64,000 nt of DNA from the NCBI GenBank assembly GCA_963700145.1, contig OY969474.1, positions 3,456,001 to 3,520,000 of the forward strand, given 5' to 3'. Position numbers and translations under genes: made by a program. This DNA is from an uncultured Acidobacteriota bacterium (GTDB taxonomy: Bacteria; Acidobacteriota; Thermoanaerobaculia; Multivoradales; UBA5704). The notes beneath the pieces were generated by a model. That model was not told the DNA's origin, did not search any database, and worked only from the letters and a program-made list of their open reading frames with translations. This document shows positions 1 through 64,000 of the stretch, piece after piece; the first letter of the stretch is position 1; each line of letters begins with the position of its first letter.

Positions 1-579
1 GACCTCCTCGCCGCGGAAGCGGAAGCGCTTGACGGCGTCCCCCTGCGGGCCGCGGTAGCGGAAGGCGACCTCGGGCGCCGCCGGCGTCCCGGCGCGCTCG
101 ACGGCGTAGAGGGCCTGGTCGAGCGGCAGGGCGCCGCCGGCCGGGTCGACGAGGGTGAAGGGGTAGGGCTGGCCGGCGCGCCGGCGGACGAGGTCGAGCC
201 CCTTGCCGTCCGGCCCGCGGTGCTCTTTGAGGACCAGCGAGAGGAGCTGCGCGCCGCGGTTGGTGAAGGTGGCGCGGAAGGCGTCGGTCTCGACCACCAC
301 GCGCTCCTCGCGCGCGGCGGCGACCGGCGGCAGCGGTGCGGCCGGCGCCTGGCCCGGGGCGCCCGCGGGGGCGGCGGCCTCCGCCGGCGCCGTGGTCGCC
401 GCGTCCGGCGCGCCCGTCGTCGCCTCGGGCGGGCGCTCGGCGGGAGCGGCCGGGGCCGCCGCCTCGCCGGCGTCCGGCTGGCCGGTGCCGGGCGGCGGGG
501 GCGGCGGGAAGAGGGCCATCCACCCGAGGTAGACCGCCATCGAAAGGAGGAAGGCGACGAGGAGGCGGCGATAGTCCAC
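1..579 (-). CDS. yidC: membrane protein insertase YidC (5' part; runs off window)
   Basis: GTG at 579 gives MDYRRLLVAFLLSMAVYLGWMALFPPP, an N-terminal TM plus Pro/Ala linker, then VVVETDAFRATFTNRGAQL; lies after rnpA-yidD. Confidence 0.9.
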   Translation of the reverse strand, partial: MDYRRLLVAFLLSMAVYLGWMALFPPPPPPGTGQPDAGEAAAPAAPAERPPEATTGAPDAATTAPAEAAAPAGAPGQAPAAPLPPVAAAREERVVVETDAFRATFTNRGAQLLSLVLKEHRGPDGKGLDLVRRRAGQPYPFTLVDPAGGALPLDQALYAVERAGTPAAPEVAFRYRGPQGDAVKRFRFRGEEV

Positions 580-638
580 GGTGGAGAGAGTCCTTTCCCG
601 AAATCAGTTGCCGCGCCGGCGGCCCGGGGCCGTCGCGG

Positions 639-857
639 TCACGGCAGGTCGACGCCGCCGGCGCCGAAGGGGTGGCAGCGGCAGACCCGCCCCGCCGCCA
701 GCGCGCCGCCGCGCCAGAAGCCGTGCTTGAGCAGGGCCAGCCGCGCGTACTCCGAGCAGGTCGGCGTGAAGCGGCAGGAGCGCGGCAGGAGCGGCGAGAG
801 CCAGCGCTTGTAGGCCCCGAGGAGCGCCACCGAGGCGCCCACCGCCGCCCCCCTCAC
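639..857 (-). CDS. yidD: membrane protein insertion efficiency factor YidD
   Basis: YKRWLSPLLPRSCRFTPTCSEYA...RCHPF motif; GTGA overlap with the rnpA stop. Confidence 0.95.
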   Translation of the reverse strand: MRGAAVGASVALLGAYKRWLSPLLPRSCRFTPTCSEYARLALLKHGFWRGGALAAGRVCRCHPFGAGGVDLP

Positions 858-1249
858 CGCCGCGCCTCCCGCGGCTCCCGCGGCAGCAGGCCCGAGAAGA
901 GGCCCAGCAGCTCCTCGCGGAAGGCCCGGAACTCCGAGTCCCGGGCCTCGGGCTTGAGATGCACCACCAGGTCCACGGCCGGCAGCCGGCCGCGGTGCGG
1001 CCAGCGCCGGTAGGCCTCGCGCGTCCGGCGCTTGAGGCGCTGGCGCACCACGGCCTTGCCGACCTTGCGGCTGGCGGTGATGCCGAGGCGAGGGTGCCCG
1101 AGGTCGTTGGGGGCGTGGTAGAGGATCGCCAGGTTGCCGTGCCGGCGGCGGCCCGTCCGGTAGCACCTGAGGTAGTCGGTCCGGCGCCGCAGCCTCTCCC
1201 GGCCGTGCAGGCGCTCCCCCGCGGGCGGGGGGTCCTGCCGCTCCGGCAT
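854..1249 (-). CDS. rnpA: ribonuclease P protein component
   Basis: RLGITASRKVGKAVVRQRLKRRTRE (RNR-like motif); lies between rpmH and yidD. Confidence 0.95.
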   Translation of the reverse strand: MPERQDPPPAGERLHGRERLRRRTDYLRCYRTGRRRHGNLAILYHAPNDLGHPRLGITASRKVGKAVVRQRLKRRTREAYRRWPHRGRLPAVDLVVHLKPEARDSEFRAFREELLGLFSGLLPREPREARR

Positions 1250-1383
1250 CAGACGCTCAGGCGCTTCCGACCCTTTGCGCGCCGGCGCGAGATCACCGCG
1301 CGCCCGGCGCGCGTGCGCATGCGCACCAGGAAGCCGTGCGTCCGCTTGCGGCGACGGTTGTTCGGCTGGAAAGTCCGTTTCAC
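1249..1383 (-). CDS. rpmH: 50S ribosomal protein L34
   Basis: Translated by hand: [44 protein letters not shown] (44 aa, GTG start). Confidence 0.97.
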
Positions 1384-1561
1384 GTTCGAACCGCCTTCTG
1401 TCGAGGGTTGACGGTGCTGACCGAACGGCGGGCCCGGCGGGCGGCGCCGACGAAAGGCGGAACCTACCGCAGCTCAGGGTGTTGGGTCAACCCGAGCCAC
1501 CCCGGTGAGGGGATCGGCGCGGCCGGAGCGTTCTCTCAACGTGAGCGAGAAAGGAGCGGCG

Positions 1562-2497
1562 ATGACCTCGAGCACCTCGCGGATCCCAACCTCACCTTGG
1601 CGCAGACCCGCGGCCTGGCTGTCCGCATGGGCGGTCGCAGGCTTTCTGGCGGCGGGAGGCGCGGCCGCCACCGACCTCGAGGCGCAAATGTACGTCGTCA
1701 CCGACTGGCTCGCGGAGTGCCCGGCGAACGACCTCTCCCACTGGGACAACATGGTCGATTACTGGTACGACGAGATCGACGACCACGGCTGGTTCCACCG
1801 CAACCGCCGCTTCGTCAACGGCGAGTACAACCGCAACCTGCTCTGCGACTCCGACACCGGCCTCGCGGGCTGCGACGACGGCGCCAACCTGGACGCGGGG
1901 GACGCGGTGATGCTGGGACTCCACGGCGGCGACTCGGGCGACCACTGGAGAGGCTCCCTGCGGCGCAACAGCGGCGGCGGCGACTGCTTCATCGACGCCC
2001 CGGACGCCGGCGGCGGCGAGCTCTTCGCCGGGGACGTGGACCTCGAGTTCCTCCACTTCTCCTCGTGCAACAGCATGGACGACGACAACCTGGGGAACAC
2101 CTGGCGCATGTTCGAGGACCCGGTGGATTCGTCCACGAACGGGCGGCGGCTGCATCAGGCGGACGGCTTTCACGGGTTCATGTGGATCGGCAGCTGCTGT
2201 GACGACCAGTACGAGGACTTCGCCTCCGATGCTTTCAGCGTCTCGATCAAGGACGCCTGGTTGGACAACATGTACGTCACCGGCATCGACTGCTTCTTGG
2301 GCCTTTTCGGCACCTGCGCCACGCAGTGCCCGGTGGCTTACGCCGTGGGAACCGACGCCGCCGACTGCTTCAACCGTATCGACAACGAGCGCTACAACGC
2401 CCCGTTCGCCGACCCGGGGCCGATCGGCACCTACTGCTACTCCTACTACGACGGCTGCAACCCCGAGGGCGAAGGGGCATTTGGAACCAAGGACTGA
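1562..2497 (+). CDS. secreted Cys-rich protein, DUF6345-like (possible His-Cys protease fold)
   Basis: AAAGGAG SD before ATG 1562; signal peptide; LGLHGG, FLHFSSCNSMD and LHQADGFHG motifs; 13 Cys. Confidence 0.6.
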   Translation: MTSSTSRIPTSPWRRPAAWLSAWAVAGFLAAGGAAATDLEAQMYVVTDWLAECPANDLSHWDNMVDYWYDEIDDHGWFHRNRRFVNGEYNRNLLCDSDTGLAGCDDGANLDAGDAVMLGLHGGDSGDHWRGSLRRNSGGGDCFIDAPDAGGGELFAGDVDLEFLHFSSCNSMDDDNLGNTWRMFEDPVDSSTNGRRLHQADGFHGFMWIGSCCDDQYEDFASDAFSVSIKDAWLDNMYVTGIDCFLGLFGTCATQCPVAYAVGTDAADCFNRIDNERYNAPFADPGPIGTYCYSYYDGCNPEGEGAFGTKD

Positions 2498-2511
2498 GAG
2501 GAGTGTGAACC

Positions 2512-3810
<1,299 letters not shown>

Positions 3811-3829
3811 TCGAAGCTCCAAAGAACCT

Positions 3830-4303
3830 TTACAGAACCGTCTGCCCCGGGCGCGGATTCCGCCGCAAGGCGGCGAAAAAGCCGCTGAGCAGGGCGCCGC
3901 ACTCCTCGGCCAGGACGCCCGGCTCGACCTCCAGGCGGTGGTTCAGCCGCGGGTCCTGGACGACGTTGCCGAGCGTCCCGCAGTAGCCCGCCTTGGGGTC
4001 GGCGGCGCCGTAGACCAGCCGCTCGACCCGCGCCGCCACGAGTGCCCCCGCGCACATCGGGCAGGGCTCCAGGGTGACGTACAGGGTGCCGCCCAACCGC
4101 CACCCGCCGGTCCGCTCCGCCGCCTGGCGGATAGCCAGGAGCTCGGCGTGGGCCAGCGGGTCGCGGTCGATCTCGCGCCGGTTGTGCGCGCGGCCGAGCA
4201 CCTCGCCGCCGCGCACGAACAGCGCCCCGATCGGCACCTCCCCGAGCGCGCCCCCCCGCTCGGCCTCGGCGATCGCTTGGCGCATCCAGTCCCGGTCGTC
4301 CAT
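3830..4303 (-). CDS. tadA: tRNA adenosine(34) deaminase
   Basis: GEVPIGA, HAE and LYVTLEPCPMCAGA motifs. Confidence 0.95.
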   Translation of the reverse strand: MDDRDWMRQAIAEAERGGALGEVPIGALFVRGGEVLGRAHNRREIDRDPLAHAELLAIRQAAERTGGWRLGGTLYVTLEPCPMCAGALVAARVERLVYGAADPKAGYCGTLGNVVQDPRLNHRLEVEPGVLAEECGALLSGFFAALRRNPRPGQTVL

Positions 4304-4385
4304 CGGGTCGCCCGGTGCCGGAAGCGCCGGCAGCCTCGGCCGCGAGCCGGGTAGTGTAGCCGAAGGCCGGGTGTAGCATGCGCTC

Positions 4386-4583
4386 ATGGCTCGATCTTCG
4401 GAGCGGATTGCCTCCCACGTTGAAGCGGCTCCCGACGCCGCCTACCAGCCGAAGACGGCGCTCGGCCGGCGGTTGTGGGAATTGCGCCGGCAGGTTCTCG
4501 CCGAGGGCGATCGGCCGTTGGGCTGGCACGACCTCGAGCGCGAGATCGCCGAGCGTCGGGGCGAGCGGAACGCCGACGATTGA
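4386..4583 (+). CDS. putative antitoxin (65 aa)
   Basis: Small gene whose stop overlaps the TTG start of a PIN gene. Confidence 0.6.
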   Translation: MARSSERIASHVEAAPDAAYQPKTALGRRLWELRRQVLAEGDRPLGWHDLEREIAERRGERNADD

Positions 4584-4984
4584 AGCTCACCTTCATCGAC
4601 GCCGGGGTGCTGATTGCCGTCGCGCGCGGCTCCGGCGACATCGCTCTCAAAGCGATGGCGGTCTTGGACGACCCGGAACGGGCTTTCGCCTCCAGCCTGT
4701 TCGTTCGGCTCGAGGTCCTGCCGAAAGCAAGATTTCATCGACGAGCCGCGGAGACCGCCTTCTACGAGGCTTTCTTCGAGACCGTGGAGCACTGGGCGCG
4801 CCCTGAGGGGTCTCTGCTCGAACGCGCCTTCGATGCGGCGGTCGAGTTCGGCCTTTCGTCCATCGACGCGCTGCACGTCGCGGCGGCCGCTGCCCTGGGG
4901 GCTGAGGAGCTGGTCACGACCGAACGGCCCGGCAAACCGCTGCATCGCGTGACCAGCGTGGCCGTCAAGACCATTCACCCCTGA
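4580..4984 (+). CDS. PIN-domain (VapC-like) toxin
   Basis: TFIDAGVLIA...LEVLP...SIDALHVAAA...LVTTE, the PIN acidic motifs; TTG start. Confidence 0.85.
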   Translation: MKLTFIDAGVLIAVARGSGDIALKAMAVLDDPERAFASSLFVRLEVLPKARFHRRAAETAFYEAFFETVEHWARPEGSLLERAFDAAVEFGLSSIDALHVAAAAALGAEELVTTERPGKPLHRVTSVAVKTIHP

Positions 4985-5058
4985 AACGACTCTCTCGCAA
5001 CCGCGGCCGGCCTGTCCGGCGGAAGGCGGTGGCGCGGCCGGGTGTTATCCTAGGCGCC

Positions 5059-5191
5059 GGCAGCGACCCACGAAGGGCTCGGGTCCTGTGCATCGGCCGC
5101 TATCGAACCTCGTCAGGCCCGGAAGGGAGCAGCGATAAGGTATGCGCGCCGAGTGCCGCAGACAAACCGGAGCCCTTCGTGGGGCGCTGCC
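5059..5191 (+). ncRNA. ffs: signal recognition particle RNA (4.5S)
   Basis: Helix-8 motif TCAGGCCCGGAAGGGAGCAGC inside a long hairpin; extended -10 TGTTATCCT upstream; directly before dnaX. Confidence 0.92.
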
Positions 5192-5213
5192 TGTCTTACT
5201 CCTCTGACATCCC

Positions 5214-6875
5214 ATGAGCTATCAGGTCCTCGCGCGCAAGTGGCGGCCGCAGACCTTCGCCAGCCTGGTCGGCCAGGAGCCGATCGTCACCGCGCTGCGC
5301 AACGCCCTCACCGAAGGGCGGATCGCCCAGGCCTACCTCTTCTCCGGCATCCGCGGCGTCGGCAAGACGACCGCGGCGCGCGTCCTCGCCAAGGCGCTCA
5401 ACTGCGAGCGCGGCCCCGCCGCCGACCCCTGCGACGACTGCCTGCCCTGCCGTGAGATCACCCGCGGCGCCGACCTCGACGTGATCGAGGTGGACGCCGC
5501 CACCTACTCGAAGGTCGAGCAGGTGCGCGACCTGACCGAGAGCCTGCGCTACGGCCCGGCGCGCGACCGCTACAAGGTGGTGGTGATCGACGAGATCCAC
5601 CGCCTCTCGCGCCAGGCCTTCGACGCCCTGCTCAAGATCGTCGAGGAGCCGCCGCCGCACCTGGCCTTCATCTTCGCCACGACCGAGATCGAGGCGGTGC
5701 CGGCGACGATCCTCTCGCGCTGCCAGGAGTTCCACTTCCGGCGCGTCTCCTCGCCCGACGTCGCGGCGCTGCTGCGCCGCATCAGCGAGGCCGAGGGGAT
5801 CACGGCGAGCGACCCGGCGCTGCGTCTCATCGCCCGCGCCGGCGAGGGCAGCGTGCGCGACGCGGTGGCGCTCCTCGACCAGCTCGCCACCTTCGGCTCG
5901 GGCACAATCGCCGACGAGGAGGCGGTGCGGCTGCTGGGCGGGCTCGACACCGCGCTCTTCGGCCGGCTCCTCGAGGCGATCCTGGGCGGCGACCCGCTCG
6001 GCGTGCGCGAGGCCGTGCAGCGGATCGAAGACGAAGGTTGGGACCCGCGCCACGTCTTTTGCCAGTTCCTCGCCTACTGCCGCGACGCGCTGCACCTGGC
6101 GATGGGCGGCGCCGATACGCACGTCGACCTGCCGGTCGAGGAGGAGGCGATCCTGGCCGGCCGCGCCCGCGCCGCCGGCTACGAGAACCTGCTGCGCCTG
6201 CTACAGCAGCTCCTGGCGAGCGAGCAGATCGTGCGGCGGAGCGAGGTCGGTGTCCTGGCCGTCGAGATCGCCTGGCTGCGCGCGGCGGAGCTGCCGAAGC
6301 TGACGCGGGTCGAGGAGCTGCTGGCGGGTGGCAAGAGGCCGGAGCCGCAACCGCCTCCGGTCAAGCGGAAGGAAGAGAGCGAGAGGCCCGCCGTCGCCAG
6401 GCAGGTGGCGGGAAACGGAGAAGCGCGGCGAGCGGCGGAGGACCGCCCGGCGCCGGCGCGCCCGCCCGAGCCTCCCGCACAGGCGCCCCTGCAAGAGCCC
6501 GCCCCGCAGCCCGCGGAGACCGGCGACGTCGTGGACGTCATCATCCAGGAGCTGGACAAGCTGCGGCCGTCGCTCGCCGCCGTCTTCGCCCAGCACCGGC
6601 CGCGCTTCGAGGGCGGCGCGCTGCTGGTGCCGCGCGAGGCCCACCTGGAAGCGACTTTGCGGCGCGGCAACAACCGGCAGATACTGGAGAAGGTGCTGGC
6701 CACGGTGGGCGGGAGCGCGGCGCGCTGGCAGGAGGACGACGGCGAGCCCGCCGCCGCCGCCGAGCCCGAGCCGCCGCCGCCGGTGCTGAGCCATCCGACG
6801 GTGCAGGCGGTGCTCGACATCTTCAACGGCCGGGTGGAGCGGGTCGAGCCGCACGCGCGCCCGAGGGAGGAGTGA
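5214..6875 (+). CDS. dnaX: DNA polymerase III subunit gamma/tau
   Basis: YQVLARKWRPQTF, GIRGVGKTT, Zn-binding cysteines, IDEIH, TILSRCQ. Confidence 0.97.
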   Translation: MSYQVLARKWRPQTFASLVGQEPIVTALRNALTEGRIAQAYLFSGIRGVGKTTAARVLAKALNCERGPAADPCDDCLPCREITRGADLDVIEVDAATYSKVEQVRDLTESLRYGPARDRYKVVVIDEIHRLSRQAFDALLKIVEEPPPHLAFIFATTEIEAVPATILSRCQEFHFRRVSSPDVAALLRRISEAEGITASDPALRLIARAGEGSVRDAVALLDQLATFGSGTIADEEAVRLLGGLDTALFGRLLEAILGGDPLGVREAVQRIEDEGWDPRHVFCQFLAYCRDALHLAMGGADTHVDLPVEEEAILAGRARAAGYENLLRLLQQLLASEQIVRRSEVGVLAVEIAWLRAAELPKLTRVEELLAGGKRPEPQPPPVKRKEESERPAVARQVAGNGEARRAAEDRPAPARPPEPPAQAPLQEPAPQPAETGDVVDVIIQELDKLRPSLAAVFAQHRPRFEGGALLVPREAHLEATLRRGNNRQILEKVLATVGGSAARWQEDDGEPAAAAEPEPPPPVLSHPTVQAVLDIFNGRVERVEPHARPREE

Positions 6876-6879
6876 GGCG

Positions 6880-7176
6880 ATGAGCAGCATGCGACAGCTC
6901 ATGAAACAAGCGCAGGAGATGCAGGAGCGCCTGCAGCGCGAGCTCGCCGAGATGGTCGTCGAGGCGAGCGTCGGCGGCGGCATGGTGACGGTCAAGATGA
7001 GCGGTCACAAGCAGCTCGTCGGCTGCAAGATCGACCCCGAGGTGATGGACAAGGAAGACCCCTCGATGCTCGAGGACCTCATCGTCGCCGCCGTCAGCGA
7101 GGCCGGCCGCAAGGTCGACGAGACGATGCGCAGCCGGGTGGGCGCGATGGCCTCGAACCTGCCGGGCCTGTTCTGA
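6880..7176 (+). CDS. ybaB: nucleoid-associated protein YbaB/EbfC
   Basis: MKQAQEMQ...GGGMVTV...MLEDLIVAA; dnaX-ybaB-recR synteny. Confidence 0.95.
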   Translation: MSSMRQLMKQAQEMQERLQRELAEMVVEASVGGGMVTVKMSGHKQLVGCKIDPEVMDKEDPSMLEDLIVAAVSEAGRKVDETMRSRVGAMASNLPGLF

Positions 7177-7775
7177 GCCGCACGCCCGCCTCCGCCGATC
7201 CGCTGGCCCGGCTGGTCGGCGAGCTCTCCCGCCTCCCCTCGATCGGGCCCAAGACCGCCACTCGCCTCGCCCACTACCTGCTCAAGGTCCCGGCCGCCGA
7301 GGCGCTGGCGCTCGCCGCCGCCATCACCGAGGTCAAGGAGAAGCTCTTCCACTGCTCCTCCTGCAACGCGATCACCGCCGTCGACCCCTGCCGCTTCTGC
7401 GCCGATCCGCAGCGCGAGCGGCGGCAGCTTTGCGTCGTCGAGGAGCCGTTCAACATCGAGCCGATCGAGCGCACCGGCGAGTACCACGGCCTCTACCACG
7501 TGCTGCTCGGCGCGCTCTCCCCGCACCGCGGCATCGGGCCCGACCGGCTGGCCATCCCGCGCCTGCTCGAGCGGCTCGACGGCGTCGAGGAGGTGGTCCT
7601 CGCCACCAACCCCAACGTCGAGGGGGAGGCGACGGCGCTCTTCCTCGCCCGGCTGCTCAAGGCGCGCGGCGTCAAGGTCACGCGCCTCGCCTTCGGCATG
7701 CCGGTCGGCGGCGACATCGAGTACACCGACGAGGTCACGCTCGGCCGCTCGCTCGCAGGGCGGCGCGAGATGTGA
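7173..7775 (+). CDS. recR: recombination mediator RecR (apparent CTG start)
   Basis: LPSIGPKTA HhH, C4 zinc finger, CVVE, YHVLLG, ATNPNVEGEATA toprim; no ATG/GTG/TTG at the 5' end. Confidence 0.93.
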   Translation: MSRTPASADPLARLVGELSRLPSIGPKTATRLAHYLLKVPAAEALALAAAITEVKEKLFHCSSCNAITAVDPCRFCADPQRERRQLCVVEEPFNIEPIERTGEYHGLYHVLLGALSPHRGIGPDRLAIPRLLERLDGVEEVVLATNPNVEGEATALFLARLLKARGVKVTRLAFGMPVGGDIEYTDEVTLGRSLAGRREM

Positions 7776-9073
7776 GCACGCGCGCCCTGCGGCGCGGCGA
7801 TCTGCTGCCGCGCATGGTCGTGGCGCCGCCGGGCCCGCAGGCGCGCGCTTTCTCGGAACGCCTCGCCGCCGCCGAGGCGCCGGGCATCAACACCCTCGCC
7901 GGCGGGCGGCCGTCGCTGCTCTGGAAAGAAGCGCTCGGCGCCAACGTCCTCGACGTCGACGGCAACCGCTACCTCGACCTGACCTCCGGCTTCGGCGTCG
8001 CGGCGGTCGGCCACCGCCACCCGCGCGTCGTCGCGGCGGTGCGCGCGCAGAGCGGCCGGCTCCTCCACGGGCTCGGCGACGTCCACGCCCACCCGCTGCG
8101 GATCGAGCTGGCGGAGCGGCTCGCGGCGCTGGCGCCGGTCGACGAGCCGCGGGTCTTCTTCGCCGTCTCGGGGGCGGAGGCGGTCGAGATCGCGCTCAAG
8201 ACCGCGGTCGCCGCGACCGGCCGCGCCGGCGTCGTCGCCTTCGAGCCGAGCTACCACGGCACGACCCTCGGGGCGCTCGCCGCCACCTCCCGCGCCGAGT
8301 TCCGGCGCCCCTTCCTCGCCCACCTCCACCCGCACGTCGTGCGCCTCCCCTTCGGCTGCCCGCCGGCCGACGTTGGCGCGACGCTCGCCGGCGGCGGCAT
8401 CGCCTGCCTGCTGGTCGAGCCGATCGTCGGGCGCGAGGGGGTGCTGTTGCCGCCGCCGGGGTGGCTGGCGAAGATCGCCGCGCTCTGCCGGCGGCACGGC
8501 GTGCCGATCGCCGCCGACGAAGTCTTCACCGGCCTCGGGCGCACCGGGGCGCTCTGGGCCTGCGCGGCCGAAGGGGTGCGCCCCGACCTCCTCTGCTGCG
8601 GCAAGGCGCTGGGCGGCGGGCTGCCGATCGCGGCGGTCGTCGGGAGGCGCGAGCTGATGGCGGCGTGGGAGACGCCGGGGGAGGCGCTCCACACCTCGAC
8701 CTTCGTCGGCCATCCGCTCGCCTGCGCGGCGGCGCTGGCGGCGCTCGACGTGATCGAAGAGGAGCGGCTGGCCGAGCGCGCGGCGCAGCTCGGCGATTCT
8801 CTTCTGGGGCCGCGGTTGACCGGGTGGGGAGAACGGTTTGCCGCGGTCGACGCGGTGCGCGGCCGCGGGCTCCTCTGGGGCGTCGAGCTCGCCTCGCGTG
8901 CGGCCGCTGGCGCCTTCGTCGAGGGCGCGCGCCGCCGCGGCGTCTTGCTCCTCGCCGGCGGCCCCGAGGGGCGCGTCGTGCAGCTCGTCCCGCCTCTGTC
9001 CATTACCCAGAAGCTGCTGGCTTGCGCGATCGACCTGCTCGAAGCCGCCCTCGCCGAACTCGGCGCGACCTGA
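7772..9073 (+). CDS. class III PLP-dependent aminotransferase
   Basis: DVDGNRYLD, SGAEAVE, SYHG, IAADEVFTGLGRTG, GKALGGG (PLP Lys), STF; GTGA overlap with recR. Confidence 0.9.
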   Translation: MSTRALRRGDLLPRMVVAPPGPQARAFSERLAAAEAPGINTLAGGRPSLLWKEALGANVLDVDGNRYLDLTSGFGVAAVGHRHPRVVAAVRAQSGRLLHGLGDVHAHPLRIELAERLAALAPVDEPRVFFAVSGAEAVEIALKTAVAATGRAGVVAFEPSYHGTTLGALAATSRAEFRRPFLAHLHPHVVRLPFGCPPADVGATLAGGGIACLLVEPIVGREGVLLPPPGWLAKIAALCRRHGVPIAADEVFTGLGRTGALWACAAEGVRPDLLCCGKALGGGLPIAAVVGRRELMAAWETPGEALHTSTFVGHPLACAAALAALDVIEEERLAERAAQLGDSLLGPRLTGWGERFAAVDAVRGRGLLWGVELASRAAAGAFVEGARRRGVLLLAGGPEGRVVQLVPPLSITQKLLACAIDLLEAALAELGAT

Positions 9074-9088
9074 GAGACAATCGCCTTC

Positions 9089-9658
9089 ATGCCCGACACG
9101 CCGCGCCTGAAGGTCGCCTTCATCGGTAGCCACGGTGTCGGCAAGACCACGCTCTGCTACGGCCTCGCGGCGCGGCTCAAGGCGCGCGACGTGGCGGTCG
9201 ACGTCGTGCACGAGATCGCGCGCCGCTGCCCGCTGCCGATCAACGAGGAGACCGGCGTCGCCTCGGAGTCCTGGATCCTCCACACCCAGATCGGCGAGGA
9301 GCTGATCGCGCAGGCGCGCTACCCGGTGGTGATCTGCGACCGCAGCGTCCTCGACAACTACGTCTACCTGCTGCTCGCCGCCGGCAAGCAGCCGCACCTC
9401 GAAGGGCTGGTGGACGGCTGGATGCGCGGCTACGACCTGCTGTTCCACGTGCCGATCGTCGAGGAACCGAGCCCCGACGGCGTGCGCTCGGCCGACCCGG
9501 CGTTCCAGACCGCCGTCGACCGGCGGCTGGAGGAGGAACTGGCGGCGCGCGGCCTGGCGCCGCAGCGGCTCGACCCGGCGCGGCGCGGCGAGTGGCTGGA
9601 GCGGGTGGACTGCGCGGTGTGGGAGCGGCTGCGGCCGGCGCAGATGCGGCTGCTGTGA
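9089..9658 (+). CDS. NadR/AAA_28-like P-loop kinase
   Basis: VAFIGSHGVGKTT Walker A, VICDRSVLD, YDLLF, DGVR. Confidence 0.8.
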   Translation: MPDTPRLKVAFIGSHGVGKTTLCYGLAARLKARDVAVDVVHEIARRCPLPINEETGVASESWILHTQIGEELIAQARYPVVICDRSVLDNYVYLLLAAGKQPHLEGLVDGWMRGYDLLFHVPIVEEPSPDGVRSADPAFQTAVDRRLEEELAARGLAPQRLDPARRGEWLERVDCAVWERLRPAQMRLL

Positions 9659-9669
9659 GGGGCTGAGCG

Positions 9670-10326
9670 ATGCCGTCGTTCGAAGGCCTGCTCCTCTGGT
9701 TGCTGCTGGCGCTCCTGGCCGCCGGCGCCGTCGCGCTTCTGCTCGTCTTGCGCGACCGCCGGCCGCCGGCGGTCGCCGCCGCCGCGCTCGCCCGCGGGGA
9801 CTTCGCGGCAGCGCTGGCGGCGGGGAGCGCACCGGGGGCGCCGCGCGAGGAGCGCCTCGCCGCGGCCGCCGGCGCCAAGCACCTCCTCGACTTCGACGCC
9901 GCCGGCGCCCTCCTCGCTCCGCTCCTCGCCGCCGACCCCGAGGACGGCGAGGCCTGGCTCGAAGCCGGGCTCGTCGCCGCCTACGCCGGCGACCACGACG
10001 GCGCCGAGCACGCCTTCGCGCGCGCCGCCGCGCTGCGCTCGGACCTCCTCGAGTCGATCACCCTGCACCGCGCCTGGTCGGCCCTGGCGCGCGGCGACCG
10101 GCGCGCCGCCCGCGCCCGCTTCGAGGAGGTCGAGGCACCCCTCGAGAGCAAGCTGCGCTCCGACCTGGGGCCCGGCGATCCGCTCTTCGCCGAGTGGTTC
10201 CTCCAAGCCGCCGCGCTCTGGCGCGCCGCGGGCGACGAGGAGCGCGCCGCCTGGGCCCTCGCCGCCAGCCGCGCGGCGGCCCCGGCGTCACGACTCTGGC
10301 AAGTGATCGCCGCGCCCTCCGGCTAG
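9670..10326 (+). CDS. membrane-anchored TPR-like protein
   Basis: N-terminal TM helix; helical repeats such as DPEDGEAWLEAGLVAAYAGDHDGAEHAFARA. Confidence 0.6.
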   Translation: MPSFEGLLLWLLLALLAAGAVALLLVLRDRRPPAVAAAALARGDFAAALAAGSAPGAPREERLAAAAGAKHLLDFDAAGALLAPLLAADPEDGEAWLEAGLVAAYAGDHDGAEHAFARAAALRSDLLESITLHRAWSALARGDRRAARARFEEVEAPLESKLRSDLGPGDPLFAEWFLQAAALWRAAGDEERAAWALAASRAAAPASRLWQVIAAPSG

Positions 10327-10337
10327 AATCGGCGCCC

Positions 10338-11360
10338 TTGAGCATCCACAACCTGTTGCGCTCCTGGGAGCCGCTCTCCCACTTCAGCGAGGAGCAGCTC
10401 GGGCAGCTCGTGCGCTGCCTGGCGCGCAACCGCTACCCGGCCGGCACGTCGGTCCTCCAGGAGGGGGACCCGACGCTCGACGCCTATCTCGTGGCGAGCG
10501 GCAACGTGCGCATCCAGCGCCAGACCCCGTATGGCATCTTCAGCCTGGCGGTCCTCGGGCCGGGCGAGCTCTTCGGCGAGACCAGCTTCGTCGATCACGA
10601 GGCGCGCTCCGGCGACGCCCTGACGCTCGCCGAGACCGAGCTGCTGACCTTGAACCCGGTGGCCGCGGCGGCGACCCTGGAGCGCGACCCGCGCTTCGCG
10701 GTGGCGCTCTACTGGACCTTCTGGAAGAGCCTGGCGCAGAAGCTCCGGCAGACCAACCAGAAGCTCACTCACTTCTTCCCGGAGAGCGGGCTGCCGGCCG
10801 CGCCGGGGCCGCACGAGGTGCTCGACGCGAGCGGCGCGATGGCGGGGTTCCGCGTCGACTTGGCCGACAAGCGGAAGCTCTTCCAGGAGCAGCGCCTGTC
10901 GGCGATGGAGATCAACTTCCTCTCCTCGCTGTCGAAGGAGAAGAAGCTCGCCCCCAGTCAGGTGCTCTTCCGCGAGGGGGAGTCGGGCAGCGAGATGTAC
11001 GTGGTGCTCGACGGGCGGGTGATGATCAGCAAGTACATCCCCGGGGCCGGCGAGGAGGCGCTCGCCTTCCTGGAGCGCGGCGACTGGTTCGGCGAGATGG
11101 CGCTGATCGACAACCAGCCGCGCTCGGCCACCGCCAAGGCGCACGACGGCGGGGCGGTCGTGGTGACGATCCCGCGCGAGGTCGTCGAGGGCCTCCTCGA
11201 CATCCACCGCATCTCCTCGCTGCGGCTGCTCAAGATCCTCTGCAGCCTGGTAGCGCGGCGCCTCCGGGAGCTCGACGACAAGATCATCGGGTGGTTTATC
11301 CTGGCCGGCGGCCACGGGAACTGGGCCGCGGAGTACGACGCCGGGCCGGTCGCGGGCTGA
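10338..11360 (+). CDS. tandem cyclic-nucleotide-binding domain protein (no HTH)
   Basis: Two cNMP cassettes: GELFGETSF...RSGDA and GDWFGEMAL...PRSATA; TTG start. Confidence 0.85.
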   Translation: MSIHNLLRSWEPLSHFSEEQLGQLVRCLARNRYPAGTSVLQEGDPTLDAYLVASGNVRIQRQTPYGIFSLAVLGPGELFGETSFVDHEARSGDALTLAETELLTLNPVAAAATLERDPRFAVALYWTFWKSLAQKLRQTNQKLTHFFPESGLPAAPGPHEVLDASGAMAGFRVDLADKRKLFQEQRLSAMEINFLSSLSKEKKLAPSQVLFREGESGSEMYVVLDGRVMISKYIPGAGEEALAFLERGDWFGEMALIDNQPRSATAKAHDGGAVVVTIPREVVEGLLDIHRISSLRLLKILCSLVARRLRELDDKIIGWFILAGGHGNWAAEYDAGPVAG

Positions 11361-12420
11361 CCTTCCCTTCCGACCCGAGCGCGGCCAGCACCTTCCCGAC
11401 CAGCGACGAGAGCGGCAGCGCGCAGCGCCCCTCCGCGTCGAACCAGCCCGCCTCGTTTCCCTCCGCCAAGGAGCCCGTGTCGGCGACCTCGGCGCGGTGG
11501 ACCGCCACCTCCAAGTCGCGGAAGGTGACGGCGTGGCGCACGCGGGCCGCCGGCGCGGCGAGGCGCCAGCTGCCGCCGTAGCGCCGCGCCAGGAGCGTCT
11601 CGGCGGAAACGGAGCCGCCGTCGAGCTCCGCCCAGGGCAGCTCCCAGAAACCGGCCATCAGCGGGTCGCCCTCGGACCGCCGGACGAGCAGCACCCGCCC
11701 GCGCCACTCGACGACCGCCACCGCCACGCGCCGAGCCTCGCGCGCCCGGCGCGGGCGCCGTTGGGGGTAGGGCTCGGGATTGCCCTCGGCCGCCGCCCGG
11801 CAGCCGGGGAGGAGCGGGCAGGCGGGACATCTCGGGCGGCGCGGGGTGCAGATTGTCGCGCCCAGCTCCATCAGCGCCTGGTTGCTGTCGCCCGGGCGGG
11901 CCGGGTCGAGCAGCTCGGCCGCCGCCGCCCGCAGCCGCCGGCGGGCCGCCGCGCTCTTGGGGTCCTCGGCCAATGCCAGGAACCGCGCCAGGAGGCGCTC
12001 GACGTTGCCGTCGAGGACCGGCACCGGCGCGCCGAAGCAGATGCTGGCCACCGCCGCGGAGGTGTAGTCGCCCACCCCGGCCAGCTCCCGCCACCCCTCC
12101 GGCGTCTCCGGGAAGCCGCCGCGCTCGACCACCCGCCGCGCCGCGGCATGGAGCTGCCGGGCGCGCCGGTAGTAGCCGAGCCCAGACCAGAGGGCGAGCA
12201 CCTCCCCCTCCCCGGCCGCCGCCAGCGCCTCGACCGTGGGGAACCGCTCCAGGAACCGCTGGTAATAGGGGAGAACGACGTCGACCCGCGTCTGCTGCAG
12301 CATCACCTCGGAGACCCAGACCGGATAAGGCTCGCGGGTCCGTCGCCAAGGCAGGTCGCGCCGCACCCGGTCGTACCAGCTCAGCAGCTCATGCCGCACC
12401 GCGTCAGGGTGAGTAGGCAC
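11296..12420 (-). CDS. mutY: A/G-specific adenine glycosylase
   Basis: RDLPWR, VWVSEVMLQQT, WSGLGYYRRAR, GVGDYT, DGNVER, CTPRRPRCPACPLLPGC Fe-S motif. Confidence 0.96.
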   Translation of the reverse strand: MPTHPDAVRHELLSWYDRVRRDLPWRRTREPYPVWVSEVMLQQTRVDVVLPYYQRFLERFPTVEALAAAGEGEVLALWSGLGYYRRARQLHAAARRVVERGGFPETPEGWRELAGVGDYTSAAVASICFGAPVPVLDGNVERLLARFLALAEDPKSAAARRRLRAAAAELLDPARPGDSNQALMELGATICTPRRPRCPACPLLPGCRAAAEGNPEPYPQRRPRRAREARRVAVAVVEWRGRVLLVRRSEGDPLMAGFWELPWAELDGGSVSAETLLARRYGGSWRLAAPAARVRHAVTFRDLEVAVHRAEVADTGSLAEGNEAGWFDAEGRCALPLSSLVGKVLAALGSEGKVSPRPARRRTPRPSSRGRRPG

Positions 12421-12490
12421 GGCCGCCAGTTTGGCACGGCGGCCGGCGCTCCGCAGCAAGGGGTGGGAACTCACAGCGAAGGGCGGGCAG

Positions 12491-12551
12491 CTCCCTCCCC
12501 CGTGCAGCGGGGGAGGGCCAGGGAGGGGGTATCGAAGTCAATGCAGGAAAG
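12491..12551. repeat. REP-like palindromic element, copy 1
   Basis: CCCTCCCCCG...CGGGGGAGGG hairpin, GGGAGGGG, then GTCAATGCAGGAAAG, shared with 28622-28683. Confidence 0.65.
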
Positions 12552-12613
12552 CCCGCCGACTGAACCGCGTCGGAGTAGCCGCGGAAACATGCCCTGCCTC
12601 TCCGGTGCCGCCT

Positions 12614-12649
12614 AAAAAACTAGCGGCCCTCGGTTTCCCGAGGGCCGCT
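12614..12649 (-). terminator. intrinsic terminator
   Basis: 12-bp perfect stem AGCGGCCCTCGG-GAAA-CCGAGGGCCGCT followed by AGTTTTTT on the minus strand. Confidence 0.9.
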
Positions 12650-12823
12650 GATTTTGAAGTATGGGGGGGAGGCCCCGTCTCTCCGGTTGGGTTTCTGAGG
12701 ATCTACCCCTGGTTTAGGGGGATGGGATTAGCTTTCTCAGAGGGTGAGACCCGAAGGGTCTCGATGTAGGATGGGTTGTTCTTGGTAGGTGAAGCCTCCC
12801 CACATACTTTCTTCTGCGTTGCC
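12614..12823 (-). ncRNA. candidate sigma54-dependent small RNA (~210 nt)
   Basis: Bounded by a perfect sigma54 promoter and a terminator; long closing stem plus internal hairpins; no convincing CDS. Confidence 0.65.
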
Positions 12824-12833
12824 GCGTTCTCAC

Positions 12834-12849
12834 TGCAACCGCTGTGCCA
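12834..12849 (-). promoter_or_regulatory. sigma54 (-24/-12) promoter
   Basis: Minus strand reads TGGCAC-AGCGG-TTGCA, an exact match to TGGCAC-N5-TTGCW. Confidence 0.85.
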
Positions 12850-12907
12850 GGGGTCGGGCTTCCCCGTAGGAGGCCCGTGGCGGCCCCTCCGGGTACCCGC
12901 CTGTTCA

Positions 12908-12943
12908 TGCAATAACTGCCAAACGCTTAGTGGCATTTCTGCA
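12908..12943. promoter_or_regulatory. palindromic upstream activator-like site
   Basis: TGCA-ATAAC-TGCCA-N9-TGGCA-TTTC-TGCA, ~85-120 bp upstream of the predicted sigma54 start. Confidence 0.45.
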
Positions 12944-12970
12944 CGGCGGCCAGGGGGCTAAAATCGCCGG

Positions 12971-14686
12971 GTGAAGAAGCTGGTGGCGGTCTTCTTGGTG
13001 CTGGTGGCGGTGGCGGTGGCCGCCGCCGGGGCCGGCATCCTGCTGTCGCGCGGCGGGCGGAGCCTCGGCGGCCCCACGGTCCTCGTCTGGCGGCTGGACC
13101 GGACGATTCTCGAGCAGGCCCCCACCTCCGGCTTCCCCTTCGCGGCCGGCGCCACCCTCGACAGCATGGCCCAGCTCTACCCCGCCCTCCGCGCCGCGCG
13201 CGCGGACGACGGGGTCAAGGGGCTCGCCGTCTACATCCAGGGCGCCGACTTCGGCCTCGCCAAGGCGCAGGAGTTCCGCCGCCAGCTCGCCGCGCTGCGG
13301 CAGGCGGGGAAGTTCGTCGAGTGCTACCTGGAGACGGCCGGCGAGGGCTCCAACGGCACCCTCGCCTACTACCTGGCGAGCGCCTGCGAGCGCATCCACC
13401 TGGCGCCGGCCGGGGACCTCAACCTCCTCGGCCTCTTCGCCGACAGCGTCTTCCTGCGCGGTGCCCTCGAGAAGCTCAAGATCGACCCGGCCTTCAGCTC
13501 GGTCGGCCGCTACAAGAGCGCCGTCGAGTCCTTCACCCAGACCGAGCACTCGCCCGAGGCCGAGGAGGCGATGAACGCCGTCCTCGACGGCTTCTACGGG
13601 CAGCTCGTGGCCGGGATCGCCGCGGCGCGCCGTCTGCCGCCGGCCGAGGTGCGGCGCCTGATCGACGGCGCCCCCTACTCGGCCCCCGAAGCGCTGCGGC
13701 TGAAGCTGATCGACGCCCTCGCCTACCCCGACCAGTTCCGCGACCGCATCGAGGAGCGCGCCGGCGGCGAGCCGCGCCTGGTGCGGCTGCAGGACTACGG
13801 CGGCCGCGGCAACCCCTTCGCCGGCAAGACCATCGCCGTGGTCTTCGCCCTGGGGACGATCGTGCGCGGCCACGGCGGCATCGAGCCCTGGACGCAGGAG
13901 GTCTTCCTCGGCGCGGAGAGCCTGGCCGAGATCCTCTCCGACCTGGCCGACGACGGCGGCGTCGCCGCCGTCGTGCTGCGCGTCGACAGCCCGGGCGGCT
14001 CGGCCCTCGCCTCCGACTTGATCCTGCGCCAGGTGGAGCTGCTGGCGCGCGAGAAGCCGGTCGTGGTTTCGATGTCGGACGTCGCTGCCTCGGGCGGCTA
14101 CTACATCGCCGCCAAGGCGCACAAGATCGTCGCCGAGCCGGCGACCCTGACCGGCTCGATCGGGGTCTTCGGCGGCAAGCTCGTCACCCGGCGCCTGCAG
14201 GAGGAGCACCTCGGCGTCACCCACGACACGCTCAAGCGCGGCGCCAACGCCGACATCTACACGACGCTCGCGCCGTTCAGCGCCGCGCAGCAGGCGCGGG
14301 TGGACGCCGGGATGCGCCGCGTCTACGACACCTTCGTCGGCCACGTGGCGCGGGGGCGCAAGCTCTCGCCGCGCGAGGTCGAGGCGGTGGCGCAGGGGCG
14401 GGTGTGGACCGGCGAGGAGGCGCGGCGGCGGCGGCTGGTCGACGAGCTCGGCGGCTTCGACCGCGCGCTCGAGCTGGCGCGCGCCGAGGCCGGGATCGCG
14501 GCCGGCGCCGCGGTCCGCCTGGCCTTCTACCCCGAGCCGGCGAGCTTCTGGGACCTGCTCTTCGACGGCGAGGAGGAGCCGCTCCTGCCCTCCTCGCTGG
14601 TGCGCCTGCTGCGCGCCCTCGACCCGCCGGCCGCCGGCGCGCTCGAGCTGCCGCGCGAGATCGCGCGATTGGCCCGGCCGTTCTGA
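12971..14686 (+). CDS. sppA: signal peptide peptidase SppA (two-domain)
   Basis: N-terminal TM, YYLASA, GRYKSA, RVDSPGGSA, VAASGGYYIA, TGSIGV, AQGRVWTG. Confidence 0.93.
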   Translation: MKKLVAVFLVLVAVAVAAAGAGILLSRGGRSLGGPTVLVWRLDRTILEQAPTSGFPFAAGATLDSMAQLYPALRAARADDGVKGLAVYIQGADFGLAKAQEFRRQLAALRQAGKFVECYLETAGEGSNGTLAYYLASACERIHLAPAGDLNLLGLFADSVFLRGALEKLKIDPAFSSVGRYKSAVESFTQTEHSPEAEEAMNAVLDGFYGQLVAGIAAARRLPPAEVRRLIDGAPYSAPEALRLKLIDALAYPDQFRDRIEERAGGEPRLVRLQDYGGRGNPFAGKTIAVVFALGTIVRGHGGIEPWTQEVFLGAESLAEILSDLADDGGVAAVVLRVDSPGGSALASDLILRQVELLAREKPVVVSMSDVAASGGYYIAAKAHKIVAEPATLTGSIGVFGGKLVTRRLQEEHLGVTHDTLKRGANADIYTTLAPFSAAQQARVDAGMRRVYDTFVGHVARGRKLSPREVEAVAQGRVWTGEEARRRRLVDELGGFDRALELARAEAGIAAGAAVRLAFYPEPASFWDLLFDGEEEPLLPSSLVRLLRALDPPAAGALELPREIARLARPF

Positions 14687-14696
14687 ACCAGAACGC

Positions 14697-14725
14697 TTGA
14701 CGGGTTCGAAACGAGGGTCTATAGT
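14697..14725 (+). promoter_or_regulatory. sigma70 promoter of dnaA
   Basis: TTGACG-17 nt-TATAGT. Confidence 0.8.
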
Positions 14726-14779
14726 CCATTTCGCTTCGTCGGCAACTCGTCTCACAGTCCCTGTTTTTTGAGCCTCTGG

Positions 14780-14811
14780 ATTTCCACAGGTTGTGGAAAG
14801 TCTGCGGAATT
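14780..14811. promoter_or_regulatory. DnaA-box-like sites in the dnaA leader
   Basis: ATTTCCACA, inverted TGTGGAAAG and TGCGGAATT, variants of TTATCCACA. Confidence 0.65.
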
Positions 14812-14831
14812 CGACTGCCTGTTGAGGCCCC

Positions 14832-16130
14832 ATGTCGCAACTCTGGAACCTGCTGAAAAGAGAGCTGCAAGAAGAACTTACGGCTGACGAGTTCGCGCGC
14901 TGGTTCCGCCCCCTGAAGGTCCGCGTCGAGGAAGAGGACCGGCTGGTCCTGACCGCCCCCGACGCCCGCGCCCTGCACACTCTGGAGTCGAGCTACCGGC
15001 CGGCCGTGGACCGCGCGATCGCGGGCCTCAAAGGGGCCGCCTATCAGGTCCTTTTCTCGCTCGAGGAGCGTGAGGAGGCGGCCCCTCAGGAGCCGTCGTC
15101 GCCGCCCGCGCTGCCGGCGCAGTTCAACCCCAGGTACACCTTCGACACCTTCGTCGTCGGCAGCTCGAACCAGTTCGCCCACGCCGCGGCGCGGGCGGTC
15201 GCCGAGAACCCGTCGAAGAGCTACAACCCGCTTTTCCTCTACGGCGGCGTCGGGCTCGGCAAGACCCATCTCCTCCACGCCATCGGTTTCCACATCCGCA
15301 AGGAGAGCCCGCAGCTGCGGGTGCTATATCTCGCGGCCGAGCAGTTCGTCAACGAGCTCATCAACTCGATCCGCTTCGACCGCATGCCGGCCTTCCGCGA
15401 GCGCTACCGCACGATCGACGTGCTGCTGATCGACGACGTGCAGTTCCTGGCCAACAAGGAGCGGACGCAGGAGGAGTTCTTCCACACCTTCAACACCCTC
15501 TACACCAGCCAGAAGCAGATCATCCTCTCGTCGGACTCCTCGCCGCGGAACATCCCGACCCTCGAGGAGCGGCTGCGCAGCCGCTTCGAGTGGGGGCTGA
15601 TCGCCGACATCCAGCCTCCCGATCTCGAGACGAAGGTCGCGATCCTCCGCCGCAAGGCCGACGTCGAGGGCACCGTTCTGCCCAACGACGTCGCCCACTT
15701 CATCGCCCAGCAGGTGCGCTCGAACATCCGCGAACTCGAAGGGTTGCTCACCCGGGTCATCGCCTTCTCGTCGCTGACCGGGAAGCCGCTCTCTCTCGAC
15801 CTCGCCAAGGAGACCCTGCGCGACATCCTGCCGGACACCGAGCGCAAGCCCGCCGCCGCCGAGATCATCAAGTTCGTGGCCCGCCACTACGGCTTGAAGG
15901 TCTCCGAGATCAAGAGCAAGGGCAACACCAAGCAGATCGCCTTCCCGCGCCAGGTGGCGATGTACGCCCTGAAGCGCCTAACCGACCTCTCCTACCCCGA
16001 GATCGGCAAGCAGTTCAACGACAAGCACCACTCGACGGTCATGTACTCGGTCGAGAAGATCCAGCAGCTCCGCGACGGCGACCCCGAGATCGACAAGGTG
16101 CTGGCCTCGATCGAGCAGCACTTCTCCTGA
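14832..16130 (+). CDS. dnaA: chromosomal replication initiator DnaA
   Basis: YTFDTFVVG, YNPLFLYGGVGLGKTHL, LLIDDVQF, RLRSRFEWGL, RQVAMY, HHSTV. Confidence 0.98.
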   Translation: MSQLWNLLKRELQEELTADEFARWFRPLKVRVEEEDRLVLTAPDARALHTLESSYRPAVDRAIAGLKGAAYQVLFSLEEREEAAPQEPSSPPALPAQFNPRYTFDTFVVGSSNQFAHAAARAVAENPSKSYNPLFLYGGVGLGKTHLLHAIGFHIRKESPQLRVLYLAAEQFVNELINSIRFDRMPAFRERYRTIDVLLIDDVQFLANKERTQEEFFHTFNTLYTSQKQIILSSDSSPRNIPTLEERLRSRFEWGLIADIQPPDLETKVAILRRKADVEGTVLPNDVAHFIAQQVRSNIRELEGLLTRVIAFSSLTGKPLSLDLAKETLRDILPDTERKPAAAEIIKFVARHYGLKVSEIKSKGNTKQIAFPRQVAMYALKRLTDLSYPEIGKQFNDKHHSTVMYSVEKIQQLRDGDPEIDKVLASIEQHFS

Positions 16131-16382
16131 AGCTCGATCCGCGCTTTCCACAGGGCCGCTCCGGAAGAGGTGTGGAGTGCCTGCGCAGAACGCTGAGCGC
16201 GACCGCTTTTCCCCGCTCGTCCGCAGCCCTCCGCAGCCCGCTCGAGGCCTCGCCTGCGGAGCCGCAACTCGATGATCCGTTTCTAGTTGCGGCGCGTCTC
16301 CGCGTTTCCGCAGCGCCTCCTACGGCGACGACGGTCAATGCTATGATCATCACGCCTTCTCTTCTCTGGAGACCGGCCCCAC
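16131..16382. other. putative oriC core (dnaA-dnaN intergenic)
   Basis: DnaA-box variants (CTTTCCACA 16144, TGTGGAGTG 16171, GTTTCCGCA 16304), then a GC motif and a 3-nt-periodic purine tract at 16320-16352. Confidence 0.7.
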
Positions 16383-17480
16383 ATGGAAATCCGCCTTCGC
16401 CGTAGCGAGCTACTGTCCGAGCTGGTCCCGATGCAGGGAATCGTCGAGCGCAAGACGACGATCCCGGTGCTCTCGCACCTGCTGCTCACGGTGCGCGAGG
16501 ACCGGCTGCATCTGGCGGCCACCGACCTCGACGTCTCGCTCACCTCCTCGTGCGAGGCGGACGTCAAGCGCGACGGCGGCGTGGCGGTGCAAGCCAAGAA
16601 GCTCTTCGAGATCGTCCGCTCGCTGGTGGCCGACGACGTGGCGCTGGTCCTCGACGACCCGCGCTCCCTCACGATCCGCGCCGGCCGCTCCCGCTTCAAG
16701 ATCCACGGCCTCGCCCCGGACGACTTCCCCACCCTGCCGGTGGTGGACGACAAGACCGCCATCGAGATCCCCTTCGCCGACCTCCGGCGGATGATCGGCA
16801 AGGTCCTCTTCGCCGTCTCGGCCGAGGAGTCGCGCTTCCAGCTCAACGGCGCCCTCTTGAAGCTCAAGAAAGGGGCGCTCGAGCTGGTGGCCACCGACGG
16901 CCACCGCCTGGCGCTCGTCGAAGCCGGCCTCGACGGCGCCGACGGCGACCACCAGGTGCTGGTGCCGCGCAAGGCCCTCCAGGAGCTGCAGCGGCTCGAA
17001 GGCGAAGGCAACGTCGCCTACCGCCGCGGCGAGCACCACCTCTCGTTCCGCCTCGGCCGGCGCGAGCTGGTCTGCCGGATCCTCGAGGGGAGCTTCCCCG
17101 ACTACGAGCGGGTGATCGCCAAGGACAACGACAAGAAGGCGGTCTTCGAGCGCAAGGCGCTAGTCGACGGCGTGCAGCGGGTGGCGATCCTGACCGGCGA
17201 CCGGGCACGGGCGGTGCGGCTGCAGTTCGCGCCCGACCAGCTCACCATCTCGACCCAGAACCCGGACCTGGGCGAAGCGGTCGAGGAGCTGGCCTGCGAC
17301 TACGACGGGCCGGAGTTCCGCGTCGGCATGAACCCCGATTACCTCGCCAGCTTCCTCTCGGCGGTCGAGACCGAGAAGGTGCGCCTCGAGCTCAAGGACG
17401 AGAACACGCAGTGCGTGGGCTACCCGGTGGATGGCCCCGACGCGCGGTACCTCTGCGTCATCATGCCGATGCGGCTGTAG
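16383..17480 (+). CDS. dnaN: DNA polymerase III beta clamp
   Basis: [29 protein letters not shown]-terminal IMPMRL. Confidence 0.97.
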
Positions 17481-17489
17481 CCCTCTCGC

Positions 17490-18582
17490 TTGCTCCGCCA
17501 GCTCGCCGCCCGCGGCTTCCGCAACCTCGAGCCGCTCGCCTGGGAGCCGGAGCCCGGCAGCCACCTCCTCCTCGGCGGCAACGGCGCCGGCAAGACCAGC
17601 CTCCTCGAAGCCGTCTACGTCCTCGCCACCACCAAGAGCTTCCGCACGCCGCGCCTCGCCGACTGCGTGCGCCATGGCGAAAGCTCGTTCCACCTCGCGG
17701 CGGAGGTCGAAAGGGACCGCCGCGCGCGGCTGGAGGTCGGCTGGGAGGCGGGGGAGCGCTCGCGCTCCGTCAACGGCAAGACCGGGAGCCGCGCCGAGCA
17801 CCTGGCGGCGCTGCCGGTCGCCGCCTGGCACGCCGGCGAGGCCGACGTCCTCACGGGCGACCCCGGCGCCCGCCGGCGCTTCCTCGACCGCGGCGTCGTC
17901 GGCCTGCGGCCGGCGGCGCTCGAGGCCCTCTCCCGCTACCGCGCCGCCCTCTTCCAGAAGCGGCAGCTCCTGGCCGCCGGCAGCGACGGGCTGGAGAGCT
18001 GGAACGAGCTCCTCGCCGGCGCGGCCGCGGAGGTCATCTACCTGCGGCAGAGATACTTCGAGCGGCTCGTGGAGGAGCTGGCGCAGGTGACCGCGGCGGC
18101 CGCGCTGCCGCTGGCGGAGGTCGAGCTGCGCTACCGCCCTTCGCCGGCCGGCGGGCTCGATGGGGCCCACGAGATCGCCGCCAGCTTCGCCCGCATGGCC
18201 GACCGCGAGCGCCGCCGCCAGCTGCCGCTCCTCGGCCCACACCGCGACGACGTCGAGGTCCTCCTCGGCGGCCACGAGGTGCGCAGAGTCGCCTCCGCCG
18301 GCGAGCGGAAGGCCCTCTCGCTCCTCCTCCTCGCCGCCCACGGGCGGGTCCTCGCCGGCGCCGGCCGCGAGCCGCTCTACCTCCTCGACGACGCCGACGC
18401 GGAGCTCGCCCCGCCCACCCTCGCCGCCCTCTGGCGCGTCTTCGCCGGCGCCTCGCAGCTGGTCGCCAGCTCGAACCGCCCGCAGGTCTGGCTGGCCCTC
18501 GAAGTGGGGCGGCTCTGGCACGTCGAAGAGGGGCGTTTGCGCTCCCTCGACCCCGCCCCCGCCGAGGACCCGGAAGACACCG

Positions 18583-18587
<5 letters not shown>
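17490..18587 (+). CDS. recF: DNA replication/repair protein RecF
   Basis: [42 protein letters not shown]. Confidence 0.93.
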
Positions 18588-21158
<2,571 letters not shown>

Positions 21159-21164
21159 AAGGGA

Positions 21165-21419
21165 ATGGGACGATACCCGAGGCTCATTGAGACCATCCTC
21201 CGCGGGCAATCCGACGCGAACATCAGCTTCGAGGATCTTCGCGGATTGCTGCTTCACCTCGGATTCCAGGAAAGGAAGCGTGGCAGCCACCACATCTTTC
21301 GCAAATCGGGAGTCGAAGAGCGAATTAATTTGCAGCGGGAGGGCAGCAAAGCGAAGCCGTATCAGGTAAGGCAGGTACGGGTAGCCCTGGTTCGCTACCG
21401 CTTGGAGCCAAGCGAATGA
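21165..21419 (+). CDS. hicA: HicA family toxin
   Basis: [20 protein letters not shown]...AKPYQVRQV. Confidence 0.88.
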
Positions 21420-21631
21420 GTCACAAGTACGAAGTCATCGTTTACTGGAGCGAGCCGGATGAGGCGTTCGTTGCCGAGGTGCCGGAGCTCCCCGGCTGCG
21501 CCGCGCACGGGAGTTCGCCGGGGGAGGCCCTCCGCGAGGCCCAAGAGGCGATCACACTCTGGCTGGACACCGCGCGGGAGTTCGGCGATCCCATCCCCGA
21601 GCCAAAGGGCCGGCGCCTGCAGTATGCATAG
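21416..21631 (+). CDS. hicB: HicB family antitoxin (short form)
   Basis: [24 protein letters not shown]...GDPIPEP; ATGA overlap. Confidence 0.9.
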
Positions 21632-21714
21632 TCGAAGCGAGGAATCGGCACTCGTGGTTTTGCAAGAGTGCTTGGTGCGCCCCACGGAAGCCTAGTCGAG
21701 ATGGAAGAGGAACC

Positions 21715-24222
<2,508 letters not shown>

Positions 24223-24232
24223 GGAGGCGCGC

Positions 24233-24889
24233 ATGAAGTTCTTCCTGGACACCGCCGACGTCGAGGAGATCAAGAAGGGGCTGGAGTGGGGGATGGTGGA
24301 CGGCATCACCACCAACCCGACGCTCATCGCCAAGCAGGGGAAGCCGTACCTCGGCACGGTGCAGGAGATCGCGCGCCTGGTGCCCGGCCCGGTCTCGGGC
24401 GAGGTGCTGGCGACCGAGTTCGACGAGATCATGGAGCAGGGCAAGCGCCTCTCGGCGCTGGCCGAGAACGTGGTCGTCAAGGTGCCGCTCATCCCCGCCG
24501 GCCTGCGCGCCGTGCGCGCGCTCGGGGAGCTCGGGATCCGCACCAACGTCACCCTCTGCTTCTCGGCGGCGCAGGCGCTCCTCGCCGCCAAGGCGGGCGC
24601 GGCCTACATCTCCCCCTTCATCGGCCGGCTGGACGACGTCGGGCAGGAAGGGATGGACCTGATCGGACAAGTGGTCTCGATCTACGAGAACTACGACTTC
24701 GAGACCGAGGTCCTGGTGGCCTCGGTGCGCCACCCGGTGCACGTGGTGCAGGCGGCGATGCTCGGCGCCGATGTCGCCACCCTCCCCTTCAAGGTGCTCG
24801 AGCAGCTCTACAACCACCCGCTGACCGACCTCGGCCTCGACAAGTTCCTCGCCGACTGGAAGAAAACCGGCAAGAAGTTCGACGAGTAG
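24233..24889 (+). CDS. tal: transaldolase (FSA-like small type)
   Basis: FFLDTA, GITTNP, SGEV, VVKVP Schiff-base Lys, [16 protein letters not shown]. Confidence 0.88.
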
Positions 24890-24932
24890 TAGACTCCGCC
24901 CCCTGCGGCGCGAGCCTGGAGGAGACCCCCCG

Positions 24933-26324
24933 ATGAGCCAAGACTCCCGAGACGTCCTGGAGCGGATCGAGCGCGAGAAGGAGGGCTATCTCGAGGAGCT
25001 CAAGGACTACATCCGCATCCCGTCGATCTCGACCGACCCCGAGTACAAGAAGGACGTCCTGCGCTGCAGCGAGTGGCTGCTCGGGAAGCTCCGCGACGCC
25101 GGCCTCCAGGCCGAGAAGATCGAGACCGCCGGCAACCCCCTGGTCTACGCCGAGTGGAACGGCGCGCCGGGGAAACCCACCGTCCTCTTCTACGGCCACT
25201 ACGACGTCCAGCCGGTCGACCCGGTCGACCTCTGGCGCCACCCGCCGTTCGAGCCGACGGTCGACGGCGACAAGCTCTACGCCCGCGGCGCCACCGACGA
25301 CAAGGGGCAGTCCTACTGCCACGTCAAGGGGGTGGCGGCGCACCTGGCCGAGCGCGGGAGCCTGCCGGTCAACGTCAAGTTCATCGTCGAGGGCGAGGAG
25401 GAGTCGGGGGGCGCGGCAATCGAGAAGTTCGTCCGCGAGGACGCCGGCAAGAAGCTCGCGGCCGACGCCGTCGTCGTCTCCGACACCTCGATGTACGGCC
25501 CCGGGCAGCCGTCGCTGATCTACGGCCTCAAGGGCCTGACCTACATGGAGATCAAGGTCACCGGCCCGGCCCGCGACCTGCACTCCGGCACCTTCGGCGG
25601 CGCCGTCCAGAACCCGCTCAACGCCCTCTGCCGCATCGTCGACAGCCTGCGCGACATCGAGACCGGCAAGGTCCGGATCGACGGCTTCTACGACGACGTC
25701 CGCCCGCTCGCCGACTGGGAGCGCGAGGAGTTCGCCAAGCTCCCCTTCGACGAGGAGGCCTACAAGCGCGAGCTGGGCGTCCCCGAGCTGCACGGCGAGG
25801 AGGGGTACTCGACGCGCGAGCGCACCTGGGCGCGCCCGACCTGCGACGTCAACGGCATCTTCGGCGGCTACGAGGGGAAGGGGGCGAAGACCGTGCTGCC
25901 GTCGTGGGGCGGCGCCAAGGTCTCGATGCGGCTGGTCCCCGACCAGCAGCCGGAAAAAGTGGCCGACCTCTTCCGCAAGCACGTCGAGAAGGTGAAGCCC
26001 AAGGGAGTGACAGTCCAGGTCGATTACCTGCACGGCGCCAAGGCGGTGGTGGTCGAGGCCGAGGGGCCGCTCGTCGATGCCGCCCTCGACGCGATGGAGG
26101 ACGTCTGGGGCGCGCGCCCGGTGCGCATCCGCGAGGGGGGCTCGATCCCGATCGTCGCCACCTTCGCCGAGGTGCTGAAGGCGCCGGTCCTGCTGCTGGG
26201 CTTCGGCCTCCACGACGACGGCCTCCACTCCCCGAACGAGAAGTTCAACATCAGCCACTACTACAACGGGGTGCGCTCGGTCGCCCGCCTCCTCGACAAG
26301 GTCGGAGAGATCGGCGCCGCGTGA
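24933..26324 (+). CDS. M20 family dipeptidase
   Basis: YGHYDVQP, ARGATDDKG, EGEEESG, DLHSG, HSPNE. Confidence 0.92.
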   Translation: MSQDSRDVLERIEREKEGYLEELKDYIRIPSISTDPEYKKDVLRCSEWLLGKLRDAGLQAEKIETAGNPLVYAEWNGAPGKPTVLFYGHYDVQPVDPVDLWRHPPFEPTVDGDKLYARGATDDKGQSYCHVKGVAAHLAERGSLPVNVKFIVEGEEESGGAAIEKFVREDAGKKLAADAVVVSDTSMYGPGQPSLIYGLKGLTYMEIKVTGPARDLHSGTFGGAVQNPLNALCRIVDSLRDIETGKVRIDGFYDDVRPLADWEREEFAKLPFDEEAYKRELGVPELHGEEGYSTRERTWARPTCDVNGIFGGYEGKGAKTVLPSWGGAKVSMRLVPDQQPEKVADLFRKHVEKVKPKGVTVQVDYLHGAKAVVVEAEGPLVDAALDAMEDVWGARPVRIREGGSIPIVATFAEVLKAPVLLLGFGLHDDGLHSPNEKFNISHYYNGVRSVARLLDKVGEIGAA

Positions 26325-26331
26325 TGAGGCC

Positions 26332-26904
26332 ATGAAGTCAAAAGGCGGCGTCGAGCGCGAGCTCAAGTTCCCGCACGTCGAGCTCGAGCGCCTCCGCGAG
26401 CGGCTGGAGGAGCTCGAGGCCGAGCGGGTGGGGCCGGGGGCCTTCGAGGACAACCTCATCCTCGACCGCGACGGCGAGCTCGAGAAGGAGGGGAAGATCC
26501 TCCGCCTGCGCACCGTCGGGCAGCGCAACTGGGTGACCTTCAAGGGGCCGATGCACCTCGAAGGACTGACCAAGGTGCGCGTCGAGCACGAGATCGCGGT
26601 CGAAGGCGCGGACGAGGCGCTCGCCCTCTTCCAGAGCCTGGGCTACAGCGCCGTCACCCGCTACCAGAAGGTGCGCGAGGAGTGGATGCTCGGCGGCGTC
26701 ATGATCGCCCTCGACCACACTCCGATCGGCGACTTCGCCGAGTTCGAGGGCGACGGCGCCGAGACCGTGGCCCGCCGCTGCGGCTTCGACCCGGTCAAGG
26801 CCGAGCGCCGCTCCTACCTCCGCCTCTACGCCGCGCACCGCAAGAGCCACAAGGACGCCCCGCCCGAGATGGTCTTCCCGGCCAACCGGACGCCGGGGTC
26901 GTGA
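26332..26904 (+). CDS. CYTH / class IV adenylate cyclase family protein
   Basis: N-terminal ERELK (ExExK), LRLR, TFKGP, YQKVRE, FAEFEG, SY. Confidence 0.85.
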   Translation: MKSKGGVERELKFPHVELERLRERLEELEAERVGPGAFEDNLILDRDGELEKEGKILRLRTVGQRNWVTFKGPMHLEGLTKVRVEHEIAVEGADEALALFQSLGYSAVTRYQKVREEWMLGGVMIALDHTPIGDFAEFEGDGAETVARRCGFDPVKAERRSYLRLYAAHRKSHKDAPPEMVFPANRTPGS

Positions 26905-27944
26905 GGCGCGCGCAGGGCCGGTTGCGGGCCGTCGTGCTGGCGGCCGGCCTGGGCCTGCGCCTGCGCCCTCTCACCGAGTCCGTCCCCAAGCCGCTGCTGC
27001 CGGTGGCGGGGCTGCCGGTCCTCGGCCACACCCTGGCGCGCCTGGCCGAGCTGGGCTGCGAGGCGGCGGCGATCAACCTCCACTACCTGCCGAGAGCGAT
27101 CCGCGGCTGGTTCGGCGACTCCTTCCGCGGCCTGCCGATCACCTGGTCCGAGGAGCCGGAGGTGTTGGGCACGCTCGGGGCGCTGGCGCCGCTGCGCGAC
27201 TTCCTCCGCCCGGCCGACCTGGCCCTGCTGATCAACGGCGACAGCCTCTGCCGCTGGCCGCTCAGAAAGCTCCTGCGCCACCACCGCGCCAGCGGCGCCG
27301 ACTCGACATTGCTCTTGACCCGCCGCGCCGACCCGGCGCGCTTCGGCGGCGGCGTCGGGATCGACGGCGAGGGGCGTGTCGTCTCCTTCCGCGCTGGGGG
27401 CCCCGTGGCCGGCGAGGCGGCCGCGCACCACGTCTTCGCCGGCGCCCACATCTTCGCGCCGTCGCTGGTCGCCGGCGTCGAGGCGCGGCACTCCGACATC
27501 GTCGCCGACCTCTACCAGCCGATGCTGGCCGAAGGCCGCCCGATCGCGACGCTCCTCACCGCGCGCCCCTGGCACGACCTGGGGACGCCGCGGCGCTACC
27601 TCGAGGGTGTCCTCGAGACGGTGCGCGGCCGTTGGCCGCGCCCGCTGCCGCGCTCCTGGGTAGCGCCGGAGGCGAGCCTGGGCGCGGGGGCGCGGCTGCG
27701 CGACGCGGCGGTTGAGGCGCTCGCCGCGGTCGGGCCCGGGGCGCAGATCGAGCGCTCGCTCCTCCTGCCCGGCGCACGAGTAGGCGAGGGCTGCGTCCTG
27801 CGCGAGGCGATCGTCGGCTACGGCGTCGAGCTGCCGCCGGGGAGCTGGGTGGAGCGCCGGGTGGCGACGCCGCGTCGCGCCGGCGAGGCGCTCGGCGAGG
27901 GCCAGTCGGCGGTGGGCGAGGTCGTCTACACTCCTCTGGCGTGA
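26901..27944 (+). CDS. sugar-phosphate nucleotidyltransferase
   Basis: VLAAGLGLRLRPLT..PKPL, INGD, WHDLGTP; C-terminal hexapeptide-like region. Confidence 0.88.
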   Translation: MRRAQGRLRAVVLAAGLGLRLRPLTESVPKPLLPVAGLPVLGHTLARLAELGCEAAAINLHYLPRAIRGWFGDSFRGLPITWSEEPEVLGTLGALAPLRDFLRPADLALLINGDSLCRWPLRKLLRHHRASGADSTLLLTRRADPARFGGGVGIDGEGRVVSFRAGGPVAGEAAAHHVFAGAHIFAPSLVAGVEARHSDIVADLYQPMLAEGRPIATLLTARPWHDLGTPRRYLEGVLETVRGRWPRPLPRSWVAPEASLGAGARLRDAAVEALAAVGPGAQIERSLLLPGARVGEGCVLREAIVGYGVELPPGSWVERRVATPRRAGEALGEGQSAVGEVVYTPLA

Positions 27945-28687
27945 GCCCCGCCAGCCGAACGCCGCGCCGCGCCGACCCCCGCTACCGCCTCCTCGTCTTC
28001 GACTGGGACGGCACGCTCATGGACTCGGTGGGGACGATCGTCGCCTGCGCGCAGGCCACGATCTGCGGCCTCGGCCTGCCGCTGCCGGGCGAGGGAGTCA
28101 TCCGCTCGACCGTCGGGCTCGGGCTGCGCGAGACGATCGAGCGCCTGCAGCCGGGCTGCGACGACGCCCTCTACGAGCGCATCGTCGCCGCCTACCGCAT
28201 GCATTGGCACGGCACCTACCGCGACCTGCCGCTCCTCTTCCCCGAAGTGCGCGAGCTGCTCGACGGCCTGGCGGAGGCGGGGCACCTCCTCGCCGTCGCC
28301 ACCGGCAAGAGCCGGCGCGGCCTCGAGCACGCGCTCGAGCAGAGCGGGCTCGCGAGCCGCTTCCACGCCACGCGCACCGCCGACGAGGCGCCGTCGAAGC
28401 CGCATCCGCAGATGCTCTGGGACCTGCTCGAGGAGCTGGGAACGCGCCAGGAGGAGACGCTGATGGTCGGCGACACCACGCACGACCTCCAGATGGCGCG
28501 CAGCGCCGGCGTGGCGGCGGTAGGGGTGGCGAGCGGCACCCAGCCGCGCGCCGAGCTGGAGCGCCTGGCGCCGCTCGCCTGCCTGGAGCGGGTGGGGGAG
28601 CTGGCCCCCTGGCTCGCCGGCGCCCCCCTCTCCCATGTGGGAGAGGGGCCAGGGGTGAGGGAGATGGGGTCAATGCAGGAAAGGTAG
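27941..28687 (+). CDS. HAD-IA hydrolase (phosphoglycolate phosphatase-like)
   Basis: FDWDGTLMDS, VATGK, SKPHP, MVGDTTHD. Confidence 0.9.
   Translation: MSPASRTPRRADPRYRLLVFDWDGTLMDSVGTIVACAQATICGLGLPLPGEGVIRSTVGLGLRETIERLQPGCDDALYERIVAAYRMHWHGTYRDLPLLFPEVRELLDGLAEAGHLLAVATGKSRRGLEHALEQSGLASRFHATRTADEAPSKPHPQMLWDLLEELGTRQEETLMVGDTTHDLQMARSAGVAAVGVASGTQPRAELERLAPLACLERVGELAPWLAGAPLSHVGEGPGVREMGSMQER
28622..28683. repeat. REP-like palindromic element, copy 2
   Basis: CCCCTCTCCC...GGGAGAGGGG hairpin, GGGGTGAGGG, then GTCAATGCAGGAAAG; forms the HAD gene tail. Confidence 0.65.
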
Positions 28688-28705
28688 CCGTTTCCTTCCC
28701 TCTTC

Positions 28706-29584
28706 CTACGACTTCCCCTTCCAGCCCGCCAGCGAGGTCTCGAGCTCCGCCACGATGTTGGCCGGCGGCGGGTTGGTCGCGGCCTTGGCGGCGGCGAGCG
28801 CCTTCTCGGCGTGGGCGATCGCCCCCGCCGTGTCGTTCTTCTTCTCGCGCAGGCGCGCCATCGCGCGGTGGTTCCAGAAGCTCTCGCCCATGGCCAGCGA
28901 GGCCGCCAGCCAGCGCTCCGCCTCGTCGAGGCAGGTGTTGTTGTCGAGGCAGTAGTTGGCCGCCTGGTAGGGGGTCTGCCAGCGCAGCGTCTCGTTGGCC
29001 TTGGCGAGCACCAGCTTCGGCGTGTCGATCTCGAGCTTGAACGGCACCTCGATCTTTTCCCAGGCGAGCACCACGTTGGCCGAGGTGTCGGTCAGGTCTT
29101 CGAAGCTGAACTGCAGCCGCTCGTGCGGGTGCTCCGACGGCCGCGGCTTGACGGTGGCGCGCAGGGCGTCGTTCTCCGGCTTGTATTCGAAGGCGCCCCA
29201 GGCGTCGGCGTCCTTGGAGAGGATCAGCGTCCAGTCCCCTTCCGTCGGGATGGTCTGGAGGCCGTAGGTGCCGGCCGGCAGCTCGGTGCCCTCGACCTTC
29301 ACGGGGGTCGAGAAGCTGATCGTGGTGTTCTCGTTGGCGCCGGAGCGCCAGACCTCGCCGTAGGGCACCAGCTCGCCCCAGATCTTCCGCCCCTTGACGC
29401 CGGGACGGCTGTAGCGGAGGGTGACCTCGGTGACGCCGATCACCTGGGTGACGGTAGCGTTGGGCGACAGGCGCGGGAACTGGACCTGCGGCTGCTGCGC
29501 CGCCGCGGGGGCGGCCGGCAGCAGGACGGTGAGCGCGGCGAGCGCGGTGAAGTAGGCGGCGGCGCGCGAGTGGGTCAGACGCAT
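28706..29584 (-). CDS. secreted DUF2911 protein with TPR tail
   Basis: Signal peptide; YSRPGVKGRKIWGELVPYGEVWRSGANE; WGAF. Confidence 0.85.
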   Translation of the reverse strand: MRLTHSRAAAYFTALAALTVLLPAAPAAAQQPQVQFPRLSPNATVTQVIGVTEVTLRYSRPGVKGRKIWGELVPYGEVWRSGANENTTISFSTPVKVEGTELPAGTYGLQTIPTEGDWTLILSKDADAWGAFEYKPENDALRATVKPRPSEHPHERLQFSFEDLTDTSANVVLAWEKIEVPFKLEIDTPKLVLAKANETLRWQTPYQAANYCLDNNTCLDEAERWLAASLAMGESFWNHRAMARLREKKNDTAGAIAHAEKALAAAKAATNPPPANIVAELETSLAGWKGKS

Positions 29585-29615
29585 CGGGTTTTCTCCTTTC
29601 GAGCGAAGCTGGAAT

Positions 29616-30683
29616 CTACCAGAGCGCGGGCGCCGCGGCCGGCACCGGCGCGGCGGCCGGCGCGACCCAGCCGTGGAGGCTCTCGAGCGCCAGCTCGGCC
29701 AGGGCGCGGACGTGGTCGGGGCGGTCGTTGAGCGCCGGGACGTAGCGGTAGCTCTCGCCGCCGGCGGCGAGGAACACCTCGCGGTTCTCCTCGTCGATCT
29801 CCTCGATCGTCTCCAGGCAGTCGGCCGAGAAGCCCGGGCAGACGACGTCGAGGCGGCGCACGCCGTCGGCGGCGAGCTGGCGGATCGTCTGGTCGGTGTA
29901 GGGCCGGAGCCACTCCTCCTTGCCGAAGAGCGACTGGAAGGAGACCACCCAGCGCTCGCGCGGCAGCCCCAGCCGCTCGGCGGCGAGGCGCGCCGTCTCC
30001 CGGCAGTGGCGCGGGTAGGGGTCGCCGGCGTCGGCGTAGCGCTGCGGGATGCCGTGGAACGAGAAGAGCAGCCGCTCGCCCGGCGGCTCGCGCCGCCAGG
30101 CCTCGCGCACCGAGGCCGCCAGCGCCTCCACGTAGGCCGGCCGGTCGAAGTAGTGGTGCACGGTGCGCAGCTCCGGCACCCAGCGCCAGCGGGCCAGCTC
30201 CTCGGCGGCCGCGTCGAAGGTGGAGCCGGTCGTCACCGCCGAGTACTGCGGGTAGAGGGGCAGCAGCACGATCCGCACGCACCCCTGCTCGGCCAGCTCG
30301 CGTAGCGCCGCCGGCAGCGACGGGTTGCCGTAGCGCATGCCGAGGGCGACCGGCACGGGCCCGCCGGCCAAGCGCGCCAGCTCCTCCGCCAGCGCCGCCT
30401 GCTGCCGCCGGCTGATGACCAGGAGCGGCGACCCCTCGGGCGTCCAGACCTTGCGGTAGAGCGCCGCCGACTTGCGCGGCCGGAAAGGGAGGACCGCGAG
30501 GTGGAGGATCGTCCACCAGAGCGGCCGCGGCAGCTCGATGACCCGCGGGTCGAGCAGGAACTGCCGCAGGTAGCGGCGCAGCGCCTTGGGCGTCGGCGCA
30601 TCGGGGGTGCCGAGGTTGGCGATCAGCACCCCCGCGCGCGCGGGCTCGCCGGGCGGGAGCTCGGGCGCGGGGCGGTACTTCAT
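29616..30683 (-). CDS. hemH: ferrochelatase
   Basis: NLGTP, MRYGNP, LPLYPQYS, FSFHGIP, FQS, PGFSADCLETIEEI. Confidence 0.96.
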   Translation of the reverse strand: MKYRPAPELPPGEPARAGVLIANLGTPDAPTPKALRRYLRQFLLDPRVIELPRPLWWTILHLAVLPFRPRKSAALYRKVWTPEGSPLLVISRRQQAALAEELARLAGGPVPVALGMRYGNPSLPAALRELAEQGCVRIVLLPLYPQYSAVTTGSTFDAAAEELARWRWVPELRTVHHYFDRPAYVEALAASVREAWRREPPGERLLFSFHGIPQRYADAGDPYPRHCRETARLAAERLGLPRERWVVSFQSLFGKEEWLRPYTDQTIRQLAADGVRRLDVVCPGFSADCLETIEEIDEENREVFLAAGGESYRYVPALNDRPDHVRALAELALESLHGWVAPAAAPVPAAAPALW

Positions 30684-30695
30684 GCGCCGCGCAGT

Positions 30696-31904
30696 CTAAG
30701 CCGACAGCAGGCCGAAGACCTCCGCCACCTGCTCCCAGCCGACCCGCATCAGGAACGTGTTGTTGCGGCCGTAGCTCTTGGCGCCGAGGATGAAGAAGCC
30801 GGGCTCGGGGTTGGTCAGCACCTCGACGCCGTGGCTGGTCTGGGCGAGGCAGTCGCCGGCGGCGGCGCCGAGGAGGGCGGCCGAGAGCTTCATCGGCGCG
30901 GCGGTGGCGTAGCACTCGTGCACCTGGAGCTGGCGGTAGAGGGAGTGGTCGCCGACCGAGCCGGTGAGCGACAGGACGCGGTCCACGACGACGCTCTCGC
31001 CGCCGCCGTTGCGCAGCCGCACGAGCACCCGCCCTTCGGCCGCCGGCGCCAGCTCCTCGACCGCCACGCCGCGCCGCGCCAGGAGCGCCGGCGAGGCGCC
31101 GGCCGCCAGCTCGGCCGCCGCCGCCGCCAGCGCGGCGCGCTCGGGCAGCGGGTCGCCTTCGGGGCTCCCCCAGGCCGGCTCCGGCCGCCGCAGCGCCCAG
31201 ACGATCCGCGTCCCCGGCGCCTCGCGCGCCAGCTCCGCCAGGTCGCGCGCCGCGGTCTGCGCCGAGTGCCCGGAGCCGGCGAGGAGCACCGTCTTCCCCG
31301 CCCACTCCCCCGCCTCGCGCGCCAGGTCGGGGATGGCGCGGTAGACGGCCCCGGCGAGGCCGCGCTCCCCCGGCGCCGGGATGCCGCCGTCCCCCAGGCT
31401 GTTGGGCTGGCCGTAGGTGCCGGTGGCGTCGATCACCAGGTCCGCGTGCTCCACCCACTCCCGCCCGTCGCGGCCGGCGAGGAGCAGCCGGAAGGGGGTA
31501 GCGCCGCGCGTCGCGTTGGCGATCTCCTCGTGCTTCAAGAGCCCTTCGCGGCCGACGGCGAGGACGCGCGTGCCGAGCCGCAGGCGCGGCGCCACCGCCG
31601 GCAGGCAGGCCAGCGGCGCGAGGAGGCGCTCGGCCAGCTCCCGGCCGGTCGGGCAGTCGTCGCCTTCGGGCGCCTCGTAGCCGGCGGCCGCGAGCGCGGC
31701 GCGCATGCGCGGCGAGACGTTGAGCGACCAGGGGGTGAAGAGGCGGACGTGCCCCCAGGCGCGGACGTGACCGCCCGGCTCCGCCGCCGCCTCGTAGAGG
31801 GTGAAGGGGTGGCCCGCCTCGGCGGCGGCGAGCGCCGCCTCGAGGCCGATCGGGCCGGCGCCCAGGATCGCGATGTGCGGCTTGGCTGCGGGGGTCGTGC
31901 TCAT
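30696..31904 (-). CDS. FAD/NAD(P)-dependent flavoprotein (monooxygenase-like)
   Basis: GAGPIG, WGHVRLFTPW, IDATGT, GSGHSA, GAKSYGR. Confidence 0.8.
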   Translation of the reverse strand: MSTTPAAKPHIAILGAGPIGLEAALAAAEAGHPFTLYEAAAEPGGHVRAWGHVRLFTPWSLNVSPRMRAALAAAGYEAPEGDDCPTGRELAERLLAPLACLPAVAPRLRLGTRVLAVGREGLLKHEEIANATRGATPFRLLLAGRDGREWVEHADLVIDATGTYGQPNSLGDGGIPAPGERGLAGAVYRAIPDLAREAGEWAGKTVLLAGSGHSAQTAARDLAELAREAPGTRIVWALRRPEPAWGSPEGDPLPERAALAAAAAELAAGASPALLARRGVAVEELAPAAEGRVLVRLRNGGGESVVVDRVLSLTGSVGDHSLYRQLQVHECYATAAPMKLSAALLGAAAGDCLAQTSHGVEVLTNPEPGFFILGAKSYGRNNTFLMRVGWEQVAEVFGLLSA

Positions 31905-31922
31905 CGTCGTCTCCTCGTCGGT

Positions 31923-32885
31923 TCAGAACTTCGACGTCGCGCGCTCGCGCGCCGGCAGGATCTCGAGGCAGGTGGTCCACCAGCCGGAGAGGACGGTCTC
32001 GACGAACTCCTCCGGCAGCCGCTCGGCGCGCATCTCGGCGGCGAGCGCTTCGTGGTCGTAGGGCAGCGGCACGAGCTCGACGTCGAGCGCCGCCTCGCCC
32101 GCGCCCGCCGCGACCAGCGCGTACCAGACCTCCGTCCGCCCGTCGTTGGCGGGCCGGCCGAGGGCGCCGACGTTGACGACCTCGCGGCCGGAGGGGAGGC
32201 GGCGGTGCCAGTGCAGGCCGGTGTGGGTGCAGAGGACGGCGTCGCAGCGGTTCTGCGCCGCCAGCAGCTCCAGGAACGGCACCGGCGCGGTCGAGGCGAA
32301 GAGGAACTCGTTGACCCGCCGCGGCGAGCCGTGGACCAGGAGCAGCTCGCGCCCGCCGACCCGCACCCGCCGCCGCTTCGGCAGCGTCCCCATCCACGCC
32401 TTGAAGGCCGGCGTGCAGTGCCGCTCGGTGTAGTGGTAGGAGAGCTCGGCGAAGTGGTTGTCGCGCGGGTCGGTGTAGCCGCAGTTGCAGTCCTCGCGGC
32501 CGGCAGCGAGCGACTCCTCGTAGTTGCCCTGGATGGCGCGCACGCCGCCGCGCTCGAGGAGCGGCCAGACCTTTTCAGGGGACGGGCCGAAGCCGCCGAG
32601 GTCGCCGAGGCAGTAGACCGCCTCGGCGCCGCGCCGCGCGGCGTCGGCGAGGAGCGCCGCCAGGGCGTGGTGGTTGCTGTAGACGCCGCCGCAGACGGCG
32701 ATCTTCGCGAACGGCCCCTCGACGGGCGTGGGATCGGCGAACGGCGCGCCGTAGGCGGCGGCGGCTGCGGCACGCTCCGGTTCCGGCAGCGCGCGGCCGG
32801 CCCGCGCCGCCGCGGCACGGAAGTCGCCGAGCGGCACCAGCCGCTCGCCCCACGTCGCCAGGCCGCGGTGCGTGGTAAGCCCCAT
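31923..32885 (-). CDS. metallophosphoesterase family protein
   Basis: GGVYSN, CLGDL, QGNYE, VHGSP, HTG, NVG; own ATG two bases after the radical SAM stop. Confidence 0.8.
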   Translation of the reverse strand: MGLTTHRGLATWGERLVPLGDFRAAAARAGRALPEPERAAAAAAYGAPFADPTPVEGPFAKIAVCGGVYSNHHALAALLADAARRGAEAVYCLGDLGGFGPSPEKVWPLLERGGVRAIQGNYEESLAAGREDCNCGYTDPRDNHFAELSYHYTERHCTPAFKAWMGTLPKRRRVRVGGRELLLVHGSPRRVNEFLFASTAPVPFLELLAAQNRCDAVLCTHTGLHWHRRLPSGREVVNVGALGRPANDGRTEVWYALVAAGAGEAALDVELVPLPYDHEALAAEMRAERLPEEFVETVLSGWWTTCLEILPARERATSKF

Positions 32886-32887
32886 CG

Positions 32888-33782
32888 TCAGGTCCGGCAG
32901 CTCACGCCGTAGACGTGGCAGGTCCAGCAGGCGGAGTGGGCGAGCGGGAAGGGGCCGAGGGTGTCGGCGAGCGTCTCGCCCATCCTGGCCCGACGGCTCG
33001 TTGACCAGGATCGGGCAGACCCACACCCCCTGGTCGGTCGCCATGCGGCAGCCGCTGCACTGCAGGTGGTCCCAGCTCCCGTCCGGGGCGTCGCCCTCCG
33101 ACAGCCGCTGCCAGCTCGCGTAGGCGCCGCCGCGCTCGGCCTCGGCGCCGATCTGGAAGACCGGCAGGACCTTGAGGCGCGGCTTCGCGATGCCCAGGTC
33201 GCGCAGCAGCGCGAAGAAGCGCGCCTTCCCTTCGACGGTCGCGGCGTCGCGGCAGACCTCGGTGACGGTGATGACCGGGTTGAGCCCGGCCGCGTGCAGG
33301 TTGCGGACGCCCTCCAGGATGCGTTCGAAGGTGCCGGCGCCGCGGATCGGGTCGTTCGTCGCGGCGTCGTAGCCGTCGAGCGAGACGCGCAGGTCGAGCG
33401 AGTAGGGCGTGGCGTCGGCGAGCGCCGCCAGGCGGGCGCAGCGGCGCGGGTCGAGGAGGAGGCCGTTGGTCAGCACGCTCGCCGGCCCGACGCGCAGCGT
33501 CGCTTCGAGGATCGCCTCCATCTCCGGGTTCAGGAACGGCTCGCCGCCGGTGAAGTAGTACTCGCGCACGCCGAGCGCCGCGGCCTCGGCGAGGTAGCCC
33601 TCGACCTGCGCCAGCGTCATGAGCTCGTGCGTGTGGTTGGTCGGCGAGCAGGAGATGAAGCAGTGGGTGCAGGCCAGGTTGCAGACCGTGCCGCCGACCT
33701 GGAACCAGAGGGTGTCGAGCGCGCGCAGCTCGACCCGCGGCACGGGGCGGTCGGTCGGAGAGCTTGCGGACAAGTCGGTCAC
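32888..33782 (-). CDS. radical SAM protein (ArsS-related), one frameshift near 32989
   Basis: CNLACTHC, FTGGEP, LTNG; removing one base restores a CPIL...AHSACWTCHVYGVSCRT-stop end. Confidence 0.8.
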
Positions 33783-33869
33783 GGCGTTCGATCCAGACGA
33801 CGGCGGCCTCGATGCACGACACCGAGGTCGTCAAACTCGGCGTGCGGCGCGCGGGCCGCGGGGACGGGA

Positions 33870-34625
33870 TCAGAAGGGCAGGAGCGGCGGCGGCGCGCGG
33901 GCGGGGAGTGGCGAGGAGGCGGCGAAGGCCGGCAGGTCCAGCCGTCGGGGCCGCGCCGGGCGCGCCAGCGCGGCGAGCGTGCGGGCGAGGAGCGCGCGCC
34001 AGAGCGCCAGGCGCTCGCCGCCCGCGTCGGCCCCGCCGTCGCCCAGCCAGCCGGCGAGGTCGGCCGGATCGTCGAGGTCGGCGAGCGGCGGCAGCAGCTC
34101 GACCGGCCGCCCGGCGGCGCGCAGCGCGGCGAGGAGGCTCGCCAGCGCGTCGGCGCGGCACCAGCGGACCGCGGCAAGGTCGGAGATCGGGCCGGCCGCC
34201 GCGAGGAGGTAGAGCCCGCCGTCCGGGCTCGGGCCGACGACGACGGCGTCGGGCCGGACGGCGAGGAGCGCCAGCGCGCGCTCGACGTGCGCCGCGGCGA
34301 GCCCCGGGGTGTCGGCGCCGACGACGACGAGCGGCGCCGCGCCGCCGGCGAAGGCCTCGGCCATCGCCGCCTCCAGCCGCGCGCCGAACGGGCCCTGCCG
34401 CTGCGGCAGCTCGCGGTCGGCGTCGAGGCCGAGCGGCGCCGGCGAGCAGACCGCGGTCGCCAGCCCCGCGGCGCGGCCGGCGGCGAGCGCCGCCTCGGCG
34501 CAGGCGCGGCGCATGCCGACCTCGAGCGCCGCCAGCCGCCGCGGCAGGAGCGGCCGGCGGGCGCGCTCCGCCGGAGCGCCGAGCGTGAAGACCAGCAGCG
34601 TCGGAGTGCCTGCGATCGAAGACAT
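33870..34625 (-). CDS. DUF2064 / CofC-like glycosyltransferase-fold protein with C-terminal RAPP
   Basis: QRQGPFGARL, VGADTP, GPSPDGGLYL, LADLDDPADL; ends PARAPPPLLPF. Confidence 0.8.
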   Translation of the reverse strand: MSSIAGTPTLLVFTLGAPAERARRPLLPRRLAALEVGMRRACAEAALAAGRAAGLATAVCSPAPLGLDADRELPQRQGPFGARLEAAMAEAFAGGAAPLVVVGADTPGLAAAHVERALALLAVRPDAVVVGPSPDGGLYLLAAAGPISDLAAVRWCRADALASLLAALRAAGRPVELLPPLADLDDPADLAGWLGDGGADAGGERLALWRALLARTLAALARPARPRRLDLPAFAASSPLPARAPPPLLPF

Positions 34626-34771
34626 GCCTTGCGGCTCTATACGGCGCCCGCGCCGGCCGCGGATGCCGCGCCGGCGCGCGTTTCGGCAAGAGCGCGAGGA
34701 AGTCTAGCGCAAGCCGCGGCGTGCTACGCTGGCGCCCCGCTCGCCGGCCGCGGGCGGCGCGTGGACCCCGC

Positions 34772-35823
34772 TTGAAGATCGCCGCCGTCGGCAAGGCCCT
34801 CCCCCCGCACTACTACGACCAGGACACTCTCCTGGAAGCCCTGCGCCAGCGCTGGGCCGACCGCCACTACAACCCCGGCCGCCTCGAGCGGCTGCACAAG
34901 AACGTGCTGGTCGGCGGCCGCCACCTGGCGCTGCCGATCGAGGAGTACGCCGGCCTCACCACCTGGGGCAAGGCCAACGACGCCTGGATCCGCGTCGCGC
35001 AGGAGGTCGGCGAGGCGGCGGTGCGCGACGCGCTCGGCGCGCGCGGGCCTCGACCCCGAGGCGATCGACGCCCTCATCTTCGTCACCGTGACCGGCGTCG
35101 CCACGCCCTCGATCGACGCCCGGCTGGTCAACCGCCTGGGGCTCTCGCCGCGCGTCAAGCGGATGCCGATCTTCGGCCTCGGCTGCGTCGCCGGCGCGGC
35201 GGGGATCGCGCGCGCCGCCGACTACGTCCGCGCCTTCCCGGACCAGGTGGCGGTGCTGCTCTCGGTCGAGCTCTGCTCGCTCACCCTGCAGCCGGAGGAC
35301 CTCTCGATCCCCAACCTGATCGCCTCCGGCCTCTTCGGCGACGGCGCCGCGGCGGTCGTCGTGGTGCGGCGACGAGCGGCCGGCCGACGGCCCGCGCATC
35401 GTCGCCACCCGCTCGATCTTCTACCCCGACTCCGAGCGCGTCATGGGCTGGGACATCTCCGAGAGCGGCTTCCAGATCGTGCTCTCCGCCGAGGTGCCGC
35501 AGGTCGTGCGCGACCACCTGCGCGCCGACGTCGACACCTTCCTCGCCGACCAGGGCCTGGCGCGCGGCGACATCGCCACCTGGATCTCCCACCCCGGCGG
35601 CCCCAAGGTGCTGGAGGCGATGGCCGAGGCGCTGGAGCTCCCCGAAGGCGCGCTCGACGTCACCTGGCGGAGCCTGCAGGAGGTCGGCAACCTCTCCTCG
35701 ACCTCGGTCCTCCTCGTCCTCCGCGACACCCTCGACTCCCACCGCCCGCCCCCCGGCAGCTACGGCCTGATCTCCGCCATGGGCCCCGGCTTCTGCTCCG
35801 AGCTGGTGCTGCTGCAGTGGTGA
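34772..35823 (+). CDS. type III polyketide synthase (frameshifted in assembly)
   Basis: Catalytic triad GLGCVAG / SHPGG / GNLSS; LFGDGA; MGPGF; indels near 35040 and 35365. Confidence 0.88.
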
Positions 35824-36421
35824 GCGCCGGCGCCGACACGCGGCTCCTCTTCACCCTCCTCGTCGTCGCCGCGGCGCTCGGGCGCGGCGTCGAGCTGCGT
35901 GATCGCCGAGCGCCACCGCCGGCGGCTGCTGGCGAACGGCGCCGTCGAGACCGGCGCCGGGCACTACCCGTGGATGGTGGCGTCTCCACGCCGCGCTTGC
36001 TCGTCGCCGCGCCGGCTGGAGGTCTGGCTCCTCGACCGGCCCTTCCTGCCCTGGCTCGCCTTCCCGATGCTCGCGCTCTTCGCGCTCGCGACGGCGCTGC
36101 GCTGGTGGGTGATCGCCACGCTCGGCGAGCGCTGGACGACGCGCATCCTCGTCCTGCCGGAGGCGCCGCCGGTCACCGGCGGGCCCTACCGCTTCCTCCG
36201 CCACCCCAACTACCTGGCGGTCGTCCTGGAGCTCGCCGCGCTGCCGCTCGTCCACACCGCCTGGCTCACCGCCCTGGCCTCGCCGCCGTGCCGAACGCCG
36301 CGATCCTCCGCGTGCGCATCCGCGCCGAGGAGCGGGCGCTCGCCGGCGCCTCCGACTACGCCGCGCGCTTCGCCGGCCGCCCGCGCCTCGTGCCGGGCGC
36401 GCCGCCCGCCGGACGCGATGA
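35820..36421 (+). CDS. isoprenylcysteine carboxyl methyltransferase family (SrsB/BpsB-like), frameshifted
   Basis: GAVE.GAGHYPWMV, LGERWTTRI, GPYRFLRHPNY, RIRAEE. Confidence 0.85.
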
Positions 36422-36665
36422 CCCGCGCCGCCGATCCTGGACGGGATCGCCGAGGTGGCGCGGCGCCACCTCGGCTGGCAGGGCGCGCTGACGCCGGCGA
36501 TGCGCCTGGTCGAGGACCTCCGGCTCGACTCGATCCGCCTGCTGACCCTGGCGGCCGAGGTGGAGAACCGTTTCCGCGTCATCCTGGACGAGGAGGACGA
36601 GCTGCGCCATCGAGACCGTCGGCGACCTGGTCGCCCTCGTGGCCGTGAAGCTGCAAGCCGGTTGA
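36418..36665 (+). CDS. acyl carrier protein, frameshifted
   Basis: LVEDLRLDSIRLLTL (Ppant Ser), VENRF, IETVGDL. Confidence 0.8.
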
Positions 36666-36673
36666 CCTGCCCC

Positions 36674-38470
36674 GTGAGCGATTCGCCGCCCGCCGCCACC
36701 CTCCTCGACCTCCTCGCGCGCGGCGGGCGCCGCCCGGACGGCGGCCTCCGCTTCCTCGACCGCGACGAGCGGGCGACCTGGGTCGGCTGGGCCGAGGTGC
36801 GCGAGCGGGCGCTGGCGGTCGCGCGGCGGCCTGCAGCGCGCTCGGCGTCGGCGCCGGGCGACCGGGTGGCGCTCGTCTTCCCCACCGGCCCCGAGTTCTT
36901 CGACGCCTTCTTCGGCGCGCTCGCTCGCCGGCGCGGTGCCGGTGCCGCTCTACCCGCCGGTGCGGCTCGGGCCGGCTCGACGAGTACCTCGAGCGCACCG
37001 CGCGCATGCTGGAGGTGGCCGGCGCCCGGCTGGTGCTCGCCGACCGCCGGGTCAAGGCGCGTGCTCGGCGAGGTCGTCGCCGCGCGCCCGCCCGCGCCTC
37101 GGCTGCCGCACGCTCGGCGAGCTGCCGGCGCGAGCGCGCCGAGCCGCCGCCGGTCGCGCCGAGCGACCTGGCGCTCGTCCAGTTCTCCTCCGGCACCACG
37201 GTCGAGCCCAAGCCGGTCGCGCTCTCGCCACCGCGCCGTCGTCGCCCAGGTGCGCAGCCTGAACAGCTTCCTGGCGGCGACACTCCGAGAGCTGCGCGAC
37301 AGCGGCGTCTCGCTGGCTGCCGCTCTACCACGACATGGGGCTCATCGGCTGCGTCTTCCCGGCCCTCGCCCGCGACGCCAGCCTCACCCTGATCGGCCCC
37401 GAGCACGTTCGTCGCCCGCCCGGCCCTCTGGCTGCGCGCCCTCTCGCGCTACCGCGCGCACGATCTCGCCGGCCCCGAACTTCGCCTACGCCCTCTGCGC
37501 GACGCGCATCCGCGACGCCGAGATGGAGGGCGTCGACCTCTCGTCCTGGCGGCCTCGCCCTCAACGGCGCCGAGCCGGTGGCGCCGCCGGTGCTGCGCGC
37601 CTTCGCCGAGCGCTTCGCCCGCTGGGGCTTCCGGCCCGAGGCGCTGACCCCGGTCTACGGCCTCTCCGAGGCGGCGCTCGCCGTCACCTTCTCCGCGCTC
37701 GACCGGCCGTTCGCGAGCCGGCGGTTCGAGCGCGAGGCGCTGGCGCGCGAGGGGCGGGCGCGTGGACGACGCCGAGGGGCGCGAGATCGTCTCGGTCGGC
37801 CGGCCGGTGCCCGGCTTCCGCCTGCGCGATCCGCGACGAGGCCGGCCGCGACGCTGCCCGAGCGCCGGGTCGGACGGCGTCTGGATCGCCGGGGCCGTCG
37901 CTCATGGAGGGCTACCTCGACGACCCCGAGGCCACCGCCGCGCGCCCTGCGCGACGGCTGGCTCGACACCGGCGACCTCGGCTTCCTCGCCGACGGCGAG
38001 CTGTACCTGACCGGCCGCGCCAAGGACGTCGTCATCCTGCGCGGCCGCAACTACGCGCCGGAGGAGATCGAGCGCGCGCGTCGACGGCGTCCCGGGCGTG
38101 CGCACCGGCTGCGCGGTGGCGGCGAGCTGGCTGCCGGAGGACGCGCCACGGCGAGGCGCTGGTGCTCTTCGTCGAGCGCCGGCGCGGGCGCCGGCCGCCG
38201 AGGAGCTCGCGGCGCTGCCCGAGGCCTGCCGCGCGGCCGTGCTGCGGCGCCACCGGCCTCGCCGTCGACGAGGTCGTCGTGCTGCCGCCGGGGACGCTGC
38301 CGCGCACCTCGTCCGGCAAGCTCCGCCGCGCCGAGGCGCTGCGGCTCTGGCTGGCCGGCGAGCTGGCGCCGCCGGAGCCGGTGACGCCGCTGCGCCTGGC
38401 CGACGGCCATGGCGCGCTCGGCGCTCGCCTACGCGCGGCTGCGCGGAGGCGCGGAGGCGACTCGGAGTGA
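36674..38470 (+). CDS. fatty acyl-AMP ligase, many indels
   Basis: [54 protein letters not shown] spread over frames. Confidence 0.85.
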
Positions 38471-39593
38471 CGCTCCGGCCGGCGTCCTGGACGTCCTGGT
38501 CGTCGGCGGCGGCCCGGCCGGTCTCGCCACCGCCATCGACGCGCGCCGCGCCGGCCTCTCGCGTCCGCGTCCTCGACCGCGCCCGGCCGCCGATCGACAA
38601 GGCCTGCGGCGAGGGGCTGATGCCCGACGCCGCCGCCCACCTGCGCCGAGCTCGGCGTCGAGCTCGCCGCCGGCGCCGGCCTCCCCTTCCGCGGCATCCG
38701 CTACCTCGACGGCGCCGCTCGTCGCCGAGGGCGACTTCCCGCGCGGCGGCGGCCTCGGCGTCCGGCGGCTCGCCCTCCACGCCGCGCTCGTCCGCCGGGC
38801 CGAGGAGGCCGGCGTCGCGCTCGCTGGGGAGTACGACGCGTGCGCGGCCTGCGGCCCGGACGGCGTCGAGACCGACCGGGGGCCGCTCCGCGGCGCGCTG
38901 GATCGTCGGCGCCGACGGCCTGCTCTCGCGGGTCCGCCGCTGGGCCGGGCTCGACGGCGCCGCCGGCGCCGCGCCGCCGCTTCGGCGTCCGCCGCCACTT
39001 CGCGCATCGCGCCCTGGAGCGACTTCGTCGAGGTCTACTGGGGGCCGGGCTGCGAGGCCTACGTCACGCCGGTCGCCGCCGGACCTGGTCGGCGTCGCCA
39101 TGCTCTGGAGCGGCGCGACGGCCGGCTTCGACGACCTCCTGGCGCGCTTCCCGGCGCTCGCCGCGCGGCTCGCCGGCGCGCCCGACGCCTCGCGCGACCG
39201 CGGCGCCGGGCCGCTCGCACCAGCGGGTCCGGGCGCGTCGCCGCGGGCAACGTGGCCCTGGTCGGCGACGCCGCCGGCTACCTCGACGCCATCACCGGCG
39301 AGGGGCTCGCCGTGGCGCTCCACCAGTCCGCGGCGCTGGTCGAGGCCCTGCCGCGGGCGACCTCGGCGCGCTACGCCGCGGCCCACCGCCGCATCGACCG
39401 GCTGCCCAACGCCATGACCCGCCTGGTGCTCGCCCTGGAGCGGCGCCCCCGGCTGCGCGCCCGGGCGATCCGCGCCCTCGCCGCCGAGCCCGCGCTCTTC
39501 TCGCCGCCTGCTCGGCATCCACGCCCGCACCCTGCCGCCGCGCGCCCTCGGGGCCGACGGGGCGCTGCGCTCTCTCGCCTGGCGGGCGGCTGA
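38467..39593 (+). CDS. FAD-dependent oxidoreductase/monooxygenase, many indels
   Basis: VVGGGPAG, DKACGEGLMP, GADG, LVGDAAGYLDAITGEG. Confidence 0.82.
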
Positions 39594-39640
39594 CCGGAGG
39601 CCGGGAGAACCGCGCGGGGCCGAATCCGCACTTACCGTCC

Positions 39641-40215
39641 ATGACCAGGCGCCAGCGCACCCTCTCCGTCGCGGCGGGCCTCGCCCTCGCCCTCCTCCCC
39701 GCCGCGCGCGGCCTCACCTTCGAGCTCGATCCCAGAAGAGCCGCATCCTCTTCGCTTCGGCGCCACCCTGCACGAGGTGCACGGGACGATGGAGATCGAA
39801 GAGGGGCGCCTCCAGTACGACCCGGCGACCCGCGCCGCCGACGGCCGGGTGGTCGTCGACCTGACCAGCGCCACGACCGGCAACGAGCGGCGCGACGAGA
39901 AGATGCACGAGAAGATCCTGGAAACCGGCCGCTACCCGCAGGCGGTCTTCACCGTCGAGCGGATGACCGGCGCCTACAACGCCATCGGCCGGAGCGACCT
40001 CCAGGTCCACGGCACGCTGGACATCCACGGCGCCACCCACCCCGTCACCTTCCCGGCGGAGGTGCGGACCGAAAACGACCGCGTGACCGCCCGCGGCCAC
40101 CTCACCATCCCCTACGTCGAATGGGGGCTCGACGACCCGAGCTTCCTCGTGTTCCGGGTGGCCAAGACGGTCGACGTCACCCTCGAAGTCGCCGGCACCC
40201 TCCGCCCCTCGCCCG
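39641..40215 (+). CDS. YceI family lipid/quinone-binding protein, frameshifted; end approximate
   Basis: Signal peptide; ATLHEVHG, TGNERRDEKM, YPQAVF, GTLDIHG. Confidence 0.8.
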
Positions 40216-40250
40216 TGCCGGGCCGCCCCGGCGTACAATCAGGGTTTGCG

Positions 40251-41819
40251 ATGAAGAAGCCCGCGCCCCACGACTGGTCCTCCCGCCGCGCCGACGAGCG
40301 CCCGGTCGAGCCGTTCCGCCCCACGGGCGGTACCGGCTGGCCCTCGCCTACGCGAACACCTACCACGTCGGCATGTCGAGCCTGGGCTTCCAGCGCGTCT
40401 ACGAGCTGGTCCACCGGCGGCCGGACTGGTCGTGCGAGCGCTTCTTCACCGACGGCGCCGGCATGCCGCTCTCGGTCGAGAGCGGGCGCCCGCTCGACGA
40501 GTTCGGCTGCGTCGCCTTCTCGGTCTCCTTCGAGGAGGACTACGTCAACCTCCTCCAGATGCTCGACCGGGCGCGCATCCCGCTGCGGCGCGAGGCGCGG
40601 CGCCCGTGGGACCCGCTGATCGTCATGGGCGGCTCCTGCGCCGTCGATCAACCCGCTGCCGATGGCGGAGTTCGTCGACGTCTTCGCCCTCGGCGCGGCC
40701 GAGAACGTCCTGCCGGCGCTGCTCGCCGCCCTCGAAGAGGAGGACGACCGCGAAGCGGTCATCGAGCGGCTCGCGGCGCACCCCGGCTTCTACGTCCCCG
40801 CCCTCCACCGCCCCGAGGAGGACGGCGACGGCCTCGCCCAAGCTGCGACAAGCTGGAGCTCACCGAGGAGCAGATGCACGCGCCCGGCCACCTGCCGACG
40901 ACCGCCATCGTCACCCCGCGCACCGAGTTCGCCGAGAAGTTCCTGATCGAGATGTCGCGCGGCTGCCCCGAGAAGTGCCGGTACTGCTGGGCCACCTTCG
41001 GCATGGGCCAGTTCCGCTGGCACCCGACCGAGTACATCCTCGGCTCGCTCGACCGCGCGCGCCCGGTCACCGACCAGCTCGGCTTCGTCGCCACCGCCGT
41101 CGGCGACCACCCGGACATCGAGAAGATCCTGCGCGAGGCGAACGGGCTCGGCTTCCGCACCTCGGTCTCCTCGATCCGCATCCCGGCGGTGACCGAGGGC
41201 GTGCTCGACGCGCTCCACGCCTCGGGCGACCGCTCGATCACCCTGGCGCCCGAGACCGGCACCGACGAGCTGCGGGTCAAGATGGGCAAGCCGATCCCCA
41301 ACGCCTTCCTGCTCGAGAAGGTCCGGCTGATCTTCCGCCACGGCTTCACCCAGCTCAAGCTCTACTTCATCATCGGCCTGCCCGACGAGACGATGGAGGA
41401 CGTCCAGGGCATCCTCGAGCTCGCCGCCCGCGCCGCGCCGTCATGCTCGAGGAGGCGGCGAAGACCGGCGTCATCGGCCACGTCCACCTCGGGCGTCAAC
41501 GTGCTGGTGCCGAAGCCCTACACCCCCTGGCAGCGCGAGCCGATGGACGACGAGCGGAGCCTCAAGGAGAAGATCGCGGTCCTCAAGAAGGGCGTGGCGC
41601 GGCTGCCCAACGTCTCGATGGGCTCGATCTCGATCCGCCAGGCGGTCTGGCAGACCTACATCAGCAAGGCCGGCAGCGACGCCGCCGACGCCATCGAGCT
41701 GGCCGCCCGCGGCGAGCACCTCTCGGCCCTCCTCCGCCGCTTCGCGCCCGCAGATCCACCCGGAGGTCTTCCGCCCCCTGGAAGGCGACCTCCGCTGGCA
41801 CTTCATGCGCACCGGCTGA
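40251..41819 (+). CDS. radical SAM protein with B12-binding-like N-terminus, frameshifted
   Basis: YANTYHVGMSSLGF, FSVSFE, EMSRGCPEKCRYC, TLAPETG, LKLYFIIGLP, VPKPYTP. Confidence 0.85.
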
Positions 41820-41830
41820 ACCCCGGCGCC

Positions 41831-42118
41831 ATGAGCGAACCCGTCCAGCCCAAGAACGAGCCGATCCACCCCGGCCGCCAGTGGGTGGGCAAGCTCGCGA
41901 AGACCGGCCTGCCGGTCCTGATCGCCCTCTGGGCCTGGCCCGCCGTGCGCGGCCTCCTGGAGGGCTGGGCGGAGCGGGGGGAGGGGGCGGGGCTCGAGCG
42001 CCTGCTCCTCTTCGCGGCCATTGCTTTAGCGCCTTGGCTCCTCAAGTGGCGGACCCAGCGCGCGGCGAAGCCGGCGACGACCGGGCCGGACCCTACGAAG
42101 CCTCTCGAACCCTCCTGA
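41831..42118 (+). CDS. small membrane protein (95 aa)
   Basis: ATG 41831; two hydrophobic segments. Confidence 0.55.
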   Translation: MSEPVQPKNEPIHPGRQWVGKLAKTGLPVLIALWAWPAVRGLLEGWAERGEGAGLERLLLFAAIALAPWLLKWRTQRAAKPATTGPDPTKPLEPS

Positions 42119-42127
42119 AGCCCCCAA

Positions 42128-42205
42128 GATCCTCCGGCGGCACCCCGGGATAAGGCCGGGGCGGCGGCGTGGTAGGCATCGACTCCGAACGAGCGGGCAT
42201 CCCAA
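42128..42205. repeat. mosaic of short duplicates of downstream sequence
   Basis: 42132-42152 is identical to 43844-43864; 42167-42205 is identical to 46362-46400. Confidence 0.8.
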
Positions 42206-42313
42206 CCGCGCGGTCCCGTCCGCTCGACCCTGCCCGGCGGAAAGGCCCGGCAATCCAGGCACGTCGGGGGCACTTGCGCCGCTCTGGCGCGTCGGATCCC
42301 TGCGCCGTGGTAG

Positions 42314-42544
42314 TTATGGGCAGCCAGTTGAACAACTGGGAAGGCACGCGCCCATGCACTGGTTATATGCTTCCCAATTGTAAGGGTTAACCGGCGGTTG
42401 CTGGCAAGCGAGCCAGCAGTTATTAGCACACTCTTGGTCGTCCACGCAGCTTGCAGCCGGTCTGGGCGGAATCAGCATTGCCGCTATGAAAAGGACTCCC
42501 AGGATTCCAATCCTGCAGAGTGCGTAGGGAGTCTTAGTTCTCAT
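42314..42544 (-). CDS. secreted 8-Cys small peptide (76 aa)
   Basis: AAGGAGGT SD 4 nt before ATG; signal peptide; Cx5Cx3Cx3C-x15-Cx3Cx3Cx3C. Confidence 0.75.
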   Translation of the reverse strand: MRTKTPYALCRIGILGVLFIAAMLIPPRPAASCVDDQECANNCWLACQQPPVNPYNWEAYNQCMGACLPSCSTGCP

Positions 42545-43053
42545 AAACACCTCCTTATGTTGGCAGAGCTCAATTGCTCCGCCCAGCCGCTGCTTCTACG
42601 GAATGGATGACTCTCGCACGCAGCACGCGGAGATCCTTCGACTGTCCGCATATGGTCCTGTTCGGCAAACCGGTGCAGACCCAACAGATGCCTTCCTCCC
42701 TATAAGCTACGAGATGATAACAGCGAAGGAGTTCAAACGCAAATGCGACGCCCTAGCGCGATGTTCGCGGTTCGTCGTGGCCCGGGCCAAGGCTTAGACC
42801 TGGGCCGTGGGCTTCCGAGCGTCGCGGGGGACGACGCCTCGGCCCGGCGATTGCCGGGTGCCCCGGCCGGCCGGTTTCGATGCCGCAGTTTTCCGTTGAC
42901 TGGAGCGGGAAGCAGCTGATAGCGTAAGTTCGGCGTAGGGGAGAATCGCAGAGCGCGTAAAGCCGGAGCCGAGTCTCGGGCCGAGAGGTGAAAGCGGGCA
43001 CGACAGAGTTGCAGCTCTGCCGCGCCCTCGACCAGACAGGAGGGTCTAGCTCC

Positions 43054-43422
43054 ATGTCCAGCCGTGACACGAAGTGTAGCAACCGCCGTCTGTCGGCCCA
43101 GGCCGGCCCCTTTTCCGGCCCCTACATCCCTTACCCCGATCCGTTTTCCGCCGAGGACCACCGGCTGCTCGAGCTCCACGAGCGGGCGGCGGAGACCGCT
43201 GCGCTCCACGAGGAGGCGCGGGGGGAGGAGCTGAGAGAGCGCCGCCGGCGGGCGCGGGCGGCGGGGCGGAGGGCCGGGACGGTGTCGGCGCGGTGGCAGC
43301 CGGCGGGGGCGGCGCCCTACTTGCGGCTCTCCGGGAGGTGGCTGCTGGCGGCCGGGTTCGAGATGGGGCGGGGAGTCGAAGTCGAGGTGCGCTCGGGGAA
43401 GCTGGTAATCCGGGCGGTTTGA
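43054..43422 (+). CDS. symE: SymE family type I toxin
   Basis: PYLRLSGRWLLAAGFEMGRGVEVEVRSGKLVI; AGGAGG upstream; leader hairpin. Confidence 0.8.
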   Translation: MSSRDTKCSNRRLSAQAGPFSGPYIPYPDPFSAEDHRLLELHERAAETAALHEEARGEELRERRRRARAAGRRAGTVSARWQPAGAAPYLRLSGRWLLAAGFEMGRGVEVEVRSGKLVIRAV

Positions 43423-43440
43423 GTCCCGCGCGGACGGGAA

Positions 43441-43840
43441 GGGTCGCCGCGAGACCGGCGGCAGGCGCCGCGGGGCTGGCGGTGGACGCCTTTCGGACGG
43501 CGGCGGTCGCCTTTCGGACCGCGGCGCACGCCTTTCGGACGGCGGCGATCCCCGCGGGCTCGGCGGCAGGCGCCGCGGGGCTGGCGGTGGTCACCTTTCG
43601 GACGGCTGGCGGTCGCCTTTCGGACCGCGGCGTACGCCTTTCGGACCGCGGCGGTCGCCGCGGGCTTGGCGGCGAGCGCCGCAGGGCCGGCGGCGGTCTG
43701 TTTTCGGACCAACGGGCAGGTTTTCGGACGGCGGCGGTCGCTTTTCGGACGGCGGCGCCCGCTTCGGGCTTGGCGGCGCGCCCCGCGGGAGCGGAAGGTG
43801 GTCCATTTTCGGACGGCGGCGGTAGATTTTCGGACCGCGG
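43441..43840. repeat. 21-bp-period TTTCGGAC array in ~105-bp super-units
   Basis: TTTCGGAC at 43491, 43512, 43533, 43596, 43618, 43639, 43702, 43722, 43743, 43807, 43828. Confidence 0.9.
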
Positions 43841-43894
43841 ATGCTCCGGCGGCACCCCGGGATATCGCCGGAGCGGCGGAAAACGTTTCCACGT

Positions 43895-44190
43895 CCTCTG
43901 AGGAGGTCACCGGAAGGCCTGAGGATGCTCCTCCGGGGCCCGAGGATGTCGTATCAGAGCCTGAGGATATCGCCGGAAGCGCTGAGGATATCGCCGGAAG
44001 CGCTGAGGATGTATCCGGAAGCGCCGAGGATCTATCCGGAACGCCTGAGGATGTATCCGGAAGCGCTGAGGATGTTGTAATGCCTGAGGATAGATCCGGA
44101 AGCGTTGAGGACTATCTGAAGCCGTGAGGATCTATCCGGAACGCCTGAGGATAGATCCTCAGCGCTCGCTCCCTTATCCTCAGGCGTTGC
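43895..44190. repeat. 21-bp-period GAGGA array with terminal inverted copies
   Basis: GAGGA at 43900, 43921, 43942, 43963, 43984, 44005, 44026, 44047, 44068, 44086, 44107, 44126, 44147; inverted ATCCTCAG at 44155 and 44176. Confidence 0.9.
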
Positions 44191-44261
44191 TACGGCATCT
44201 CCCGCCGCTCCGGGAACGTCCTGGAGCTCCGCTCCAACAACCGGCGGAGCTCAGGGGGTGT

Positions 44262-45356
44262 TCACAGGTCCCGAAGCTGCCGCTGGAGCGACTGGAGCAC
44301 CTCCCGGAGCAACGTGGCGTCGGCGGCCGGGGCGACGGCGAGACCCTCGAGCGCGAAGTCGGCCGCCGGCGCGGCCTCCGACGCCTCGGCCTGCGCCGCG
44401 ACGGCCTCCAGGCCGGCCAGCGTCGCCTGCTTGTCCTTCAGCACGGCGTCCGCGGCGTTCGGGTCGCCCGGATAGAGCGTTCGCAGCCCCTCGATGTCGC
44501 CGGGCGAGAGATCCTGGCCGTTGCCGTCCGGAGCGCAGCCGCTGTTCGGGGTCCGGTAGAAGAGAGGCGGGAACCGGTAGAGCATCACCGACCTGCGGTC
44601 GAACACGCCCTCGACCACGGCCGCCCCGCTGGTGGGCCGGAGGTTCTGGTCGACCTTGCTCTTCGACCAGAAGTTCTGCGCTCCCGAGAGATAGGTGTAG
44701 ATGCCCGGCCGCCGTCCGGCGGAGTCCGAGATGAAGACGCCGCTCGGGTTGCGCGTCGGGACGTAGCCGGGGTCGTCCTCGAACCGAAACGCCTCCTGAC
44801 AGGGTCCCCGCAGGTTGACGTGCTCGTGGTGGAACCCGAGCGCGTGGAGGAACTCGTGCCGCACTGTGCCGCGCCAGGCGCTCGGCAGCTCGATGTCGAA
44901 GCCGCCGAGATTCAGCGAGCGCTGCCCGGGGCGGCCGCCGACGGGCCCGTCGGGCATGCCGAGGTTGGGGGAAATCGAGTCGGTCCCGACGAGAGAGAAG
45001 AAGCCGCGCTGGTCGAAGCTCACCCGGATCTCCGCGGTGTAGTCGGTGTCCTCGACGCTCCACATCCTGTGGGTCCCCGCGGCTTCGTCGTGGCCGAAGT
45101 CGAGGGTCAGGTTGCACTCGTTGCCGATCTGCTGGGCCGCGTCGTGGATCTTTTCGTGAAGGTCGGTCGAGCCGCCCAGGAATGCCACGCGCACGGTGCT
45201 GCCCGGCAGCCAACGCCGCACGTTCTCGATGACGAACTCCAGCCCGCCGGCCGTGTTGCCCAGCGCCTGCAGGGCTCGATCGCGCGCCTCGAGGGTGGCC
45301 TGGACGTCGTCCGGCATAGCTTCCAGGACGATAGGTTCTTCCGGTTCCTCCGGCAT
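44262..45356 (-). CDS. M12 (astacin-like) zinc metalloprotease without signal peptide
   Basis: HEFLHALGFHHEH zinc motif, SVMLY Met-turn, AEIRVSF; AAGGAGGT SD. Confidence 0.85.
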   Translation of the reverse strand: MPEEPEEPIVLEAMPDDVQATLEARDRALQALGNTAGGLEFVIENVRRWLPGSTVRVAFLGGSTDLHEKIHDAAQQIGNECNLTLDFGHDEAAGTHRMWSVEDTDYTAEIRVSFDQRGFFSLVGTDSISPNLGMPDGPVGGRPGQRSLNLGGFDIELPSAWRGTVRHEFLHALGFHHEHVNLRGPCQEAFRFEDDPGYVPTRNPSGVFISDSAGRRPGIYTYLSGAQNFWSKSKVDQNLRPTSGAAVVEGVFDRRSVMLYRFPPLFYRTPNSGCAPDGNGQDLSPGDIEGLRTLYPGDPNAADAVLKDKQATLAGLEAVAAQAEASEAAPAADFALEGLAVAPAADATLLREVLQSLQRQLRDL

Positions 45357-45543
45357 GTTACGACCTCCTTAAAGACGTCTGCGCCGCGCAGACGCCTCAG
45401 CCGGTGAGACGGACACGGGGTCGCGACTTCTCCCGGCGCTGGCGATCCGGGCGTTAGCCGCGGCCTAGTCGGGAAGGGTCACCGCGGGGCTCAGAGGATG
45501 CCAACCGCGATCGAGCCGAGGCCAAGGGCGAGACCGAGCAAGG

Positions 45544-46090
45544 TCAATGGACCTGCAGGATGGCTGCTACGTCTCCCAGGATGCGGGCTTTAAGCGCTTC
45601 ACCGGCGGCTTCCTGCGCCAGGGCAAAGGTGTAGCGCAACTTGACGAAATGGTCATTGATGCTCAGCACGTAGAGATAGGAGCGCTGCGGGACACCCTTT
45701 TGGTTGAACGCAAAGCTCGCTGCCATCGTGGGACGGCCACCAAGGACCAGGGAACTGTCGCTCAGATGGCGGACGTCTTGCCAGTGGGGCACAACAGCCA
45801 CATGGCGCTTAGCCCATTCAAACTGGGGTGGTGACGAGCTCCGGGCGGTTGTCGGGGATCTGCCGAAAGCCGCCCGTATAGACGAAGATGGACAAGACGA
45901 TGTCGTCGGCCTTGTAGGTAAGGCCGATGCCGAGAGCGGGATTGGGAAACTCCTCTGTCTTGGTGAGAGGCAAGCCGGCAAGCTCCGGCGGGAATGACAG
46001 GTGGCTGGGGCTGTGGCGGTAGCCAGCCGTTGCCGTGGAACAGCATGCGGCGGTCAACCACACGGCGACAAACGCTCGCATTGCCTTCAT
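45544..46090 (-). CDS. secreted hypothetical protein, frameshifted
   Basis: Signal peptide MKAMRAFVAVWLTAACC; continues in a second frame (EWAKRHV...SYLYVLSINDHFVKLRYTF). Confidence 0.5.
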
Positions 46091-46186
46091 TCAGGCACTC
46101 AATCCCTGGAGCTCACGGCGGCGACAACCGCCCGTGCAGTCTACGGCCATCGCCGTCGATCTCGCAAAAGAGAACCAGGTGGCGGT

Positions 46187-46676
46187 TTAAGCAGCGGGAG
46201 GGTAGCGACCGTGTGCTTGGACCCCGAGCGCCTCAAGCCAGGCTTGGTGACCTCGGTACATTCGGTTCGGCAAAAATCGCTTCTGGAGCCTCGCGAGGGA
46301 GCCGTGTTGCGCTTCCTCCGTCAGAACATGGCACCCTCGGGGTGTCTCGCGCAGAACCCACGCGTGGTAGGCATCGACTCCGAACGAGCGGGCATCCCAA
46401 GCGATGCGCTCCTTCGGAATGAATCCCACCACTTCAGATTCGATCGTGCCCCAAAGGTCTTCCATCTGAAGCGAGTTCCAGCTTCGAGGTCCGGCCCTGT
46501 TCCGTTACGAAACCGCACGTTGGCGGAATTGCAGTACCAGGTCGGCCAGAGCTTCGCTCGATCAGCCAAGCCCAAACATAGTCTACGGAAGTTGGTATGG
46601 ACTCATTCCGGACGTGAACAGGCGCGTTCGCTGGCGCGAAATAGTCTGGCCATCTGACACCGTCAACAGTCGTCAT
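46187..46676 (-). CDS. SRPBCC/START-like protein, frameshifted
   Basis: WPDYFAPANAPVHVRNE, WPTWY, GTRFRWKTFG, ERIAWDA..FGVDAYHAW. Confidence 0.7.
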
Positions 46677-46818
46677 GAAGTGTCCCGTTTGAGCTGGGAA
46701 GGCCCTTCAGCGAGCCGCCTACTCCAAAGAGACGGACCAACCTGGGGTTTCACTCAAGCGCCTGTGCGGACCATCATCCCGTGATGGGCCTGTGAGTTTT
46801 TGACGGTGGCTGCGATCA

Positions 46819-47168
46819 TCATTTGATCTCCACGAAATACGTAACCAACCGCTTGATCTTGCCGCGTTGCATGACGAAGACGTCGCAAAACACTGCGCTC
46901 AGGAAGCCGCCGGCCCGTCTCTGGGAGCGCACCGAGCCTTCCGCGACGACGACATCGTCCTCTTCGGTCATTCGCGTGACGGTGATGGTCGGGCTGCCGA
47001 CGAACGCAGCGTTCTCGATTTCCTTGTCGAAGGCTTCCTTGCCAATCAAGTGGAGTACACGGGCATCTCCCATTCGATGTCATCAGTCAGGCAAGACAAG
47101 ATCAGCTCATGGTCGCTTCGCCTGAAGCCGTCCATGTACTTCTCCACCGTTCTTTTGTTCTCGGTCAT
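46819..47168 (-). CDS. NTF2/SnoaL-like protein, frameshifted
   Basis: MTENKRTVEKYMDGF..DHELILSCLTDDIEW...VVVAEG...FCDVFVM..GKIKRL. Confidence 0.75.
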
Positions 47169-47171
47169 GGG

Positions 47172-47585
47172 TCAAGGCGGATCGACCGAGTCCGCGGGCA
47201 CCATCGCGATATCGACGGGAGCGCCCGGGTTGTGGCTTCGGATGACGAATTCGTCGTCGTCGAGCGTCAGGATGTCGACGCGATACGGAATGGACTCCTC
47301 GACCATGACGAGGCCGTCTTCCGTTCGGACCAGGACCCGACCATGGGCTTGTTGCCCGGCGACGTGATCACGAGGGTGCCGTCCGAGAGGAATGCGTCGA
47401 GGGTGCCTCCGCGACCGCCGATGAGCGGGCGACCCGCCAGACGCGGTCGACAAAGCTGCCGGGCGCTCCGAAGCGCGGGGGGCCGGTGGCGCGACCGGAG
47501 GAGGAGGATCGGGCGGTCGAGAGCAAGCCAGGACGGCCAGTAGGCCGAGTGCCGTAACGAAGCGCCGGCTCGACCGGATCGTCAT
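47172..47585 (-). CDS. lipoprotein, frameshifted
   Basis: Lipobox LAVLAC; FVDRVWRV and FLSDGTLVI segments lie in different frames. Confidence 0.5.
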   Translation of the reverse strand: MTIRSSRRFVTALGLLAVLACSRPPDPPPPVAPPAPRASERPAALSTASGGSPAHRRSRRHPRRIPLGRHPRDHVAGQQAHGRVLVRTEDGLVMVEESIPYRVDILTLDDDEFVIRSHNPGAPVDIAMVPADSVDPP

Positions 47586-47840
47586 GCCGCGGCGTCGGCG
47601 AACCTCCCGGCCTGGGAAGACCAGGACCCCCGGATGGCACTTGAGCGCTCGAGCAAGGACCTTGGCGCGCTCCACGCCGAGGCGGACGCGGTCGTTTTCG
47701 ATGGCCGAAATGGTGGCCTGGGAGATCCCGGTCAGCCGGGCCAGCTGGTTCTGGCTCAGCTCCTGAAGCTCCCGAATGATGCGCACCGACTCGCCGAAGG
47801 CGCCGTGAATTCGCTTCTTGGCAGGGGAGTACCTTTTCAT
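47582..47840 (-). CDS. XRE/HigA-like HTH protein (orphan antitoxin-like)
   Basis: GESVRIIRELQELSQNQLARLTGISQATISAIEN..LGVERAKVLARALKCHP. Confidence 0.8.
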
Positions 47841-47897
47841 CCGAGCCTCCGGTAACCGTGAGCGATGGTAAGGGGCGACACACTCAGCGGTCTCTAT

Positions 47898-48226
47898 CTA
47901 AGTGCCGCGCCGTTCGGGGAGTAGCCGCAGGACGATCCTGACCCCCGTGCCGTCGGGGGACAGGGTGCCGGGGCGGACGCGGAAGCTGGTCGTCCCCTCC
48001 ACCCAGTCGCGCACGGTGTAGGTGGCGTTGCCTACCTTGCTGCCCGGGCAGGAGTAGAGGCAGACGACGCAGCCGGAGTGCCACTCGGGGAGGTTGGCCC
48101 AGTGGCCGCCGAAGCGCATGGCGAAGCCGCGGCGGCCGGGGGTCTTCGAGGACCTCGGCGAGCCCGTGCTCCGGCGCCCGGGAGCGCGGGTTCTCCCGCT
48201 CGTCCCACGTCTTCATCCCCAGCGCG
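47898..48226 (-). pseudogene. degenerate duplicate of the 3' part of the YdjY-like gene
   Basis: Encodes MRFGGH..PEWHSGCVVCLYSCPGSKVGNA.YTVRDWVEGTT, matching 51270-51626, with an internal deletion and no 5' end. Confidence 0.85.
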
Positions 48227-48268
48227 CGGCGATGCGGCCGCCGAGTGACGAGTCCTACCGGATGACGT

Positions 48269-48902
48269 TCAAGAGTTCGCGGGGCGAAGAGATAATCGCG
48301 TCGCAGGTCTCCAGACCTGGCCGAAGCCAAATGCCGCGCCCACGATGGCAAGGCCGGCAGCCCGCGCGGCTCGAACGTCCGCCTCTGTGTCACCAACGTA
48401 TACTGCCTCGCTAGCGGGAACAGCAAGGCGCTCGAGGGCCGAGGAGTAGGTCCGGCGCAGGTTTGTACCTAACGCCGTCGTCACCCGTAACGATTACCTC
48501 GAAGATACCAGAGTCCAGGCCAACAGTCCGCAGGAAGAGATGCGTTGTCGCCCGTCGCTTGTTCGTGGCCACCCCGAGCCTCTTTCCACGACTTCGGAGG
48601 TCAGCGAGGGTCTCTCTCATTCCCGGAAAAGCCTCAAGGCGCGAAACTCCACCTCCGTCGTACATTTTACGTCTGAAGGCGCTGCGGAATCGCTCGCCGA
48701 GCGAGGGGTCCGTGCCCACAGCGAGCATGGCTATCTCGTCAGCAGGCTTTCCGATCATGGCCAGTAGCTCTTCTCGAGGAGGGGGCTCCCTTCCGAGGTC
48801 CACCAGCGCTTGCCCGATAGCGTAGATATGGGCCTCCCCAGAATCCACCAACACGCCATCGACATCGAATAACACCGAACTTACTACACAGGGCAGTCCC
48901 AT
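48269..48902 (-). CDS. HAD-IA phosphatase, one frameshift near 48445
   Basis: FDVDGVLVDS, VATNK, YKPAPD, YVGDTEAD. Confidence 0.85.
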
Positions 48903-48952
48903 TATCGCCGCCTCGCGTTCACTATAGTTGCTTCCTTTGGGCGCCTTGAACT

Positions 48953-50824
48953 TTAATACCGCCCGCCGAAAGCACTGGGCATCAGGCCCAGTTCACGTAG
49001 CCCGTCCCCCACTTCCTGACCAACGTCGAACAAAAGACCCAGCGCGAGTCTTGCCTTGGATGAAGCGTGCCATTTTCCGGAGTACGAGACACCGTCATGC
49101 TCTCCAAGTTCTATCTCGTCAGTCGCCATGAGCTGTTGCAGAGACCCTATTCCCCAACTCGGGAGGAGATGAGGGGGGACCATTAGGTTCTCGGCCCGAT
49201 GTTCCGCCGAATTCCAACGGGCGTAGGCCTCATTGGCCGTGGCGTCAACCCACGTGATCGCGAGGAAATTGGCAGCAATACTACTCGCCTCGACAGCCAA
49301 GGCGAGAATGAATGTCCGCGATTCATCTAGGTCCAGGTCAAGCTCCTCTTTGGCGCCGCGCTGAAGGGCATGGAAGACACTTTTATCGCCGTTCGATTTG
49401 CGCCTTGGGTTCTCGTATGCCGAGTTGACGTGAGGAGCATTCGCCTGCTCTTCAAAGGAAGCTGATATCCGCCCAATCTGGTTGTCCACATTTGTCCGCC
49501 GGTTGAGAAGCACTTTGTTGTCAGAGGTAATGACTAAGCCGTGGTTGCCTATGTGGTGTGGAAACTGAACAGCATCCTGCAATGACGTCAGCTCGCGAAC
49601 CGAGTGCCAGAATTCGTCAGCCACTTGCGAATCCTCACCCAGTCTCGACTGTGTTCCATGAATCAAGGCCCACGTCGTAAGAGCTAGAGAGCAATTCAGA
49701 TTACCTCCAGTCTGCCTGAAGGCAAGGAGGCGGTACTTCGGACTGTCGCGGTGCCCCTTTTCGCGAAAGTTGCGGACCATGTCGCTTTCGAGGCGTTCGA
49801 GCAACGAGTTCGGCTGAGGAGTGAAGAACTCGGGAGTTGGCTGCCAGAGCACCTCTTCGTTTCGCCATCCCATCAGCCGAGATCGCGCCACACGACAAGT
49901 AAGAACTATAGTCTCGCCGATTGCCAAGTGTTGAAGATCCGGCGGAACAGTGGCGGCCGGGCGAAGCCCCGGAGCCTCTGGGTCAGGTACGGCTGTGCGA
50001 AGACCGCGAACCCGACTCCGGAGAGATTGCAGAAGCAAGGGAAGCTCAGCATGATCGCCATAGCGGATCGTCTGTATGTTGTATTCTTTCCAGAGTTCTT
50101 CCTCGCGCTCGGGACTCTCGGAGCCTTGAGGTGACGCGACCAGGGCGAAATGGGGTCGCGTGTGTCCCTCGAAGATTGCGGCAGCATACCTAAATTGCTC
50201 GAGAACGTAGGGGTCGGAGAGGCTGAAGCCGATAAAGAGAATGCTGTGCTGAAAGAGAATGCTCTGGTAGGCAATTTGATAGGCTTTCTCTCGATAGAGT
50301 CGTTCGTAGTCGTCGGAGGCCAAGCACCACGTCTCGGGGTTCTCGATCGTGCCGTGCAGCTTGAGGAGGAGTTTTTCGCCTTCACGGCGCTCGGCCCAGT
50401 ATGCCAAGCCAGCCGGTGTAGGAAGAAGTGTCTTAGCGTGCGGGGTGACGGCCGTCTCGAGGCACGTATCGATGTTCGATGTCATAACGAGAGGAGGCTC
50501 CAGTGCCCAGATGAGCTGCTGTCCCTCAAGAAGAGCTGCGGAAGGCTGGGGTGCCAGCTTGTCTTCCACAAAGCGCCTGTATCTGTTCAGGCCGAGTTCT
50601 TGCCTGGCTTCCTGGATAGCCTGAAGGTAATTCCCCTTTAGCTGATGTCCAAGAGCAAGGTGCCAGTTGAGTTGTTCAATCTTAAGCATGTCAATTAGAC
50701 CAGATAAGAACTGCTTCCAAGATGGGAAGCCCGCGGGTATTGAGATACCAGTGCCAACGAAGGGTATGCAGTGATGCTCCGAAAGCGCCCGCGTTAGCGT
50801 CCCAGGTATCTCGAAATCGGTCAT
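48953..50824 (-). CDS. SIR2-like NADase fused to a Nudix-like C-terminal domain
   Basis: FVGTGIS..GFPSW, MTSNID, LKLHG, LFIGFSLSDP; C-terminal GLVITSDNKVLLNRR...SFEE...QRGAKEELDL. Confidence 0.8.
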   Translation of the reverse strand: MTDFEIPGTLTRALSEHHCIPFVGTGISIPAGFPSWKQFLSGLIDMLKIEQLNWHLALGHQLKGNYLQAIQEARQELGLNRYRRFVEDKLAPQPSAALLEGQQLIWALEPPLVMTSNIDTCLETAVTPHAKTLLPTPAGLAYWAERREGEKLLLKLHGTIENPETWCLASDDYERLYREKAYQIAYQSILFQHSILFIGFSLSDPYVLEQFRYAAAIFEGHTRPHFALVASPQGSESPEREEELWKEYNIQTIRYGDHAELPLLLQSLRSRVRGLRTAVPDPEAPGLRPAATVPPDLQHLAIGETIVLTCRVARSRLMGWRNEEVLWQPTPEFFTPQPNSLLERLESDMVRNFREKGHRDSPKYRLLAFRQTGGNLNCSLALTTWALIHGTQSRLGEDSQVADEFWHSVRELTSLQDAVQFPHHIGNHGLVITSDNKVLLNRRTNVDNQIGRISASFEEQANAPHVNSAYENPRRKSNGDKSVFHALQRGAKEELDLDLDESRTFILALAVEASSIAANFLAITWVDATANEAYARWNSAEHRAENLMVPPHLLPSWGIGSLQQLMATDEIELGEHDGVSYSGKWHASSKARLALGLLFDVGQEVGDGLRELGLMPSAFGGRY

Positions 50825-51246
50825 GTAGAGAGCCCCTTCTCGTTACAGAAGTGCGGAGTCGTAATGGAGGCCCCGGCCAAGGTACAGTCGGAGTGGAGCC
50901 GGGGAGCGCGATTCAGGCTCTCGCGTACCGGCTGCTACCTCTGCTGATTGATACAGCGCAAAGAACAAGGGCCAGGGGCGAGTTCGCAGTCCTAGCAATC
51001 GTTGGGCATGTGGGCTTGGTCGCCCGTGGTATGCAAGGCCGCCTGATGGCCTGCTCAGCTGGGCAGCATCCAACCGTCGGACTCTTCGTTTCTATACGTA
51101 GACCATAGCAGGGCAGGAGCGGCTGCGCAAATGCGACCACGCCGTGCGTCGTGGGCGGATCTCGAGTTTACACGGTACCCGCTAGCCGGCGCCGGTTCCG
51201 CTGCGCGAGGGTGACAGACGCTTCGCCCTAGCGAGCAGCGGGCCGA

Positions 51247-51945
51247 TCACATCGCTCGGTGTCGCAGCCGCAAGACGATCGTGACCGGCGTGCCGTCCGG
51301 CGGCAGCACCCCCCGCCGAACTTGGAAACGGGTCGTCCCCTCCACCCAGTCGCGCACGGTGTAGGCGGCGTTGCCGACCTTGCTGCCCGGGCAGGAGTAA
51401 AGGCAAACAACGCAGCCGGAGTGCCACTCCGGGATGTTGGCGCGGTGGCCGCCGAATCGCATGGCGAAGCCGCGGCGGCCTGGGTCTTCTAAAACCTCGG
51501 CTAGCCGGAGCGGTTTCCTTCCCGGCACCTTCACGAGCACCTCGACCGGCGGCCCTGCGATCACTTGCTCCGGCGCATGGGAGTGCGTGTCCTCCCGCTC
51601 GTCCCAACTCTCCATCGCGAGCGCGTTCCCCGGCTTCGCGCCCAGTGACTCCAGCGCATCCAAGACCTGCACGTCGTTCACCGCGGCGCGGAAGAGCGCC
51701 GCCGGCGCCGCGCTGCCGCCGCGCCAGACGACCAGGTGATAGCCCGGCATCCCGAGCACGCGCCGGTGGAAGGCGCCGGCGTGCACCGTCGCCGGAAAGG
51801 AGACGGCGCGCGCCGCCCGGTCCACGGCGACCCGCCCCGGCGCCTCCTCGGCGCCCCCCGGCGCGCAGCCGGCGAGGAACACGACCGCGACCAGCGCCTC
51901 AACTCTCAGACTTGGCCGACAGCGCCTCGGAGCCACTTTTGCCAC
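51247..51945 (-). CDS. YdjY-like lipoprotein (CxxCxxxC)
   Basis: Lipobox FLAGC; GCVVCLYSCPG; TACGCT -10 box 6 nt before the GTG. Confidence 0.65.
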   Translation of the reverse strand: MAKVAPRRCRPSLRVEALVAVVFLAGCAPGGAEEAPGRVAVDRAARAVSFPATVHAGAFHRRVLGMPGYHLVVWRGGSAAPAALFRAAVNDVQVLDALESLGAKPGNALAMESWDEREDTHSHAPEQVIAGPPVEVLVKVPGRKPLRLAEVLEDPGRRGFAMRFGGHRANIPEWHSGCVVCLYSCPGSKVGNAAYTVRDWVEGTTRFQVRRGVLPPDGTPVTIVLRLRHRAM

Positions 51946-52011
51946 AGCGCCAGCGTACCGTAGACGGCGCGGCCGGCGGGTCGCGCCGGCGCCCTTGCTA
52001 CAATGTCCTCG

Positions 52012-52251
52012 ATGAGCACCGTCAGTCCAAAAGAGCTTCAACGCGACGCGGATGCCCTCTTGGACCGCGTCGAGGCCGGGGAACACCTCGTCGTGGTCCG
52101 CGACGGCCGCGCGGTCGCCGAGCTGCGGCCCGTTCCCGCGGCACAGTCCGGTCCGCGACCGTTCGGCCTCTCCGCCGGGGCGTTCGCGGTCCCGGGCGAC
52201 TTCGATACGCCGCTGCCTGAGGAAGTCCTGAGGCTGTTCGAAGGCCGGTGA
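52012..52251 (+). CDS. Phd/YefM family antitoxin
   Basis: LLDRVEAGEHLVVVRDGRAVAELRP...VPGDFDTPLPE. Confidence 0.88.
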   Translation: MSTVSPKELQRDADALLDRVEAGEHLVVVRDGRAVAELRPVPAAQSGPRPFGLSAGAFAVPGDFDTPLPEEVLRLFEGR

Positions 52252-52640
52252 GGCTGCTCCTCGATACCCACGTCTTCCTCTGGTACATCACCGCCGACCC
52301 GAAGCTCCCGGCCGCGTTCCGGGAGGCCATCCGGGACCAGGCCAACGAGGTCTACCTGAGCGTCGCCTCGGTCTGGGAAGCGATCATCAAGTCCCACCTC
52401 GGCAAGCTTCCGCTCCCGGCGCCGCCAGCCGACTACCTGTCGCGGCAGCGGGAGGCTCACGGGATCGCCAGCCTGCCGATCGACGAGGGGGCGATGTCGC
52501 ACCTGGCCGGTCTGCCGGCTCTCCATGGCGACCCGTTCGACCGGCTACTGATCGCCCAGGCGCTGCAACACGGGCTGACTATCGCTACCGTCGATCCGGA
52601 GATTGCGGCGTATCTCGTCCCTTTGCTTCCGGCGGCCTAA
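52248..52640 (+). CDS. vapC: VapC PIN toxin
   Basis: MRLLLDTHVFLW, SVASVWE, HGDPFDRLLIAQA, TVD. Confidence 0.92.
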   Translation: MRLLLDTHVFLWYITADPKLPAAFREAIRDQANEVYLSVASVWEAIIKSHLGKLPLPAPPADYLSRQREAHGIASLPIDEGAMSHLAGLPALHGDPFDRLLIAQALQHGLTIATVDPEIAAYLVPLLPAA

Positions 52641-52652
52641 CGGCCCGGGAGG

Positions 52653-54794
52653 TCACGCCGCCCCTCCCACCCGGATCCTCGCGTCGAGCGCCACGGCGTT
52701 CCCCCGCTCGGGCGCCGCGAGGAAGGGGTTGACGTCCAGCTCCTGGATCGACGGGTGTCTCTGCACCAGTTGCGCGATGCGGAGGACGACCTCCTCTAGC
52801 ACTGCCAAGTCGGCGCCCGGCTCGCCGCGGACGCCGGCCAGGAGCGGGAACCCCCGGATGCCTCGCACCAGGTCGTGCGCCTCGTGCGGGGCCAGCGCCG
52901 GCACGGCGAAGCGGACGTCCTGGAAGACCTCGACGTACTTGCCGCCGAGGCCGAACATCAGGAGCGGTCCGAAGCGCGGGTCGGTCGAGACGCCGAAGAT
53001 GACCTCGTGGCCGCCGCGGACCATCGGCTGGACCACGTACCCTGCGAGCCGGAGCCCGGCCGCCGCCAGGCGCTCGCGCATCTCCGCCGCCGCGGCCGCC
53101 ACCGCGGCGGCGTCCTCCAGGCCGAGCCGCACCGCGCCGACGTCGCTCTTGTGCACCAGCCCGGGCGCGATCGCCTTGAGCGCCGCCGGGAACCCCAGCT
53201 CGCCCGCCGCGGCGGCGGCCTCCTCGGGAGTCACCGCCACGCGCCAGGGGGCCACCGGCACGCCGTAGAGCTCGAGCACGCGGAAGGTCTCGGCCGGGTC
53301 GAGGTAGCCACCGGGCTCCCGCCGCTCCGCCGCCGCAAGGATCGCCGCCACCGCGGCGTCGTCGGCCGGGAACTCCGGCGTCGGCTCGTCCGCCGGCCGC
53401 CGGCGCCAGGCGGCGTAGCGGGCGAGCATCGCCAGCGCCCGCGCCGCCGGCTCCGGGAAGTGGTAGACCGGCGGCAGGTGCCGCCGCTCGCGCGCCGCCG
53501 CGTAGAACTCCTCGGTCGCCATCATCACCGCCAGCACCGGCTTGGCGCGCGCCGCCGCCACCCGCCCGGCCTCCTCCAGGACGCCGATCGGGTTGGCGAG
53601 GAGCGGCGTGACGTTGATGACCATCGCCAGGTCCACCTCGGGGTCGTCGAGCACCGCTTCGAGCGCCGCGCCGTACTGCTCGACGGTCGCCGAGGCGATC
53701 ATGTCCACCGGGTTGGCGAGGCTCGCCGCCGGCGGCAGGAAGGCGGCGAGGCGCTCGCGCGTCGTCGCCGCCAGCTCGGCCATCCGCAGCCCCTGGTTGA
53801 CGCAGGCGTCGGTCGCCATGATCGCCGGCCCGCCGGCGTTGGTGACGATGCCGACCCGGTTGCCCTCGGGCAGCGGGCAGCGGTCGAGGGCCAGGGCGAC
53901 GTCGAACAGCTCCTCGATGCTGTTGGCGCGCAGCACGCCGCACTGGTCGAGGAAGGCCGAGACGGTGACGTCGGCGCCGGCGATGGCGCCGGTGTGGCTG
54001 GTGGCGGCGCGGGCCCCCTCGATGGTGCGCCCCGACTTGACGACCAGGATCGGCTTCTTCCGCCCGACGCGCTTGGCGATCTCGGTGAAGCGGCGCCGGC
54101 GACCCGCGTCGTCGCCATGTACCTGGAGTCGTTCGGCAACCCGCGGTCTTCCTCCCAGTGCTCGAGCAGGTCGTTGCCCGAGACGTCGGCCTTTGTTGCC
54201 CATCGAGACGAACTGCGTGAGGCCCATGCCGAGCTGCCCGGCGACGTTGAGGATGGCGACGCCGAGCGCCCCCGACTGGCTGACGAAGCCGATCGAGCCG
54301 GCGCGGGCGGGGACCGGCGCGAAGGTGGCGTTCATGTCGACGCCCGCCTGGGTGTTGATGACCCCCATGCAGTTGGGGCCGATCATCCGCGCCCCCGCCG
54401 CGCGCACCGTGTCGCGCAGCCGGCGCTCGAGCGCTGCCCCCTCCGGGCCGGTCTCGGCGTAGCCGGCGGTGATGACCACGAGCCCGCGCACGCCGCGCGC
54501 GAGGCAGGCCTCGACCACCTCCTGCACCAGCGGCCGCGGCACGACGATGATCGCCAAGTCCACCGGGTCGGGGATCTCCGCCACGGTGGCGTAGCTGCGC
54601 AGCGAGTGGATGGCGCGGGCGAACGGGTTGACCGGGTAGATCGCCCCCTTGAACTCGTTGACCACCAGGTTGTGGAGGAGAGAGAAGCCGATCGAGTCGC
54701 GCTGCCGCGAGGCGCCGACGACGGCGATCGAGCGCGGCGAAAAGATCGTGTCGAGCGGACGCGGCGGCAGCGGCGCGGAGACGGGCTCGCTCAA
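52653..54794 (-). CDS. ADP-forming acyl-CoA synthetase family protein (alpha+beta), with internal micro-inversion
   Basis: PRSIAVVGAS, IGPNCMG, SQSGA, SHTG, NAGG, NPVD, HKSDVG, FGP, LDVNP. Confidence 0.88.
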   Translation of the reverse strand: MSEPVSAPLPPRPLDTIFSPRSIAVVGASRQRDSIGFSLLHNLVVNEFKGAIYPVNPFARAIHSLRSYATVAEIPDPVDLAIIVVPRPLVQEVVEACLARGVRGLVVITAGYAETGPEGAALERRLRDTVRAAGARMIGPNCMGVINTQAGVDMNATFAPVPARAGSIGFVSQSGALGVAILNVAGQLGMGLTQFVSMGNKGRRLGQRPARALGGRPRVAERLQVHGDDAGRRRRFTEIAKRVGRKKPILVVKSGRTIEGARAATSHTGAIAGADVTVSAFLDQCGVLRANSIEELFDVALALDRCPLPEGNRVGIVTNAGGPAIMATDACVNQGLRMAELAATTRERLAAFLPPAASLANPVDMIASATVEQYGAALEAVLDDPEVDLAMVINVTPLLANPIGVLEEAGRVAAARAKPVLAVMMATEEFYAAARERRHLPPVYHFPEPAARALAMLARYAAWRRRPADEPTPEFPADDAAVAAILAAAERREPGGYLDPAETFRVLELYGVPVAPWRVAVTPEEAAAAAGELGFPAALKAIAPGLVHKSDVGAVRLGLEDAAAVAAAAAEMRERLAAAGLRLAGYVVQPMVRGGHEVIFGVSTDPRFGPLLMFGLGGKYVEVFQDVRFAVPALAPHEAHDLVRGIRGFPLLAGVRGEPGADLAVLEEVVLRIAQLVQRHPSIQELDVNPFLAAPERGNAVALDARIRVGGAA
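54096..54146 (+). other. ~50-bp inverted segment inside the acyl-CoA synthetase gene
   Basis: Plus strand encodes PATRVVAMYLESFGNPR, the segment expected between LLEHWEED and RFTEIAK of the minus-strand gene. Confidence 0.85.
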
Positions 54795-54801
54795 CCGCGC
54801 C

Positions 54802-55821
<1,020 letters not shown>

Positions 55822-55985
55822 GTCGGAATTGTATGCCGCCCTTGTAGGACGGCCTCGCACGGCGCGCGTCCCGCAGTGGATGACAGCGAAAACGGAGCGC
55901 CGCCGATGAGACGCCCGCGACCCTCGCCCTAGCCTGCACCTGCGGCCGGGACAGCCCCGGAGCCGCACGCCAGGAGGCGAGGACC

Positions 55986-57497
55986 GTGAGCGCTCGAGCC
56001 ATCATCCGCACTCTGTTCATGCTGCTCATCACGCTGGCCGCCGTGCCGCTTTCGGCCGCCACGTACGTCATGCCGAGCGACGAGACGCTGGCCGACCAGG
56101 CCGCCGTCATCGCCGCGGTGCGGGTGACCGACTCGGGGCCGGCGCCCCTGCGCGCCGGCATCGCCACCGACTACGTGGTCGTGGTGGACGAGGTGGTCAA
56201 GGGCGACCTCCCGGGCAGTACGGTCGTCGTGCGGGTGCCGGGCGGCGAGATGGAAGGGAACTTCGAGCTGCGGGTCTCCGGTGCGCCCCGCTTCGCCCCG
56301 GGCGAGCGGGCGCTGCTCTTCCTGGTGCCCAACCGCGACGGCAGCTACGGCGTCCTCCACCTCTTCCTGGGCGCCTTCCACGCCGTGCGCGAGGGCGGCC
56401 GGACGCTGGCCCGGCGCGACCTGGCCGAAGGTCGGCCGCTCGCGCCGGCCGCCGACCCGCCGCGCGACCTCGCGCGCTTCAGCCGCTGGCTCGCCGACCG
56501 CGCGGCCGGCATCGAGGCGGAGGGCGATTACCTCGTCGCCGGCGGCGGACCGCGAGCCGCGGCCGAGGCCTTCACCGCGATGCCGACGCCGGACCGCGTG
56601 CCGATGCGCTGGTTCCGCTTCGACGGCGGCGGCAGCGTGAGCTGGCGGCTCAACACCTCGCTCCCCGCCGGCGTCGGGGCGGAGGCGACCGCCGCGGCCC
56701 TGCGCGCCGCGCTCGCCGCCTGGAGCGACGACCCGACCAGCCGGATCGGCTACGCCTACGGCGGCACGACGAGCGCGAGCGGCGGCTTCCTCCGCGGCGA
56801 CGGGACCAATGGCGTGCTCTTCGAGGACCCGGGCAACGCGCACGTGCCCGGCAGCTACAACTGCGCCAAGGGCGGTGTCGTGGCCGTCGGTGTCGCCTTC
56901 ATGGACACCAAGACGCGCAGCCTGGGCGGGAAGGCCTACCACGAGATCGTCGAGGGCGACGTCGTGACCAACGACGGCAGCGCCTGCTACTTCCGCGACA
57001 ACCCGGCCGGCGCGGCCGAGGTCTTCGCCCACGAGCTCGGGCACACGCTGGGCTTCGGCCACTCGACCGTGCGGGAGGCGCTGATGTTCGGCGTCGCCCA
57101 CAAGGACGGGCGCGGCGCGCGGCTCGAGCACGACGACCGGCTGGCCGCCAACGCGGTCTACGGCGCGGGGTCGCCCCCGCCCGTGCCGACCACGCCGCCT
57201 CCGCCTCCCGCGCCGGCAGCGCGCCCGGCGGCCCCGGCCGGGCTAGCCGGCAAGGCCGTGGCGCCGACGGCGATCGAGCTCACCTGGCGCGACGTCTGCG
57301 CCCACGAGCTCGACTTCCGCGTCGAGCTGAAGGTGGGCAAGAAGTGGCGCGAGGTGCTCGTCGTCCCGGCCGGCGCGACCTCGGCCAAGCTCACCGGTCT
57401 GCGCCCAGACACCGCCTCGACCTACCGCCTGCGCGCCCGCAGCGCCGCCGGCTACTCGCCCTACAGCAACGCGGTGACGGTGAGGACGCCGCGCTAG
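55986..57497 (+). CDS. secreted matrixin-like (M10) metalloprotease with C-terminal FN3
   Basis: Signal peptide; [12 protein letters not shown]; ALMF Met-turn; Pro linker; LTW...LTGLRP...YRLRA...YSN. Confidence 0.85.
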
Positions 57498-58018
57498 GTG
57501 GCGTCTGGATCCGTGCCGAAGCCAATCAGGCGGCGCCCTCCCCGCCGCGGCGGCGCCATCAGCTCGCGGATCGCGTCGAAGACAACCTTGAACTGGTGGT
57601 CGTACCGGCGCTCGAGATCGTCCAGCTTGGCCGCGAGCTCCGCATGGGCGCCCAGGATCCGCCGCATCCGCACGAACGTGCGCATGATCTCGATGTTCAC
57701 CCGCACCGCCCGTTCACTGCGGAGTACCCCGGAGAGCATCGCAACGCCGTGCTCGGTGAAGACATTAGGGCGGTAGCGGCGGCCGCCGTGTGCATTTGAG
57801 GTCGCAAATTGCGACCTCAAGAGCGCGGTCTCGCTGCGGCTCAACTGGAACATGAAATCACGCGGGAAGCGCTGGCGGTTCCGCTTCACTGCCTCGTTCA
57901 GCCGCTTGACGCTCACTCCGTAGAGGGTCGCGAGGTCTTCGTCCAGCAAGACCTTTTCGCCGCGAAACAGCAGGATCGCCCGCTCGATCCGCGCCGCCGG
58001 TAGGAGGGTCTTTCCCAT
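57494..58018 (-). CDS. ORF6N-domain DNA-binding protein
   Basis: [34 protein letters not shown]...[10 protein letters not shown]. Confidence 0.88.
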
Positions 58019-58116
58019 GTGCGCGCCTCCAAGTCCCCTTCTCCCGGAGAAGACGGAAAACGGCGGCCCGCGCATGGCAGCAGCTACCCCGCCGCCGCAG
58101 AATGGGGGGCGACCGG

Positions 58117-58710
58117 CTAGGCCCGCGACAGCCGGTTAAGGCTCGACCGCAGCAGCTCGTGAAAGGCCGCCCCGGGCCGGTCGCGGCGCGCCTCGGCCAC
58201 CGCCCGCTCCGCCTGCGCCGCCTTGTAGCCCAGGTTGACCAGGGCGGAGACCACGTCCTGGTCGGCGGGGGCGGCGCGGCCGGGGAGCTCGGCCGCCAGC
58301 TCCTGCATCTTCTCCTTGAGCTCGAGCACCATCCGCTCGGCGGTCTTCTTGCCGATGCCCGGGATGGTGGCGAGGCGTGCCACGTCGCCGGCGGCGATGG
58401 CGCCGAGCAGGTCCTCCGGCGCCAGGCCGGAGAGGATTACCCGCGCCAGGCGCGGCCCGATGCCCGAGACCCCGATCAGCCGCTCGAAGAGGAGCTTCTC
58501 GCGCTCGGTCCAGAAGCCGAAGAGGGCGATGCCGTCCTCGCGCAGGTGGGTGTGGATGTGGAGGCCGATGGGGCCGCCGGCGCCGCGGCTCTTCTCCACC
58601 TCGTACCAGGTGGAAAGCGGCACGTGGACCTCGTAGCCCACCCCCTGGACGTCGAGCGTCAGGCGGTCGGGGGTGGCCTTGAGCAGCGTCCCCTTGAGGT
58701 AGCCGATCAA
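58117..58710 (-). CDS. ruvA: Holliday junction branch migration protein RuvA
   Basis: [40 protein letters not shown]. Confidence 0.96.
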
Positions 58711-58729
58711 GGCGCGGCGGCGGGCGGCG

Positions 58730-60679
58730 TCAGCTCGCCTGCGCCTCGGCGGTGATGCCGAGGGCCTCGAGCAGTTCCTGGTTGTAGCGCAGGTCGAGGT
58801 CGCGCCGGCGCTGCTCGATGAGCGCCTGCATCAGGCGCCCCACCTGGTCGCGCTCCAGCCGCTCGCGGGTCGCCGCCTTGGCCTTGGCGAACTCGGCCGG
58901 GTCCCAGCGCTTGCGCTCGACGACCTGGAAGAGGATCGCGCCTTGGGCGTCGGCGACCGGCCCGCCGACCTGGCCGACCTCCATCTCCAGCGCCGCCTTG
59001 GCGAGCTCCGGGCTGGTGCCCAGGCCGGTGATGACGCCGTCGCGCCCGAACTCGCCGCTCTCCTCGACGCTGAGGCCGAGCTCGGCGGCCACCTCGGGGA
59101 AGGTCTTCCCCCGCGCGATCTGCTGCTTGGCCTGGGCCAGGCGCTGCCGCGCCGCCTCCTTCTGCTTCTCGGCGAGGAGGGCCGCGCGCACCTGCGGCTC
59201 GGTTTCCGCCAGCGCCGGCACCCGCGACTCGACGACGTCTTGCACCCAGACGACCGCCCAGCCGCCGGGCACCTGCACCGCCTCCGACACGCCGCCCTCC
59301 TCGACCGCGAAGGCGGCGGTGTTGAGGGCCGGGGCGCGGCCGAGGCCGGGGACCGGGTCCTGCGGCCCGATCGGCGGCGCCGTGCCGAAGCGCACCGCCG
59401 GGTCGCCGCCGACCAGGGCCTGCACGTCCTCCGGGCGCTTCGGGCCCTTCTCGCGCAGCTGCCGGGCCAGCTCCTCGGCCCGGGCGCGGGCGAGCGCCTG
59501 CACCTTGTCCGCCGACAGGCGGGCCTCGATCAGCGGCCGCACCTCGGCGAGCGGGGTCTTGCCGGCGGGGCGCTTGTCCTGCACCTCGAGCAGGTGGTAG
59601 CCGAACGAGGTCTTGACCGGCCCGACCAGCTTGCCCGGCGCGGCGCCGAACGAGGCGTCCTCGAACTCCTTGACCATCCGGCCGCGGCCGAAGAACCCGA
59701 GGTCGCCGCCCCGGTCCTTGTTCGAGGCGTCCTCGGAGACCTCGGCGGCCACCTTGGCGAAGGGCTCGCCGTCCTCGATCCGCCCCCGCGCCGCTTCGAC
59801 CTTGGCTTTGGCGGCCTCCTCGGGGGTGTCGTCGTCGACCATCACCAGGATGTGCCGCGCCCGCACCTCCTCCTCGTGGGCGTACTCGTCGGCGTGCTCG
59901 TCGTAGTAGCCGCGCACCTCCTGCTCGGAGGGCTTCGCGCGCTCCGCGAGCTTGGCGGCGTCGGCCAGCAGATAGGCGATCTGCCGCTGCTCGGGCAGGC
60001 GGAAGCGGTCCTTGTTGCTCTCGAAGTAGGCCCCGAGCTCCTGCGGCGTGACCGGCAGCTCGCCCTCCATGCCGCGCTGCACGCGGACGTAGCGGACCTT
60101 CGCCTTCTCGACCTCGTCGCGGTAGGCGCGCTCGACGTCCTTGTCGCCGACGTAGACGTTGGCCTCGAGGGTCTTCTGCAGCTTCTGGAGGACGATCGAG
60201 TCGCGGATGTCCTGCTCGAAGGTGGCGGGGTCGAGCCGCATGCGGCGGAGGGTCTCGGCGTAGCGCTCCTCGCCGACGAAGGCGCCGGTCTCGTCCTGGA
60301 AGGCGCCGATGTCGAGGATCGCCTTGCGCACCTCCGCGTCGGTGGCGGCCAGGCCCAGCTCGCGCGCCTCGGCGAGCAGGATCTTCTGCCCGACCAGGTC
60401 GTTGAGGATCTGCAGCGGCAGACCCATGTTGCGCATCATCTCGGGGTCGAAGCGCTCGCCGAGCATCTCGCGGTACTGGCGCTCGGCGTTGGCGTAGGCG
60501 CTGCGGAACTCGTTCATCGTCACCCGGTGCGGCCCGGCGGTGGCGGCGTTGTCGCCGCCGTCGGCGGCGGTGGTGCTGATCGAGCCGAAGTCGTAGAAGA
60601 TGGCGAGGACGAAGACGGCGATGACGATCCAGAGGACCGGAGAGAGCACCTTGAGGTTGGCGCGGAACGTCTTGAGCAT
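58730..60679 (-). CDS. ppiD: PpiD/SurA-type peptidyl-prolyl isomerase
   Basis: N-terminal TM, SurA-N region, parvulin ARHILV...GGDLG...EFE...FGYHL. Confidence 0.88.
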   Translation of the reverse strand: MLKTFRANLKVLSPVLWIVIAVFVLAIFYDFGSISTTAADGGDNAATAGPHRVTMNEFRSAYANAERQYREMLGERFDPEMMRNMGLPLQILNDLVGQKILLAEARELGLAATDAEVRKAILDIGAFQDETGAFVGEERYAETLRRMRLDPATFEQDIRDSIVLQKLQKTLEANVYVGDKDVERAYRDEVEKAKVRYVRVQRGMEGELPVTPQELGAYFESNKDRFRLPEQRQIAYLLADAAKLAERAKPSEQEVRGYYDEHADEYAHEEEVRARHILVMVDDDTPEEAAKAKVEAARGRIEDGEPFAKVAAEVSEDASNKDRGGDLGFFGRGRMVKEFEDASFGAAPGKLVGPVKTSFGYHLLEVQDKRPAGKTPLAEVRPLIEARLSADKVQALARARAEELARQLREKGPKRPEDVQALVGGDPAVRFGTAPPIGPQDPVPGLGRAPALNTAAFAVEEGGVSEAVQVPGGWAVVWVQDVVESRVPALAETEPQVRAALLAEKQKEAARQRLAQAKQQIARGKTFPEVAAELGLSVEESGEFGRDGVITGLGTSPELAKAALEMEVGQVGGPVADAQGAILFQVVERKRWDPAEFAKAKAATRERLERDQVGRLMQALIEQRRRDLDLRYNQELLEALGITAEAQAS

Positions 60680-60738
60680 GTTGGTTGAATCTCCTCCCCC
60701 GCCGGCCGGCGAGGACGGAGCACTCTAGCACGCCGTGA

Positions 60739-63354
<2,616 letters not shown>

Positions 63355-63399
63355 CCCCGCGAGGTGCTGGGCCGGGGCGCCGCCGAACGGGCCGACACC

Positions 63400-64000
63400 G
63401 TGAGCGAGCGCGGCACCGTCTGGCTCCTCACCGCCCTGCTCGTCGGGCAGCTCGTGCTGCTCGCCGTCCAGGTGCCGGGGAGCGGCGGCGCCGACAACGC
63501 TCTCGAGTCCTTCGGCCTGCGCGTCGTCGGGCCGGTGGCGCGCCTGGTCACCGGCGCGGCCGCGAGCGTCACCGGCACGCGCCAGCGCGTCCGCCTCCAG
63601 GAAGACCTGCTGGCCGAAAACCGGTCGCTCGAGCACGAGGTGGAGCGCCTGCGCCTCGAGCTCCTCCGCCTGCGCGACGTCGAGTCCGAGATGCAGCGGC
63701 TCGCCGCCGCGCTCGACTACGCCGCGCCGCCGGTCGGGCGGGTGCGGGCGGCCGACGTCGTCTACGTCGACCACACCTCCTGGCTGCGCACGCTCGTCGT
63801 CTGGGTCGGCGAGGGCAAGGCACGGCCCGACCAGCCGGTGCTGGCGCCGCAGGGCCTGGTCGGGCGGGTGGTGCGGGTCGCCGGCCCCTACGCCAAGGTG
63901 CAGCTCGTCACCGACCGCGCCGCCGCCGTCGGCGCGCTCGTCGCCCGCACCCGCCGCCAGGGGGTGGCGCGCGGCAGCGGCACGGGCGCCCTGGTGCTCG
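63400..64000 (+). CDS. mreC: rod shape-determining protein MreC (partial)
   Basis: Follows mreB; N-terminal TM, coiled coil (LLAENRSL), GLVGRV...AKVQL. Confidence 0.85.
   Translation, partial: MSERGTVWLLTALLVGQLVLLAVQVPGSGGADNALESFGLRVVGPVARLVTGAAASVTGTRQRVRLQEDLLAENRSLEHEVERLRLELLRLRDVESEMQRLAAALDYAAPPVGRVRAADVVYVDHTSWLRTLVVWVGEGKARPDQPVLAPQGLVGRVVRVAGPYAKVQLVTDRAAAVGALVARTRRQGVARGSGTGALVL

Follow-up and report, generated by a model that had tools for sequence, protein, structure and literature searches.

A putative sigma-54-dependent small RNA upstream of mutY, probably representing an uncatalogued RNA family in one order of Acidobacteriota

The minus strand of the DNA analysed in this work most likely carries, at positions 12823-12614, an independently transcribed gene for a non-coding small RNA (sRNA) belonging to an uncatalogued RNA family, as judged by comparative sequence analysis. 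Here and below, the window is the whole stretch of DNA that was analysed (64,000 nucleotides), and positions refer to it. That the gene represents a sigma-54-promoted, structured non-coding RNA is, in our opinion, highly probable; the broader explanation, i.e., a sigma-54-driven non-coding RNA that would regulate in trans through the pairing of its C-rich linkers with mRNA, could equally prove right or wrong. The initial annotation had described a complete sigma-54 transcription unit for a candidate new sRNA, some 210 nt long and encoding no protein, and this description is borne out: the promoter and the transcribed structure are conserved, as is the terminator in the window and in many other copies, and the flanks are variable. 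Its placement near oriC is fair as well, dnaA lying 2 kb away. The membership in a family, the tandem paralogues, and the fixed site before mutY are additions to that description.

Few groups of soil bacteria are more abundant than the Acidobacteriota, and, to our knowledge, no functionally studied sRNA is known in this phylum; a full-text search of the literature found nothing on this mutY-upstream RNA. The family, which would be a new entry for RNA catalogues, is ancient, widespread in one order, and visible in soil metatranscriptomes. The RNA represents a good entry point, with a promoter of a defined class, from which an upstream signalling pathway can be traced, and a fold supported by covariation; the activator and the partners, once found, would reveal how a regulatory circuit is built in organisms that have mostly escaped cultivation.

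Table 1. Features of the putative RNA gene and of its surroundings (window positions)
Feature	Position	Strand	Basis or remark
Sigma-54-type promoter TGGCAC-AGCGG-TTGCA (TGGCACAGCGGTTGCA)	12849-12834	minus	perfect TGGCAC-N5-TTGCW match
-24 GG; -12 GC	12848-12847; 12836-12835	minus	promoter elements
Predicted transcription start	~12823 (12821-12825)	minus	from promoter geometry, 12 nt past the -12 C
GGGGAAG, window form of a GGAAT-like element	12859-12865	minus	10-15 nt upstream of the -24 GG
Genus block GCAGAAATGCCA-N9-TTGGCAGTTNTTGCA (weak palindrome TGCCA-N9-TGGCA)	12908-12943	minus	centred at about -100 from the predicted start
Conserved structured core, ~150 nt	12808-12660	minus	match to covariance model R1, 124.6 bits
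P1, 5' strand AGUAUGU-GGGGAGGCUUC	12791-12809	minus	predicted fold; GGGGAGGYYCC is the family-wide part
P1, 3' strand GGGGCCUCCCCCCCAUACUU	12657-12676	minus	predicted fold and compensatory changes
P2 hairpin GAGACCC-UUCG-GGUCUC	12746-12762	minus	99.3% of cells paired; 5/6 pairs compensatory
P3 arm	12695-12740	minus	outer CUGAG/CUCAG genus-specific
P3, inner CCCCU-loop-AGGGG	12706-12721	minus	family-wide, sequence strongly conserved (CAGGGGUA)
CCUACC, first CCNNCC motif, P1/P2 linker	12784-12789	minus	
CCAUCC, second CCNNCC motif	12769-12774	minus	family consensus uCCunCC
CCAACC, ahead of GGAGAGAC	12685-12690	minus	
Intrinsic terminator	12614-12649	minus	12-bp stem with GAAA loop (hairpin 12649-12622), then T6 12619-12614; conserved in the genus
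mutY, downstream neighbour	11296-12399	minus	Pfam HhH-GPD and NUDIX_4
22-codon ORF, judged no gene	12737-12805	minus	frame not conserved

As the initial annotation had reported, the promoter fully matches the consensus (Table 1). It is the sole match in the window even when up to one mismatch is allowed, whereas the 5.46-Mb genome contains 13 perfect matches, this one included. With the same tolerance, 0.87 matches are expected by chance in the window, and 59 out of 100 shuffled sequences give at least one; the match alone is thus within chance for a stretch of 64 kb, and the weight of the argument rests on conservation. In all but one of the 59 copies with a strict core (58/59), the pattern GGCA[CT]-N5-TTGC[AT] precedes the core by 145-172 nt, and the -24/-12 motif was found in 108 out of 116 copies retrieved with the covariance model, 30-44 nt (56 in a single case) ahead of the model start; the consensus of 107 aligned promoters is GGCAcgg..gTTGCA. 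Moreover, sequence conservation at the genus level begins at the predicted start, and the genus alignment revealed that the promoter hexamers and the transcribed part are kept, whereas the upstream spacer and the sequence following the terminator are not. The genome harbors rpoN (one Sigma54_DBD match, 221 bits) and 19 Sigma54_activat matches, about 15 of them strong activator genes; no activator gene was found in the neighbourhood of the RNA gene.

Further upstream, the genus block had been read as a palindromic enhancer-like site containing an IHF-like sequence. Its arms are of only five nucleotides, no inverted repeat with a six-nucleotide seed was found in it, and the enhancer/IHF reading is unsupported. 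Of the five sequences of the genus, four (L001-L004) keep the block and one (L005) keeps part of it; it may be bound by an activator, or it may belong to the divergent sppA gene as its promoter/operator. With both strands of the genome considered, TGCCA-N9-TGGCA was counted four times, and the genome scan placed it upstream of no other sigma-54 consensus match. The GGAAT-like element is conserved in about half of the promoters, the majority letters G/G/G/A/A/T occurring in 56, 65, 51, 51, 50, and 48 of 107, respectively. The regions upstream of 58 copies, including the first copies of other genera, were read by eye and revealed no shared motif; they consist of A/T-rich stretches differing between genera, and the spacers between copies are variable. 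A second perfect sigma-54 site, at genome position 1176144 and with a similar downstream GGAGGCUCCAAC, precedes a gene for a secreted protein and is not a paralogue.

The 216-nt stretch 12825-12610 is predicted to fold to -92 kcal/mol (z = -7.1), and none of 200 shuffled sequences folds as well. The elements that the initial annotation had recognised from the letters, i.e., the closing stem, the GAGACCC-TTCG-GGTCTC hairpin, the CTGAG/CTCAG arm with its CCCCT/AGGGG cap, and the terminator, are all present in this fold, in which a closing stem (P1) surrounds two hairpins (P2 and P3) joined by three long single-stranded linkers. Compensatory changes affect 11 of the 12 P1 pairs, and in distant homologues P1 occurs in variants whose changes are fully compensated, for instance GGGGAAGGUUCU/AGAACCUUCCCC; P2 variants within the family include GAGAUC/GAUCUC and GAGGCC/GGCCUC, among others. 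The segment CCAACCGGAGAGAYGGGGCCUCCCCCC is nearly invariant in the family to which the window belongs. According to a crude test, a hairpin followed by a T-run is present after 71 of 117 family copies. An additional helix between the P2 3' strand and GAGAGAY, in which 71.9% of the cells pair with many mismatches, was not adopted, and an all-against-all scan of the alignment columns for helices and pseudoknots retrieved only compatibilities between G-runs and C-runs and no new covarying helix.

The covariance model retrieved 119 distinct copies from the fetched loci. In the corresponding model-based alignment, which is biased towards the structure used to build the model, 97.1% of the cells are paired and 19 of the 23 modelled pairs exhibit compensatory changes; none of 500 shuffles reaches the observed values, and slid controls pair in 47-76% of the cells. 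A MAFFT alignment, which is not fitted to the structure, gave 95.6% of paired cells, and its covariation score is likewise reached by none of 500 shuffles. The collection of homologues and the check for covariation that had been proposed with the initial annotation are thus favourable to a structured RNA, with the shuffle-based test as the measure.

Regarding the phylogenetic distribution, a match was found in 105 of the 151 genomes of the order-level sample, and, within a single order of Acidobacteriota, the RNA is present almost universally in 10 of 12 families; family f8 harbors no match in 21 genomes, and family f7 has three in 21. The class and phylum samples contained no matching genome outside the order. 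According to the titles of public records, most genomes of the order are Thermoanaerobaculia. The copies often occur two or three in tandem and are old paralogues, whose subfamilies have long been kept distinct. A sequence titled Gemmatimonadales (L048) shares the 24-nt core only, lacks both a promoter and a match to the model, and represents a chance or unrelated match; it was left out of alignment A1.

The same alignments bear on the possibility that the conservation reflects a peptide, encoded by the 22-codon ORF that had been put forward as the alternative to an RNA. Such an ORF exists and has an ATG start; however, an ATG occurs at that place in only 12 of the 119 distinct copies, and the five peptides of the genus, 17-34 aa long, lose their similarity after about seven residues through indels, divergence being seen even between the window and a relative 97% identical to it. 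Conservation tracks base pairs rather than codons. A translated small-protein gene is therefore very improbable, and the initial reading of a unit without protein holds, the frame being broken within the genus.

Equally remote is the idea that the RNA is an unrecognised member of a known family (6S, Qrr, CrcZ, GlmY, 6C, RsaE, or another one in Rfam) or that its motifs have come together by chance. The chance level of the promoter match speaks in its favour, but covariation among 119 distinct homologues excludes a coincidence, and a search of the whole window against Rfam 15 gave no family at the gathering score. With permissive filters (E<=10) over positions 12400-13050, the best-scoring matches fell on the terminator hairpin only, none at the gathering score, the best one being BjrC68 (22.9 bits against a threshold of 39, terminator only). 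The statement that the sequence matches no recognised family, formerly made without any search, agrees with this outcome. Identity with 6S was rejected, since the 6S RNA of this genome is located elsewhere (81.8 bits).

Several characterised sRNAs share part of this organization. Qrr1-5 are quorum-regulatory sRNAs of Vibrio, with sigma-54 promoters, activator-controlled bursts, and an Hfq-type architecture. As in that system, the genes described here are paralogous and each has its own sigma-54 promoter and terminator; there is, however, no match in sequence or structure, since Qrr RNAs are a row of stem-loops of about 100 nt, whereas the present RNA, of about 200 nt, has a closing stem enclosing two hairpins, and its copies lie in tandem at one fixed locus, in another phylum. 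CrcZ and CrcY of Pseudomonas and Azotobacter are sigma-54/CbrB-dependent sponges of Hfq/Crc and can lie in tandem. The common traits are the sigma-54 dependence, which is predicted for the present RNA, the repetition of a short motif in unpaired regions, and the possible tandem arrangement; the motif is CCNACC here and the A-rich AAnAAnAA there, and there is neither an Rfam match nor an activator gene adjoining the RNA in our case. The CrcZ-like motif that had been noticed in the window does not extend beyond the genus: the single AAGAACAA is not conserved in other genera. Other sigma-54-dependent sRNAs are GlmY of Enterobacteria, Pxr of Myxococcus, and NrsZ of Pseudomonas, the last with three tandem modules. 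They resemble the present gene in the -24/-12 promoter, which in those systems is under an activator of the NtrC family, and, for NrsZ, in the tandem modules; they differ in that their activator gene is usually adjacent or known, while none lies near here, and there is no homology.

A further group of sRNAs is comparable in the linkers rather than in the promoter. The sRNAs 6C (Actinobacteria), RsaE/RoxS (Firmicutes), and CcsR1-4 (Rhodobacter, in tandem) pair by means of C-rich motifs, and the C-rich sRNAs of high-GC or Gram-positive bacteria work by pairing with G-rich sites on mRNA. Exposed C-rich motifs able to pair with G-rich mRNA are present here as well, and CcsR genes are also tandem siblings; in our family, however, the motifs are located in linkers and not in hairpin loops, CCNACC is not anti-Shine-Dalgarno, every copy is preceded by a sigma-54 promoter of its own, and Rfam gives no match. 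The only exact anti-Shine-Dalgarno-like CCUCC is locked inside P1.

Modelled on these C-rich sRNAs, pairing is the most likely reading by analogy, and we can depict the following putative scenario. An enhancer-binding protein would respond to some signal by activating the gene; once induced, the RNA would act in trans, and its exposed C-rich linkers would pair with G-rich mRNA sites, probably with the assistance of Hfq. We assign to base-pairing as the mode of action a probability slightly short of one half. The points in its favour are the G-poor linkers (12% G versus 35% in the window), the enrichment of CC[ACU]ACC (2.69 per copy versus 0.41 in shuffles), the presence of an hfq gene in the genome, and the U-tail of the terminator. 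The A/C-rich composition of the unpaired parts and their repeated CCCATCC/CCCAACC had already been noticed in the initial annotation. On the other side, searching the genome with the complements of the invariant 15-mer retrieved nine non-self sites at two mismatches, versus nine with the reversed control, and yielded no candidate target.

The same linkers might serve another purpose. Each copy has three to four unpaired CCNNCC motifs, whose CC pairs are invariant and whose middle bases vary; these are the most conserved unpaired letters, and such a pattern is no less suited to a protein that binds in a multivalent manner than to a contiguous seed for pairing. By analogy with CrcZ or CsrB, bursts of RNA driven by sigma-54 could titrate a protein that binds CC or CCNACC in single-stranded, G-poor RNA; candidate partners, which are guesses, are a cold-shock-domain or KH protein, Hfq, or Rho. 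We consider such a sponge possible though rather unlikely. It would fit with the motif enrichment given above, with the tandem arrays, which would increase dosage, with the high contig depth in one metatranscriptome, and with the lack of an obvious target by simple complementarity. Conversely, the A-rich motif of the CrcZ type is not conserved, and the long-distinct paralogue subfamilies point to sets of targets that have diverged rather than to a mere increase in dosage. A CsrA/RsmA sponge was rejected: no CsrA match was retrieved from the genome, which is 95% complete, and the repeated motif is CCNACC and not GGA.

Somewhat more doubtful still is a multivalent decoy, in which the three to four CCNACC sites, held open by P1, P2, and P3, would sequester a global RNA-binding factor that recognises C-rich single strands; Rho, which acts in termination, and proteins of the cold-shock or KH type are examples. 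If this were true, a sigma-54 activator signal would reprogramme post-transcriptional control or termination across an order of soil bacteria; the site before mutY would be functional, since read-through would place DNA repair under that signal too.

The mutY gene is located on the same strand directly downstream of the RNA in 78 out of the 85 loci that were fetched (the set is redundant, and distant families are represented in it), and the upstream neighbour changes. This conserved coupling raises the question of a cis element of mutY, that is, a sigma-54 leader whose terminator would be partly read through. Sigma-54 and its activator would then control mutY, and the stable, structured portion would be left over as a by-product or persist as an sRNA derived from the 5'-UTR. 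In one clade, the copy adjacent to mutY is devoid of a T-run terminator, in agreement with this idea. The window copy, however, has a strong terminator, further terminators lie between the upstream copies of the arrays and mutY, and second copies occur away from mutY (L077, L079, L083, and L084). In addition, mutY, which probably starts with the GTG at 12399 (its longest ORF extends to 12474), is preceded in most genera by its own conserved promoter-like element, TAGAAT/TATAAT-GACGCG-start codon; to a lesser degree, it also counts against a leader that none of the metatranscriptome contigs spans both the RNA and mutY. On the whole, we regard the cis function as improbable, and the trans-acting RNA is retained as the preferred reading.

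Lastly, the expression of the RNA was considered in soil metatranscriptomes, whose contigs carry neither strand nor end information; six RNA runs contained only 0.10-0.13 of the sampled words, and four of these were compared with the locus. Contigs from the RNA libraries of three studies are confined to positions 12648-12867. None lies on mutY, and most of the terminator and most of sppA are uncovered, gaps that were not counted as absence. Two contigs of one study extend upstream to 12856 and 12867, across the promoter (33-44 nt before the predicted start), which implies either that some transcripts start further upstream or that these contigs do not derive from this RNA. In another study, one contig with a depth of 205 ends at 12810 beside an adapter. 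For sppA and for the GC-rich hairpin at 12490-12530, the contigs retrieved were short, mismatched pieces.

According to these data, the small RNA predicted between sppA and mutY is real, and it represents a new family within a known kind of gene. The initial annotation had proposed a novel sigma-54-dependent non-coding unit, and this main interpretation holds, given a conserved promoter, a covarying fold, no Rfam family, and no conserved ORF. The window does contain the perfect sigma-54 promoter and the GAAA-capped terminator with its T6 tract, and folding of 12825-12610 (216 nt; -92 kcal/mol, z = -7.1) yields exactly the stems first listed. The placement near oriC is also correct, since dnaA, dnaN, recF, gyrB, and gyrA lie beyond sppA and the locus thus adjoins the replication-origin gene cluster. 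The supposed palindromic enhancer found no support: it amounts to two short half-sites, with no inverted repeat having a 6-nt seed.

Features of the window referred to in the text
Feature	Position	Strand	Remarks
Two tRNA genes	3606-3692; 3724-3810		87 nt each
Small SRP RNA	5077-5175		bacterial type
mutY	likely GTG start 12399	minus	HhH-GPD plus NUDIX_4; downstream neighbour of the RNA
Element preceding mutY	12399-12445		-10-like hexamer decayed to CACCCT
GC-rich hairpin	12490-12530		CUCCCCCG...CGGGGGAG
Terminator	12649-12622	minus	12-bp stem, GAAA loop; then T6 at 12619-12614
22-codon ORF	12805-12737	minus	rejected as a gene
Sigma-54-type promoter	12849-12834	minus	TGGCAC-N5-TTGCA, perfect consensus match
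GGAAT-like element	12859-12865	minus	window version of the element upstream of the -24 GG
Enhancer-like site	12908-12943		TGCCA-N9-TGGCA
sppA	from 12971	+	Peptidase_S49; upstream neighbour of the RNA

The promoter match alone is within chance (0.87 expected per 64 kb at <=1 mismatch), and it is one of 13 perfect consensus matches in the whole genome. Among the homologues, GGCA[CT]-N5-TTGC[AT] lies 145-172 nt upstream of the core in 58/59 distinct strict-core copies; similarly, among the 116 distinct copies that the model defines and that have 60 nt or more of sequence in front of them, 108 harbor the -24/-12 motif 30-44 nt (in one case 56) before the model start, and the consensus of 107 aligned promoters is GGCAcgg..gTTGCA. 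The comparison within the genus revealed that conservation covers the -24 and -12 hexamers and the stretch from the predicted start through the T-tract, but neither the spacer preceding the promoter nor what follows the terminator. The genome possesses a sigma-54 gene and about 15 strong enhancer-binding protein genes; no activator gene was found near the locus, nor did the copies show any obvious activator site in common upstream. Many of them carry a GGAAT-like element about 10-15 nt ahead of the -24 GG, unusually near the promoter; its majority letters are kept by about half of the 107 promoters.

The three-helix model was written on a MAFFT alignment of 58 copies (A1) and comprises the closing stem P1 (5' GGGGAGGYYCC with 3' GGGGCCUCCCC), P2 (the hairpin GAGAUC/GAUCUC), and P3 (CCCCU/AGGGG); in this alignment, 95.6% of the cells are paired, and the covariation score was reached by 0/500 shuffles. 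The resulting covariance model of the RNA core, R1, gave 133 matches in the fetched loci, some of which had been fetched twice. A second alignment (A3; 120 rows, 119 distinct), which also includes 13 remoter homologues belonging to other families, was fitted to the model and hence favours the modelled structure; in it, 97.1% of the cells are paired (slid controls, only 47-76%), 19 of the 23 pairs change on both sides, and any of five measures was reached by 0/500 shuffles. Whole stems are compensated in the distant homologues, as in GGGGAAGGUUCU with AGAACCUUCCCC and GGAGGUCCC with GGGACCUCC. An all-against-all column scan retrieved no further helix; a candidate alternative in which the 3' side of P2 would pair with GAGAGAY is paired in 71.9% of cells, with many mismatches, and was not adopted. 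In the homologue at L084:1010-1158 (genome G012), the P1 strands GGGGAAGGAACC and GGAACCAACCCC face each other with symmetric A-A mismatches at positions that form A-U and U-G pairs in the other copies.

Concerning the distribution, a DNA search of relatives found the region, with the 3' part best kept, in 19/24 genomes belonging to the window's own family and in 0/16 genomes that belong to the order's other families. In the order sample, the model matched 105/151 genomes: 21/21 in family f1, 5/6 in f2, 7/8 in f3, 8/8 in f4, 18/22 in f5, 1/1 in f6, 3/21 in f7, 0/21 in f8, 20/21 in f9, 10/10 in both f10 and f11, and 1/1 in f12; these tallies, and no other claim, include one match in the unpublished genome G279, without which they become 104/150 overall and 17/21 for f5. 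Under stricter filters, by which absence means not found in the genomes searched, 12 of 151 genomes in a class-level sample were matched, all from the same order and none from other orders, and a phylum-level sample of 151 gave only the window's genome and three of the same order. Scanning about 186,000 species genomes for the exact core pattern CCAACCGGAGA-N2-4-GGGGCCTCCCCC retrieved 42 records, all MAGs, titled Thermoanaerobaculia bacterium (25), Acidobacteriota or Acidobacteria (10), Holophagales (3), Thermoanaerobaculaceae (2), Thermoanaerobaculum sp. (1), and Gemmatimonadales (1). The last (L048) was rejected as a family member, having the 24-nt core only, with no promoter, model match, or nearby mutY, and is probably a chance or unrelated match.

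The window's own genome has a single copy; other genera have two or three tandem copies in front of mutY, each with its own -24/-12 motif. In a FastTree tree of 119 copies, these group across genomes by array position (first, second, third; some arrays may be cut by locus ends), which suggests old duplications that were retained.

The non-coding reading prevailed over the 22-codon ORF: an ATG occurs at its position in just 12/119 distinct copies, and the peptides of the genus (17-34 aa) lose their resemblance past roughly residue seven, even when the window is compared with a relative 97% identical to it. As initially claimed, no known family was recognised by Rfam 15 at gathering thresholds; at E<=10, the best-scoring hits, for which alignments were shown, cover the terminator hairpin only, none at gathering score. 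The genome's 6S RNA is located elsewhere, far from the window (G000:C1:4283808-4283989, 81.8 bits). Sigma-54-driven small RNAs include Qrr, CrcZ/CrcY, GlmY, Pxr, and NrsZ, and C-rich pairing RNAs include 6C, RsaE/RoxS, and CcsR; the window RNA resembles the former in its sigma-54 logic and the latter in its proposed C-rich pairing, yet belongs to none of them by the Rfam test. Full-text searches retrieved nothing on it.

A public-run index lists 20 runs containing part of 12300-13300: 14 DNA runs with 0.35-0.42 of the sampled words, and six soil metatranscriptomes with 0.10-0.13, roughly the RNA's share of the stretch. The contigs mapped from four RNA runs of three studies lie on 12648-12867 and none on mutY; sppA and the GC-rich hairpin are matched by short, mismatched pieces only. 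One contig (147 nt, depth 205) covers 12666-12810 without substitutions and then enters the sequencing adapter, meaning that the fragments ended at 12810; another spans 12648-12800. Two contigs from one study (12674-12856 and 12684-12867) cross the promoter, extending 33-44 nt upstream of the start that we infer at about 12823, and several others share the conserved core only and continue as other family members do, including their terminator hairpins. Since contigs give neither strand nor true ends and RNA libraries can contain DNA, this argues with moderate strength for far stronger transcription of the element than of its neighbours.

All the steps after transcription are what we infer. The best reading, held tentatively at somewhat under even chances, is that a sigma-54 activator would switch on an RNA acting in trans as a regulator, the C-rich linkers of which would pair with G-rich mRNA sites. 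The three linkers contain 32% A, 36% C, 21% U, and 12% G (the window, 35% G); CC[ACU]ACC occurs 2.69 times per copy vs 0.41 in shuffled copies, and the family consensus retains aCCanCC, uCCunCC, CCaACC, and CAGGGGUa. In the CCNNCC motifs the middle bases vary, which would suit a multivalent protein decoy almost as well as pairing; we regard this decoy as rather unlikely. The genome has hfq, no csrA was found in it, and a simple complement search for targets of the pairing regulator gave none above control.

Using the window's MutY as a tblastn query, MutY was found in 78 of the 85 fetched loci (a redundant set), and wherever coordinates were compared, distant families included (L074-L076, L078, L080-L082), the gene that directly follows the RNA on its strand is mutY; loci with SppA upstream are a minority. 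Of the seven MutY-free loci, L026 and L047 are short contig ends, L048 is the rejected record, and the remaining four (L077, L079, L083, L084) are matches in other contexts. In one clade (L034, L036, L058, L063, L007, L053, L072), the mutY-adjacent copy is closed by a short hairpin that lacks a T-run, the upstream copies having clear terminators, so that read-through into mutY may occur there. A cis role for mutY, the third option, is quite improbable. In most genera, mutY has a conserved element of its own, in which a TGCCAAAWTGGC-like palindrome precedes TAGAAT/TATAAT-GACGCG-start codon; this element suggests a leaderless or near-leaderless mRNA with an operator-like site, and it was seen just upstream of mutY in the window, L009, L012, L037, and others.

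Between the second and third copies, the spacer of L058 has an 11-nt direct repeat unit three times and that of L007 a repeated GTTGAYGG, neither conserved between genomes. The GC-rich hairpin is extra sequence between the RNA terminator and mutY, present in the window and L003, missing from the 97%-identical L002, and looking like a small repeat element that was inserted; a metatranscriptome contig aligned to it over 41 nt shows 4 differences.

Follow-up and report, generated by a model that had tools for sequence, protein, structure and literature searches.

A central strategy of bacterial immunity is to deplete NAD+ with SIR2 and TIR domains, and phages are known to counter this by pathways that rebuild NAD+ from ADP-ribose (ADPR). 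In Thoeris, the ThsA protein combines an N-terminal SIR2_2 domain with a C-terminal nucleotide-binding domain of the SLOG/STALD type, and the system also holds a gene for ThsB (TIR). SIR2 domains of the same class occur in DSR1/DSR2, SIR2-HerA, Lamassu LmuA-SIR2 and KomC; for DSR, NAD+ depletion is known to be the defense output (bioRxiv 10.1101/2021.12.14.472415).

We analyzed a stretch of 64,000 nucleotides from an uncultured Acidobacteriota bacterium (GCA_963700145.1 OY969474.1:3456001-3520000), here called the window. A preliminary description had proposed a candidate defense system in it, consisting of a SIR2 domain fused to a Nudix-like domain and a HAD phosphatase gene downstream. Like ThsA, the fusion protein starts with a SIR2_2 domain carrying the same Asn and His motifs and ends in a putative nucleotide-binding domain, but this domain is a NUDT22-like Nudix domain in place of SLOG/STALD, and the 3.0-kb insertion containing the gene is without a TIR gene. 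The HerA, LmuB/SMC and Kom partners are absent from the module as well, and the fusion protein has only 623 aa and includes the Nudix domain. We consider the SIR2-Nudix module a plausible candidate for a new variant of NADase defense. The features of the locus are collected in the table.

Features of the SIR2-Nudix locus (positions counted from the first nucleotide of the window; AF2, AlphaFold2)
Feature	Position	Strand	Evidence
SIR2 / NUDT22-like Nudix fusion gene	48953..50824 (stop codon included)	-	intact 623-aa ORF
SIR2_2 NADase-type domain, aa 1-272	50009..50824	-	GxGxS at 24-28, Asn117, Asp119, His157
Flexible linker, about aa 273-318	49871..50008	-	AF2 pLDDT <50 at 276-286 and 310-318
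Predicted two-lobed NUDT22-like Nudix domain, aa 293-618	48971..49948	-	AF2, Foldseek, VIA, profile A2
Non-coding leader 5' of the fusion gene, presumed promoter site	50825..51246	-	no Pfam-supported ORF
HAD-IA phosphatase gene, phosphoglycolate / sugar-phosphate phosphatase type	48269..48902	-	split by a frameshift near 48440
Low-GC insertion, 3.0 kb, only two genes (SIR2 fusion and HAD)	48227..51263	.	same-genus comparison, GC, GC3
Left repeat, displaced duplicate of the 3' part of a ydjY-domain gene	47913..48226	-	81-86% identical to 51264-51625
Right repeat, 3' part of the intact ydjY-domain gene (51247..52086)	51264..51625	-	NCBIfam ydjY_domain, E 7e-23
Phd/PIN toxin-antitoxin pair	52003-52640		

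The SIR2-Nudix fusion protein

The fusion ORF runs without internal stops, and four pieces of a contig from public run X1 (48917-49229, 49278-49935, 49950-50307 and 50353-50566) show zero differences from the gene. The SIR2 part is matched by Pfam PF13289 (SIR2_2) at aa 112-253 with E 1.2e-26 and 94 bits (cut-off 24.5). Its best PDB sequence matches are ThsA chains (E 1e-12 to 1e-9, aa 10-272). The motifs GTGIS (GxGxS), TSNID and KLHG align with the corresponding motifs of ThsA, whose catalytic residues are the Asn of TxNxD and the His of KxHG, and all three are invariant in seven of seven full-length relatives, which are 33-41% identical to the fusion protein. Judged by these matches, the predicted NADase domain is closest to defense NADases of the ThsA, KomC and Dsr1 type. 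ORF reading, PF13289 and the ThsA alignment thus agree with the preliminary description, which had an intact 623-aa ORF with the three SIR2 motifs.

Models of the known systems were matched by the SIR2 part alone. The PADLOC models for LmuA, ThsA and Dsr1 cover aa 5-258 of the fusion protein only. From the side of the models, the ThsA models are matched at positions 13-260 of 478 with no SLOG match in Pfam, and the LmuA model PDLC03856 at positions 8-252 of 433 with no SMC-like gene in the module. The Dsr1 equivalog NF041818, which describes a protein of ~1260 aa, reaches 24.1 bits (cut-off 1400), again over the SIR2 part only. Since the matches are confined to this part and the partners are missing, membership in Thoeris, DSR, Lamassu or SIR2-HerA was rejected. 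No model in PADLOC, NCBIfam or Pfam spans the whole architecture, and a literature search found neither the terms 'SIR2-Nudix' or 'TIR-Nudix' nor a link between NUDT22 and phage defense. The earlier statement that no named system has this architecture therefore holds against these databases and this search.

The linker differs between relatives in both length and sequence. In a full-length AF2 model of the fusion protein (pTM 0.49) the relative placement of the domains is not usable. Upstream of the gene, the leader gave no sigma-70-like match and no Rfam match, promoter and terminator scans stayed at chance level, and Rfam had no match across 45000-53000.

The C-terminal domain had been called Nudix-like from GLVITSDNKVLLNRR, SFEE and ALQRGAKEELDL, all of which we found in it. 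An AF2 model of the domain, built on a 6-sequence alignment for which four of the five AF2 models were poor (pLDDT 42-53), reaches pLDDT 73.4 and pTM 0.77. Foldseek matched this model to NUDT22 with E 3.5e-11 and probability 1.0. In VIA, model residues 11-314 aligned with NUDT22 at Z 19.0 and rmsd 3.0 (244 aligned of 282 residues), and the next Nudix folds scored Z ~10. The 20-sequence profile A2 matched NUDT22 weakly but significantly (E 5e-4), the ESM Atlas feature matches include NUDT22-like clusters, and Pfam NUDIX matches lie within the domain in 12 of 87 remoter family members. With the 6-sequence profile A1 alone no PDB sequence was matched, the Nudix lobe alone as a query gave only a chance-level match to Acb1 (E 0.95), and in the window's own domain Pfam NUDIX had no match at E <=0.01. 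The predicted fold, with Foldseek, VIA and profile A2, supports the Nudix assignment of the preliminary description and more specifically a two-lobed fold of the NUDT22 type for the C-terminal half.

Conserved positions are Asp435, Arg443, Glu458, Glu459, Asp480, Arg489-Gly490, Glu493-Glu494, Glu512, Glu545 and Trp585-His586. Of 141 family domains, 110-139 retain the RGxxEE box and four further positions of acidic or basic character; within the box, R is kept in 133, G in 125 and the two E in 133 and 139. This suggests a conserved putative ligand or metal site across the 141 domains. The canonical Nudix box reads GX5EX7REUXEEXGU. The window's domain reads RGAKEELDL, with RG replacing RE and a longer spacer, and so departs from the canonical box. 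In this sense the box is degenerate as described before, but it is not a private decay of this protein, as RGxxEE is found family-wide. Going by the alignment, the near-invariant acidic residues would suit a plain hydrolase no less than a sensor.

Fusion partners and neighboring genes of the domain family

The family of the Nudix-like domain comprises 333 cluster representatives. Its fusion partners include SIR2, TIR, EAD7/8, STAND, protease, phosphoesterase, nucleotide synthases and HTH. Among 87 scanned family proteins, from which all partner counts were taken, killing domains are represented by TIR in 12 and SIR2 in 4, together with partners of killing type (metallophosphoesterase, trypsin-like protease, deaminase and a weak HNH match), and signal-making partners by a cyclase and a conflict-type NTase. 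DNA-binding partners are an Xre-type HTH in 10 and an OmpR-type wHTH in 6, adding up to 16 of the 87. In TIR-NACHT-HEAT STAND proteins (L027, L028, L029, L032 and L033) the domain occupies the sensor end, at the C terminus. Two EAD7 fusions (P0047 and P0071) consist of the adaptor and the Nudix-like domain and nothing else. A SIR2 protein from genome G459, considered as a second SIR2-Nudix protein, was rejected because it has no match to the Nudix-like domain.

In a quick tree of 47 of the 141 domains, chosen for labeled architecture and a length of >200 aa, the window's own clade contains full-length fusions solely to SIR2 or TIR. The two partners swap between the sister sequences P0021 and P0022 (SH-aLRT 99).

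Neighboring genes were counted in 28 loci with a relative of the domain. One profile used in searching for such loci (A4) reaches the remoter family members only, and among the close SIR2-fusion relatives L003 alone has readable context, as the contig of L002 stops 76 nt past the gene. In L003 an SDR epimerase/dehydratase gene adjoins the fusion gene and a HAD gene was not seen. This epimerase is 54% identical to the epimerase fused to the domain in P0025, and SDR epimerases are also nearby in L007 and L008. A sugar-1-phosphate nucleotidyltransferase adjoins the domain gene in L024 and is fused in P0065, a canonical Nudix gene adjoins it in L006, L025 and L037, and further neighbors include caspase-SIR2 and AbiE. 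As a whole the neighboring genes point to NDP-sugars. A metagenome scan with the single fusion protein confirmed no relative, and scans with profile A1 found no related locus in viral contigs or, in a first scan, in genome contigs.

The HAD gene of the window starts with an ATG at 48902, 50 nt past the stop of the SIR2 gene on the same strand, and contains all four motifs (DVDG, ATNK, YKPAPD and VGDTEAD), just as the preliminary description had it. Pfam HAD_2 matches its N part with E 5.5e-24 and its C part with E 1.2e-6. NCBIfam matches of the phosphoglycolate phosphatase (PGP) kind all lie under their equivalog cut-offs, among them TIGR01449 with 69 bits against a cut-off of 180, and PDB relatives are PGP, beta-PGM, AlnB, TM_1254 and CbbY. 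From these matches the protein can be classed only as a putative generic sugar or small-phosphoester phosphatase. The frameshift noted earlier does split the gene in the window into 48411..48902 (163 aa) and 48269..48484 (71 aa). The X1 contig, at a depth of only 4.3, carries two additional bases exactly where the frame breaks (behind 48440 and behind 48441) and a third behind 48317, and its version with these three bases forms one 216-aa frame with all four motifs. The frameshift is therefore probably not real, or not universal.

The proposed linkage of the two genes fared less well. A HAD gene adjoins the domain gene in one of the 28 loci (L042), where it belongs to another HAD subfamily and is accompanied by Kdo-type genes (a KdsC/KpsF-like pair), and the place next to the fusion gene in L003 is taken by the SDR epimerase. 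HAD as a conserved partner is not supported, with the context of close relatives known from L003 alone.

A strain-specific insertion of foreign DNA

The fusion gene and the HAD gene lie in DNA of unusual composition. GC amounts to 0.55-0.59 over 48500-51000 and falls to 0.47 at 50600-50749, compared to 0.67-0.80 in the flanks. GC3 reaches 0.61 in the SIR2 gene and 0.63 in the HAD gene, compared to 0.84-0.99 for the neighboring genes. The insertion is flanked by direct repeats, which pair 47923-48141 with 51266-51484 (86% over 219 nt) and 48158-48226 with 51557-51625 (81%). In the same-genus genomes G001, G003 and G004 one ydjY gene adjoins the Xre/SnoaL region, the left repeat is 86-91% identical to the single ydjY of the relatives, and sequence matching 48227-51263 was not found. 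Among the genomes searched, the 3-kb module is thus a strain-specific insertion next to toxin-antitoxin genes, and its foreign origin is supported by GC and GC3. AT-richer DNA, flanking direct repeats and toxin-antitoxin genes close by, all named in the preliminary description, were found again here.

In the X1 contig a joint of 51330 to 47988 would give a 3.3-kb circle or tandem copy. This was set aside since the repeats share 35 identical letters; read depth next to the joint drops almost to zero (0.14 over 51337-51467), and a contig of low depth may be misjoined at the repeat.

The domain is rare in related genomes. It is present in genome G000 but was not found in the 60 further genomes searched from the same family, and in a sample of the phylum it was found in 2 of 401 genomes, namely G000 and one remote match. 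The wider setting is a small variable spot amid housekeeping genes (ruvAB and a CoA ligase-type gene), and classical defense-island neighbors were not found in the window.

Control domain or second enzyme

We tentatively favor, at somewhat less than even confidence, a horizontally acquired NAD+-depleting abortive-infection module in which the Nudix domain gates the SIR2 domain and the neighboring enzymes are accessory. The SIR2 domain would be the killing part, converting NAD+ to nicotinamide and ADP-ribose. The Nudix domain, as the sole other folded part of the fusion protein, would be the control or input module. Its conserved metal site may bind a ligand of the NDP-sugar type, either ADP-ribose or a nucleotide-sugar related to it, which the domain probably also hydrolyzes, so that ligand occupancy would toggle the NADase on or off. 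The SLOG domain of ThsA would be analogous, as would a CARF domain degrading its own signal. The variable neighbors, HAD here and SDR epimerase/dehydratase elsewhere, would be accessory rather than core and would shape or remove the ligand or its sugar-phosphate product. A signal-generating gene was not found in the 3-kb module. The partner spread of the family is typical of an input domain, which supports the Nudix domain as a control module, and the preliminary description had itself offered a nucleotide-sensing Nudix domain gating the NADase as an alternative; this fits the partner range at least as well as the three-step scheme that it had put first.

In that scheme SIR2 converts NAD+ to ADPR, the Nudix domain cleaves ADPR to AMP and ribose-5-phosphate and HAD dephosphorylates the sugar phosphate, so that phages could not rebuild NAD+ and the trigger would lie outside the Nudix domain. 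The route to AMP and a free sugar is chemically coherent. It is in keeping with the retained acidic and basic positions and with NUDT22 being a real NDP-sugar hydrolase, which turns UDP-glucose into UMP and glucose-1-phosphate (PMC10101856). The SIR2 and TIR partners of the window's own clade, all of the NAD+-cleaving type and exchanged between sisters, would also fit a domain acting on the product of a NADase. An effector role is favored over an input role by the fusions to EAD7 alone, since EAD7 and EAD8 are reported to recruit mainly effectors (PMC7159879). HAD itself is of the sugar-phosphate phosphatase type, shares the foreign GC3 of the SIR2 gene at a distance of 50 nt and is intact in X1. 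On the other hand, relatives of the domain adjoin a HAD gene in a single locus, with another subfamily, the SDR epimerase of L003 and P0025 has no role in the pathway, and the HTH fusions and the sensor-end position in STAND proteins point elsewhere. As the scheme is without a sensor, it also leaves the tolerance of a constitutive NADase unexplained. On this evidence we regard the sink as rather unlikely and less probable than Nudix gating.

Under either mechanism SIR2-Nudix could act alone, with HAD a neighbor in the donor that was carried along, and for this we see the arguments as about evenly balanced. HAD is missing from L003, the sole readable close relative, and rare in the wider family; it is frameshifted in the window next to an intact SIR2 gene, and the domain also occurs on its own, and in many fusions, with no HAD. 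Against this, the two genes share strand and GC3 and are separated by 50 nt, the X1 contig is without the frameshift, and with L003 as the only readable close context absence elsewhere is weakly sampled. Quite improbable, finally, is a non-immune unit of NAD or nucleotide-sugar turnover on a mobile fragment, clearing for example ADPR or an unusual NDP-sugar, with SIR2 as a deacylase or ADP-ribosyltransferase. Sugar-nucleotide enzymes are indeed frequent neighbors in the family (epimerase, nucleotidyltransferase, the KdsC/KpsF-like pair in L042), NUDT22 is itself a metabolic enzyme (PMC10101856), and classical defense-island neighbors are missing in the window. However, the best matches of the SIR2_2 domain are defense NADases (ThsA, KomC, Dsr1 and LmuA models) and not deacetylase sirtuins, the family is linked to TIR, EAD7/8 and NACHT-STAND as partners and to caspase-SIR2 and AbiE as neighbors, its distribution is patchy and rare, and the composition of the module is foreign.

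More generally, prokaryotic immune systems may widely use the NUDT22-like Nudix domain as a hitherto unrecognized module which reads or destroys nucleotide-sugars, either ADP-ribose or an NDP-sugar that a linked nucleotidyltransferase, epimerase or HAD makes or modifies, although we hold this generalization to be doubtful. If true, the SIR2 and TIR fusions would be NDP-sugar-gated NADases, or NADases that also shred ADPR against phage NAD+ rebuilding, and the odd human enzyme NUDT22 would have a bacterial, immune-type ancestry. A NADase-Nudix fusion would add a new input domain for nucleotide-sugar sensing or a built-in irreversible depletion, and the 333 cluster representatives with their many conflict-type partners offer a larger uncharted set of systems to consider and place NUDT22-like proteins in a functional context.

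Nudix domains are used as ADPR sensors elsewhere, for example NUDT9-H of TRPM2. Loss of the acidic residues is known from sensor Nudix domains, whereas the Nudix domain of the fusion protein keeps them. In NrtR-type regulators of conflict systems a Nudix domain serves as an ADPR sensor (PMC9503650); the present family shares with them a Nudix fold that would read an ADP-ribose-type ligand and control an output, and relatives of the window's domain are fused to HTH or wHTH domains, but the regulators belong to another Nudix clade, and the output of the fusion protein is a predicted NADase. Nudix is also listed among the enzymatic domains possibly acting on ADPr or NAD+ by Kaur et al. 2020 (eLife, PMC7159879), who define EAD7 and EAD8 in NTP-dependent conflict systems with effector-associated domains, and relatives of the window's domain carry these same adaptors. 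The aRES system turns NAD+ into a product unusable by NARP1 (bioRxiv 10.64898/2026.01.28.702374), and so is a conceptual precedent for NARP1-proof depletion. Its RES domain yields ADPR-1''-phosphate by a fold and chemistry unrelated to SIR2-Nudix, making the likeness conceptual only, and only if the tandem sink is right. The closest relative in fold is human NUDT22, a UDP-glucose/galactose pyrophosphatase which is likewise without a conventional Nudix box (PMC5688067). It shares the whole two-lobed fold with the bacterial domain at an identity of 15-18%, but is a stand-alone eukaryotic metabolic enzyme, whereas the bacterial domain is fused to SIR2.

The C-terminal domain of the fusion protein

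The SIR2_2 domain spans residues 112-253 of the fusion protein (Pfam, E 1.2e-26; 94 bits against a cut-off of 24.5). Its GxGxS loop, Asn117 and Asp119 of TxNxD and His157 of KxHG were unchanged in 7/7 aligned full-length relatives, bearing out the SIR2 domain and motifs first read from the sequence. No Pfam, NCBIfam or PADLOC model matched residues ~293-618, and a PDB sequence search with a 6-sequence profile of this C-terminal domain returned no match. An AF2 model of the domain, based on a 6-row alignment, reached pLDDT 73.4 and pTM 0.77; the other four models were poor (pLDDT 42-53). With this model human NUDT22 took the top six Foldseek places (E 3.5e-11 to 4.9e-10, probability 1.0, ~340 columns), followed by ordinary Nudix enzymes at E 0.007-0.1. 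VIA-align gave Z 19.0 with NUDT22 (rmsd 3.0, 244/282 residues) versus Z ~10 with other Nudix folds and IPP isomerase. A wider 20-sequence domain profile matched NUDT22 by sequence (E 5e-4), and NUDT22-like clusters (score 0.95) ranked after bacterial hypothetical proteins in an ESM Atlas feature search. These results support the preliminary description in its Nudix call and allow it to be narrowed: the C-terminal half is a predicted two-lobed NUDT22-type Nudix domain. NUDT22 is reported to convert UDP-glucose to UMP and glucose-1-phosphate (PMC10101856) and is described as having no conventional NUDIX box (PMC5688067).

When 1.84 billion cluster representatives were searched with a profile of the domain, 333 proteins passed E <=1e-3, of which 79 reached <=1e-10 and 18 <=1e-30. 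Conservation was determined for 141 domain sequences with a core-spanning profile match, out of 164 proteins (Table). Although the Nudix box had initially been called degenerate, RGxxEE is the family norm: since each of its four residues is retained in 125-139 of the 141 domains, it is the Nudix-helix form proper to the NUDT22-like family. The predicted metal/nucleotide site is under selection across every architecture.

Table. Features of the window (nucleotide positions) and conserved residues of the NUDT22-like domain (numbered in the fusion protein)
Feature	Position	Strand	Remarks
SIR2-Nudix fusion gene	48953..50824	-	uninterrupted ORF, 623 aa
ydjY-domain gene 3' part, duplicate copies flanking the module	47913-48226 / 51264-51625		81-86% identity
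SymE-type toxin domain ORF	42988-43419	+	E 5.9e-12; ~5 kb from module
Imperfect direct and inverted repeats	44003-44165		21-40-nt spacing, CTGAGGATGTATCCGGAAGCG-like units; just downstream of 3' end of metalloprotease gene
Astacin-like metalloprotease gene	44262-45356	-	
Xre-type HTH protein	47172-47840	-	long Pro/Arg-rich C-terminal extension
Phd/YefM-like antitoxin and PIN toxin pair	52003-52640	+	separate insertion
ORF6N-domain gene	57497-58075	-	between ruvA and ruvB
Asp435			133/141 family domains
Arg443			136/141
Glu458 / Glu459 (SFEEQ)			134/141, 138/141
Asp480			110/141
Arg489 / Gly490			133/141, 125/141
Glu493 / Glu494			133/141, 139/141
Glu512			126/141

Fusion partners and gene neighbourhoods

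Fusion partners were surveyed by a Pfam scan of 87 among 150 listed family proteins. No Pfam match was found in 39, and a NUDIX match alone in four; Pfam NUDIX matches fell within the domain in 12 remoter members. TIR was the partner in 12 proteins (three of them TIR-STAND-HEAT), an Xre-type HTH in 10, an OmpR-type wHTH in six, SIR2 in four, EAD7 in three, a metallophosphoesterase in two and EAD8 plus TIR in one. One of the SIR2 proteins, P0025, also carries an N-terminal SDR epimerase. Trypsin-like protease, cytidine deaminase, sugar nucleotidyltransferase (P0065), nucleotide cyclase, conflict-type NTase, MMPL and a weak HNH match occurred once each. According to one paper (PMC7159879), EAD7 and EAD8 serve as adaptors, chiefly for the recruitment of effectors. 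Judged from these architectures, partners of the killing, signal-making and DNA-binding kinds and a STAND sensor end suggest the pattern of an input domain.

A quick ML tree was built from 47 labelled domains. In it the clade containing the window's domain (11 rows, SH-aLRT 89) is made up solely of proteins fused to SIR2 or TIR and of fragments, and its sister clade consists of stand-alone proteins (support 99). P0021, fused to SIR2, pairs with P0022, fused to TIR, also with support 99; in another protein, P0006, the TIR is placed C-terminally instead. The SIR2 form is rare, with ~10 cluster representatives.

We also surveyed the neighbourhoods of 28 loci encoding domain relatives (L002-L009, L021, L024-L042). 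L003, the only close SIR2-fusion locus with readable context, has no HAD gene; immediately upstream, in the same orientation, it carries an SDR epimerase/dehydratase that shares 54% identity with the N-terminus of P0025. The HAD linkage proposed at the outset did not recur: a HAD gene was present at one of the 28 loci (L042, beside a KpsF-like gene), and this KdsC-like protein is probably unrelated. Among the remoter members, a sugar-1-phosphate nucleotidyltransferase gene adjoins a metallophosphoesterase fusion at L024 and lies 2.6 kb off at L026. A canonical Nudix gene adjoins at L006, L025 and L037, and AbiE is found at L009. TIR-NACHT-HEAT proteins with a C-terminal NUDT22-like domain are encoded at L027, L028, L029, L032 and L033, and NACHT-HEAT forms next to CHAT-WD40 at L031 and L041. 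The theme across loci is nucleotide-sugar chemistry and conflict-type domains rather than HAD.

Some arrangements were observed in passing. At L007 (563-1896) and L008 (2791-4376) a stand-alone NUDT22-like gene is divergent from a 101-aa ORF and a gene for a different SDR epimerase, fused to DUF4254, which may be a recurring three-gene unit. L024 (4861-8828, an Anaerolinea MAG) carries consecutively on one strand the nucleotidyltransferase, the metallophosphoesterase-NUDT22-like fusion and a radical SAM/SPASM gene. At L006 (761-5590) the stand-alone gene and canonical Nudix gene accompany a 1134-aa caspase-SIR2 protein.

The HAD gene and the origin of the insertion

As described from the window sequence, a HAD-IA phosphatase gene with four complete motifs lies 50 nt downstream of the fusion gene on the same strand. 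Among solved structures its product is related to phosphoglycolate and sugar-phosphate phosphatases, beta-phosphoglucomutase, AlnB and CbbY; every cut-off of the NCBIfam equivalog models was missed. In the window the gene is broken into frames of 163 and 71 aa. X1, one public soil metagenome run (Logan contigs) in which 84% of the stretch's sampled words are present, has a 1288-nt contig across the HAD gene at depth 4.3; a lone contig at depth <5 can err. Compared with the window it has one extra base behind each of 48440 and 48441, exactly at the frame switch, one behind 48317, and G>A at 48267, so that 48267-48441 holds three single-base indels within 125 nt. With these changes applied a single 216-aa frame with all four motifs results. 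Because each of the three indels restores the canonical HAD reading, contig errors are unlikely; we think that either the window assembly has indel errors here or it represents a variant of a population with intact HAD. If the indels are consensus errors, the same may hold for other apparent frameshifts of this genome. Where X1 contigs cover the SIR2 gene, they show no differences from the window.

The AT-richness and flanking direct repeats noted initially were both confirmed. GC at 48500-51000 is 0.55-0.59 against ~0.7 around, GC3 is 0.61 in the SIR2 gene and 0.63 in HAD against 0.84-0.99 in neighbouring genes, and the repeats are duplicates of the ydjY 3' part. Nothing matching 48227-51263 was found in three same-genus genomes, which have one ydjY beside the Xre/SnoaL region, and at protein level the fusion protein had a match in 0/4 genomes of the genus. 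Among the family's 60 other genomes 31 had some protein match at E <=1e-5, mostly in the SIR2 part, and none had a SIR2-Nudix fusion; a longer match in G459 was rejected, being without the Nudix-like domain, and an ORF of 988 aa or more in G463 ends in a distant copy of the domain. In a 401-genome phylum sample the domain profile found the window's genome and one remote protein only. No integrase gene lies inside the module. From base composition, ydjY bracketing and absence in relatives we conclude that both genes were acquired together from a lower-GC donor, which shows co-transfer, not co-function.

The same 1288-nt X1 contig joins 51330 to 47988 ('goes back 3343') via 35 letters common to both ydjY repeats; the junction may stem from a circle or tandem copy of the 3.3-kb module, or else from misassembly at low coverage. 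Toxin-antitoxin genes do lie close by, and the flanks of the antitoxin/PIN pair (51877, 52665) are ~40 nt apart in the same-genus genome G001. Nothing in G003, also of this genus, matches the middle of the Xre-type HTH gene (about 47229-47511); the ends of the gene are 90-93% identical. ORF6N domains are often phage- or antirepressor-associated.

Possible function and comparison with known systems

SIR2 defence NADases are normally kept off by a sensor. As the SIR2 domain is of this kind, NAD+ cleavage is its likely output, and the NUDT22-like domain, the sole other folded part, is a candidate sensor. Its conserved acidic site suggests that it may also turn over its own ligand. Our best reading, still tentative, is an NADase gated by the Nudix domain, which would bind and probably hydrolyse an NDP-sugar-type ligand, e.g. 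ADPR; the HAD or epimerase would be an accessory enzyme acting on this ligand or its sugar phosphate. The main alternative is the catabolic line first proposed, NAD+ to ADPR to AMP plus R5P to sugar, which would agree with the exclusive pairing of the window's clade with NADases, the EAD7-only fusions and an intact, co-oriented HAD. It also has a precedent in aRES, described as NAD+ depletion immune to NARP1 (bioRxiv 10.64898/2026.01.28.702374). However, it provides no sensor, the domain also occurs in HTH and STAND contexts and the HAD is not conserved, and we consider it rather unlikely. Whether the HAD is merely a passenger is a separate question, on which we see about even chances. A metabolic role outside immunity ranks lowest among the readings and appears improbable.

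Consistent with the original remark that no named system has this architecture, no PADLOC, NCBIfam or Pfam model covered the whole. 'SIR2-Nudix' and 'TIR-Nudix' were not found in the text searched, and the six papers that mention both NUDT22 and phage were, judged by title and abstract, unrelated to defence. Nudix domains in general have been counted among the conflict-system domains that act on NAD+/ADPr (PMC7159879, PMC9503650), and the NUDT22-like clade may already be in the figures or supplements of these papers. Matches to the PADLOC LmuA, ThsA, Dsr1 and PDC-S25 models and the NCBIfam Dsr1 model were confined to residues 5-272. The closest solved structures, ThsA chains (E 1e-12 to 1e-9), KomC and FAM118B, likewise resemble the SIR2 part only, and the protein scored far below the NCBIfam Dsr1 cut-off (24 versus 1400 bits). 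By its domain composition the fusion is a candidate NADase defence protein with a new partner domain, otherwise of a known kind: it shares with ThsA and Dsr1 the SIR2 part and differs from them in the rest.
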